DNA of 38,491 nucleotides from Candidatus Tharpella aukensis (GTDB lineage Bacteria > Desulfobacterota > Anaeroferrophillalia > Anaeroferrophillales > Tharpellaceae): positions 1 to 38,491 of the forward strand of contig JAGGWR010000032.1 of assembly GCA_021163445.1 (NCBI GenBank), read 5' to 3'. This document shows positions 1 to 38,491 of this stretch, in pieces. How positions within the stretch are numbered: position 1 is the first letter of the stretch; the number at the start of each line of letters is the position of its first letter. The notes beneath the pieces were generated by a model. The model had not been told where the DNA came from and made no database searches. It saw nothing but the letters and a program-made list of their open reading frames with translations. The position numbers and the translations under genes are program-made.

Positions 1-23
1 ACAAGAAAATAACCTGTAAGGCA

Positions 24-734
24 CTAATCCAGCACTACGCGGGCCAATGTCAGGGCGCTGACCGAGGCCGCACCAGCACTTTTTAGAGTCCTTGCCGCAG
101 CACTCAAGGTTGCACCGGTGGTCAGAACATCATCGCACAACAGAATATTTCGGCCGACAATCCGATCCGGCTCAGGAACCTGAAAATTTTCCGGCCCCAG
201 GTTAAGGGCTCGAGCCCGGCGATCCAAAGATGCCTGATGCGGGGTATCAATATGTTTAATCAGAAGGTTGCGCGCCAAAGGCTGCTTGAGAAAGGCAGAA
301 ACCACCGAGGCGATGAAAAAAGCCTGGTTAAAACCTCGCTTTCGTAAAACCGACGGTGAGAGAGGTATCGCCATCACCAGATCGAAAGCCGGAGTTAAAA
401 TCTCCTGACGAGACAAGGCCGACTCCAACAATTCTCCGACAAGCGGAAAAAACTCGTTTCGTTTATGATATTTCCAGGCCGGAATAATTTTTTCGAGAGG
501 GCCGGCATAGAGATAGCCGGAAAAGACCTTCTCGACATCAAGCAACCGTACACTATCAAGGTGAGTCGCATAAACCTGCAGATGCTGACGGCAAGCAGGA
601 CAAAGATATGTTTCGAGGGATTGCTTACGAGCTGAACCACTTAAAGGATGGAAGAGAAAAACGGAACAGATCAGACAGCGACGCGGGAATAGAATATCGA
701 GAAAGGCAGTGGTAAAAGTTGAGATTTCAATCAC
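24..734 (-). CDS. ComF-family protein (phosphoribosyltransferase-type domain)
   Basis: 236-aa ORF. It has N-terminal paired Cys motifs (RRCLICS, CPACRQ) and a C-terminal PRTase signature LLCDDVLTTGATL, as in ComFC/amidophosphoribosyltransferase-like proteins. Confidence 0.8.
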   Translation of the reverse strand: MIEISTFTTAFLDILFPRRCLICSVFLFHPLSGSARKQSLETYLCPACRQHLQVYATHLDSVRLLDVEKVFSGYLYAGPLEKIIPAWKYHKRNEFFPLVGELLESALSRQEILTPAFDLVMAIPLSPSVLRKRGFNQAFFIASVVSAFLKQPLARNLLIKHIDTPHQASLDRRARALNLGPENFQVPEPDRIVGRNILLCDDVLTTGATLSAAARTLKSAGAASVSALTLARVVLD

Positions 735-740
735 ATATTC

Positions 741-2330
741 CTAAAGCAACAAACTGCTGCCCGTCATTGCCGCAGGTTTGGCCAATCCCATAAGTTGCAA
801 CAGGGTCGGTGCGATATCGGCCAGCACCCCTCCTTTACGAAGTCTGAGACCGGAACTATCCCGGCCGAAAATAACCAGCGGAACAGGATTTGTGGAGTGG
901 GCCGTAACCTTCTGACCGGTCGCATCGAGCATCAATTCAGCATTGCCATGATCGGCTGTAATCAAAGCGACAATGCCTTTCTCTTTAAACTTTTCGAGAA
1001 TCATTCCCAAACATTTATCAACCGTTTCACAAGCCTTAATGGTGGCTGAGATATCTCCGGTATGGCCAACCATGTCACAATTGGCAAAATTCAAAACAAT
1101 GAGGTCATAAAGCGTTTTGTCGAGCCGTGCGATCAACTCCTTAGCGATGCCTTCGGCACTCATTTCAGGTTTCAGGTCGTAGGTTTTCACGTCACGCGGT
1201 GAAGGCACCAGACAGCGCTCTTCGCCGGGAAAGGGCTCTTCACGCCCCCCGTTGAAGAAAAAGGTGACGTGGGCATATTTTTCGGTTTCGGCAATTCTTA
1301 ACTGACGCAAACCCCGGTCAGCGATCACCTGGCCTAAAATATCAGGCAAAGATTCAGAGGGGAAAGCGACCGGCAGGCCGAATTCGGCATCATACTCCGA
1401 GAGGCAGACATAGGCCCCGAGTTGGGGAAAAGAGGGACGGGAAAACCCGGCAAAATCATCTTTGGTCAGAGCCATCGTGATTTCACGGGCTCGATCACCA
1501 CGAAAGTTAAAAAAGATGACTCCGTCACCATCCCTGATCAGGGATGGTTTTTGCCCCTCATGAACAATCAGAAGAGGTTCAACAAACTCATCGTAAATCT
1601 CACGCTTATAAGACAATTCCAAAGCTTTAACAGCATCGGGAAAAGATTCCCCCTCACCAAGAACCAGGGTGCGCCAATGGCGCTCGACTCGCTCCCAGCG
1701 CTGATCTCGATCCATCCCATAAAAACGGCCGCCGAGGCTGGCGATCTGCCCACAACCAAGTTTGCCAAGAAAGGCTTCCAGACGACGCACATAATTTATG
1801 CCGCTGGCCGGGGGCGTATCCCGCCCATCAAGAAAGGCATGCACATAAACCCGTTCAAGCCCTCTTTTCGCTGCCAATCGTAAAATCGCCTCAAGATGAT
1901 CCTGGTGACTATGCACCCCGCCATCCGACAAGAGACCCAATAGATGCAGAGCATTGCCTTCCCCGGCCGCCGCCAGAAAAGCTTTTTCCAGAGCTTCATT
2001 ATGCGCCAGCGAGCCATCTTCAATTGCCCGGCTAATCCGGGTCAAATCCTGGTAAACAATACGACCGGCACCAATATTGGTGTGGCCAACCTCTGAGTTA
2101 CCCATCTGTCCAATGGGCAAACCGACATCCAAGGCGCTGGCCCCTAAAGTTGTCGACGGACACTCCTGCAACAACTTGTCAAAAACCGGAGTTCGAGACT
2201 GAGATAATGCGTTTCCGGGCCCGGCGTCCGCCAGCCCCCAACCATCAAGAATAATCAGTGCAACCGGTTGTTTAGGCGATAGCTTAGGAGGTTGTCTGGG
2301 AATAGTCATTTTTTTCTCAAATCGAGGCAT
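741..2330 (-). CDS. gpmI: 2,3-bisphosphoglycerate-independent phosphoglycerate mutase
   Basis: 529-aa ORF with iPGM hallmarks: PVALIILDGWG, NSEVGHTNIGAGR, ADHGNAE. By comparison with typical iPGM N-termini the start is more likely the second ATG (2309, MTIPRQ...). Both candidate starts lie inside repeat copy B2. Confidence 0.93.
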   Translation of the reverse strand: MPRFEKKMTIPRQPPKLSPKQPVALIILDGWGLADAGPGNALSQSRTPVFDKLLQECPSTTLGASALDVGLPIGQMGNSEVGHTNIGAGRIVYQDLTRISRAIEDGSLAHNEALEKAFLAAAGEGNALHLLGLLSDGGVHSHQDHLEAILRLAAKRGLERVYVHAFLDGRDTPPASGINYVRRLEAFLGKLGCGQIASLGGRFYGMDRDQRWERVERHWRTLVLGEGESFPDAVKALELSYKREIYDEFVEPLLIVHEGQKPSLIRDGDGVIFFNFRGDRAREITMALTKDDFAGFSRPSFPQLGAYVCLSEYDAEFGLPVAFPSESLPDILGQVIADRGLRQLRIAETEKYAHVTFFFNGGREEPFPGEERCLVPSPRDVKTYDLKPEMSAEGIAKELIARLDKTLYDLIVLNFANCDMVGHTGDISATIKACETVDKCLGMILEKFKEKGIVALITADHGNAELMLDATGQKVTAHSTNPVPLVIFGRDSSGLRLRKGGVLADIAPTLLQLMGLAKPAAMTGSSLLL

Positions 2331-2432
2331 TTTTTTTAAATAAGCACAGGCATATACTTAATATTCCGAGCATTATTTAAAAAAAATAACGCTGAGTTGG
2401 GGAAAAAGGGCATTTTCAGACGGCCTCCTAAT
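2283..2432. repeat. Palindromic MITE/REP-like repeat, family B, copy B2 (reverse orientation relative to B1)
   Basis: The reverse complement aligns along its whole length (about 150 nt) with 21738-21886. Ends are CTTAGGAGGTTGTCTG / CAGACGGCCTCCTAAT. An internal 14-bp A/T stem pairs 2330-2343 with 2374-2387. The apical core lies at 2344-2371. Confidence 0.8.
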
Positions 2433-3750
2433 CAAAGGAGCAGATCCTTTCGGAAATATCATAACTATTATAACTGTCGCAATGCGGGCAGCGATATTTC
2501 CAGGAAGGCGACAGGCGATCACAAACTTTGCAGGCGAACACCGGTTCAAGGCGCTCGGAGCAGCCTAAAGCCTTTTTGAAATGATCAACTGCAACCTCTA
2601 ATCGATGTTCTTTACGACAAGCAAGTTCACCGGCCAAAACTTCCAATAGAGGGCCATCAAAACCACTCTCCCGCAATCTTTTGGCCGCCACTTCAGCCTC
2701 ATCAAATTTTTGATGTTCAAGACAAAAACGAGCATAGAGCCAACGAGCAGGACGGTACTCGGGATTTCGGGAAAGCACTTTACGATAAAATTTAAGGATT
2801 TTAGCACTGCTGTTTTCGGGATCATCCGCCACCTGCAGACGCTCTCCCTCAAGCAGAAAAACAGCACTCGGTTTTTTCCAGAAACCACTTTTAAGCACAC
2901 TCAAAGCATCAGTTCTCTTGGTCTCCATCTCAGCTTTAAGCAAATATGCAGCGGTATGTTCTTTATCATTATCAAAAACCAGTTTCAAAGAGGCCGCAGC
3001 GTCATCCCGGTTACCGGCCAGCCATTGCCGCCGCGCCAACTCATAAGCACAATTAGCAATGCCACTGACAGCCTGTCTCTTCTCTTGCGAGCCCTTGGTT
3101 TCCCCTTTACTAATCTCCTGCCAGACCTCCAGGGCTTCGCGCCAGTAGCCCCGGCTGCCGAACTGTTCAACCAACATAGTCATCAAAGCCCGGTTACGCG
3201 GGTAACGGGCTTTCATAAAAAGCAGCTGATTGGTCATGCGCAAGGGATCATCAAGAGCTTTTAACACTTGAATACGATACCAATGCAGACGTGGATCCTC
3301 AGGATGAAATTCCAGGGCCGCATCAAGCGTTTTTAAGGCCGGTTCGGGCTGACGTTCACGCAACTGCAAACGAGCCAAAGCCAGTACCGCCTCCATATTT
3401 CTTTTATCAAGTTTAACCACCTTATGCAGACTGGCTACGGCTTTTTTGGTGTCACCTTTGAATCCAGCCTCAATTCCTTCAAGCAGAGTCTGCTGAGCTG
3501 TTTTCTTCCGTTTATCACGTAATTCCCGAAAAAAATCAGAAAACTGTCGTCTTAAGGCGAGCAGGGAGAAGAAAAGTCCACTGCCAAAACCACCCAGAGC
3601 AATAGCCACCAACAGGAAAAACGGCATAGTACCGTCAACCTTAACTCCCTGGGTCAAAGCAACCGAAGTTTCAGTCGGGTTCAAATAAACCATATAGGCC
3701 GCGCCCAAAAGTACCAATAATCCACCAAAAAGCATAATACGGTAAATCAT
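2428..3750 (-). CDS. lapB: LapB/YciM-like TPR protein with C-terminal rubredoxin-type zinc ribbon, fused to a LapA-like two-TM N-terminus
   Basis: 440 aa. It has two N-terminal hydrophobic helices followed by a basic stretch, then TPR-like repeats, then a C-terminal CKVCDRLSPSWKYRCPHCDS motif (CxxC...CxxC) as in E. coli LapB. Confidence 0.7.
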   Translation of the reverse strand: MIYRIMLFGGLLVLLGAAYMVYLNPTETSVALTQGVKVDGTMPFFLLVAIALGGFGSGLFFSLLALRRQFSDFFRELRDKRKKTAQQTLLEGIEAGFKGDTKKAVASLHKVVKLDKRNMEAVLALARLQLRERQPEPALKTLDAALEFHPEDPRLHWYRIQVLKALDDPLRMTNQLLFMKARYPRNRALMTMLVEQFGSRGYWREALEVWQEISKGETKGSQEKRQAVSGIANCAYELARRQWLAGNRDDAAASLKLVFDNDKEHTAAYLLKAEMETKRTDALSVLKSGFWKKPSAVFLLEGERLQVADDPENSSAKILKFYRKVLSRNPEYRPARWLYARFCLEHQKFDEAEVAAKRLRESGFDGPLLEVLAGELACRKEHRLEVAVDHFKKALGCSERLEPVFACKVCDRLSPSWKYRCPHCDSYNSYDISERICSFD

Positions 3751-3784
3751 AATATCTAAATCCCACTTTTAAAGGGTTAAAAAA

Positions 3785-4258
3785 TTAGTAATGGTAAGGT
3801 TCGTTGTTAATTATAGTCATAGCCCGATAAAGCTGCTCAAAAAGGAGCAGGCGGGCCAATTCATGGGGAAAAGTCAGCGGTGATAGCGATATCAGGTGAT
3901 CGGCCGCCTCCCGTAATGATGGATCATAACCAAAAGGGCCACCACAGAAAAAAACCAGATTCCGATGACCACCCTCAAGCAGACGTTGCAGAAAGAGAGC
4001 AAAATCACGGCTTCCCATAGTGCGCCCGCGCTCATCCAAAAGCAACTTCAAACCATCAGTTTTTTTAAACTCACCGAGCAATTTCGGCGCCTGACGCCGA
4101 CAAAAAGCGGTCGGAGTTTCACGGCGGCCCGGTTTTTCCTCCTTAATCTCTTTGACCTCACAGGTAAGATAGCGGCTTAAGCGTCGCTGATACTCGACCA
4201 TATCCTGATGATAGGCCGCATTTTTGGTCTTACCGACCAGAAGCAACTGCAGATGCAT
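3785..4258 (-). CDS. rlmH: 23S rRNA (pseudouridine1915-N3)-methyltransferase RlmH (SPOUT family)
   Basis: 157 aa. The C-terminal SLSPLTFPHELARLLLFEQLYRA...NNEPYH is typical of RlmH. It sits in the conserved position downstream of rsfS. Confidence 0.9.
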   Translation of the reverse strand: MHLQLLLVGKTKNAAYHQDMVEYQRRLSRYLTCEVKEIKEEKPGRRETPTAFCRRQAPKLLGEFKKTDGLKLLLDERGRTMGSRDFALFLQRLLEGGHRNLVFFCGGPFGYDPSLREAADHLISLSPLTFPHELARLLLFEQLYRAMTIINNEPYHY

Positions 4259-4641
4259 TAAGAGTCAAGCTCTTGGCGTTGATCAAGGATAACCGGAGCA
4301 TCGCGCCAGACCCCTTCAAGATCATAGTGGAGCCTGATTTCCTGATAGAAGATATGAACAATAACATCGCCATAGTCGAGCAGAGCCCAACGTCCGCCTT
4401 TCAAACCTTCAATTCCCAAAGGCATATAGCCGCGTTTTTTCATCTCCTGAGCCAAAGACTCACTGACCGCCTGCACATGACGGTCAGAGTGGCCACTGGC
4501 AACCACCAAAGTATCAGTTACCGATGAAAGTCCCCGCAAATCAAGCATAACCAGATCTTCAGCTTTTTTATCTTCAAGTAAATCTTTGATCAAAGAAAGT
4601 TTGTTGTCGTCTTGCAAAACCTTGGCATGGTTTTCACTCAT
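4258..4641 (-). CDS. rsfS: Ribosome silencing factor RsfS (Iojap-like)
   Basis: 127 aa. Motifs VVASGHSDRHVQAV and WALLDYGDVIVHIF are present. It follows the nadD-rsfS-rlmH gene order. Confidence 0.9.
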   Translation of the reverse strand: MSENHAKVLQDDNKLSLIKDLLEDKKAEDLVMLDLRGLSSVTDTLVVASGHSDRHVQAVSESLAQEMKKRGYMPLGIEGLKGGRWALLDYGDVIVHIFYQEIRLHYDLEGVWRDAPVILDQRQELDS

Positions 4642-5312
4642 TGATTATATAACCCGTATTTTAAAATATAGCTGGCCACCCCATCAGGCACCAAATAACG
4701 CAGTGAACGACCCGCTGCCGCCTCGCTGCGAACCTGGCTTGAAGAGATATCAAGCCGGGTCACTGTCATAAAATTGAGACTCCGCCCGGAGACGTGCCGA
4801 TAACATGAAGCCTTCTCATAACAAAATTCATCTTTAAGCGCAAATGGAAAAAGATTTTTCACACAACCGTCAGCCCACGGCTCCATCCCCTGCCGGGAAA
4901 TAACAATGAAATTTGCCTGGGAAAAAAGCTCGGGGAAAAGGTACCAGGTTCCAATTTCACACCAGGCATCCCAGCCGACAACAAAATAGAGTTCAGCCCC
5001 GGCGAAACGTTTATTGAAATAAGCCAACGTCTCTACCGAATAAGAGGTTCCCCCTTTACGGCATTCATAAGAGTTGCTCCCTAAAAATAAGTTTCCGCGC
5101 CGGGCCCGACGCACCATCGCCAGACGATGCTCAGCCGCCACAACCTCGGTTTTACCTTTATGCGGCGGCCGGGCCGACGGCACCAGAAAGAGTTTTTGCA
5201 GGGCAAATTCCTGACGCACCTCTTCCGCAACCCGCAGATGACCATAGTGAATCGGGTTGAAAGTGCCACCCAAAATGCCGATTTTCCTATTCTCTGATTT
5301 GACCGTCGCCAT
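4638..5312 (-). CDS. nadD: Nicotinate-nucleotide adenylyltransferase
   Basis: 224 aa with the nucleotidyltransferase motif GILGGTFNPIHYGHL. It overlaps the proA stop by 26 nt. Confidence 0.9.
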   Translation of the reverse strand: MATVKSENRKIGILGGTFNPIHYGHLRVAEEVRQEFALQKLFLVPSARPPHKGKTEVVAAEHRLAMVRRARRGNLFLGSNSYECRKGGTSYSVETLAYFNKRFAGAELYFVVGWDAWCEIGTWYLFPELFSQANFIVISRQGMEPWADGCVKNLFPFALKDEFCYEKASCYRHVSGRSLNFMTVTRLDISSSQVRSEAAAGRSLRYLVPDGVASYILKYGLYNQ

Positions 5313-6543
5313 AGATAATATATTTTGTTGTCGTCAAGCCCTCAAGCCCCATGGGGCCATAGGCGTGAAGTTTAGTTGTGCTGATTCCGATCTCAGCTCC
5401 CAAGCCCATCTCCCCGCCATCGGAAAAACGGGTAGAGGCGTTAACCATAACAACAGAAGAGTTGACTTGGCGCAAAAACTCTTGGGATCGATGATAATCA
5501 CTGGTGACAATTGTTTCCGTATGGTCGGAACCGTATTGCGCAATATGCGCCACGGCGGCATCAAAACCATCGACAACTTTAACTGAAACAATCAAATCAA
5601 TATATTCCGTCGCCCAGTCGTCATCAGTCGCCGCTACCAGATCAGGAAGCAGTGCCAAAGTTTTGCTGCACCCCCTGATCTCAACCTGTTTGGCCTGCAA
5701 ATCAGCTGCCATCAAAGGTAAAAAACGATTCGCAATCTCTTCGTGCACTAAAATTGTTTCGGCCGCATTACAAACCCCTGGGCGCTGGGTTTTAGCATTA
5801 ACCACAATTTTTCGGGCCATCTCAATATCGGCCCCGGTATCGACAAAAACATGACAGACCCCTTTATAATGCTTGATCACTGGAATCCGGGAGTGCTCAA
5901 CAACAAAACGGATCAAACCTTCGCCGCCGCGCGGAATAATCAGATCAACCTCATCTTCACACTGAAGCAGATAATTTATCGCCTGCCGCTCGATAAAAGG
6001 TACCACCTGGACTACGTCAACCGGGATTGAAGTGCTTTTCAGAGCCTCGTGCAAAACCTCAAGCACTGCCATATTTGAATGAAAAGCTTCAGATCCGCCC
6101 CTTAAGATAACCCCATTCCCGGATTTCAGGCAGAGCCCGGCGGCATCAGCGGTGACATTGGGGCGAGACTCATAGATCATCCCGACAACCCCCAAAGGAA
6201 TCCGCATCTTACCGACCAACAACTGATTCGGCCGCCGTCGCATACGTTCGACCTCTCCCACCGGATCGGGGAACGCCGCCACCTCTTCAAGGCCAGTTGC
6301 CATCGCTTCAATTACTTTATCACTCAAGGTCAAACGATCAATCATCGCTTCACTAAGTCCATTTTCACGGGCTTTTTCAAGATCAAACCGGTTACGTTCC
6401 TGCAAAAAACCGCTTCGAGTTCTCAATCCGGCAGCCATCGCCCGCAAAGCTTTATCTTTTTCCAGAGTCGGTGCCGCAGCCAGAATACGAGCCGCAGTTT
6501 TAACCTGAACCGCCATCTCTCTGATCTTTTTTTCAATATCCAT
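5287..6543 (-). CDS. proA: Gamma-glutamyl phosphate reductase
   Basis: 418 aa. It reads as aldehyde-dehydrogenase-like ProA (IYESRPNVTADA, NAETILVH, NASTRFSDGGEMGLGAEIGIST). Confidence 0.93.
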   Translation of the reverse strand: MDIEKKIREMAVQVKTAARILAAAPTLEKDKALRAMAAGLRTRSGFLQERNRFDLEKARENGLSEAMIDRLTLSDKVIEAMATGLEEVAAFPDPVGEVERMRRRPNQLLVGKMRIPLGVVGMIYESRPNVTADAAGLCLKSGNGVILRGGSEAFHSNMAVLEVLHEALKSTSIPVDVVQVVPFIERQAINYLLQCEDEVDLIIPRGGEGLIRFVVEHSRIPVIKHYKGVCHVFVDTGADIEMARKIVVNAKTQRPGVCNAAETILVHEEIANRFLPLMAADLQAKQVEIRGCSKTLALLPDLVAATDDDWATEYIDLIVSVKVVDGFDAAVAHIAQYGSDHTETIVTSDYHRSQEFLRQVNSSVVMVNASTRFSDGGEMGLGAEIGISTTKLHAYGPMGLEGLTTTKYIIYGDGQIRE

Positions 6544-6561
6544 AATTTTTATTCCCTATTT

Positions 6562-6993
6562 TCACGATTTTAACTTCAATATATACGGGTATAAGCGACA
6601 CGCAACACAAAATCTGAAAATTGCCTCAAGAGCTGCAAAAAAAATAAAAATCGCGCTGAAAATCAGACCTGTCACCGAAAAATTAAATAGATAAGAGAGG
6701 GCTATAAGACAACAAAAGATAAACCCAATCTTGGCCGCAAAAATTTTAGGCCCGGCGTTAACCATTACTGGTTTAACTTTGCAAAGACGAAGAATAGTTT
6801 TGCTGACAGAGCTATAAAAACTATATGACAAATCAAGAAATCCACGGATGAAAAAATCAACCGCCAAAATGAAAATAATCCACTTAAAAGGCGTAAAAAG
6901 AAAAATCATAATCGAAAAAATAGCTAAAACCGCATTTATCTGCGCAGCTCTTTCATTTACCTGTTGAAACGATATAGGACACACTTCCTTCAT
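6562..6993 (-). CDS. DUF4395-like small integral membrane protein
   Basis: 143 aa with about four hydrophobic helices. The pattern VNERAAQINA...AVDFFIRGF...NAGPKIFAAKIG...ALEAIFRFCVACRLY matches my recollection of the DUF4395 family. This call comes from memory only. Confidence 0.6.
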   Translation of the reverse strand: MKEVCPISFQQVNERAAQINAVLAIFSIMIFLFTPFKWIIFILAVDFFIRGFLDLSYSFYSSVSKTILRLCKVKPVMVNAGPKIFAAKIGFIFCCLIALSYLFNFSVTGLIFSAIFIFFAALEAIFRFCVACRLYPYILKLKS

Positions 6994-7024
6994 TAAAAAA
7001 CTCCATAAATTGTACGTGAAAACA

Positions 7025-8152
7025 TCACAAAAGCGCTAAATTATCTCGATGGATAACATCGTCTCCGGCATTATAGCCCAGGCGATTGGTGATTTTGCGA
7101 GAGTGCAGACCGGCAATCTTTCTAATATCTGATGAGCTGTACGTAGTCAATCCGCGGGCAATTTCAAGCCCTTCGAGATCACGGCAGGAGACCGGTTCAC
7201 CGACCCCGAAATCACCTTCGACCCGGGAAATCCCCGCAGGCAACAGGCTGGTGCCGCGTTCAATCAGGGCCGCAACCGCACCGCCGTCGAGATAAAGACT
7301 ACCACAAGGTTCAACAGCAAAAGCGAGCCAGTGCTGACGGCAATTCAAACGATTGGCTCGGGGCAGAAAAATAGTGCCCTCGTTCTCTCCGGCCAAGACC
7401 CGAGCCATAACACCGGGACGCCGCCCGTTGGCGATAACGGTTGGAATCCCGTAAGCCGCAGCTTTACGGGCGGCTTCCAGTTTGCTGAGCATGCCGCCGG
7501 TTCCGAGAGCACTTTTAGTAGCGCAGACAAAAGCGGTGACTTCATCGTCAACTTCATCAATCAGAGGTATCAGCGAAGCCTCGCCAGCCGCTTTGGGATC
7601 ACAATCGTAGACCCCGTCAAGATCGGTCAGCAACAACAAGAGATCAACTTCGGCCAGAGAGGTTAGAAGGGCGGCCAGATTATCATTATCGCCAAATTTT
7701 ATTTCCCGCACGACGACGGTATCATTTTCATTAACAAGAGGCAAAATTCCAGACCCGAGCAACGCCCGCAAAGTATTACGGGCATTAAGATAGCGCCGCC
7801 GATTGCGAATATCATCCGCCGTCAGCAGAACCTGGGCCACGACTTGATCATGAAACGCAAATTCCTGCTCATATTGGCGCATCAAACGCAGCTGCCCAAC
7901 GGCCGCACAGGCCTGTTTTTCCGGAATAGTTGAAGGTGGAGTTGTAAAGCCCAAAGCCTCAAGTCCGGCGGCAACGGCTCCCGAAGTGACCACGATAAAC
8001 CTGTAACCTTGCTCCCGCAATTGAGCTATTTCATCAGCAAAACGGGTAAAAAAAGCAACGTTCAAACGACCATTATCGGTTAACACGGCACTGCCGAGCT
8101 TGACCACTACCAATCTTACATGCTTAAGATTTGTCTGTCGTATATTCTTCAT
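7025..8152 (-). CDS. proB: Glutamate 5-kinase (with PUA domain)
   Basis: Motifs VVKLGSAVLT, VTSGAVAAG, NENDT and a C-terminal PUA-like region are present. The ORF track extends to 8188, but the internal ATG at 8152 (MKNIRQ...RLVVVKLGS) gives the usual N-terminus. Confidence 0.9.
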   Translation of the reverse strand: MKNIRQTNLKHVRLVVVKLGSAVLTDNGRLNVAFFTRFADEIAQLREQGYRFIVVTSGAVAAGLEALGFTTPPSTIPEKQACAAVGQLRLMRQYEQEFAFHDQVVAQVLLTADDIRNRRRYLNARNTLRALLGSGILPLVNENDTVVVREIKFGDNDNLAALLTSLAEVDLLLLLTDLDGVYDCDPKAAGEASLIPLIDEVDDEVTAFVCATKSALGTGGMLSKLEAARKAAAYGIPTVIANGRRPGVMARVLAGENEGTIFLPRANRLNCRQHWLAFAVEPCGSLYLDGGAVAALIERGTSLLPAGISRVEGDFGVGEPVSCRDLEGLEIARGLTTYSSSDIRKIAGLHSRKITNRLGYNAGDDVIHRDNLALL

Positions 8153-8255
8153 CCAGAGAAATTTAATGGAAAAAGCACAAATTGTCAAAAATTATATTGA
8201 AATAAAAGATAAAATTTCGGCAAAGTAAAAATTTCACTTGAATCAAAACCGTCAA

Positions 8256-8271
8256 TGTGATAACTCTCACA
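8256..8271. promoter_or_regulatory. TGTGA-N6-TCACA palindrome, candidate Rex (or CRP/FNR-family) operator in the proB/rex divergent region
   Basis: The sequence aaTGTGAtaactcTCACAgg has perfect 5-bp arms with a 6-nt spacer. It lies 62 nt upstream of the rex ATG. The core matches the Rex box TTGTGAA-N4-TTCACAA, with 5 of 7 matches per half-site. Confidence 0.45.
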
Positions 8272-8332
8272 GGCTCGTAATTCATACAGGCTTAATGATA
8301 TATTAGATATATTTAAAAGGAAAAAACGAAAC

Positions 8333-8974
8333 ATGAAAACTAAAGAAAATAAAATTCCGGAAGCAACAATTAAACGCCTCTCAACTTATATTAACTGCCT
8401 GGAGAGGCTTCAAGCCGAAAACAATCCGGTAACTTCTTCCGAAATGCTCGGTGAATCATGCCAGGTAAGCCCGGCCCAGATCCGTAAAGACCTCTCATAC
8501 TTTGGTGAGTTCGGCGTCCGGGGCGTCGGTTATGACACCAAAAAGCTGGAGAGTGAAATCAAAGATATCCTGGGCCTTAACCACAACTGGCCGACCACCG
8601 TAGTCGGAGTCGGAAAACTGGGACAAGCCCTGCTTAATTTCGCATTCTTCCGCAAACATGGCTTTCGTATCATCGCCGCTTTTGACAGTGATAAAAATAA
8701 GATCGGCAATGAACTTTCCAATGGCGTAACCATTCTACCGACCAATGAGATTGAAAAAACCGTCAAAGCTGAAAAAATCATCATCGGCATCATCACCACC
8801 CCGGCTGACTTTGCCCAGGAAGTTGCCGATCAGCTTGTTGCTGGCGGCATCAAAGGCCTGCTCAACTTTGCCCCAATCAAGGTTAAAGTTCCAGAAGCAA
8901 TCACATTGCGCAATGTCTCAATCACCAGCGAACTTGATAATCTAGCCTATCTCCTGACCCAGAAAAAACGCTAG
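8333..8974 (+). CDS. rex: Redox-sensing transcriptional repressor Rex
   Basis: 213 aa. It has the N-terminal winged-helix motif IPEATIKRLSTY...FGEFGVRGVGY and a Rossmann motif VVGVGKLGQAL. Confidence 0.92.
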   Translation: MKTKENKIPEATIKRLSTYINCLERLQAENNPVTSSEMLGESCQVSPAQIRKDLSYFGEFGVRGVGYDTKKLESEIKDILGLNHNWPTTVVGVGKLGQALLNFAFFRKHGFRIIAAFDSDKNKIGNELSNGVTILPTNEIEKTVKAEKIIIGIITTPADFAQEVADQLVAGGIKGLLNFAPIKVKVPEAITLRNVSITSELDNLAYLLTQKKR

Positions 8975-11811
8975 GTCAACACCCCACATAGACACTGCCC
9001 GGTTGCCGACTCTTTTACTTTCGCCACCTCTTCCGGGGTGCCGCAGGCAACCAGGCGGCCGCCGCCAACCCCGCCGTCCGGGCCTAAATCGATAAGATAG
9101 TCAGCCGCCTTGATAATATCAAGGTTGTGTTCGATAACAATTACCGAATTGCCTTCATCAACCAACCTCTGCAAAACCTTGAGCAACTGTTTAACATCAT
9201 GAAAATGGAGTCCGGTAGTCGGCTCGTCAAGAAGAAAAAGGGTGCGCCCGGTGGCCCGTTTGGCCAACTCACGGGCCAATTTCACCCGTTGTGCTTCACC
9301 GCCGGAAAGAGTCACCGCAGCCTGGCCTAACGTCATATAGCCGAGACCGACATCTTTTAAAACCTCTAATTTTCCGATTACCCGAGGGATGGCGGCAAAG
9401 AATTCAGCCGCCTGATTAATCGTCATGGCTAACACTTCCGCAATATTCGACCCCTTATAGCGAACTTCGAGAACCTCACGGGTAAACCGCTGCCCGCCGC
9501 AGGAATCACACTTGACAAAGATATCGGGTAGAAAATGCATCTCGACCCGGGTAAAACCATCCCCTTTACAAGCTTCGCAACGACCTCCTTTAACATTAAA
9601 ACTAAAACGTCCCGGTTTATATCCCCGGATTCGCGCCTCCGGTAAACCGGCAAAAAGCTCACGAATCGGCGTAAAGAGACCGGTATAGGTAGCCGGATTG
9701 GAGCGCGGCGTCCGCCCGATCGGACTTTGGTCGATATTAATAACTTTATCGAGCTGATCCAGACCTGCAAGTTCCTGAAAAGAGCCGACCGGATAACGGT
9801 CACTGTAAAGATGATTATGCAGAGCCGGATAGAGAGTTTCGTTAATCAGACTGCTTTTTCCGGAACCTGAAACCCCGGTAACACAAAGCAGTAGACCAAG
9901 GGGAAATTTAACATCAATACTCTTAAGATTATGTTGTGATGCACCTTTAAGAGTAAGAGAATAGTGCCAATTCAGCGGACGCCGTTGCGGAATCTCAATT
10001 TTTTTGCGCCCGGAGAGATAGAGACCGGTCAAAGAATCGCCCGCCGCGATCTCTGCGGGTCTCCCTTGAGCAACCACCTCGCCGCCGAGACGCCCGGCTC
10101 CGGGCCCCATATCGATAACCTGATCCGCCGCCATAATCGTCTCCTGATCATGTTCGACCACGAGCAGCGAATTACCCAAGTCGCGCAGCTTCATCAAAGC
10201 CTTAAGCAGACGCAGGTTATCGCGCTGATGCAGACCGATACTGGGTTCATCAAGAACATATAAAACCCCGGTCAAACCCGAACCGATCTGGGTTGCCAGG
10301 CGGATACGTTGCGACTCCCCACCGGAGAGTGTGGCACTGGCCCGCTCCAGGGTCAAATAGTCAAGGCCAACATCAATCAAGAACTGCAAACGAGAAAAAA
10401 GTTCACCAAGAATCCGCCGGGCGATTGTCTGCTGAGCCGGAGGCAGTACCAGATCAGTTAAAAATTCCCGGGTTCGGGGCAACGATAAACAGGTTAATTC
10501 ATAGATATTCAGACCCGCCACTTTAACCTGAAGGCTATTCTGATTTAAACGGCTGCCCTGACAAAAAGAACATGGTTTGGGTGAAAGATAGCGCAGCAAT
10601 TCGCTGTCATTCTCGCCCGCCGCCTTCTCATAGCGCCTTTTCAAATTTGGAACAACCCCTTCAAATCTTCTCTCTGAAGAGTTCTGATAACGACCTTCGG
10701 CCAGCAAACCGGGGATTTTAACGCGCCCCGAGCCCGCCATAATCACCTTTTTAATCTTGGGCGAAAGTTCCGCAAAAGGAACCGTCAGCGAAAAATCGTA
10801 ATGCCGCGCCAGCGGTTCTAAAACTTCACTGCGATAGAAAGAGAGAGAGCGGCGCCAGGGAGCAATCGCCCCCTGATTGAGACTTAAAGCCGGATCGGGA
10901 ACAATCAAATCACTATCAAAAACCAGATCGCGCCCCAAACCGCTGCATTCGGGACAGGCGCCATGCGGATTATTAAAGGAGAAAAGGCGGGGAGAAAGCT
11001 CAGCAAAACTAATACCGCAATCACTACAGGCCAGACGCCGGGAGAAGAGCAGGCGCTCCCCATCGACAACCTGCACAACCACCAGATCGTCGGCTTTGTC
11101 CATCGCCAACTCCAATGAATCTACGAGACGACCGCGACTTTCGGAACTTGAAACCAAACGGTCAACCACCAACGAGATATCATGAAAACTATTGCGCTCG
11201 AGAAGCGGCGGCGAGTCAAGACGATAGATCTCACCATCCACCTCAATCCGCAAAAATCCCTGACTCTGCAAATCGCTGAAAAGTTTGCGATACTCCCCCT
11301 TGCGCCGACGCACGAGCGGAGCCATAACCATCAATTTAGTTCCGCCGGGCATTTTCTCAACCGCATCAGCAATCTGATCTACGGTCTGCGACGTAATCGG
11401 CTTCCCGCATTGCGCGCAGTAAGCGACCCCGACCCGAGCATAAAGCAAACGTAGGTAATCATAGATTTCAGTCACTGTTCCGACGGTTGAACGAGGGTTA
11501 TGAGAAACCTTTTTCTGCTCGATAGAGATCGCCGGAGAGAGACCCGAAATCTCATCAACATCGGGTTTTTCCATAAGTTGGAGAAACTGCCGGGCGTAGG
11601 CCGAAAGCGACTCAACGTAACGTCTTTGTCCCTCAGCATAGATCGTGTCAAAAGCCAGCGACGATTTACCTGAACCACTTAAACCGGTTATAACCACAAA
11701 CTGCCGCCGCGGTATGGATAAACTGATATCTTTCAGGTTATGTTCTCTGGCACCTTTAATAATAATCTCTTCCACAAACCACCATCTTGAAAATTTTTCT
11801 TGAAAAACCAT
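8971..11811 (-). CDS. uvrA: Excinuclease ABC subunit A
   Basis: 946 aa. It starts IKGAREHNLKDISL and has two ABC ATPase modules (GLSGSGKSS, GVSGSGKSS, LSGGE) plus zinc-finger Cys clusters. The true start may be the GTG at 11775. Confidence 0.95.
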   Translation of the reverse strand: MVFQEKFSRWWFVEEIIIKGAREHNLKDISLSIPRRQFVVITGLSGSGKSSLAFDTIYAEGQRRYVESLSAYARQFLQLMEKPDVDEISGLSPAISIEQKKVSHNPRSTVGTVTEIYDYLRLLYARVGVAYCAQCGKPITSQTVDQIADAVEKMPGGTKLMVMAPLVRRRKGEYRKLFSDLQSQGFLRIEVDGEIYRLDSPPLLERNSFHDISLVVDRLVSSSESRGRLVDSLELAMDKADDLVVVQVVDGERLLFSRRLACSDCGISFAELSPRLFSFNNPHGACPECSGLGRDLVFDSDLIVPDPALSLNQGAIAPWRRSLSFYRSEVLEPLARHYDFSLTVPFAELSPKIKKVIMAGSGRVKIPGLLAEGRYQNSSERRFEGVVPNLKRRYEKAAGENDSELLRYLSPKPCSFCQGSRLNQNSLQVKVAGLNIYELTCLSLPRTREFLTDLVLPPAQQTIARRILGELFSRLQFLIDVGLDYLTLERASATLSGGESQRIRLATQIGSGLTGVLYVLDEPSIGLHQRDNLRLLKALMKLRDLGNSLLVVEHDQETIMAADQVIDMGPGAGRLGGEVVAQGRPAEIAAGDSLTGLYLSGRKKIEIPQRRPLNWHYSLTLKGASQHNLKSIDVKFPLGLLLCVTGVSGSGKSSLINETLYPALHNHLYSDRYPVGSFQELAGLDQLDKVINIDQSPIGRTPRSNPATYTGLFTPIRELFAGLPEARIRGYKPGRFSFNVKGGRCEACKGDGFTRVEMHFLPDIFVKCDSCGGQRFTREVLEVRYKGSNIAEVLAMTINQAAEFFAAIPRVIGKLEVLKDVGLGYMTLGQAAVTLSGGEAQRVKLARELAKRATGRTLFLLDEPTTGLHFHDVKQLLKVLQRLVDEGNSVIVIEHNLDIIKAADYLIDLGPDGGVGGGRLVACGTPEEVAKVKESATGQCLCGVLT

Positions 11812-11870
11812 AGTTTTTCAGTTAGGAATAGAAAATCAAATATATTGATCTAATAATTAAGGACTCTGAT

Positions 11871-13205
11871 ATGATAAAAGTTCCCCTGTTCGCTTTCACC
11901 ATTATCTCATTTTTTCTCTACCTGTTTGCCCCCGCCACCGCCCAAGCCGGGGAGACCGATTTTCGCCTTATCTATATAGGCTCTCTCTCGGGCTATGTCA
12001 AACTCTGCGGTTGACACAAAAAACAGGCGGGCGGTCTAGCTCGCCAGAAAACCGCAGTCGATATACTACGCCGGGATGCAGGCCCCGGCAAGAGCCTCTT
12101 TATCAACTGCGGCAACCTGACCAAAAGAACCACCAAAAACGATTTCAAGGTCAAACAAGAGGTTCTCAAAACCGCCCTCCAAGGCTATAAAATGATCGGC
12201 ACCGAGGTTCTCACCCCGGGCGCCCAGGAGTTAATTTACGGTCACAAGATTATGGATTCTTTGCATGAACATACCCCCGCAACTACCTTTCTCTGTGCTA
12301 ATCTGGTCAATCCGCAAATTCCGGAGTTCGAGACCCATAAAGTTTTCACGATCAACAATAAGAGGGTACTGGTGACTTCGATTATCGATCCTGGTCTTGA
12401 AAGAAAAGCGATTCATGGCCTCCAGATCGCAGAGCCTCTTCCAGCCTTGGAAAAAATTCTCAAAATACCACATGATCTAGCCATTGCAGTTCTCCACTTT
12501 TCCGACGCCAAGGCGCGCCGCTTCATGCGCAGCGTTACCGGGCTTGATATCGCTATTTTTGCCACCCAACGGGGAACCATGAAAGAGAGTGAATTTATCA
12601 ATGGCTGCTGGCTGCTCAAAAATAACAACCACGGCAAAACCATCGGCTATCTGGATTGGGATTTTACTACCGGAAAACCGAGTACTGCCAAACTTATCCA
12701 GATTAACAAAATGGCCTATGATGCCGACTCGAAAATTGCCGAGTTGGTTAATAAATATGAGACCTGGGTGCGAAAGCACTATATTGAGATGGAAAAAAAA
12801 AGAGATAAAACCACAGCTGACCTGACAATTAAAATTCCCTATGTCGGCAGTCAGAACTGCGGCACCTGTCACCCCCAAATTACGGCCTCATGGCAAAACA
12901 CGGAACATGCCCGAGCTTACGCCAGCCTCCAGAAAAAATGCAAGGATTTCTGCCCTGACTGCCTGCCCTGTCACGTCACCGGCAGCCGGGAACATGACAA
13001 GCAGGGATTTCGTTCTCCGACCGACACCCCCAACCTCTTCAACATCCAATGTGAAGAGTGCCACGGCCCGGCCGAGGATCATATCAAAAATCCGAAATCC
13101 CCATATGGACTAAAAATTGATGCCTCGACCTGCACTATCTGCCACACCGCCAACAACGACCCGGAGTTCTTCTTTAAAGATGATGTCCAGTTGATCACTC
13201 ACTGA
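11871..13205 (+). CDS. Putative selenocysteine-containing periplasmic tetraheme c-type cytochrome: signal peptide, degenerate 5'-nucleotidase/metallophosphatase-like domain with a C-G-U motif, and a cytochrome c554-like 4x CxxCH domain
   Basis: The ORF track reports only 12192-13205, which carries CGTCH, CLPCH, CEECH and CTICH. The same frame is open upstream to a single TGA at 12012-12014. It continues to ATG 11871, which has an AAGGA SD and a signal peptide MIKVPLFAFTIISFFLYLFAPATAQA|GE. A SECIS-like hairpin follows the TGA. The conceptual product is 444 aa with Sec at residue 48. Confidence 0.7.
12012..12045 (+). promoter_or_regulatory. In-frame UGA plus candidate bacterial SECIS hairpin
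   Basis: UGA is at 12012-12014. The stem pairs GGCGGGC (12026-12032) with GCUCGCC (12039-12045): 7 bp including one G.U. The apical loop is GGUCUA (12033-12038), and its first G lies 21 nt from the U of UGA. The loop resembles the GGUC loop of E. coli fdhF SECIS. Confidence 0.65.
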
Positions 13206-13230
13206 AAATAGGCCGGAGCAGAAATAAAAA

Positions 13231-13258
13231 AGCAGAGAGTGTATCCACACTCTCTGCT
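13231..13258. terminator. Bidirectional rho-independent terminator between the convergent cytochrome and acyl-CoA ligase genes
   Basis: A perfect 12-bp stem AGCAGAGAGTGT / ACACTCTCTGCT has the loop ATCC. It is flanked by an A-run upstream (AAATAAAAA) and a T-run downstream (TTTTTTATTT). Confidence 0.85.
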
Positions 13259-13310
13259 TTTTTATTTAATCACAGTCATCATCTTCCGACAGATAATAAC
13301 AAACCAAAAA

Positions 13311-14900
13311 CTAAACCAAGCTCTGAAAAGCCTCTTTACGACCGGTATATTTCTCCCGCATCTGCGGTTTCATCAGTTTACCGGTCGGATTACGCATTAC
13401 CGTATCAAATTTGACAACCCGTGGCAACTTATAGGTCGAAAGCCGGGTTTTAGCAAACTCAAGAAGCTCTTCCTCAGTCAAGGTTTTCCCCTCTTTAAGC
13501 TGGACAATAGCCATTACCGCTTCAACCAGGCGTTCATCAGGAGTCCCGATACAAGCGACATCATCAATATCAGGATGTTCCATCAGAGCATCCTCGATCT
13601 CAACCGGGAAAATATTTTCGCCGCCGCTGGTAATCATATCTTTTTTTCGATCTACGATATAGTAGTAACCATCGGCATCGGTCTTTAAAAGATCTCCCGT
13701 ATAAAGCCAGCCATCCTTCAATGATTCCGTCGTCAGCTCAGGATTACCAAAATAGCCCTTCATCATCCGCGGCGTCTTAAAGATCAACTCACCAACCGCA
13801 TCAGGCGCAACCTCATTACCGGCAAAATCGACAAGCCTGGCATCAACCCCAAAAGTCGGTTTACCAATGGAACCCGGACGCTTTAAAACTTCTTCTGGAT
13901 AGAGGTTAAAAATCCCCCCGCCGCCGCCTTCGGTGATACCGTAGATATTAGAGACCCCGCAAGGCAATACTTTGACAAGACGTTTCATCACGTCAAAAGG
14001 CACCGGTTGAGCCCCAATTTCCATGTATTTCCAAGCTGAAAGATCATAATCTTCAAGTTTGATATCACCCTTATCGATAGCATTAAGAATGGCTATTGCA
14101 ATCGGCACAACAAAAAGGACATCGGTAACTTTCTCTTCAGCCAAAGCTTCGATAATCCATTTGGGATCCTTAAGATCGCGAAGAATTGTACCGGTAGCTC
14201 CGGTGGCATAAAAAGGTGCCCAGAGAAACATCGTGCCACTATGATAGAGGGGTAAAAAGAAGAGATAATTGTCGTTCTTTTCGACAAAATAGCTCATGCC
14301 GTTACCGATAGCCGTACTGTTGAGAGAGAAATGGGTGTGAAGCACCGGTTTCGGCTTGCCCGTGGTACCGGAGGTGAACATCATCGCCAGAGCGGCATCG
14401 GCCTCGACCTCAAGCAGAGCTTCGGAGGTATCGTCGTAGTCGGCCAGTACACAATAATCGATCATCCCTTCGCCGATTTTATCACCGACGCAGATGTAAT
14501 TCTTGACCGTCAAAAGCTCTTCCCGAACCGGTTCCACAACCGCCAGAAACTCGGAACCTAGGATAAAGGCTTTGGGATTGGAGACCTCGGCCGCAAATTT
14601 AATATCACTGCCGACAAAACGAAAATTGAGCGGCACGACAACCGCCCCGAGCTTGATGATGGCATAGTAACTGACAAGCCACTCCAGGCTGTTGTTTTGC
14701 AGGTGCATAACATAGTCACCCGACTCGATAGAGAGTTCATTTTTCAGATAATTGGCAACCCGGTTAATCGATTGATTAAACTCTTTCCAGGTTAAAGTGC
14801 GCCGTTCACCAGTCGCCGGGGTACGTTCGATTAAACAGGTTTTTTCAGGTAGATTATGGGCATGCAGGCAGGCATAGTTGGCATAATTCATAATTCTCAC
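13311..14900 (-). CDS. AMP-dependent acyl-CoA synthetase/ligase (class I adenylate-forming enzyme)
   Basis: 529 aa. It carries the AMP-binding motif MFTSGTTGKPKPV, plus YGITEGGG, GWLYTGDL and VDRKKDMITSGGENIFP. The substrate cannot be inferred. Confidence 0.88.
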   Translation of the reverse strand: MRIMNYANYACLHAHNLPEKTCLIERTPATGERRTLTWKEFNQSINRVANYLKNELSIESGDYVMHLQNNSLEWLVSYYAIIKLGAVVVPLNFRFVGSDIKFAAEVSNPKAFILGSEFLAVVEPVREELLTVKNYICVGDKIGEGMIDYCVLADYDDTSEALLEVEADAALAMMFTSGTTGKPKPVLHTHFSLNSTAIGNGMSYFVEKNDNYLFFLPLYHSGTMFLWAPFYATGATGTILRDLKDPKWIIEALAEEKVTDVLFVVPIAIAILNAIDKGDIKLEDYDLSAWKYMEIGAQPVPFDVMKRLVKVLPCGVSNIYGITEGGGGGIFNLYPEEVLKRPGSIGKPTFGVDARLVDFAGNEVAPDAVGELIFKTPRMMKGYFGNPELTTESLKDGWLYTGDLLKTDADGYYYIVDRKKDMITSGGENIFPVEIEDALMEHPDIDDVACIGTPDERLVEAVMAIVQLKEGKTLTEEELLEFAKTRLSTYKLPRVVKFDTVMRNPTGKLMKPQMREKYTGRKEAFQSLV

Positions 14901-14913
14901 ACTCCTTAGAACT

Positions 14914-15097
14914 TTAAAAAAATTGGTAACTATTCAGGTGACAACTATAAAGCTTTAACAAATAACGACGAACGTCGCTTCGCCCACTTCGAGGGGGACA
15001 CAGCTCAGCTCGTCACGGGCTTAAAGCCCGGCCTGGAGGTATGTCCCCACACCAAGGTAATTTGAAGACAGCAACTGAATAGTTAAAAAATTGGTAA
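14914..15097. repeat. Inserted palindromic element (family C) flanked by a 15-16-nt direct repeat
   Basis: TTAAAAAAATTGGTAA (14914-14929) and TTAAAAAATTGGTAA (15083-15097) flank a segment of about 155 nt. Its inverted ends are AACTATTCAGGTG (14928-) and CAACTGAATAGTT (-15084). The GC-rich internal hairpin is GGGGGACA...CGGGCTTAAAGCCCG...TGTCCCC. Confidence 0.55.
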
Positions 15098-15163
15098 TTT
15101 TAAAACGAAGTGCTAGGTTCGACTGCAAGAACCGTACTATCTGAAAAAAATGGTGGCTGACTA

Positions 15164-16372
15164 CTAACTCCGGTAGTCGGCGTTGATTGAGATATATTCG
15201 TGGGTCAGGTCGGAAGTTAGGAGGGTGAACTCATCTTCACCTGATTGCAGGTCAATTTTCACCATAAATTCAGGCTGCCGTAATACTGCCGCACCATCCT
15301 CTTCTTGATAAAGGGGATCACGAACGCCGCCGGTAACGACCCTGATTTGATCAAAATTTATATTAACCAGCTCAGGATTAATCTTGACCCCGGCATAGCC
15401 GACAGCCGCAATAATCCGCCCCCAATTGGCATCCTGACCAAAAAAAGCGGTCTTGACCAAGGCTGAATTGGCCACCGCCCGACAGATTTTTTCGGCTGCA
15501 TCAATGTTTAAGGCCCTGACAACCTTAATTTCAACGACTTTAGTCGCACCTTCGCCATCCTTGACAATCATAAAGGCCAACTCACGGGCTATCTGCAGAA
15601 GGCCGCCTTCCAAAGCTTCAAGGTCTGAAGAACTTGTCAAGTAACAACCGGAGACCCCGTTGGCCAAGGCTAAAACTGTATCATTGGTACTCATATCTCC
15701 GTCAACACTGATCCGGTTAAAACTTTTATCAACCACCCGCTGCAACATTGCCTGCCAGGTCTGCCGATCAATTTCGGCATCGGTCAAAAGGTAGGCAAGC
15801 ATCGTCGCCATATCGGGATGAATCATACCCGCACCTTTGGCAAGCCCGGTCAGGGTCACCAACCCTTGACTGGTCTCAATTTCGATACCAACAGTTTTCG
15901 GCACCTGATCAGTTGTCATAATCGCCCGAGCTGCGGCTGCCAGATCTGCTTTCGGCAGAGCTTCACCCTCGAGACCGGAAACCAGGGGTTCTACCCCTTT
16001 AAGCACCGTAGTCACGGGAAAAGGTTCGCCAATAACCCCGGTTGAAGAGATAAATATCTCCGCAGGAGAAAGTTTTAAGGCAGCAGCCAGAACCTCGACC
16101 ACGGTTAAAACATCGACCTCACCCTGATGACCGGTACAGGCATTAGCATTACCGCTGTTAATCATAACCGCACGCAGATCTGAACCTTCGGCCAACTGTC
16201 TGCGACCATAAAGTACCGGGGCCGCCGGAAACCGGTTTTTGGTAAAAACTGCGGCAGCGACAGCCGGGCAATCACTCAACAAAAGAGCCAAATCGAGAGC
16301 CTCACCCGGCTTCAAACCACAATGCACCCCGGCAAAACGATAACCCGGACAAATTTTTATATTTTCAGGCAT
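15164..16372 (-). CDS. argJ: Bifunctional ornithine acetyltransferase / N-acetylglutamate synthase
   Basis: 402 aa. It contains GMIHPDMATMLAYLLTDA, which includes the autoprocessing ATML site, and NSGNANACTG. Confidence 0.93.
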   Translation of the reverse strand: MPENIKICPGYRFAGVHCGLKPGEALDLALLLSDCPAVAAAVFTKNRFPAAPVLYGRRQLAEGSDLRAVMINSGNANACTGHQGEVDVLTVVEVLAAALKLSPAEIFISSTGVIGEPFPVTTVLKGVEPLVSGLEGEALPKADLAAAARAIMTTDQVPKTVGIEIETSQGLVTLTGLAKGAGMIHPDMATMLAYLLTDAEIDRQTWQAMLQRVVDKSFNRISVDGDMSTNDTVLALANGVSGCYLTSSSDLEALEGGLLQIARELAFMIVKDGEGATKVVEIKVVRALNIDAAEKICRAVANSALVKTAFFGQDANWGRIIAAVGYAGVKINPELVNINFDQIRVVTGGVRDPLYQEEDGAAVLRQPEFMVKIDLQSGEDEFTLLTSDLTHEYISINADYRS

Positions 16373-16378
16373 TGGACT

Positions 16379-19042
16379 TTATTTCCCACAACATTTCTTG
16401 TATTTTTTACCGCTGCCACAGGGACAGGGGTCGTTACGACCAACTTTTTGACCGCCGACTACCGGCTTTTGCTTGCCGTCCTCGCCGCGACGACCGCGAG
16501 AAAAAACTAACTCATTTTCCTGGCGCGACTGCTGATCAAGCTCTTCGACCTCATCCTCACGAGTTACCTGGATATGGAAAAGCTGGCCGACGACATCTTC
16601 CTTGACCCGCTCGATCATATCGGCAAACATTTCGAATCCCTCACGCTGATACTCACGCAGAGGATCTTTCTGTCCGTAACCGCGCAAGCCAATCCCTTCC
16701 TTAAGCTGATCGATAGCATAAAGATGATCTTTCCACAGATTATCTATAGTATGAAGAAGAATAATCTTTTCCAGCTGGCGTACGGTTTCAACGCCCATCT
16801 CAACTTCTCTGGCCGCATAATTTTCCCGGACAAGCTCCTGCAAGCGCTCTTTTAGAAGTTCCGAATCATCAAGTTGGGCCAACTCCGACTCTTCAGAAAA
16901 ATCGACCGCCAGAGCAAATGAACGCTGTAAGCCGACCGCCAAAGAGTCATAGTCCCATTCGGCACTATTACGGGAGCCGACAGTAGCCGCCTCGAGCATC
17001 TCCTCGACGACATCCTCAACATATTCTATAACCAGACTGCGCAGATCATCGTCACCCAAAACCTCGCGCCGCAGAGCGTAGATGGTTTCGCGCTGCTTGT
17101 TCATGACATCATCATACTCAAGCAACTGTTTACGGATATCAAAGTTGTGCCCCTCAACCCGCCGCTGGGCATTTTCGATCGCCTTGGAGATCATACCGTG
17201 TTCAATCGGTTCGCCCTCTTCAATACCCAGGGTATCCATAACCTTGGCAATGCGCTCGGAGCCGAAAATCCGCATCAGATCATCCTCCAGGCTGAGATAA
17301 AAACGGGATGAACCGGGATCTCCCTGACGACCGGAACGCCCTCTCAACTGATTATCGATACGCCGACTCTCATGACGTTCGGTGCCCAGAATATGTAATC
17401 CTCCGGCGGCCAGAACCTCCTCACGCTCCGCATTACACTGCTTACGAAAACCGGCAATAATCTGTTCGCGCTCATCTAAACTCATATCTTCCTTAAGTTT
17501 AGATTTGGCCATCATTTCGGGATTGCCGCCCAACACAATATCAGTTCCCCGACCGGCCATATTGGTGGCAATCGTTATCGCCCCTTTACGACCGGCTTGA
17601 GTAATAATCTCGGCCTCTTTTTCATGAAATTTGGCATTTAAAACTTCATGTTTAATCCCTTTCCGCTTAAGAACATTGCCTAAATTTTCAGAGTCTTCGA
17701 TTGAGATGGTTCCGACCAGAGCGGGCTGACCAGCCTCATGACAAGCTATAATCTCTTCAACAACGGCATTGTATTTCTCTTTTCCGGTCTTAAAAATCAC
17801 ATCCGGATTATCTTCTCTGATCATCGGCATATTCGTCGGCACAACGACTACTGCGAGACCATAAGTCTGAGTGAATTCAACCGCTTCGGTATCTGCGGTT
17901 CCGGTCATTCCGGCCAATTTGTCATACATGCGAAAATAGTTCTGGAAGGTAACCCCGGCCAAGGTTTGATTCTCGCGCTCAATTTTGGCCCCTTCCTTGG
18001 CCTCAAGAGCCTGATGCAGGCCATCACTATAACGCCGCCCATCCATCAGGCGGCCGGTAAATTCGTCAACAATAACAACTTTGTCATCTTTCACCACATA
18101 GTCAACATCACGCTTGAAAAGAACATGTGCTTTTAAGGCCTGATTGACATGGTGGAGGGTCTCGATCTGGGACGGTTCATAAAGATTTTTAACTTTAAGA
18201 AGCTCTTCGACGGCGGCGACCCCGGCATCAGTCAGGGTTGCTGAACGACTCTTCTCATCCAGCTCATAATCGGTCGGCTCCTCTAAAGCCTGATTACACT
18301 GGATTAATTTACGCATCGCTTTATCGATAACATAATATTTTTCTGTACTGTCATCAGTCGGCCCGGAGATAATCAGCGGGGTTCGCGCTTCATCAATAAG
18401 GATACTGTCAACCTCATCAACAATCGCGTAATAGAGGGGCCGCTGCGCGTAATCTTCGAGAGAAAATTTCATATTATCGCGCAGATAATCAAAACCGAAC
18501 TCATTATTGGTTCCGTATGTAATATCAGAACCATAAGCTATCTGGCGCTCCTGATCATCAAGCTCATGCAGGATAACCCCGACCGAAAGCCCCAAAAACT
18601 CATAAACCGTACCCATCCAGGCCGCATCTCGCCGAGCCAGATAATCGTTGACGGTGACAACATGCACACCTTTGCCAGCCAGAGCATTAAGGTAGACCGG
18701 CAGGGTCGCAGCCAGGGTCTTCCCCTCACCGGTTTTCATCTCCGCAATTTTGCCATCGTGAAGAACAATTCCACCCATAATCTGTGCATCAAAATGACGC
18801 ATCCCCAAGGTTCGGATTGCGGCCTCACGAACAACGGCAAACGCTTCCGGCAAAAGATCATCCAGCGTCACAACACCTTCTTTAAGACGTGACTTAAACT
18901 CATTGGTTTTTTCCTGGAGCTGACTATCAGAAAGCGCTTTAAGCGCCTCCTCTTCATCATTGACTCGCCTAACCAACCCTTGCATAGCTTTGATTTCACG
19001 ATCATTTTTGCTGCCGAATATCTTTTTCAGAATATTTGCCAT
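16379..19042 (-). CDS. secA: Preprotein translocase ATPase SecA
   Basis: 887 aa. It has MKTGEGKTL and [23 protein letters not shown]-like motor motifs, and the C-terminal zinc-binding tail [14 protein letters not shown]. Confidence 0.96.
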
Positions 19043-19084
19043 GAAGTTTCAACCTCTTGAAATAGTGCCTGACTGAAATAAAAA

Positions 19085-19123
19085 GTCCTCGCAAAAAGAC
19101 GCCATACGACGCTTCACGAGGAC
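19085..19123 (-). terminator. Weak candidate terminator/attenuator between the M23 peptidase gene and secA
   Basis: On the minus strand a 7-bp stem GTCCTCG...CGAGGAC is followed by TTTTTATTT. The loop is long (25 nt), so support is weak. Confidence 0.3.
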
Positions 19124-19150
19124 ATTTGAGTTTATAAACCGCTGAACGTC

Positions 19151-20080
19151 TTAATCCAGCAGGTAGTCAATCGGATTTACCGCCTTGCCATTTAAGACAA
19201 CCTCATAGTGAAGGTGGGCACCGGTACTGCGACCGGTATTACCAAGCAGTCCCAATTCCTGACCGCGAACCATCGAATCTCCGTTGTGAACAGTGATCTT
19301 TGAGAGGTGGCCATATTTGGTCACTTTTCCCAAACCATGGTCAACAATCACCATCTTCCCATAACCGCCTTTATAACCGGCAAAAACAACCTGGCCATCG
19401 GCGGTCACGACCACCGGAGTACCGACCCGATTAACAATATCGAGCCCCTTATGCAGTGCACGCCGACCGGTAAAAGGAGAAACCCGGTAACCGAAACGAG
19501 AGCTGATCCAACCCCGCACCGGCCAAACCGATGGAGTAAAATTGAGCAGAGCCTGGCGCTCTTTAAGATGTCTACTTAAATGTCCAAGTTCACCCTCTTC
19601 ATGCGTGATGTCAAGCTCTAAACGCTGCAACTCACTATGCATTCGAGCCAACTGCTGTTTACGCTCAGCGTCAATACTCGAAACCGTCAACTCCGCCGCC
19701 AGGGGATCAGGGCCGCCCACATTCTGAGTTTCAATCTGCCCGGGGACAATCGCCAGATTGGCCATAACCTTGACCCGGGCATTACTCTCTTTCAAATTTG
19801 TCAGTTGATCAGTAACATCGGCCATGCGCTGTGAAAAGTAATCTACCTGTTTCTCCAGTTCATAGTTTTTCTTTGCCAATCGACCATAATCATTGATATT
19901 ATGTAAATTTACCAGATAGAGAGCAATCGCCACCAAAGCCCCCAGAAAAAGGGCACACACCCCGGGTGCAACCAGCCACAAAGCTCTTTTTACCTGCTTG
20001 ACCGATAAGGTCAATTTTCGATGCACGCCGCTTCCGCTACGAAAAAGCACCAGCGTATATCGATCTTTAGACTCAATCAA
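19151..20080 (-). CDS. M23 family metallopeptidase (EnvC/NlpD-like murein endopeptidase; N-terminal TM plus coiled coil)
   Basis: 309 aa. The LytM signatures HKGLDI and GNTGRSTGAHLHYEV are present, along with an N-terminal hydrophobic helix and a coiled-coil region. Confidence 0.88.
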   Translation of the reverse strand: MIESKDRYTLVLFRSGSGVHRKLTLSVKQVKRALWLVAPGVCALFLGALVAIALYLVNLHNINDYGRLAKKNYELEKQVDYFSQRMADVTDQLTNLKESNARVKVMANLAIVPGQIETQNVGGPDPLAAELTVSSIDAERKQQLARMHSELQRLELDITHEEGELGHLSRHLKERQALLNFTPSVWPVRGWISSRFGYRVSPFTGRRALHKGLDIVNRVGTPVVVTADGQVVFAGYKGGYGKMVIVDHGLGKVTKYGHLSKITVHNGDSMVRGQELGLLGNTGRSTGAHLHYEVVLNGKAVNPIDYLLD

Positions 20081-20122
20081 AACAATCCGCCATTTATTAA
20101 AGTTAAGCCAACACTAAGGTAT

Positions 20123-20322
20123 GATAAACTCGTAAAAAATCATGGGATGGCTAAGTAAACATTCCGTATACCCGGCAATTCGGTGAGCCTTAATAGCAAA
20201 ACATTGCCAGATTGTCAATATTTTAGCTATTCACCGACAATCTTGCCAAACCAGGTTTTATATGGTATAAATAGGTACACGCTAAATACGCTTGATGGCG
20301 TCGTAAAAAGCGATTTCATCAA
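20123..20322. repeat. Fragments of family A repeat (copy A3, composite or rearranged)
   Basis: 20123-20160 (GATAAACTCGTAAAAAATCATGGGATGGCTAAGTAAA) matches the reverse complement of the right end of A2. 20294-20322 (GATGGCGTCGTAAAAAGCGATTTCATC) matches the left end of A1 and A2. An unrelated 10-bp inverted repeat lies between them. Confidence 0.5.
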
Positions 20323-20347
20323 TAATCCCCGCGACAGGAAAACAACC

Positions 20348-21742
20348 ATGATCAGTGTTGCCGTCAACCAGGAGAAAAGCGAAGCTCGTCTCTCAATAAC
20401 TCCTGACCCGGAAAACGAGAACGCAATAACAGCAGATCAACTGGTTACCGTCCTCAAAAAAAATAACGTGGTTGCGGGGATCAGCAAAAAGAACCTTTTT
20501 GCGATTCGTGATAAATTCAATCATGACCCCACTAAAGCAATCTCCGCCATTATCGCTCGGGGACTGGCTAAAAAACCGGTCGTTCAACACAAATATAACT
20601 TTCATTTTACAACCAGCACAAATATCGGCAAACTCAAGGGTGCTGATCAAATTGACTATAAAAACAAAGGGACAATTAAATTTTTCAAACCGGGAGAGGT
20701 TCTACTGGAGATCACCCTCGGTCATAATGGTACCCCCGGTAAACTTATCGACGGCACTATCATAAAAAATGAGCCCCTCGCACCGCTGCGCCGCTACAAA
20801 GCCGGTTCCGGTGTCGCCCTTGACGAAAACAACACTCAACTTATTTATAAAGTTACCAACGCCGGCCATCCAATATTGGACGGTGACAAGTTGGAGATCT
20901 CGGACACCTTTAATCTTGATGGTGATGTCGATCTCGAAACCGGCCATATCAAATTTGAAGGTTCTATAAAAATCAGCGGCAACCTTCTATCGGGCTTTCA
21001 CATCATCTCCAACGCCGATGTCTTTGTCGAAAAAACCATTAGCGGTTCAATCAGAACCAAAGGTAACTTGACTTCAAATGGAGGTATCATCGGCAGTGAT
21101 AATGAGAAAATTGCAGTCGGAGGAGACCTTATTTGTGAATACATCTCAACCGTCAACAACCTGCGAACCGGAGGCAGCATCACGGCCTCCAAACACATCA
21201 TCAACAGCCATATCATCGCCGGAACAACCGTCAGCTGCCAGGAGATGATTACCGGAGAGAGCAAGGTTGTCGCTTTTTTAGGGGTTACCTGCGGGGAACT
21301 GGGCAGCGACGAAGGCAGCCAAACCACAATTGAAACCGGCGGCGCTCTCGACTTACACGAAAAAATTAAAAAGATTGATGAATTTATGGAACCACTTATC
21401 ACGCAATCGATCGACATGGTTGATAAACTTGGATTACAGATTTTGATGAATAAGGATACTTCTTCCCTGCCCGAAGATGAACGACCTGAAGCGGAGAAAA
21501 TACTTAAGCAATATCTAGAAATAGAAGAAAACGTCACCCGTCTGAAGAAGAAAAAAAGTGAGCTTGAAGAAAAAGTTGAGGCCGGGCTCAGAGCCAGAAT
21601 CACCGTCAAAAAATGTGCTCACCCGGGAACCACAATAAAGATCGGCCTCGAAAACTATGTTGTCGAACGCAGCATCAGCGGACCAATCGAATTTTTCCTC
21701 GACAAGGACAGTAAAGTAATAACTTTCGAACGATTAACCTAG
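20348..21742 (+). CDS. FapA-family (DUF342) protein
   Basis: The beta-helix-like repetitive middle region (GDVDLETGHIKFEGSIKISGNL..., multiple G-x-I/V repeats) and the C-terminal coiled coil are typical of DUF342/FapA. The ORF track starts at 20183, but that extension runs through repeat A3. ATG 20348 (MISVAVNQ, AGGAAA SD) is preferred. Confidence 0.75.
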   Translation: MISVAVNQEKSEARLSITPDPENENAITADQLVTVLKKNNVVAGISKKNLFAIRDKFNHDPTKAISAIIARGLAKKPVVQHKYNFHFTTSTNIGKLKGADQIDYKNKGTIKFFKPGEVLLEITLGHNGTPGKLIDGTIIKNEPLAPLRRYKAGSGVALDENNTQLIYKVTNAGHPILDGDKLEISDTFNLDGDVDLETGHIKFEGSIKISGNLLSGFHIISNADVFVEKTISGSIRTKGNLTSNGGIIGSDNEKIAVGGDLICEYISTVNNLRTGGSITASKHIINSHIIAGTTVSCQEMITGESKVVAFLGVTCGELGSDEGSQTTIETGGALDLHEKIKKIDEFMEPLITQSIDMVDKLGLQILMNKDTSSLPEDERPEAEKILKQYLEIEENVTRLKKKKSELEEKVEAGLRARITVKKCAHPGTTIKIGLENYVVERSISGPIEFFLDKDSKVITFERLT

Positions 21743-21886
21743 GAGGCTGTCCGAAAATGCTCTTTTTCCCCAGCTCAGCGTTATTTTTTGAAAATAATGC
21801 TCGAAATACTAGGCGTATGTCTGTGCTTATTTTCAAAAAATGCCTCGATCTGAGAAAAAATTTCTATTCTCGGACAGCCTCCTAGG
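21738..21886. repeat. Palindromic MITE/REP-like repeat, family B, copy B1
   Basis: 149 nt. Perfect 17-nt terminal inverted repeats are CCTAGGAGGCTGTCCGA / TCGGACAGCCTCCTAGG. An internal 14-bp stem pairs 21784-21797 with 21827-21840. The apical core is at 21799-21826. The fapA-like stop codon TAG (21740-21742) lies inside the left end. Confidence 0.85.
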
Positions 21887-21939
21887 TAGTGCCTAAGAAT
21901 GCCCTTTACTCACTTCCTCTCCTATGTTAAAAAGCGTCC

Positions 21940-22815
21940 ATGCGAAACGTCGGAATAATTACGAAAAAGAAAAATAAAAGAGCTCTTGAAATCGGCATTA
22001 AACTGTACGAGTGGCTCAAAGAACGCAAACTTTACGGACTTTGTGAAGAGGAGCTGGCGACCCCGCTAAAACTCCCAAAGCAAAGTAAAACAGAGATCTC
22101 TGAACAAGCCGACCTGATTGTTGTTCTGGGCGGCGATGGCACTCTGCTCAGTATCGCCCGTCACATAAACCGGAGCGACCTGCCAATTCTCGGAGTCAAT
22201 CTGGGAGGATTGGGCTTTTTAACCGCAATCACGCTGGATGAACTTTTCAAAGTCATGACTGAGGTTCTGGCCGGCAATTTTTCCTTAAGTCCGCGCATGA
22301 TTCTCAAAGTCACCCTCCACCGCAAGGGGCACCCCATCTCCAGTCATAATGTTCTCAATGATGTCGTCATTAATAAAGGGGCGATGGCCCGGATCATTGA
22401 TCTAAAAACAGTAATCGACGGCAAGTTCGTCAACACGTTCAAAGCGGACGGATTGATCTTTTCGACCCCGACCGGCTCTACGGGTTACTCCCTTTCGGCA
22501 GGCGGACCGATTGTCTACCCGACTTTGAATAGTATTACCGTTGCCCCGATCTGCCCCCATACGCTCTCTAACCGTCCACTTATTGTTCCCCCTGAAGTCA
22601 CGATTGAGACAACCTTGACTTCAACCGACAGCGATGATGTATTTCTAACCCTCGATGGTCAGGCCGGATTTTCCCTGCAAACTCTCGACAAGGTCACGAT
22701 CACCAGAGCCTGCCATGACATCAAACTTGTCACCTCACCGAGCAAGCCCTATTTTGAAGTTCTGCGCAACAAACTAAAATGGGGCGAACGCTATCGGATA
22801 AAGGGTGAAGGATGA
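21940..22815 (+). CDS. nadK: NAD+ kinase
   Basis: 291 aa with the motifs GGDGTLL, NLGGLGFL and STPTGSTGYSLSAGGPIV. Confidence 0.93.
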   Translation: MRNVGIITKKKNKRALEIGIKLYEWLKERKLYGLCEEELATPLKLPKQSKTEISEQADLIVVLGGDGTLLSIARHINRSDLPILGVNLGGLGFLTAITLDELFKVMTEVLAGNFSLSPRMILKVTLHRKGHPISSHNVLNDVVINKGAMARIIDLKTVIDGKFVNTFKADGLIFSTPTGSTGYSLSAGGPIVYPTLNSITVAPICPHTLSNRPLIVPPEVTIETTLTSTDSDDVFLTLDGQAGFSLQTLDKVTITRACHDIKLVTSPSKPYFEVLRNKLKWGERYRIKGEG

Positions 22816-22818
22816 AGG

Positions 22819-24522
22819 ATGCTTAAACATCTAACAATCAGCAACTATAAACTAATTGATCACATCGAATGTGATTTTTTTTCCGGCTTAACCGTTCTCA
22901 CCGGTGAGACCGGAGCCGGTAAATCAGTCATCTTAAGCGCTTTGATCACTCTTTTAGAGGGTAAACCGGGCGCCGACATTTTCCATGACGAAAAACATCC
23001 GGTAATTATCAGCGCGATCTTCTCTTTGCCGCAAAACCCTTCTTTCCAGTCGCGGCTTAACGATTCAGGCTTTGCCGGCAATCAGGATGAGCTTATTCTG
23101 CGCCGCCATATCAGCATTAAAAACCGTGGTGGTATCAACAACCGCATCTACTTAAACGACCAACCAACCACCGGCAACACGGTCACGGCCCTGTCCGCCC
23201 ATCTAGTTGAATTTGTCGACCAGCATCAGCAACAAAGTTTACGCAATCCTCGGGAGCCGCTGCGTCTGGTCGATGCTTTCGGCGGCCTGGCACTCATGCA
23301 AGAGGAGTACAAAAACCTTTTTCATAAACATCAGGAACAAGAACTTAAGCTGGAGCAGTGGTCACAAAAAATCAGTGAAGCAGCCCGGCAGATGGACTAC
23401 TACACCCATCAGCTGACAGAGTTGAACGAGGCCTGCTTAGACCCCCAGGAAGAGGAAGAACTGCAGGCCCAACGCCAACAATACCAGCAGAGCGGCAAAC
23501 TTCAGGAATTGACCAGAGAAGCTGAGGAGATCAGCTATTCCAACAACAACTCAATCATTGACAACTGTTATCGACTGCTTGAAATCAGCACTGAACTCTC
23601 ACGTTTAGATAACTCCGCCCCCAAAGCGGAAGAGACTTTAACGGAGATCATCGACAGCCTTCAAGAGATTTACAAAGCAAATCAAAGCTACCTGGCCCGC
23701 CTCGACATCGACGAACAAACTATCGAGGAGACCGAAGAACGACTCGCCATTTTAGAACGTCTCAAACGAAAATTTGCGACCGACATAAACGGCCTGATTG
23801 AGTTACATAAAGAACTTGAAGGAAAAGTCAAAAGCTGGGAGAATCGCGACACTGAAAAAGAGCGCCTGACCCATGAACTTGTGCAAAAAAGAGAAAAGAT
23901 GTTAAAGGCGGCTGAAAAACTAAGCCTCGCCCGCCGGAAACAGGGAGAGATTCTGGCCCGAACCGTAACCAAGCATCTTCATGATCTCAATCTGGCTCAG
24001 GCTCGCTTTATTATCAAAAGAGAGGCTATCCCATGCTCGGCTGCGGGCATGGATAAAATCACCTTCCTCTTTAGCGCCAACCCCGGCGAGGCGCCTGCCC
24101 CAATTGGAGATATCGCCTCCGGTGGTGAACTCTCCAGGCTTTTATTGGCGCTAAAAACCACCCTCGCCCATCATTACCAACTCCCAACCATGATTTTTGA
24201 TGAGGTCGACACCGGCCTCGGCGGCGGCACCGCCGCCGCCGTTGGTCGCAAAATTGCCGACATTGCCAAAAACTGCCAGGTAATCACTGTAACTCACCTG
24301 CCCCAGGTTGCGGCTTTCGCTGACCAGCACTTTGTCATTGATAAATTAATCTGCCCGGAAAAAGAAGAGACTAAAATCCAAATCAGCGAATTTACTCCTG
24401 ATCAGGAGCCGGAGAGGATTCGCGAACTGGCCCGTATGGGCAGTGGTGAAGAGATCACCAAAGAGGCTGAAAAACACGCTGGAGTCTTACGTAAAGAGGC
24501 TTTAAAGGACAAAACAGAATGA
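22819..24522 (+). CDS. recN: DNA repair protein RecN
   Basis: 567 aa. It has the N-terminal Walker A motif LTGETGAGKSV, a long coiled coil, and the C-terminal ASGGELSRLLLALK...IFDEVDTGLGG. nadK-recN is the usual gene order. Confidence 0.93.
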   Translation: MLKHLTISNYKLIDHIECDFFSGLTVLTGETGAGKSVILSALITLLEGKPGADIFHDEKHPVIISAIFSLPQNPSFQSRLNDSGFAGNQDELILRRHISIKNRGGINNRIYLNDQPTTGNTVTALSAHLVEFVDQHQQQSLRNPREPLRLVDAFGGLALMQEEYKNLFHKHQEQELKLEQWSQKISEAARQMDYYTHQLTELNEACLDPQEEEELQAQRQQYQQSGKLQELTREAEEISYSNNNSIIDNCYRLLEISTELSRLDNSAPKAEETLTEIIDSLQEIYKANQSYLARLDIDEQTIEETEERLAILERLKRKFATDINGLIELHKELEGKVKSWENRDTEKERLTHELVQKREKMLKAAEKLSLARRKQGEILARTVTKHLHDLNLAQARFIIKREAIPCSAAGMDKITFLFSANPGEAPAPIGDIASGGELSRLLLALKTTLAHHYQLPTMIFDEVDTGLGGGTAAAVGRKIADIAKNCQVITVTHLPQVAAFADQHFVIDKLICPEKEETKIQISEFTPDQEPERIRELARMGSGEEITKEAEKHAGVLRKEALKDKTE

Positions 24523-24968
24523 TTCGTCGGGCCACCATAAAAGATGTAAAAATCATTCAGAGTACGCTCAAACATTATGCTGATCAGGGGCTGCTGTTGC
24601 CCCGTTCACTGAGCGACCTCTATGACAACCTACGTGATTTCATAGTTTACCAAAAGGAGGAAAAAATCTTTGGGGTTAGCGCTCTGCATGTCTGCTGGGA
24701 AGATTTGGGAGAGATTCGTTCGCTCGCCGTCCTGCCACCTCACACAAAACAGGGAATCGGTCGACAACTAGTCTACGATTGCGAAGAAGAGGCTGCAAAG
24801 CTGGGTTTAAAAAAAGTCTTCACCCTGACCTATCAGGAGAGTTTTTTTGCCGGTCTCGGATATCGGACAATCGACAAAAACCAACTTCCCCACAAGATCT
24901 GGGGTGACTGCCTGAAATGCGCCAAATTCCCCGACTGTGATGAGATCGCCATGATCAAAGAACTTTAA
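24519..24968 (+). CDS. GNAT-family N-acetyltransferase (ArgA C-terminal-domain-like)
   Basis: 149 aa. It has the acetyl-CoA binding-type motif IRSLAVLPPHTKQGIGRQL and overlaps recN by 4 nt. Confidence 0.75.
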   Translation: MIRRATIKDVKIIQSTLKHYADQGLLLPRSLSDLYDNLRDFIVYQKEEKIFGVSALHVCWEDLGEIRSLAVLPPHTKQGIGRQLVYDCEEEAAKLGLKKVFTLTYQESFFAGLGYRTIDKNQLPHKIWGDCLKCAKFPDCDEIAMIKEL

Positions 24969-26242
24969 TCATCTTCACCAACCACTTGGTTACGACCACG
25001 ATCCTTGGCTCGATATAAGGCTTGATCGACCCTTTCAACATAGCTCTCGAGAGTATCATCCACCTTTAATGTACCAACCCCGATACTAATAGTTACCAAA
25101 AAAGGTTTCCCCTTATAGGTAAAACGACTAGCTTCAACCTTCCGTCGAATACGATCGGCGACATCAAACGCTGACTGATAAGGAGTATGCGGCAGGATCA
25201 AGGCAAACTCCTCACCACCATAACGAGCCAAAACGTCAATCTCACGAATCTCCTTTTTCATCACGTCGCTTAATATCCGCAAAACCCCATCCCCGGTTCG
25301 ATGCCCATAGGAGTCATTAACTTTTTTGAAATGATCAATATCAATAATCGCCAAGGCCGTCGGCCGACCGTAACGCTGAAAACCGGCCATCTCATGCTTG
25401 ATCTTTTCGTCGTAAGCCCGGCGGTTATAGGTTCTCGTCAGAGGATCGATAATAATCTCCTGCTTAACCTTTTCCATCTGTTTTTTTAAGATTTCAACCT
25501 GTTTATTGGCATCATGTACCTGTTCCCGTGACTGTTGCACATCCGCCACCAGCTGCCGGGTTTTAACCTGCAAGCCTTTGGTTTGCTGCAAGAGCAACTC
25601 GCGAATTTCCTGAACTTCATTCAAAGTCCGGGCCTGCTGCAAGCGCTCGATACATTCATCCAGACCACTGTCAAAATCACCACTGCTAAGTAAAAGATCG
25701 GAGATCGAATCCGCCAAGATAGTGATGATCTTCTTCAGCTCATCCCGCTCCCGATCGGTCTCATCATCAAGAATAATACTGACTGAAAAAAGACGTTTAA
25801 ACTTGACGACGTAACGTTTCATATCAGAGAGTGCAGCGATATTTTTCAGGTCATCCCGACATTCCAGAAAAAGTTTCCGACTCTCTTCTTTATGCAGAGA
25901 TAGAGCTTCAATCTGATGCAATGCCATCCCCAGCAATGATTTCAATTCATCGACAAGGGAATGCAGATCGTTTTCAACGTTCGACTGGAATAACAGGTCA
26001 TTTTTCAATTGCTGTATAGACGCCAACAGACGATCAACATCAACCGGTTTCTCTTTGATCAACAGAGCTTTGACCTGCTTATGAATACGCTTAATCTGAC
26101 TCGCATTGGCAGCACTTACCAGAGACTCATGCAACGAACTCAAAACTTTGCCTGAATCATGACCACTGGATAGCGACCCCTGCAATGTTTTTAATAAAAA
26201 AATCGAAAGTTCTTTATACTCTCTAATCATATCAATATTCAT
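24965..26242 (-). CDS. Diguanylate cyclase (long coiled-coil/helical N-terminal region plus GGDEF domain)
   Basis: 425 aa. It contains DPLTRTYNRR, IDIDHFKKVND, and the active site with I-site REIDVLARYGGEEF (RxxD five residues before GGEEF). Confidence 0.88.
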   Translation of the reverse strand: MNIDMIREYKELSIFLLKTLQGSLSSGHDSGKVLSSLHESLVSAANASQIKRIHKQVKALLIKEKPVDVDRLLASIQQLKNDLLFQSNVENDLHSLVDELKSLLGMALHQIEALSLHKEESRKLFLECRDDLKNIAALSDMKRYVVKFKRLFSVSIILDDETDRERDELKKIITILADSISDLLLSSGDFDSGLDECIERLQQARTLNEVQEIRELLLQQTKGLQVKTRQLVADVQQSREQVHDANKQVEILKKQMEKVKQEIIIDPLTRTYNRRAYDEKIKHEMAGFQRYGRPTALAIIDIDHFKKVNDSYGHRTGDGVLRILSDVMKKEIREIDVLARYGGEEFALILPHTPYQSAFDVADRIRRKVEASRFTYKGKPFLVTISIGVGTLKVDDTLESYVERVDQALYRAKDRGRNQVVGEDD

Positions 26243-26265
26243 CTATACAACCTGTATGGTCCTGG

Positions 26266-27885
26266 TTATGAAATGCAAGAATCATCACGATGTTGTAACG
26301 GAAGCAAAACCCTAAAAGAACTTCCTTTACCAATTTCACTATTAAAACTGATGGTTCCCCTATGCTGATCCACTATTGTTTGAACCGTAAACAGACCCAA
26401 CCCGGTCGCCCCGCCCGCAACTTCAACTTTCTTGGTCGAAAAAAATGGATCAAATAGATGTTCTTGGCACTCTTGAGTTATGCCGACACCATTATCACTA
26501 ACTGAGAAAAAAATATGATTTTCATCCTCTAGCCCAGTAGCTATCGTAACCTGACCAACAAAACCATCTTCAGCTTGACCTTTGCGCTCTCGAATCGTCT
26601 GCACTGCATTAAGCATCAAGTTTAACACAACTTGTTGAATCGATCCTTTTTCCATTTGACCGGAGGGCAATTCTTCGGCAAATTTTTTGTTCACGCCGAC
26701 CTGTTCACGTTCCAACTCATAACGACTGAAGGAGAGGGCGTCATCAATCACCTGATTTAGAGAGAGCGGAAAAAACTCTTTACGTTCAGGGTGAGAAAAA
26801 ACCATCAGATTACTGGCCATCAAATTCAGAGCTTCGACCTGAACCCTAAGCCTGCCAAGCAGCATTAAATCTTTTTCATGCCCAGCGGGAATTGTTTCAA
26901 AACGGATCTCCAAAAGCTGTACAACCCCGTAGATTGCAGCCAGATAGTTATTCAGGTCATGAGCAATGCCAGCCGCCATTTGCCCGATACTGGCCATTTT
27001 TTCGGCCCTTATCACTTGGTCTTCCATCATTACCAGAGGGCTTGTATCATGAATATAGACTACCGCCTCATGGCTTTCATTACTCTCCTCATGAAAAATC
27101 GGATAGCAGTAAATATTAACATACTCACGTCCAGACCGACGCCCCTCAGCCCGTAAACGGGTCTGGCTTTGACCATCCTTCATACATTCACACGGCAGAC
27201 AGTCGGCACAAGGGCTTGAGCGCTGGCGAAAAACCTGATAACATTTTTTACCGACCAAATCTTTCGGCAAAGCATTAAAATAAGCCGCCTCAGCCCGGTT
27301 AATGGACTGAATGATATAATTATCATCAACCAGATAGAGACCGTTTTCGAGGGCATCAAGGGTTCGCCGATAACGCTGCCGACTTTTGCTGATCTTGTAA
27401 TTCTGTTTTTCCAAAACCCGGGAAAAGTTTTCCAGTTGCTGACTATGAGCAATTTGATCTTTATATTGACTATCGAGAAGATTTATTACATTATCAAGGA
27501 TTCCCAGATAACTGCCCATAGCCGTCTCCGAACCGGAGCGAACTTCCTCCTCACTGTCAACCTTCTCACTGTCAACCTTATGTTTTTCGACAAAAAGGAC
27601 AATTTCATCCAAACGAGCTCGAACCGGCCAAATAACTTTCGCCAAAAACCAAGAGAGGGCAACCGCCAACAGAGCATGGACAACCAGAGAGAAACCGAAA
27701 GAGTAGGTTGAAACGGGGAAAAAAAACATCCCGAGAACCGCAACGACATTAAGAATGATCAGTAATTTAATAAAAAATGTCACCTTGAAACGAGAAAAAA
27801 GATCAATATGCAACCCGATTCCTCCCCTCATCCTTGGCCTGATAGAGCTTTTTATCAGCCCGCTCAACCAGTGTTCCTGCGTCAC
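26266..27885 (-). CDS. Membrane-bound PAS sensor histidine kinase
   Basis: There are two TM helices, a PAS domain with a Cys cluster (KKCY...PCADCLPCEC), the H-box AAGIAHDLNNYL, and an HATPase_c domain (DNGVGI, GLGLF). The start is uncertain. Candidates are ATG 27885, ATG 27831, or TTG 27813; the last has the best SD (GGAGG, 7-nt spacing). Confidence 0.85.
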   Translation of the reverse strand: MTQEHWLSGLIKSSIRPRMRGGIGLHIDLFSRFKVTFFIKLLIILNVVAVLGMFFFPVSTYSFGFSLVVHALLAVALSWFLAKVIWPVRARLDEIVLFVEKHKVDSEKVDSEEEVRSGSETAMGSYLGILDNVINLLDSQYKDQIAHSQQLENFSRVLEKQNYKISKSRQRYRRTLDALENGLYLVDDNYIIQSINRAEAAYFNALPKDLVGKKCYQVFRQRSSPCADCLPCECMKDGQSQTRLRAEGRRSGREYVNIYCYPIFHEESNESHEAVVYIHDTSPLVMMEDQVIRAEKMASIGQMAAGIAHDLNNYLAAIYGVVQLLEIRFETIPAGHEKDLMLLGRLRVQVEALNLMASNLMVFSHPERKEFFPLSLNQVIDDALSFSRYELEREQVGVNKKFAEELPSGQMEKGSIQQVVLNLMLNAVQTIRERKGQAEDGFVGQVTIATGLEDENHIFFSVSDNGVGITQECQEHLFDPFFSTKKVEVAGGATGLGLFTVQTIVDQHRGTISFNSEIGKGSSFRVLLPLQHRDDSCIS

Positions 27886-28552
27886 TCATCGAAGCATCAT
27901 AAGCAGCCACCCCCAGACAAATCGTCAAATTGCCTTCAGTTTGACCCGCCAACAAAGGCTGTTGCTCTTGACCGGGAATCTCGGCCTTTTCAATCTCACG
28001 CCGGAAACGTTCAGCAACGCCGATCGTATCCTTAATCCCGCTATGACAAAGAATCACAAACTCTTCACCGCCATAACGCGCGACGATATCACTATGCCGA
28101 GCATTATCCAGCAAAAGATTAGCCACGGTTAAAAGCACCTTGTCACCTGCCGGGTGACCATGGGTATCATTATAGTTTTTGAAATTATCGATATCGATCA
28201 TAATCAATGAGAGTTCCCCGGAGTAGCGTTTAATACGTTCAAACTCTTCTCGTAAACGCTGTTGAAAATGACGATGGTTATAGAGGCCGGTCAACCCATC
28301 GGTAATCACCAGCTTACTTAAAACTTCCTCTTTCTCGCGCAGTTCAGCAATCAGAATAGCCTGCTGAAAAGCTGCTTCGCGCAAGATTTCAGCCGCGCTG
28401 CGGTCACATTGATCAGCCAGAATAACGCTCAACTGATCTTTCAATATGCGATTCTCTTCACAGGACAAAACCAGTTTTTTTTTCAATTCAGCCCGGCTCA
28501 TCCCTTCTCTATTTTTGACCATTCTTTTACCGACTCCATTTATCAATAACAA
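27803..28552 (-). CDS. Diguanylate cyclase (short coiled-coil N-terminus plus GGDEF domain)
   Basis: 249 aa. It contains DGLTGLYNHR, IDIDNFKNYND, and RHSDIVARYGGEEF (I-site plus GGEEF). The start is ambiguous: TTG 28552, ATG 28522 or ATG 28501. Confidence 0.85.
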   Translation of the reverse strand: MLLINGVGKRMVKNREGMSRAELKKKLVLSCEENRILKDQLSVILADQCDRSAAEILREAAFQQAILIAELREKEEVLSKLVITDGLTGLYNHRHFQQRLREEFERIKRYSGELSLIMIDIDNFKNYNDTHGHPAGDKVLLTVANLLLDNARHSDIVARYGGEEFVILCHSGIKDTIGVAERFRREIEKAEIPGQEQQPLLAGQTEGNLTICLGVAAYDASMSDAGTLVERADKKLYQAKDEGRNRVAY

Positions 28553-28700
28553 CAGTTGACACTATAAAAGACTTTACGTTAACAGCCAATCTCTGCTATA
28601 GCCCCAGACCGGTTAACATACTGTATGGAAGACAAAAACTCAACCTGTAAAACCAGCCCGACAATTTATTTCCAAAAACCCTCTTGATGACACCCTCTTT

Positions 28701-30047
28701 ATGACACCCTCTAAAGCTACAACCGACGAACGACAAACCAGTCTATCCGAACCAATCATTATTCCCCGTCCGGATCACCCGATCTCACGTAAAAAGATCG
28801 CTCACAACGCCATAAAAATCCTCTACCGGCTCAAAAATAGCGGCTTTACTGCCTATCTTGCCGGCGGGGCCGTGCGCGATATGCTTTTGGGGCTCACCCC
28901 TGCCGATTTCGATATCGTCACCGATGCCAACCCGAAACAACTTAAAAGACTGTTCCGCAACTCACGCATTATCGGGCGCCGCTTCCGCCTGGTGCACATT
29001 TTTTTCCATGGACACAACCGTTCTACGCCGCAGATTTTTGAGACTGCCACATTTCGCCGGCCCTTCACTTTAGAGCATGACGACGCCGAAAGTATCAAGG
29101 AACAGCCGAATCTGGCCAACAATCTCTTCGGCTCTCCAGCCGAAGATGCCGGACGCCGGGATTTTACGATCAATGCTCTCTTCTATAACATCGCCGATTT
29201 TTCCGTCATTGACCATGTTAACGGTTTGCAGGATCTGGAAGATCGCATCATCCGCATTATCGGTGATCCCGACACCCGTTTTGCCGAGGATCCGGTGCGG
29301 GTTTTACGAGCTCTTGAATTCGCCTGCCGCCTCAATTTTACAATCGAAGATGAGACCGGTAAAGGGCTTAAGGCTCAGGCTCATGCGTTAGCCGGTGTCC
29401 CGGCAAGCCGCTTGCGCGAAGAGTTAAGGGGGCTCTACACTAAAAAAACAACTGCCGCCCTGTTATCACTGGGCGATCACTACCAAATCAATCACCATTG
29501 GCTGCCCGATCAAATTGCCAACAATACGGCAGAATCTATCCCTCTTCTGCAAACGGTTGAAAACTTTTTCCCGCGGCTTGACAACGACAATGAACTCGAA
29601 AAAATGACAATCACAGCCCTGCTGCTGCCCGGAATTCTCAAAGAGTACCCGCTCGCCGACGAGGTGCGCCTCAACCTGGTTCAGGAAAAGGTCGAAGAGT
29701 GGTTAAAACCGATAAGTCAACGTTTAAGCCTGCCCCGTTTTCAGCGGCACGCAATCAAAGAAATTTTCACCCTGCTCTACCGCTTAGGCCGGGGCGACAA
29801 ACGCATTAATCAGCTACTCAACCGGGATCATTTTTTCGCCGCCCTCTTTTTTTATGCAGTTATCACCAAGGCAACCACTCCCCGCCCTGCACACTTCTCC
29901 TTCTGGCGTCAACAAGGAAAGCGCTTAAACCGTAATCCCGGCGCCCGGAAGCTGGACTACGGTGCTCTTTTCGGTAAACCCGAAAAAAAACAAACCGGCA
30001 CCCCCGCCAAAACCCAAGCCGACAAACCGACCGGAGAGCAGAAATAA
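28701..30047 (+). CDS. pcnB: Poly(A) polymerase I / tRNA nucleotidyltransferase family
   Basis: 448 aa. The N-terminus IPRPDHPISRKKIAHNAIKILYRLKNSGFTAYLAGGAVRDMLLG...DFDIVT and RRDFTINAL are closer to PcnB than to CCA-adding enzymes. The C-terminal tail is basic. Confidence 0.82.
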   Translation: MTPSKATTDERQTSLSEPIIIPRPDHPISRKKIAHNAIKILYRLKNSGFTAYLAGGAVRDMLLGLTPADFDIVTDANPKQLKRLFRNSRIIGRRFRLVHIFFHGHNRSTPQIFETATFRRPFTLEHDDAESIKEQPNLANNLFGSPAEDAGRRDFTINALFYNIADFSVIDHVNGLQDLEDRIIRIIGDPDTRFAEDPVRVLRALEFACRLNFTIEDETGKGLKAQAHALAGVPASRLREELRGLYTKKTTAALLSLGDHYQINHHWLPDQIANNTAESIPLLQTVENFFPRLDNDNELEKMTITALLLPGILKEYPLADEVRLNLVQEKVEEWLKPISQRLSLPRFQRHAIKEIFTLLYRLGRGDKRINQLLNRDHFFAALFFYAVITKATTPRPAHFSFWRQQGKRLNRNPGARKLDYGALFGKPEKKQTGTPAKTQADKPTGEQK

Positions 30048-30910
30048 TGCCACCACAGCTTAATCTTGGCCAGATCGACTATTTAAATTGCCGGCCACTG
30101 TACCAGCAACTGCAAGAGGCCCTAAATGATAATTTTTATACATTAAGACCGGGCCATCCGACTCAACTCAATCAGGGCCTCGAAAACGGAACCATCGACA
30201 TTAGTCCTTCATCATCGATGTTACTGGCCGTAAGCCCTAAAAATGATTACTTTATCCTGCCCGATATTGCCATCACCTCACTTAATGAGGTTCGCAGTGT
30301 CCTCCTTTTAAGCCGGCGCCCTTTATCCGAACTAAACGGTTGCAACATCTCTTTGACCGGTCACTCCCTGACCTCCATCTTTCTCTTAAAAATTATTCTT
30401 TTCCATTTTCAGGGGCTGAACCCGGATAAAATCACATTCACGACAAATGAGTTCGACCCAAACCAAACCCGGGAAGCGGCTCTAATCATCGGCGACCAGG
30501 CTTTAGGACTTTATCATAACCCGCCAACCGGTTTTAGAGTCTACGATCTAGGTTCTCTCTGGCACCAATTTACCGGCCTGCCCTTCGTCTATGCCCTCTG
30601 GATCGGGCGTAAAGAAATTTTACCGAAAAAAAACCAGGCTGTCACAAATCTCCATCAACACCTGACCGAAATTGTCTCGCTACTACCTGGAAAACTCGCC
30701 AATCTGGCCGCTGCAACCTTTTTAGAAAAAGATAAATACAGCGCAATCTCTTCAGCTCAACTACTCGCATACTGGGAACAAGCAATCTCCTATAAACTTG
30801 ACAATCGGGCTCTCGCAGGTCTTGATCTATTTTACCAAACCGCCAGGGGTCTTGGTTTAATCGACAAAGTTCCTCAACTTGATTTTTTTCCTAAACCTAA
30901 CCCGGCCTAA
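30047..30910 (+). CDS. mqnA: MqnA-like protein (chorismate dehydratase family, futalosine pathway; periplasmic-binding-protein-like fold)
   Basis: 287 aa. The N-terminal LNLGQIDYLNCRPLYQQL, the GDQAL motif and the size fit the MqnA/MqnD family. The start overlaps the pcnB stop by 1 nt. Confidence 0.6.
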   Translation: MPPQLNLGQIDYLNCRPLYQQLQEALNDNFYTLRPGHPTQLNQGLENGTIDISPSSSMLLAVSPKNDYFILPDIAITSLNEVRSVLLLSRRPLSELNGCNISLTGHSLTSIFLLKIILFHFQGLNPDKITFTTNEFDPNQTREAALIIGDQALGLYHNPPTGFRVYDLGSLWHQFTGLPFVYALWIGRKEILPKKNQAVTNLHQHLTEIVSLLPGKLANLAAATFLEKDKYSAISSAQLLAYWEQAISYKLDNRALAGLDLFYQTARGLGLIDKVPQLDFFPKPNPA

Positions 30911-30925
30911 CCAAAACCATTTTTA

Positions 30926-31006
30926 CAACCACGAATTACACCGATGGACACGGATAAATCCGAGGTTCTTTCAGGAAATCCGCGTTATCCGTGTTATCCG
31001 TGGTTG
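30926..31006. repeat. Structured intergenic hairpin repeat (CACGGATAA-type)
   Basis: The outer stem pairs CAACCACG (30926-30933) with CGTGGTTG (30999-31006). The inner perfect 10-bp stem pairs ACACGGATAA with TTATCCGTGT. The right arm carries tandem TTATCCGTG units. Confidence 0.6.
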
Positions 31007-31073
31007 AACTAATATAACAATAGAGCTATCAGCGGCCAATATCTGACTTGATTTCAAAACATAAATAGGATAC

Positions 31074-31670
31074 ATGAAACAGATGAGAAACAAATTAACA
31101 TTTACCCCATTATATGAAGCCTCCAACCAGTTACAGGAACTACTAGATTTAGTTTGTAATAACTGCGGCCCGGCCCTGGAAGAAGCGATTAAAAATTGCT
31201 ATTTGGCCTTGCAACAGGGGAAAAAGATTCTCTTTTTCGGCAACGGCGGCAGTGCCACCCAGGCCCAACATCTGGCGGCGGAACTAATCAACCGTTTTCT
31301 CCTTGACCGGCGGCCGCTGGCTGCACTGGCTTTGACTTGCGACTCGGCAGTAGTCACCTCAATTGCCAACGACTACTCTTTTTCCGAACTTTTTGTCCGC
31401 CAGCTTGAAGGTCTCGGCCAAGCCGGAGACATTGCCATAGCCCTGACCACCAGCGGGACTTCGGCAAACATAATTGCCGGTCTAAAAAGGGCCCGGGAAC
31501 TGAAAATGACGACTATCGGCCTGCTCGGCCGTGACGGCGGCGACTGCCTTGAACTTTGTGATATAGCACTCCTGGTACCCAGTAACAACACCGCCCGCAT
31601 CCAGGAAATTCATCTCCTTTTGGGTCATCTGCTCTGCGGCTTAGTGGAAAAAGAGATGATGGCGTCGTAA
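31074..31670 (+). CDS. gmhA: D-sedoheptulose 7-phosphate isomerase (SIS domain)
   Basis: 198 aa. Motifs ILFFGNGGSATQAQHLAAEL, ANDYSF and TTSGTSANI are present. The last four codons and the stop lie in repeat A1. Confidence 0.82.
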   Translation: MKQMRNKLTFTPLYEASNQLQELLDLVCNNCGPALEEAIKNCYLALQQGKKILFFGNGGSATQAQHLAAELINRFLLDRRPLAALALTCDSAVVTSIANDYSFSELFVRQLEGLGQAGDIAIALTTSGTSANIIAGLKRARELKMTTIGLLGRDGGDCLELCDIALLVPSNNTARIQEIHLLLGHLLCGLVEKEMMAS

Positions 31671-31730
31671 AAAGTTTCGATCTCCTGCGTCGTAGTTATT
31701 TTTACCTAGCCATCCAGTGACGAATCCATC
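31658..31730. repeat. Family A MITE-like repeat, short copy A1
   Basis: 73 nt: GATGGCGTCGTAAAAAG...TTTTTACCTAGCCATCC...ACGAATCCATC. The terminal inverted repeat is GATGGnnTCGT. It shares both ends with A2. Confidence 0.7.
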
Positions 31731-31748
31731 TAAAAATGGTTTTATAAG

Positions 31749-32720
31749 ATGAAAATCATAGAACTCGATAAAAGAAAACTGACCACCTACCCTCTGGCAT
31801 CGCGCCCGAGCAAAGTCAGTATAAATAATTTTGCGAGAAAATTAACCGGAAAAGAGAGCGTTACCGATCTGCTAGACAAATTGCCCGGTTTTCTCGCAGC
31901 CGATGACTTGAAGAACGTCATTAGCGCCATCATTTCAGCCCGCCAACAACAACGCCCGGTTCTGCTCGGCATGGGCGCCCACGTCATCAAGGTGGGACTG
32001 ACACCACTACTTTTACAACTCCTGGAAAAAGAGGTATTGAGCGGTATAGCCTTAAACGGGGCCGGAATTATCCACGACTTTGAACTCGCTTATGCAGGCC
32101 ACACATCTGAAGAGGTTGCCGACGGCATAACCGGCGGCAACTTCGGCATGGCTAAAGAGACCGGTGAACTCTTAAACCAGGCAATCTTAATCGGAGACCG
32201 GGAGGGACTTGGTCTGGGAGCTGCCGTTGGCCGCATGATCTGGGAAGAAAAGCTGCCACACCGTGAATTGAGCCTTTTAGGACAATGCTATCGTATGCAG
32301 ATTCCGATCACGGTTCATGTCGCCCTCGGCACCGATATTATTCATATGCATGCGGCCGCCGACGGAGCTGCTATCGGGAGCACCAGTTTCAGGGATTTCG
32401 ACAAATTCTGCAACATGGTGGCCCAACTTGAGGACGGCGTCTACATCAATCTCGGTTCGGCCGTAATTCTGCCCGAAGTTTTTCTAAAAGCGATCTCACT
32501 GGTTCGCAACCTCGGACATCAAGTAAACAACCTGACTACGGTCAACATGGATTTTAACCGCCACTATCGATCTTTTGAAAATGTTGTTAAACGGCCGACC
32601 CTCGGCAACGGCCGGGGTTATCAGCTTATCGGCCACCATGAAATAATGTTCCCTCTGTTGGTCGCCGGAATCTTAGCCCAACTTGATGGCGTCGTAAAAA
32701 GTTCCGATATCCTGCGATGA
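31749..32720 (+). CDS. Uncharacterised protein, possibly with a deoxyhypusine-synthase-like fold
   Basis: 323 aa. The segment VLLGMGAHVIKVGLTPLLLQLLEKEVLSGIALNGAGIIHDFE parallels the DHS pattern (FLG...SGLR...VD.IVTTAGG.EED). This is judged from memory only. The last 12 codons and the stop are encoded by repeat A2. Confidence 0.4.
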   Translation: MKIIELDKRKLTTYPLASRPSKVSINNFARKLTGKESVTDLLDKLPGFLAADDLKNVISAIISARQQQRPVLLGMGAHVIKVGLTPLLLQLLEKEVLSGIALNGAGIIHDFELAYAGHTSEEVADGITGGNFGMAKETGELLNQAILIGDREGLGLGAAVGRMIWEEKLPHRELSLLGQCYRMQIPITVHVALGTDIIHMHAAADGAAIGSTSFRDFDKFCNMVAQLEDGVYINLGSAVILPEVFLKAISLVRNLGHQVNNLTTVNMDFNRHYRSFENVVKRPTLGNGRGYQLIGHHEIMFPLLVAGILAQLDGVVKSSDILR

Positions 32721-32834
32721 TGTGGTTTTCCAGGCACTCGACATACTACATGTATGGTCTCGCGCCTGAAAAACCACATCATCTTGTCTATCGAAATTTT
32801 TACTTAGCCATCCCGTTACTTTTACGAAACCATC
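32685..32834. repeat. Family A MITE-like repeat, long copy A2
   Basis: 150 nt. The ends are GATGGCGTCGTAAAAAG / CTTTTACGAAACCATC. An internal 20-nt inverted repeat pairs 32716-32735 with 32764-32783. The apical core at 32736-32763 resembles the family B core. Confidence 0.75.
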
Positions 32835-32870
32835 AACCTTAAATCAAGCAAAAGAGCCATAAGGAAAACA

Positions 32871-33680
32871 ATGGATTTATCGACCTATCGAATCGGCATT
32901 ATCGGTGGCGGCAATATGGGTAAGGCCATCATTAAGGGCCTGCTGGCAGCCCCGCAAAGCCCGACTCTTTCAGCTTGGGATGCGGCAAGTGATTGCCGCA
33001 AACAACTTAAGGAAGAGTTACAAGTTCCGGTTGCTCAGGATAACCGGGAACTGGTTTTAAACAGCGACATTATTATTCTCGCCGTCAAACCGCAAATTAT
33101 TGACCCGGTAATGAATGAGATCGCAGACGCATTGACAACTGACAAATTGCTCATCTCAATCGCTGCCGGAGTACCCTGCAAGCGTCTTGAGAAACCACTG
33201 CAAAACCTGGTTCCGACAATCCGAATCATGCCCAACACCCCGGCCCTGATCAACCGAGGAATCTCAGCGATTGCGGCCGGCTCCCATGCCCAGGAAAAAC
33301 ATCTGAAAATCACTCAAGCCATATTTTCCTGCCTCGGCGAAACCGCCCTGGTTCCAGAAAATACGATGGATATGGTAACTGCCGTTTCCGGTAGCGGCCC
33401 GGCCTACGTTTTCCTGGTTATTGAGGCTATGCTTGATGCCGCCGTGGGTCTCGGCCTGCCCCGAGATTTAGCTCGAAAACTGGTAGTCGAAACCGTTCTC
33501 GGCTCAACTGAGCTGCTCAAAGAGAGTGGCAAACATCCGATGGAGTTAAAGGATATGGTGACCTCGCCCGGCGGCACTACAATTGCGGGTCTGGCTGAAC
33601 TCGAAAAAAACGGCTTGCGCCACGCTTTCAACGAAGCCTTAAAAAGCGCCTGCCAGCGTTCGCAGGAGTTAGGTAAATAA
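32871..33680 (+). CDS. proC: Pyrroline-5-carboxylate reductase
   Basis: 269 aa. Motifs IGIIGGGNMGKAI, MPNTPALI, and the C-terminal VTSPGGTTIAGL are present. Confidence 0.93.
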   Translation: MDLSTYRIGIIGGGNMGKAIIKGLLAAPQSPTLSAWDAASDCRKQLKEELQVPVAQDNRELVLNSDIIILAVKPQIIDPVMNEIADALTTDKLLISIAAGVPCKRLEKPLQNLVPTIRIMPNTPALINRGISAIAAGSHAQEKHLKITQAIFSCLGETALVPENTMDMVTAVSGSGPAYVFLVIEAMLDAAVGLGLPRDLARKLVVETVLGSTELLKESGKHPMELKDMVTSPGGTTIAGLAELEKNGLRHAFNEALKSACQRSQELGK

Positions 33681-33681
33681 C

Positions 33682-34596
33682 ATGCAAGAATTAATAAAAA
33701 AAATTGAGCAGCTTAAAAAAGATCGCCAGGCAATTATTCTGGCCCATAATTATGAACCCCCGGAGATCCAGGATATTGCTGACATAACCGGTGACTCATT
33801 GGGATTAAGCGTTGACGCAGCCCGGCTCGATAATCCGGTAATTGTTTTTTGCGGGGTTCGTTTCATGGCCGAAAGTGCCGCTATCCTGGCACCTGATAAA
33901 AAAGTTATTCTGCCCCGCTTAGAGTGCGGTTGCGGTCTGGCAGATATGGCTGAAGCAGCCGCGTTACAAAAAATGCGCCGGGAAAAGCCCTCTGCAGTTG
34001 TCGTCACCTATGTCAACTCCTCGGCTGAAGTCAAAGCTGAAAGCGATATCTGCTGCACCTCAGGCAATGCCGTCAATGTCGTCAGATCGATAGCTCCCGA
34101 AAAAGAGATCATCTTTGTTCCGGATCGTAACCTCGGAGCCTATGTCCAGGAACAAACCGGCCGCCGGATGACTTTATGGGATGGCTTTTGCCCGATCCAT
34201 AATGCAATCGGAGAAGCCGATATCATCAAGGCTAAAAAAACGCATCCCGAAGCCCTCCTCATTGTCCATCCGGAATGCCGCCCCGAAGTCACCAAATTGG
34301 CCGACGGCGTTTGCAGTACCGGAGGTATGACCGATTTTGTCATTCAGTCAAGTGCCAAAGAGTTTATCATCGCCACCGAAGAGGGCATGATCTACCCCTT
34401 AAGAAAAGCTCACCCCGACCGCATTTTCCATCCGGTCTCCCCAAATGCCATGATCTGTCCGGACATGAAAATGATCTCGCTTGAAGATATCCATAACGCC
34501 CTGGAAAAGCTGGAACCGGTCATCACCGTCAACCCGGAAACCGCAGACCGGGCCCGACTGGCCCTGGAAAAAATGCTCGCCGTACCCCGAAATTAA
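33682..34596 (+). CDS. nadA: Quinolinate synthase
   Basis: 304 aa. Motifs ILAHNYEPPEIQDIAD, VTYVNSSAEVKA and HPEC are present. Confidence 0.93.
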   Translation: MQELIKKIEQLKKDRQAIILAHNYEPPEIQDIADITGDSLGLSVDAARLDNPVIVFCGVRFMAESAAILAPDKKVILPRLECGCGLADMAEAAALQKMRREKPSAVVVTYVNSSAEVKAESDICCTSGNAVNVVRSIAPEKEIIFVPDRNLGAYVQEQTGRRMTLWDGFCPIHNAIGEADIIKAKKTHPEALLIVHPECRPEVTKLADGVCSTGGMTDFVIQSSAKEFIIATEEGMIYPLRKAHPDRIFHPVSPNAMICPDMKMISLEDIHNALEKLEPVITVNPETADRARLALEKMLAVPRN

Positions 34597-34620
34597 TATT
34601 GTTTTATGAAACCATAAAAA

Positions 34621-34651
34621 AGGCCCTCTCTGGATTTTCCGAAGAGGGCCT
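34621..34651. terminator. Bidirectional rho-independent terminator between nadA and the flavodoxin gene
   Basis: AGGCCCTCTCTGGA-TTT-TCCGAAGAGGGCCT forms a 14-bp stem with one mismatch and one G.U. An A-run lies upstream (a T-run on the minus strand) and TTT lies downstream. Confidence 0.85.
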
Positions 34652-34675
34652 TTGATGTCGCAATATCTTACTCTT

Positions 34676-35125
34676 TTAGAGAGTCATCTGGGCAACAGCC
34701 TTGCCATAATCCTGACATGATTTAATGATTTCCGGATCATCACTTTGAAGTTTTCCTTCCAAGCCGTTAAAAGAACCCAAGTTAACCAAGTTCATCTTCA
34801 GCACATACTCCATAGTATCAGCCAAAATCTTGGGCGCATCCCCGGAATGGGTGTATGAGCCAAAAGCCCCGGCGGCCTTGCCGCTAAGACCAGCTTTTTC
34901 GGCAAGAAAGAGAAATGTCTTAAAATTCTGGGTCATTTCACGATGATAAGTGGGACAGCCAAAGATATAACCGTCATAACCGGCAAGATCATCTTCCGAT
35001 TTGACTTTACTCACCTTCTTAAGCTCTGCCTCGGCTCCTGCAAAACGAACCCCCTCAGCAATAAAATTGGCCATTTTTTCCGTATTACCAGTGCGACTGA
35101 AATAGACGATCAATACCTTTGCCAT
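34676..35125 (-). CDS. Flavodoxin (short-chain type)
   Basis: 149 aa with the N-terminal FMN phosphate-binding motif KVLIVYFSRTGNTEKMA. Confidence 0.85.
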   Translation of the reverse strand: MAKVLIVYFSRTGNTEKMANFIAEGVRFAGAEAELKKVSKVKSEDDLAGYDGYIFGCPTYHREMTQNFKTFLFLAEKAGLSGKAAGAFGSYTHSGDAPKILADTMEYVLKMNLVNLGSFNGLEGKLQSDDPEIIKSCQDYGKAVAQMTL

Positions 35126-35229
35126 GATGCATTCTCCCCATTTTTTTGAAGTTAAAAAAACTATAGGAACCGCTATAACACAGACAAACGCTCAAAACAA
35201 TACTTTTATTATTTTCTTACTATTTTAGT

Positions 35230-35805
35230 TTAGTAATTTTCTCCCAACAACTCAAAATGGGCCTGGGCATGAGCGCAGGCAGGGCAGAGTTCAACAGCCT
35301 CGCTGCCGGTGTGCAGATAACCACAATTGCGACAACGCCAAGTTACTTCACCATCTCGCTTAAAAACGCGGCCGGCCTCGATATTGGCGGCCAGATCAAG
35401 ATAACGTTTCTCATGCTGTTTCTCAGCCACAGCGATTGCTAAAAAGATATCGGCGATCTCTGTAAAACCCTCTTCGCGGGCGGTAACCGCAAATTCCGGA
35501 TACATCTCAGTATACTCATGATTTTCACCCGCCGCCGACTCTTTCAGATTTTCAATGGTCGAACCGACAACCCCAGCCGGAAATGATCCACTGATCTCAA
35601 CTTCACCACCTTCCAACAGGTTAAAGAGACGTTTAGCATGCTCTTTCTCCTGATCCGCAGTTTCAGTGAAAATTTCTGAAATCTGCACATAACCCTCTTT
35701 TTTTGCCTTACTCGCAAAATAGGTGTAGCGATTACGAGCCTGGCTTTCACCGGCGAAAGCGGTGAGAATATTCTTTTCGGTTTTACTTCCTTTAAGAGCT
35801 GCCAT
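35230..35805 (-). CDS. Rubrerythrin (ferritin-like diiron domain plus C-terminal rubredoxin-type CxxC...CxxC)
   Basis: [17 protein letters not shown] motifs and the C-terminal CRNCGY...CPAC are present. The ORF track starts at 35817, but ATG 35805 is preceded by GGAGGA and gives the usual MAALKG... N-terminus. Confidence 0.92.
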
Positions 35806-35911
35806 AAGTTCCTCCATTTTCTCGAGTTAAAAAGCTAATTCTTTTACAGAATAAAGTTTGTTAATCTAGTCGTCGTACACCGAAGAGAAGTCACCTGTCA
35901 ATATATATCGT

Positions 35912-36062
35912 AACTAGTGCGCGACCGAAAACCGCCAATTTCCTCGATTGCGGCGTTAGGCTCAAATTTTAATCCTCGGAATACTTAATGTATGCCTGCG
36001 GTTAAAATCTGAGCCTGCCTTGCACTCAAGAAAATTGTCAGGTTTTTGGTCAGGCACTAACT
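35912..36062. repeat. Long imperfect palindrome, divergent family B relative (copy B3)
   Basis: Arms of about 60 nt (35912-35973 and 36001-36062) are mutually complementary with mismatches. The ends CTAGTGCGCGACCGAAAAC / GGTTTTTGGTCAGGCACTAA resemble the B1 ends. The apical core is at 35974-36000. Confidence 0.65.
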
Positions 36063-36232
36063 ATTCAGCCAGGGATAATCTCAAATCGGCAACCGGCTTG
36101 CAGCCGGTACCTGGAAATCTGTCCACCACACCGAAATAGAGTGAAGTTTTTGTCGCAGTTTTTGTTCAATTGAATTACAAGCTAAACAATCATCAGCTAA
36201 CGCCAATAAATCAGACAGGAGACCGAACTTTC

Positions 36233-36625
36233 ATGGAAAATATCAAAAAGTTTTTTAAAAATGACCGTTTTGCGGCCCACAATGATATCACCCTGCTTGA
36301 CATCCGCCCCGGCTACGCCAAGGCCGAACTTATAATCAGCGACAAACATCTCAACGGGGTTGATATTACGCATGGCGGAGCCATCTTTACCTTGGCCGAT
36401 CTCGCCTTTGCCGTGGCCTCAAATTCACATGGCACGGTAGCCGTTGGGGTCAGCGCGACCATCTCCTACCTCAAAGCAACTAACCGGGGAACCCTCACGG
36501 CCGAAGCCAAAGAAGTTGCCATCAACCCTAAACTGGCAACCTATCAGGTTGAAGTACGCAATGAAAAAAATGAGTTAATTGCCATTTTTCAGGGCACGGT
36601 CTACCGAAAAAAAGTATCACTATGA
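36233..36625 (+). CDS. PaaI-family hotdog-fold thioesterase
   Basis: The sequence NGVDITHGGAIFTLADLAFAVA is typical of PaaI/4HBT class thioesterases. The ORF track starts at a TTG at 36170, but ATG 36233 with an upstream AGGAG is preferred. Confidence 0.8.
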   Translation: MENIKKFFKNDRFAAHNDITLLDIRPGYAKAELIISDKHLNGVDITHGGAIFTLADLAFAVASNSHGTVAVGVSATISYLKATNRGTLTAEAKEVAINPKLATYQVEVRNEKNELIAIFQGTVYRKKVSL

Positions 36626-37545
36626 TTTTCCTGATTTAACCAACGCTTCGATTGCTCAAGCAAGGAGCTCAGAGGCAATTCAGGTTCCAAAGACAATAAT
36701 AACTCTCCCTTCAAACCCAAGAGTTCATTGCCGTTGTGGGTCGCAATCCGCCAGACTTCGGGTAAAGAGATACCAGCCTCGGCAAAGATCTCCATTTCAC
36801 GTAAAAAAGAGCTGCCGTGCGGAACATTATATGATCCTGAATCAGTACCGATTGTCAATTTAACACCATTATCATGAGCGTACTGGATCATCTCCATATG
36901 CCTTTTATAGTTGCGCTCAATAATTGCCAACTGAGCTGCTGAAAAACGCCCGTCTGGATCCAGAATCTGATTGGCCATAGCGGCTACCGTCGGGGCCCAA
37001 TAGATTCCTTTATCAGCCATCATTTCGAGCGTCTCCGGGGCGATAAAATAGCCATGTTCAAGGCTGTGAACTCCGGCTTCAACAGCCTCGCGGCAAGCTT
37101 TGTCGGAATTTACATGAACCATCACTTTTTTACCAGCATCTGCCGCCATTTTGACAATCTCATGAAGTTCCGTTAAACTCCACTGCTGCCGACCAACCTC
37201 TCCATAAACATCAAACGAAACCAGACCGGTGAGAATTACTTTAACAAAAGAAGATGGGGTTCCAGAGATCTTTTCGGCCAAAGTAAGATCACGGTTTTCA
37301 CCCAAGAAAGATCCATAAGAGCCCTTTTTAAAGAGCGCTGGCCCCGTCCGGACAACCTTTAAGGCTGACGGTAATTTAACCTCGTCAAGAGAACCATCCC
37401 GGTCACCGGCATCGCGCACTACGGCGACACCAGCAGCCAGCTGACGAGAGGCGTTATCATAAGGATCGCCGCCCAGACTCAAATGAACGTGAGTATCAAC
37501 CGGCAAAGGTAAAAGAAAAGATTGGGAAGAAGTTTTTTGCGGCAT
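36601..37545 (-). CDS. Metal-dependent amidohydrolase superfamily protein
   Basis: 314 aa. It has the N-terminal metal-binding motif VDTHVHL, plus MVHVNS, SLEHGYF and a late GTDSG motif. The substrate is unknown. It overlaps the convergent thioesterase gene by 25 nt. Confidence 0.75.
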   Translation of the reverse strand: MPQKTSSQSFLLPLPVDTHVHLSLGGDPYDNASRQLAAGVAVVRDAGDRDGSLDEVKLPSALKVVRTGPALFKKGSYGSFLGENRDLTLAEKISGTPSSFVKVILTGLVSFDVYGEVGRQQWSLTELHEIVKMAADAGKKVMVHVNSDKACREAVEAGVHSLEHGYFIAPETLEMMADKGIYWAPTVAAMANQILDPDGRFSAAQLAIIERNYKRHMEMIQYAHDNGVKLTIGTDSGSYNVPHGSSFLREMEIFAEAGISLPEVWRIATHNGNELLGLKGELLLSLEPELPLSSLLEQSKRWLNQENHSDTFFR

Positions 37546-37686
37546 TAGAAGACTCCAAAAAGACTGAAAATAATTATAGTACTATTTTACACTTGAGCCA
37601 AAGAAACAACTATGTTATGGTAAATGATTCACTTAATGAGAGTTAAGGATAACTTTTAACTTTTTTATTATTAAAGGATCAGCCAA

Positions 37687-38491
37687 ATGAGTTACGAATT
37701 TCTAAAAATCAGTGTTAACAAAGGGGTTGCTAATATCAGCCTGAACCGGCCCCCGGCCAACTCTTTAAATGTCGCAATGGTGGCAGAGCTTGACCAGGCT
37801 TTTGATGAAGTTGCCGCTAACGACGATGCCAGAGTTCTGGTTATCACCAGTGAAATCCCTGGCTTTTTTGTCGCCGGTGCCGACATCAAAATGTTTAACG
37901 AGATGACCGCCTACGATGCCTGGGAAATCTCCGGCGAACTCCAACGCGTCAACCAAAAACTGGAAGATATGCCGAAACTTACAATCGCCGCACTCGGCGG
38001 CTATGCTTTAGGCGGCGGACTGGAACTGGCACTGGCCTGTGATTTCCGCTTCATGGCTGAAAGTGTAACAATTAAAGATAAAGTGAAAACCCCGACTCTC
38101 GGTCTGCCGGAAACAACTCTGGGAATCTTGCCTGGTGCTGGCGGCACCCAGCGCCTGGCTCGTCTCATCGGAGCCAAACAGGCTCTCTACTTCATCGCCA
38201 CGGCAAAAAATCTCACCCCGCAGGAAGCCTTGAAACTGGGTATTGTTCAAGAGCTGATGCCGGGCAGTGAACTCAACGAAAAAACCATCGCTTTTGCTGA
38301 AAAAATGGCAACCAAGGCAACAATCGGCATCGCTATGGCTAAAAAAGCGATCTATCAAGGATACAATCAGGATACCGCGACGGCCATGCAGATCGAACAG
38401 GATGCTTTCATGAAAGCCTTTGCCAGCGAAGATGCGAGCGAAGGTTTGAAGGCTTTTGTCGAAAAAAGACCGGCAGTATTTCAAGGCAAGT
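37687..38491 (+). CDS. Enoyl-CoA hydratase/isomerase (crotonase) family protein, 3'-truncated by the window edge
   Basis: This gene is absent from the ORF track because no stop codon lies in the window. My own translation from ATG 37687 gives MSYEFLKISVNKGVANISLNRPPANSLN...ALGGGLELALACDFRF...GLPETTLGILPGAGGTQRL...EGLKAFVEKRPAVFQGK, which carries the canonical crotonase motifs. The minus-strand ORFs at 37692-37956 and 38008-38484 are antisense shadows. Confidence 0.9.
   Translation, partial: MSYEFLKISVNKGVANISLNRPPANSLNVAMVAELDQAFDEVAANDDARVLVITSEIPGFFVAGADIKMFNEMTAYDAWEISGELQRVNQKLEDMPKLTIAALGGYALGGGLELALACDFRFMAESVTIKDKVKTPTLGLPETTLGILPGAGGTQRLARLIGAKQALYFIATAKNLTPQEALKLGIVQELMPGSELNEKTIAFAEKMATKATIGIAMAKKAIYQGYNQDTATAMQIEQDAFMKAFASEDASEGLKAFVEKRPAVFQGK

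Follow-up and report, generated by a model that had tools for sequence, protein, structure and literature searches.

An in-frame UGA very probably read as selenocysteine within an exported UshA-like tetraheme cytochrome of Candidatus Tharpella aukensis

INTRODUCTION

A selenoprotein family described as "COG0737 UshA-like, CxU" was listed as early as 2008, and UshA-like CxU selenoproteins appear in PMC2398784, PMC9312934, and PMC13188914. We found no biochemical function for this family in the literature. A mechanistic precedent is MccSep/ExtKL (NF040886; PDB 9wt8), an exported multiheme c-type selenoprotein that combines Sec, Cys, and hemes and that reduces polysulfide and selenite (PMC13510729). 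MccSep has five hemes and no UshA-like domain, carries its Sec (U325) near the C-terminal part, and has a heme-ligating Cys, Cys239 (PMC13510729).

Here we describe a locus from the window, a stretch of 38,491 nucleotides of Candidatus Tharpella aukensis DNA, in which an open reading frame lister splits one frame into two open reading frames, 11871 to 12014 (47 amino acids) and 12192 to 13205 (337 amino acids). An initial annotation had proposed that recoding of the UGA between them joins a signal peptide to a tetraheme c-type cytochrome.

RESULTS AND DISCUSSION

Layout of the locus

The main features of the gene and its flanks are as follows.

11787 to 11814: second promoter candidate (consensus scan)
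11829 to 11857, plus strand: candidate sigma-70-like promoter, TAGAAA-17-AATAAT; weak, 9 of 12 matches in a consensus scan only
11871 to 13205, plus strand: full coding sequence of the predicted selenoprotein precursor, 444 amino acids plus stop, with UGA-48 as Sec (translation, homologues, NF041198)
11871 to 11948, plus strand: predicted Sec-type signal peptide MIKVPLFAFTIISFFLYLFAPATAQA, cleavage after AQA (pattern read from the sequence)
12006 to 12014, plus strand: Cys46-Gly47-Sec48 (TGC GGT TGA), the C-G-[U/C] motif (28-sequence family alignment)
13222 to 13267, no strand assigned: strong hairpin with an A-run on one side and a U-run on the other (fold of 13203 to 13275, -29.6 kcal/mol, z = -7.36, none of 200 shuffles as good)

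The frame that opens at ATG 11871 runs for 47 codons to the in-frame TGA at 12012 to 12014, which is followed by 396 codons and the TGA stop at 13203 to 13205 (445 codons including the stop); the first 59 codons after TGA 12012, up to M12192, are open in the same frame. On re-reading, the coordinates and features given in the initial annotation (ATG 11871, its Shine-Dalgarno sequence, the TGA, M12192, four CxxCH motifs, and a hairpin) all proved exact. The AAGGA that it places before ATG 11871 lies at 11859 to 11863 on the plus strand, 7 nt 5' of the ATG, and every close homologue has n-h-c regions equivalent to those of the signal peptide ahead of its TGA.

Both promoter candidates fall within the divergent intergenic region between uvrA and the selenoprotein gene. 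Across the subclade to which the locus belongs, uvrA lies divergently upstream, and on the downstream side some loci have a convergent AMP-binding gene and then argJ, others a co-directional mnmG/GidA gene; no conserved operon partner was found at the subclade loci. The hairpin at 13222 to 13267, which is clear on folding though absent from the list produced by a consensus terminator scan, probably serves as an intrinsic terminator in both directions, for this gene and for the convergent AMP-binding gene (13311 to 14900, minus strand). Taken with the comparisons below, the sequence makes it highly probable that 11871 to 13205 forms a single monocistronic gene whose product is an exported member of the UshA-like Cys-x-Sec selenoprotein family.

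UGA-48 is conserved as a Sec or Cys position

Comparison with related loci strongly supports recoding of UGA-48 as selenocysteine, by which a tetraheme cytochrome would be linked in one protein to the signal peptide and a 5'-nucleotidase-like domain. A metagenome scan with the 444-aa protein gave two loci, and the other close loci came from contigs encoding homologues. TGA is kept at the same codon in 15 of 15 close homologues (46 to 96% identity), preceded by a signal-peptide open reading frame and followed by about 396 codons. Among the 84 related loci compared, the residue-48 codon is TGA at 29 (the 15 close homologues and 14 further members in other lineages) and a Cys codon, TGC or TGT, at 55, within an invariant C-G-[U/C]-x5-G-G. 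C46, G47, C/U48, G54, and G55 are invariant in the 28-sequence family alignment, and in the full-length distant homologues P0050 and P0051 the sequence PCGC aligns to LCGU. Homologues thus align across residue 48 with either Cys or TGA, a comparison that the initial annotation had singled out as informative. In the 18 codons upstream of the TGA, 11 homologues show 46 synonymous versus 31 nonsynonymous codon differences; because synonymous changes exceed nonsynonymous ones, the upstream 47 codons appear to evolve as coding sequence. The proposal of a single recoded gene is thus borne out by the TGA in every close homologue, the aligned Cys in distant ones, and the coding-like upstream codons.

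A pseudogene or an assembly error, in which a Cys codon (TGC or TGT) has mutated or been mis-sequenced to TGA, would require a single base change from TGC in a family that has Cys at 55 of 84 loci. The TGA is, however, shared by 15 independent assemblies with protein identity as low as 46%; the frame is otherwise intact, and purifying selection acts on either side of the codon; there are 14 more TGA-type members in other lineages, and a hairpin with an fdhF-type loop accompanies TGA far more often than TGC or TGT. Because the TGA is conserved, this explanation is effectively refuted, and we consider it barely conceivable.

On a conventional reading, TGA 12012 would be a true stop and the locus would yield two products, a 47-aa secreted peptide and a separate cytochrome starting at M12192 or at another downstream start. 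All public gene calls in the subclade are written in this way (317 to 408 amino acids), 45- to 49-aa open reading frames are called separately in L083, L087, and L091 to L093, and this organism ordinarily uses TGA as a stop. The downstream c-type cytochrome would, however, then be without an export signal, and Cys-type homologues run continuously through the TGA position. The called starts vary arbitrarily among homologues. The 59 codons that lead from the TGA to M12192, earlier suggested to be real protein, are conserved and align with the 5'-nucleotidase fold, including its GGxAR helix and GD-motif position. Two separate products therefore seem very improbable, and the recoded single gene remains the preferred reading.

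TGA is the ordinary stop of 8 of the 32 genes in the window, and a reassigned genetic code with UGA as Trp or Gly was rejected on this ground. Among TGAs that link one long open stretch to another, that at 12012 was taken as the only one joining parts of a single gene: TGA 22813 is the stop of a NAD-kinase gene followed in frame by an SMC_N/AAA protein read as recN, and four others were considered, as judged by eye only, to be non-coding-frame artefacts. None of selA, selB, selD, and the tRNA-Sec gene lies within the 38-kb window.

A hairpin with the fdhF loop follows the UGA

12026 to 12045, plus strand: candidate SECIS hairpin; 7-bp stem, 12026 to 12032 with 12039 to 12045, one G-U pair; apical loop GGUCUA at 12033 to 12038

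Bacterial SECIS models place a G (and a U) of the apical loop about 16 to 37 nt from the UGA. The hairpin GGCGGGC/GGUCUA/GCUCGCC begins 11 nt after UGA-48, and its loop start at +22, the first loop G (12033) lying 21 nt from the U of the UGA, falls within that range. It forms the core of the minimum-free-energy structure (-24.3 kcal/mol, z = -2.33, 4 of 200 shuffles as good). Comparable hairpins, defined as having at least 7 bp, at least 5 G-C pairs, and a loop of 4 to 7 nt starting with G, occur in the window at 0.29 per kb per strand, and only 15 of its 1,619 TGA trinucleotides have one with a loop start at +16 to +37.

The initial annotation had described a GC-rich 7-bp stem presenting GGUCUA at fdhF-type spacing, and the likeness to Escherichia coli fdhF proved to be one of both sequence and position. 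GGUCU lies at +22 to +26 from the U of the UGA, the same bases (G22, G23, U24, C25, U26) at the same positions as in fdhF, for which the reference sequence was confirmed in 5,419 E. coli genomes. The UGACAC context and a GC-rich upper stem directly under the loop are also shared. Unlike in fdhF, the predicted hairpin has no bulged U in its upper stem, the stem sequence is unrelated, and the fdhF lower helix is absent or not conserved. An outer stem, 12005 to 12012 with 12050 to 12057, which pairs the U of the UGA in the minimum-free-energy fold, was rejected as part of the element; it is specific to this locus and not conserved in homologues. Given a loop identical to that of fdhF, the gene could plausibly be expressed in E. 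coli or Geobacter.

Since the hairpin largely overlaps the codons of a conserved GGL[A/S/P]R peptide, conservation of the nucleotides is by itself a confounded measure, and the contrast between Sec and Cys loci provides an answer, though only a statistical one. Close homologues retain the hairpin, and the constraint on hairpin and loop sequence seen in Sec forms is largely missing from Cys forms, in line with the conservation among orthologues that the candidate element had been expected to show. The mean folding z-score is -1.6 at Sec loci versus -0.3 at Cys loci (p = 1.7e-5), and the mean loop-closing stem is 5.1 bp versus 3.2 bp; in the 14 distant Sec loci the mean stem is 4.5 bp (p = 0.003 against Cys loci). 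Gly-Leu is encoded as GGU-CUN at 23 of 29 Sec loci, a count in which the 15 close loci cannot be treated as independent, versus 3 of 33 Cys loci, and the distant Sec loci taken alone have it in 8 of 14 cases (p = 0.001). One compensatory pair was seen, CUGGGC/GUCCAG in L032 versus UUGGGC/GUCCAA in L075. Searches of Rfam gave no SECIS-type match, either at gathering thresholds over the whole window or at E values up to 10 over 11980 to 12090; because no Rfam model fits this type of hairpin, we do not count this result against a SECIS.

Bacterial SelB systems can insert Cys under selenium limitation. UGA-48 might accordingly be read through without selenium, by Cys inserted through the Sec machinery or by a near-cognate tRNA for Trp or Cys. 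The family position is, however, strictly Sec or Cys, which fits Sec and not Trp; simple read-through would have no use for a SelB-type hairpin at canonical spacing; and curated resources accept the family as selenoproteins. We regard selenium-free read-through as quite unlikely and selenocysteine as the probable residue.

A degenerate 5'-nucleotidase fold joined to a tetraheme cytochrome

11961 to 12770, plus strand: degenerate 5'-nucleotidase/UshA/SoxB-type metallophosphatase-fold domain, about residues 31 to 300, metal ligands replaced (profile, Foldseek, alignment)
12831 to 13202, plus strand: C-terminal tetraheme cytochrome c554-like domain, about residues 321 to 444 (Pfam PF13435)
12858 to 12872, plus strand: heme site CGTCH
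12960 to 12974, plus strand: heme site CLPCH
13050 to 13064, plus strand: heme site CEECH
13131 to 13145, plus strand: heme site CTICH

The N-terminal domain has the fold of 5'-nucleotidase/UshA/CD73 and SoxB, which are calcineurin-like metallophosphoesterases. A family profile matched 5'-nucleotidases at E = 4e-25 to 1e-19, UshA structures at about 1e-19, and SoxB at 1e-16, and the 444-aa protein itself matched UshA NF007109 at E = 3.3e-5 and SoxB at E = 2.5e-7. Consistent with these matches, Foldseek with an AF2 model of the Cys homologue P0050 retrieved UshA/SoxB at E values near 1e-15; in this model the CGC loop has a pLDDT below 50, and the cytochrome domain is also of low confidence. Past motif I, the loop-plus-helix 'C...GGxAR' aligns with 'C..C.GGVAR' of CD73 and venom 5'-nucleotidase. 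In family and profile alignments with CD73, the motif I D-x-H is represented by S38-L-S40, the motif II D by N82 (G81-N82), and the motif III N-H by A118-Q119 (G117-A118-Q119-E120), such that the ligand motifs of an active di-metal phosphoesterase (D-x-H, G-D, and G-N-H-[DE]) are not found in the 444-aa protein. Because the di-metal ligands are replaced, hydrolase chemistry is unlikely.

Where 5'-nucleotidases have a C-terminal substrate-binding domain, this protein has a tetraheme cytochrome. Its assignment to the c554 family is supported by PF13435 (E = 6.4e-12, 46.7 bits against a cutoff of 20.8), and the family profile matched cytochrome c554 of Nitrosomonas europaea (1bvb) at E = 2.7e-22 and 6i5b at E = 9e-30. 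The four CxxCH motifs, all invariant in the 28-sequence alignment, lie in a c554-like order, but unlike cytochrome c554 the domain is fused to one predicted to bear selenocysteine. Only three invariant or nearly invariant His residues outside the motifs (H346, H404, and H444) are candidate distal ligands. With three such His for four hemes, the sequence suggests that one heme may be five-coordinate or may be ligated by another residue.

A divergent subclade of a described family

The best NCBIfam match of the 444-aa protein is NF041198, 'UshA-like (seleno)protein' (UshA_like_PCGU; E = 1.8e-65), and both COG0737/UshA homology and the CxU motif (C46-G47-U48) are present. The selenoprotein class is therefore not new, and the result is an annotation correction: the suggestion that such a protein would represent an unusual class did not hold, since UshA-like CxU proteins are already in the literature and in NF041198, and ExtKL/MccSep shows that other exported multiheme selenoproteins are known. 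Like NF041198 proteins, the predicted product has a signal peptide, a UshA-like domain, C-G-U/C followed by x5-GG, and a c554-type tetraheme end, with model positions 354 to 519 aligning to residues 275 to 436; Sec/Cys dimorphism is also common to both, as is a SECIS loop GGUCU on the Gly-Leu codons, seen in L075 and L079. It differs in having 444 residues against a 519-position model (canonical members, 513 to 521 amino acids), mostly because an inter-domain insertion of about 75 residues is missing, and in having Leu for Pro before C-G-U and Ser for the motif I Asp that most members keep. The residue before C-G-U is Leu in this protein and in 14 of 15 subclade members, and Pro in L093. The score of 221.5 bits lies below the 275-bit equivalog cutoff, as does that of the subclade member L093 (210.4 bits), whereas L075 and L079, canonical members of the Desulfobulbia type, reach 586.5 and 657.4 bits. 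The low score points to a divergent, shorter (444-aa) LCGU subclade in uncultured Thermodesulfobacteriota.

The protein resembles MccSep/ExtKL in being a predicted periplasmic multiheme c-type cytochrome with one Sec beside a Cys, from the same bacterial phylum, in which MccSep shows heme-fed Sec chemistry to exist, but it belongs to a different family. It has four CxxCH motifs against five heme motifs in MccSep, its match to NF040886 reaches 23 bits against a 250-bit cutoff and covers the heme region only, and the PDB profile match to 9wt8 has an E value of only 0.002.

Possible function

By the established bacterial selenocysteine pathway, a ribosome reaching UGA-48 would meet GGUCU at the fdhF distance in the hairpin that begins 11 nt downstream, and SelB-GTP-Sec-tRNASec would bind this hairpin and insert selenocysteine in place of termination. 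The 444-aa precursor would be exported by the Sec system and cleaved after AQA-26, and the Ccm system would attach four c-type hemes in the periplasm. The mature protein would then combine an N-terminal 5'-nucleotidase/SoxB fold lacking di-metal ligands, with the hallmark C46-G47-U48 in the loop after strand beta-1, and a C-terminal domain acting as a cytochrome c554-like tetraheme wire. The hemes could exchange electrons with a Cys46-Sec48 selenenylsulfide/selenol center, which, by analogy with MccSep, might attack a chalcogen-type substrate such as polysulfide, a thiosulfate-like species, or selenite. On this analogy we infer that the product is most likely a periplasmic heme-fed Cys-Sec redox enzyme. 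The finding in 2026 that MccSep is a polysulfide reductase makes a putative heme-fed Cys-Sec center on a dead phosphatase scaffold a reasonable target for study.

The LCGU subclade might also be a functionally distinct selenoenzyme and not a mere NF041198 ortholog, with the Cys46-Gly47-Sec48 loop placed against the cytochrome domain and acting at a five-coordinate heme or as its axial ligand. The features behind this suggestion are the length of 444 amino acids, the change of the motif I Asp to Ser, the missing inter-domain insertion, the monocistronic gene, and its position adjoining uvrA in an uncultured Thermodesulfobacteriota lineage; we regard it only as a tentative and rather unlikely possibility. 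If true, it would provide a second, independently evolved heme-plus-selenocysteine catalytic center for periplasmic S/Se redox chemistry, beside MccSep.

Annotation and distribution

The practical value of these results lies in annotation, as gene callers cut what is very probably one exported protein with Sec and four hemes into two. Every subclade database entry found (48 clusters) is N-terminally truncated and labeled "hypothetical" or "multiheme c-type cytochrome." The signal peptide, the first beta-strand, and the predicted selenocysteine are missing from these records, which go unrescued because the curated NF041198 model scores them below its cutoff. Biologically, the interest lies in the large size and phylogenetic breadth of the UshA-like CxU family. 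A search with the 396-aa post-TGA product returned 2,894 representatives of 50%-identity clusters at E values up to 1e-10, a count that includes cytochrome-only matches. Titles among 80 fetched loci include Planctomycetota, Verrucomicrobiota, Acidobacteriota, Myxococcota/Myxococcales, Nitrospirae/Nitrospinota, anammox bacteria, and Armatimonadetes/Fimbriimonadales.

A selenoprotein gene spanning an in-frame TGA

The initial annotation had proposed that one selenoprotein gene continues across an in-frame TGA, and its description of the sequence (Shine-Dalgarno, ATG, TGA, frame, hemes and hairpin) was exact on re-reading. The features are as follows.

11859-11863 (+): Shine-Dalgarno AAGGA, read from the sequence, 7 nt 5' of the ATG
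11871 (+): ATG opening a 47-codon segment, translated as MIKVPLFAFTIISFFLYLFAPATAQAGETDFRLIYIGSLSGYVKLCG
12012-12014 (+): in-frame TGA directly after the 47 codons
13203-13205 (+): stop of the 396-codon open frame that follows the TGA in the same frame as the upstream segment
12026-12045 (+): hairpin GGCGGGC/GGUCUA/GCUCGCC, core of the minimum free energy fold of 12000-12075
12858-12872, 12960-12974, 13050-13064, 13131-13145 (+): four CxxCH motifs

In a mechanical ORF list the locus appears as two ORFs, one of 47 aa and one of 337 aa that begins at M12192. TGA is the stop codon of 8 of the 32 genes in the window, so the organism uses the standard code, and among the TGAs scanned in the window only that at 12012 was taken as joining parts of one gene. 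One other was an ordinary stop with the next gene following in frame, and four further TGAs were dismissed by eye.

Among 5.8 billion proteins searched, 48 close homologues were recovered; they measure 302 to 408 aa and none covers more than 88% of the conceptual 444-aa product, so these database proteins are truncated at the N terminus. DNA was obtained for 14 of the 48 loci, and in all 14 the TGA lies at the same codon, preceded by an ORF with a signal-peptide-like N terminus and the ending ...Y[I/V]G[SGA][LI][SN]GY[VL]x[LP]CG and followed by an open frame of 394 to 399 codons. Over the 18 codons 5' of the TGA, 11 homologues showed 46 synonymous versus 31 nonsynonymous codon differences, indicating that this stretch evolves as coding sequence. 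Between the TGA and M12192, the sequence can be aligned to the beginning of the 5'-nucleotidase fold (the GGxAR helix, then xxGN/D).

Two distant full-length matches, P0050 and P0051, carry PCGC opposite LCGU of the window protein. A genome scan using one genome per species gave 80 loci from many phyla, and across all 84 loci with a readable motif the position is occupied by TGA in 29 and by TGC or TGT in 55. Invariant positions of a 28-sequence full-length alignment include C46, G47, C/U48, G54, G55 and G81, as well as all four CxxCH motifs. The conserved TGA, this Sec/Cys pairing and the Sec-specific hairpin described below bear out the proposal of a single selenoprotein gene.

For the close homologues (P0001 to P0048), every database record is a gene call truncated at its N terminus that begins at an arbitrary start 3' of the TGA. 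The names given are "hypothetical protein", "multiheme c-type cytochrome" or "mono/diheme cytochrome c family protein"; on several contigs the signal-peptide part is called as a separate ORF of 45 to 49 aa.

A Sec-specific hairpin that shares its loop with fdhF

The fold of 12000-12075 has an energy of -24.3 kcal/mol (z = -2.33; 4 of 200 shuffles as stable). Hairpins of equal quality occur in the window at 0.29 per kb per strand, and such a hairpin lies at SECIS distance from only 15 of its 1619 TGA trinucleotides. The E. coli fdhF element, TGACACGGCCCATCGGTTGCAGGTCTGCACC (confirmed in 5419 E. coli genomes), presents G22 G23 U24 C25 U26 in its apical loop, numbered from the U of UGA; these five bases are identical in sequence and position in the window, and both elements start with UGACAC. 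Because the loop bases double as the GGU-CUA codons of a conserved Gly-Leu, conservation of the nucleotides is by itself little proof, and the informative comparison is between Sec-type and Cys-type genes encoding the same GGL peptide. GGU-CUN codons are used in 23 of 29 Sec loci versus 3 of 33 Cys loci (p = 1e-8), and, with the close subclade set aside, in 8 of the remaining 14 Sec loci (p = 0.001). The contiguous stem closing a loop here has a mean length of 5.1 bp in Sec loci (4.5 bp for the distant ones alone), compared with 3.2 bp in Cys loci (p = 0.003 for distant Sec versus Cys), and mean folding z-scores are -1.6 for Sec and -0.3 for Cys loci (p = 1.7e-5). There is at least one compensatory change, CUGGGC/GUCCAG in locus L032 versus UUGGGC/GUCCAA in L075, combining a synonymous Leu change on one arm with Arg-to-Lys on the other.

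Four Sec loci (L007, L012, L048 and L058) have, a few bases more 3', another strong hairpin without the GGUCU loop, of 7 bp at about +25 to +41 nt after the TGA (for example CUCGCUC-GGC-GAGCGAG, loop GGC), suggesting that this one protein family uses two styles of SECIS. An Rfam search returned no match for the SECIS hairpin. An 8-bp outer helix (12005-12012/12050-12057, CUGCGGUU/AACCGCAG) encloses the hairpin and pairs the U of UGA; it is confined to the window and is not kept in the 14 close homologues.

A divergent subclade of the UshA-like family

The best NCBIfam match of the window protein is NF041198, "UshA-like (seleno)protein" (model UshA_like_PCGU; E = 1.8e-65), followed by weak matches to SoxB, UshA and ExtKL; Pfam reports Cytochrome_C554 only. 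The initial annotation regarded an exported multiheme selenoprotein as an unusual class, a view that does not hold, since both UshA-like CxU and exported multiheme selenoproteins are already known. "COG0737, UshA-like, CxU" is among the previously described families in the 2008 GOS selenoproteome paper (PMC2398784) and appears in reviews from 2022 (PMC9312934) and 2026 (PMC13188914), the latter citing NF041198, and work from 2026 established the pentaheme ExtKL/MccSep as a Sec-dependent polysulfide reductase (PMC13510729). The window gene is thus a new, misannotated member of a known selenoprotein family, in a divergent subclade. The window protein (221.5 bits) and homologue L093 (210) both score below the 275-bit equivalog cutoff, whereas the canonical Desulfobulbia-type members L075 and L079 score 586 to 657. 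In the subclade, the stretch between the domains is about 75 residues shorter than in canonical members, Leu replaces the Pro that precedes the Cys, and even the Asp of motif I is lost. The subclade forms essentially one cluster in a 50%-identity representative library (P0013, 61% identity), where subsequent matches share at most 37% identity, short fragments excepted. By the SecA it encodes, the window falls in an uncultured "Deltaproteobacteria"/Thermodesulfobacteriota MAG lineage; the SecA shows about 65% identity or less to named genera (Deferrisoma, Desulfomonile, etc.).

A phosphatase fold fused to four hemes

The family profile matches 5'-nucleotidases, CD73 and UshA (E = 4e-25 to 1e-19), SoxB (1e-16), cytochrome c554 (2.7e-22) and the multiheme protein 6i5b (9e-30). 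The AlphaFold model of P0050, a Cys homologue, reaches pLDDT values above 90 across most of its N-domain and retrieves UshA and SoxB in Foldseek at E of about 1e-15. In the family alignment and the profile-to-CD73 alignment, motif I D-x-H corresponds to S38-L-S40 of the window protein, the GD Asp to N82 and GNHE to G117-A118-Q119-E120; judged from these alignments, the window protein has lost the di-metal ligands. Strand beta-1 and helix alpha-1 are joined by a loop that holds the C-G-U motif, and at this place CD73 and snake-venom 5'-nucleotidase likewise carry a Cys-containing loop, ahead of GGVAR. From the fold match, the ligand loss and this loop, we conclude that the N-domain is a phosphatase fold reused as the scaffold of a Cys-Sec site and fused to a four-heme wire.

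Following the established Sec pathway, UGA-48 would be recoded through SelB, and the product would be exported by Sec before Ccm attaches heme. By analogy, the hemes may feed electrons to a Cys46-Sec48 redox center acting on a periplasmic chalcogen substrate. Weak circumstantial hints in this direction come from the four hemes having only three invariant or nearly invariant nonmotif His residues (H346, H404 and H444) as candidate distal ligands, and from a neighbor of the Cys-type genes. In these relatives, mostly titled Planctomycetota/Verrucomicrobiota, a secreted protein of about 990 aa with a thioredoxin domain and HEAT repeats is encoded 3' of the gene, overlapping its stop in L030; on the 5' side are genes for a DUF4159 protein and for a large protein without a Pfam domain. 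The thioredoxin neighbor hints that the CGC motif may act in thiol/disulfide chemistry. The conserved neighbors are located as follows.

L030: 4208-7180
L045: 2031-2753
Further loci: L009, L023-L025, L027, L029, L033, L047, L050-L053, L074

Genomic context

The subclade gene is monocistronic and divergent from uvrA; on its 3' side stand a convergent AMP-binding gene and argJ in some loci and a codirectional mnmG/GidA gene in others. In the window, one further structure separates the convergent selenoprotein and AMP-binding genes.

13222-13267: hairpin with core GCAGAGAGUGU/ACACUCUCUGC between an A-run and a U-run, a very stable fold (z = -7.4)

This hairpin is probably a bidirectional intrinsic terminator; it was not reported by a consensus terminator scan.

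Two ORFs, 31749-32720 (+; 323 aa) and 38008-38484 (-; 158 aa), had no Pfam match at E up to 1e-5. From their domain matches, the other genes read as housekeeping: iPGM, a glutamate-5-kinase/aldehyde-dehydrogenase pair (proB/proA), nadD, rsfS, rlmH, rex, uvrA, argJ, secA, NAD kinase, recN, GGDEF/histidine kinase, proC, nadA, flavodoxin and rubrerythrin. The signaling run at 24965-28552 (-) comprises a GGDEF protein, a PAS-histidine kinase and a second GGDEF protein, the last two of these ORFs sharing about 80 nt (27803-27885).
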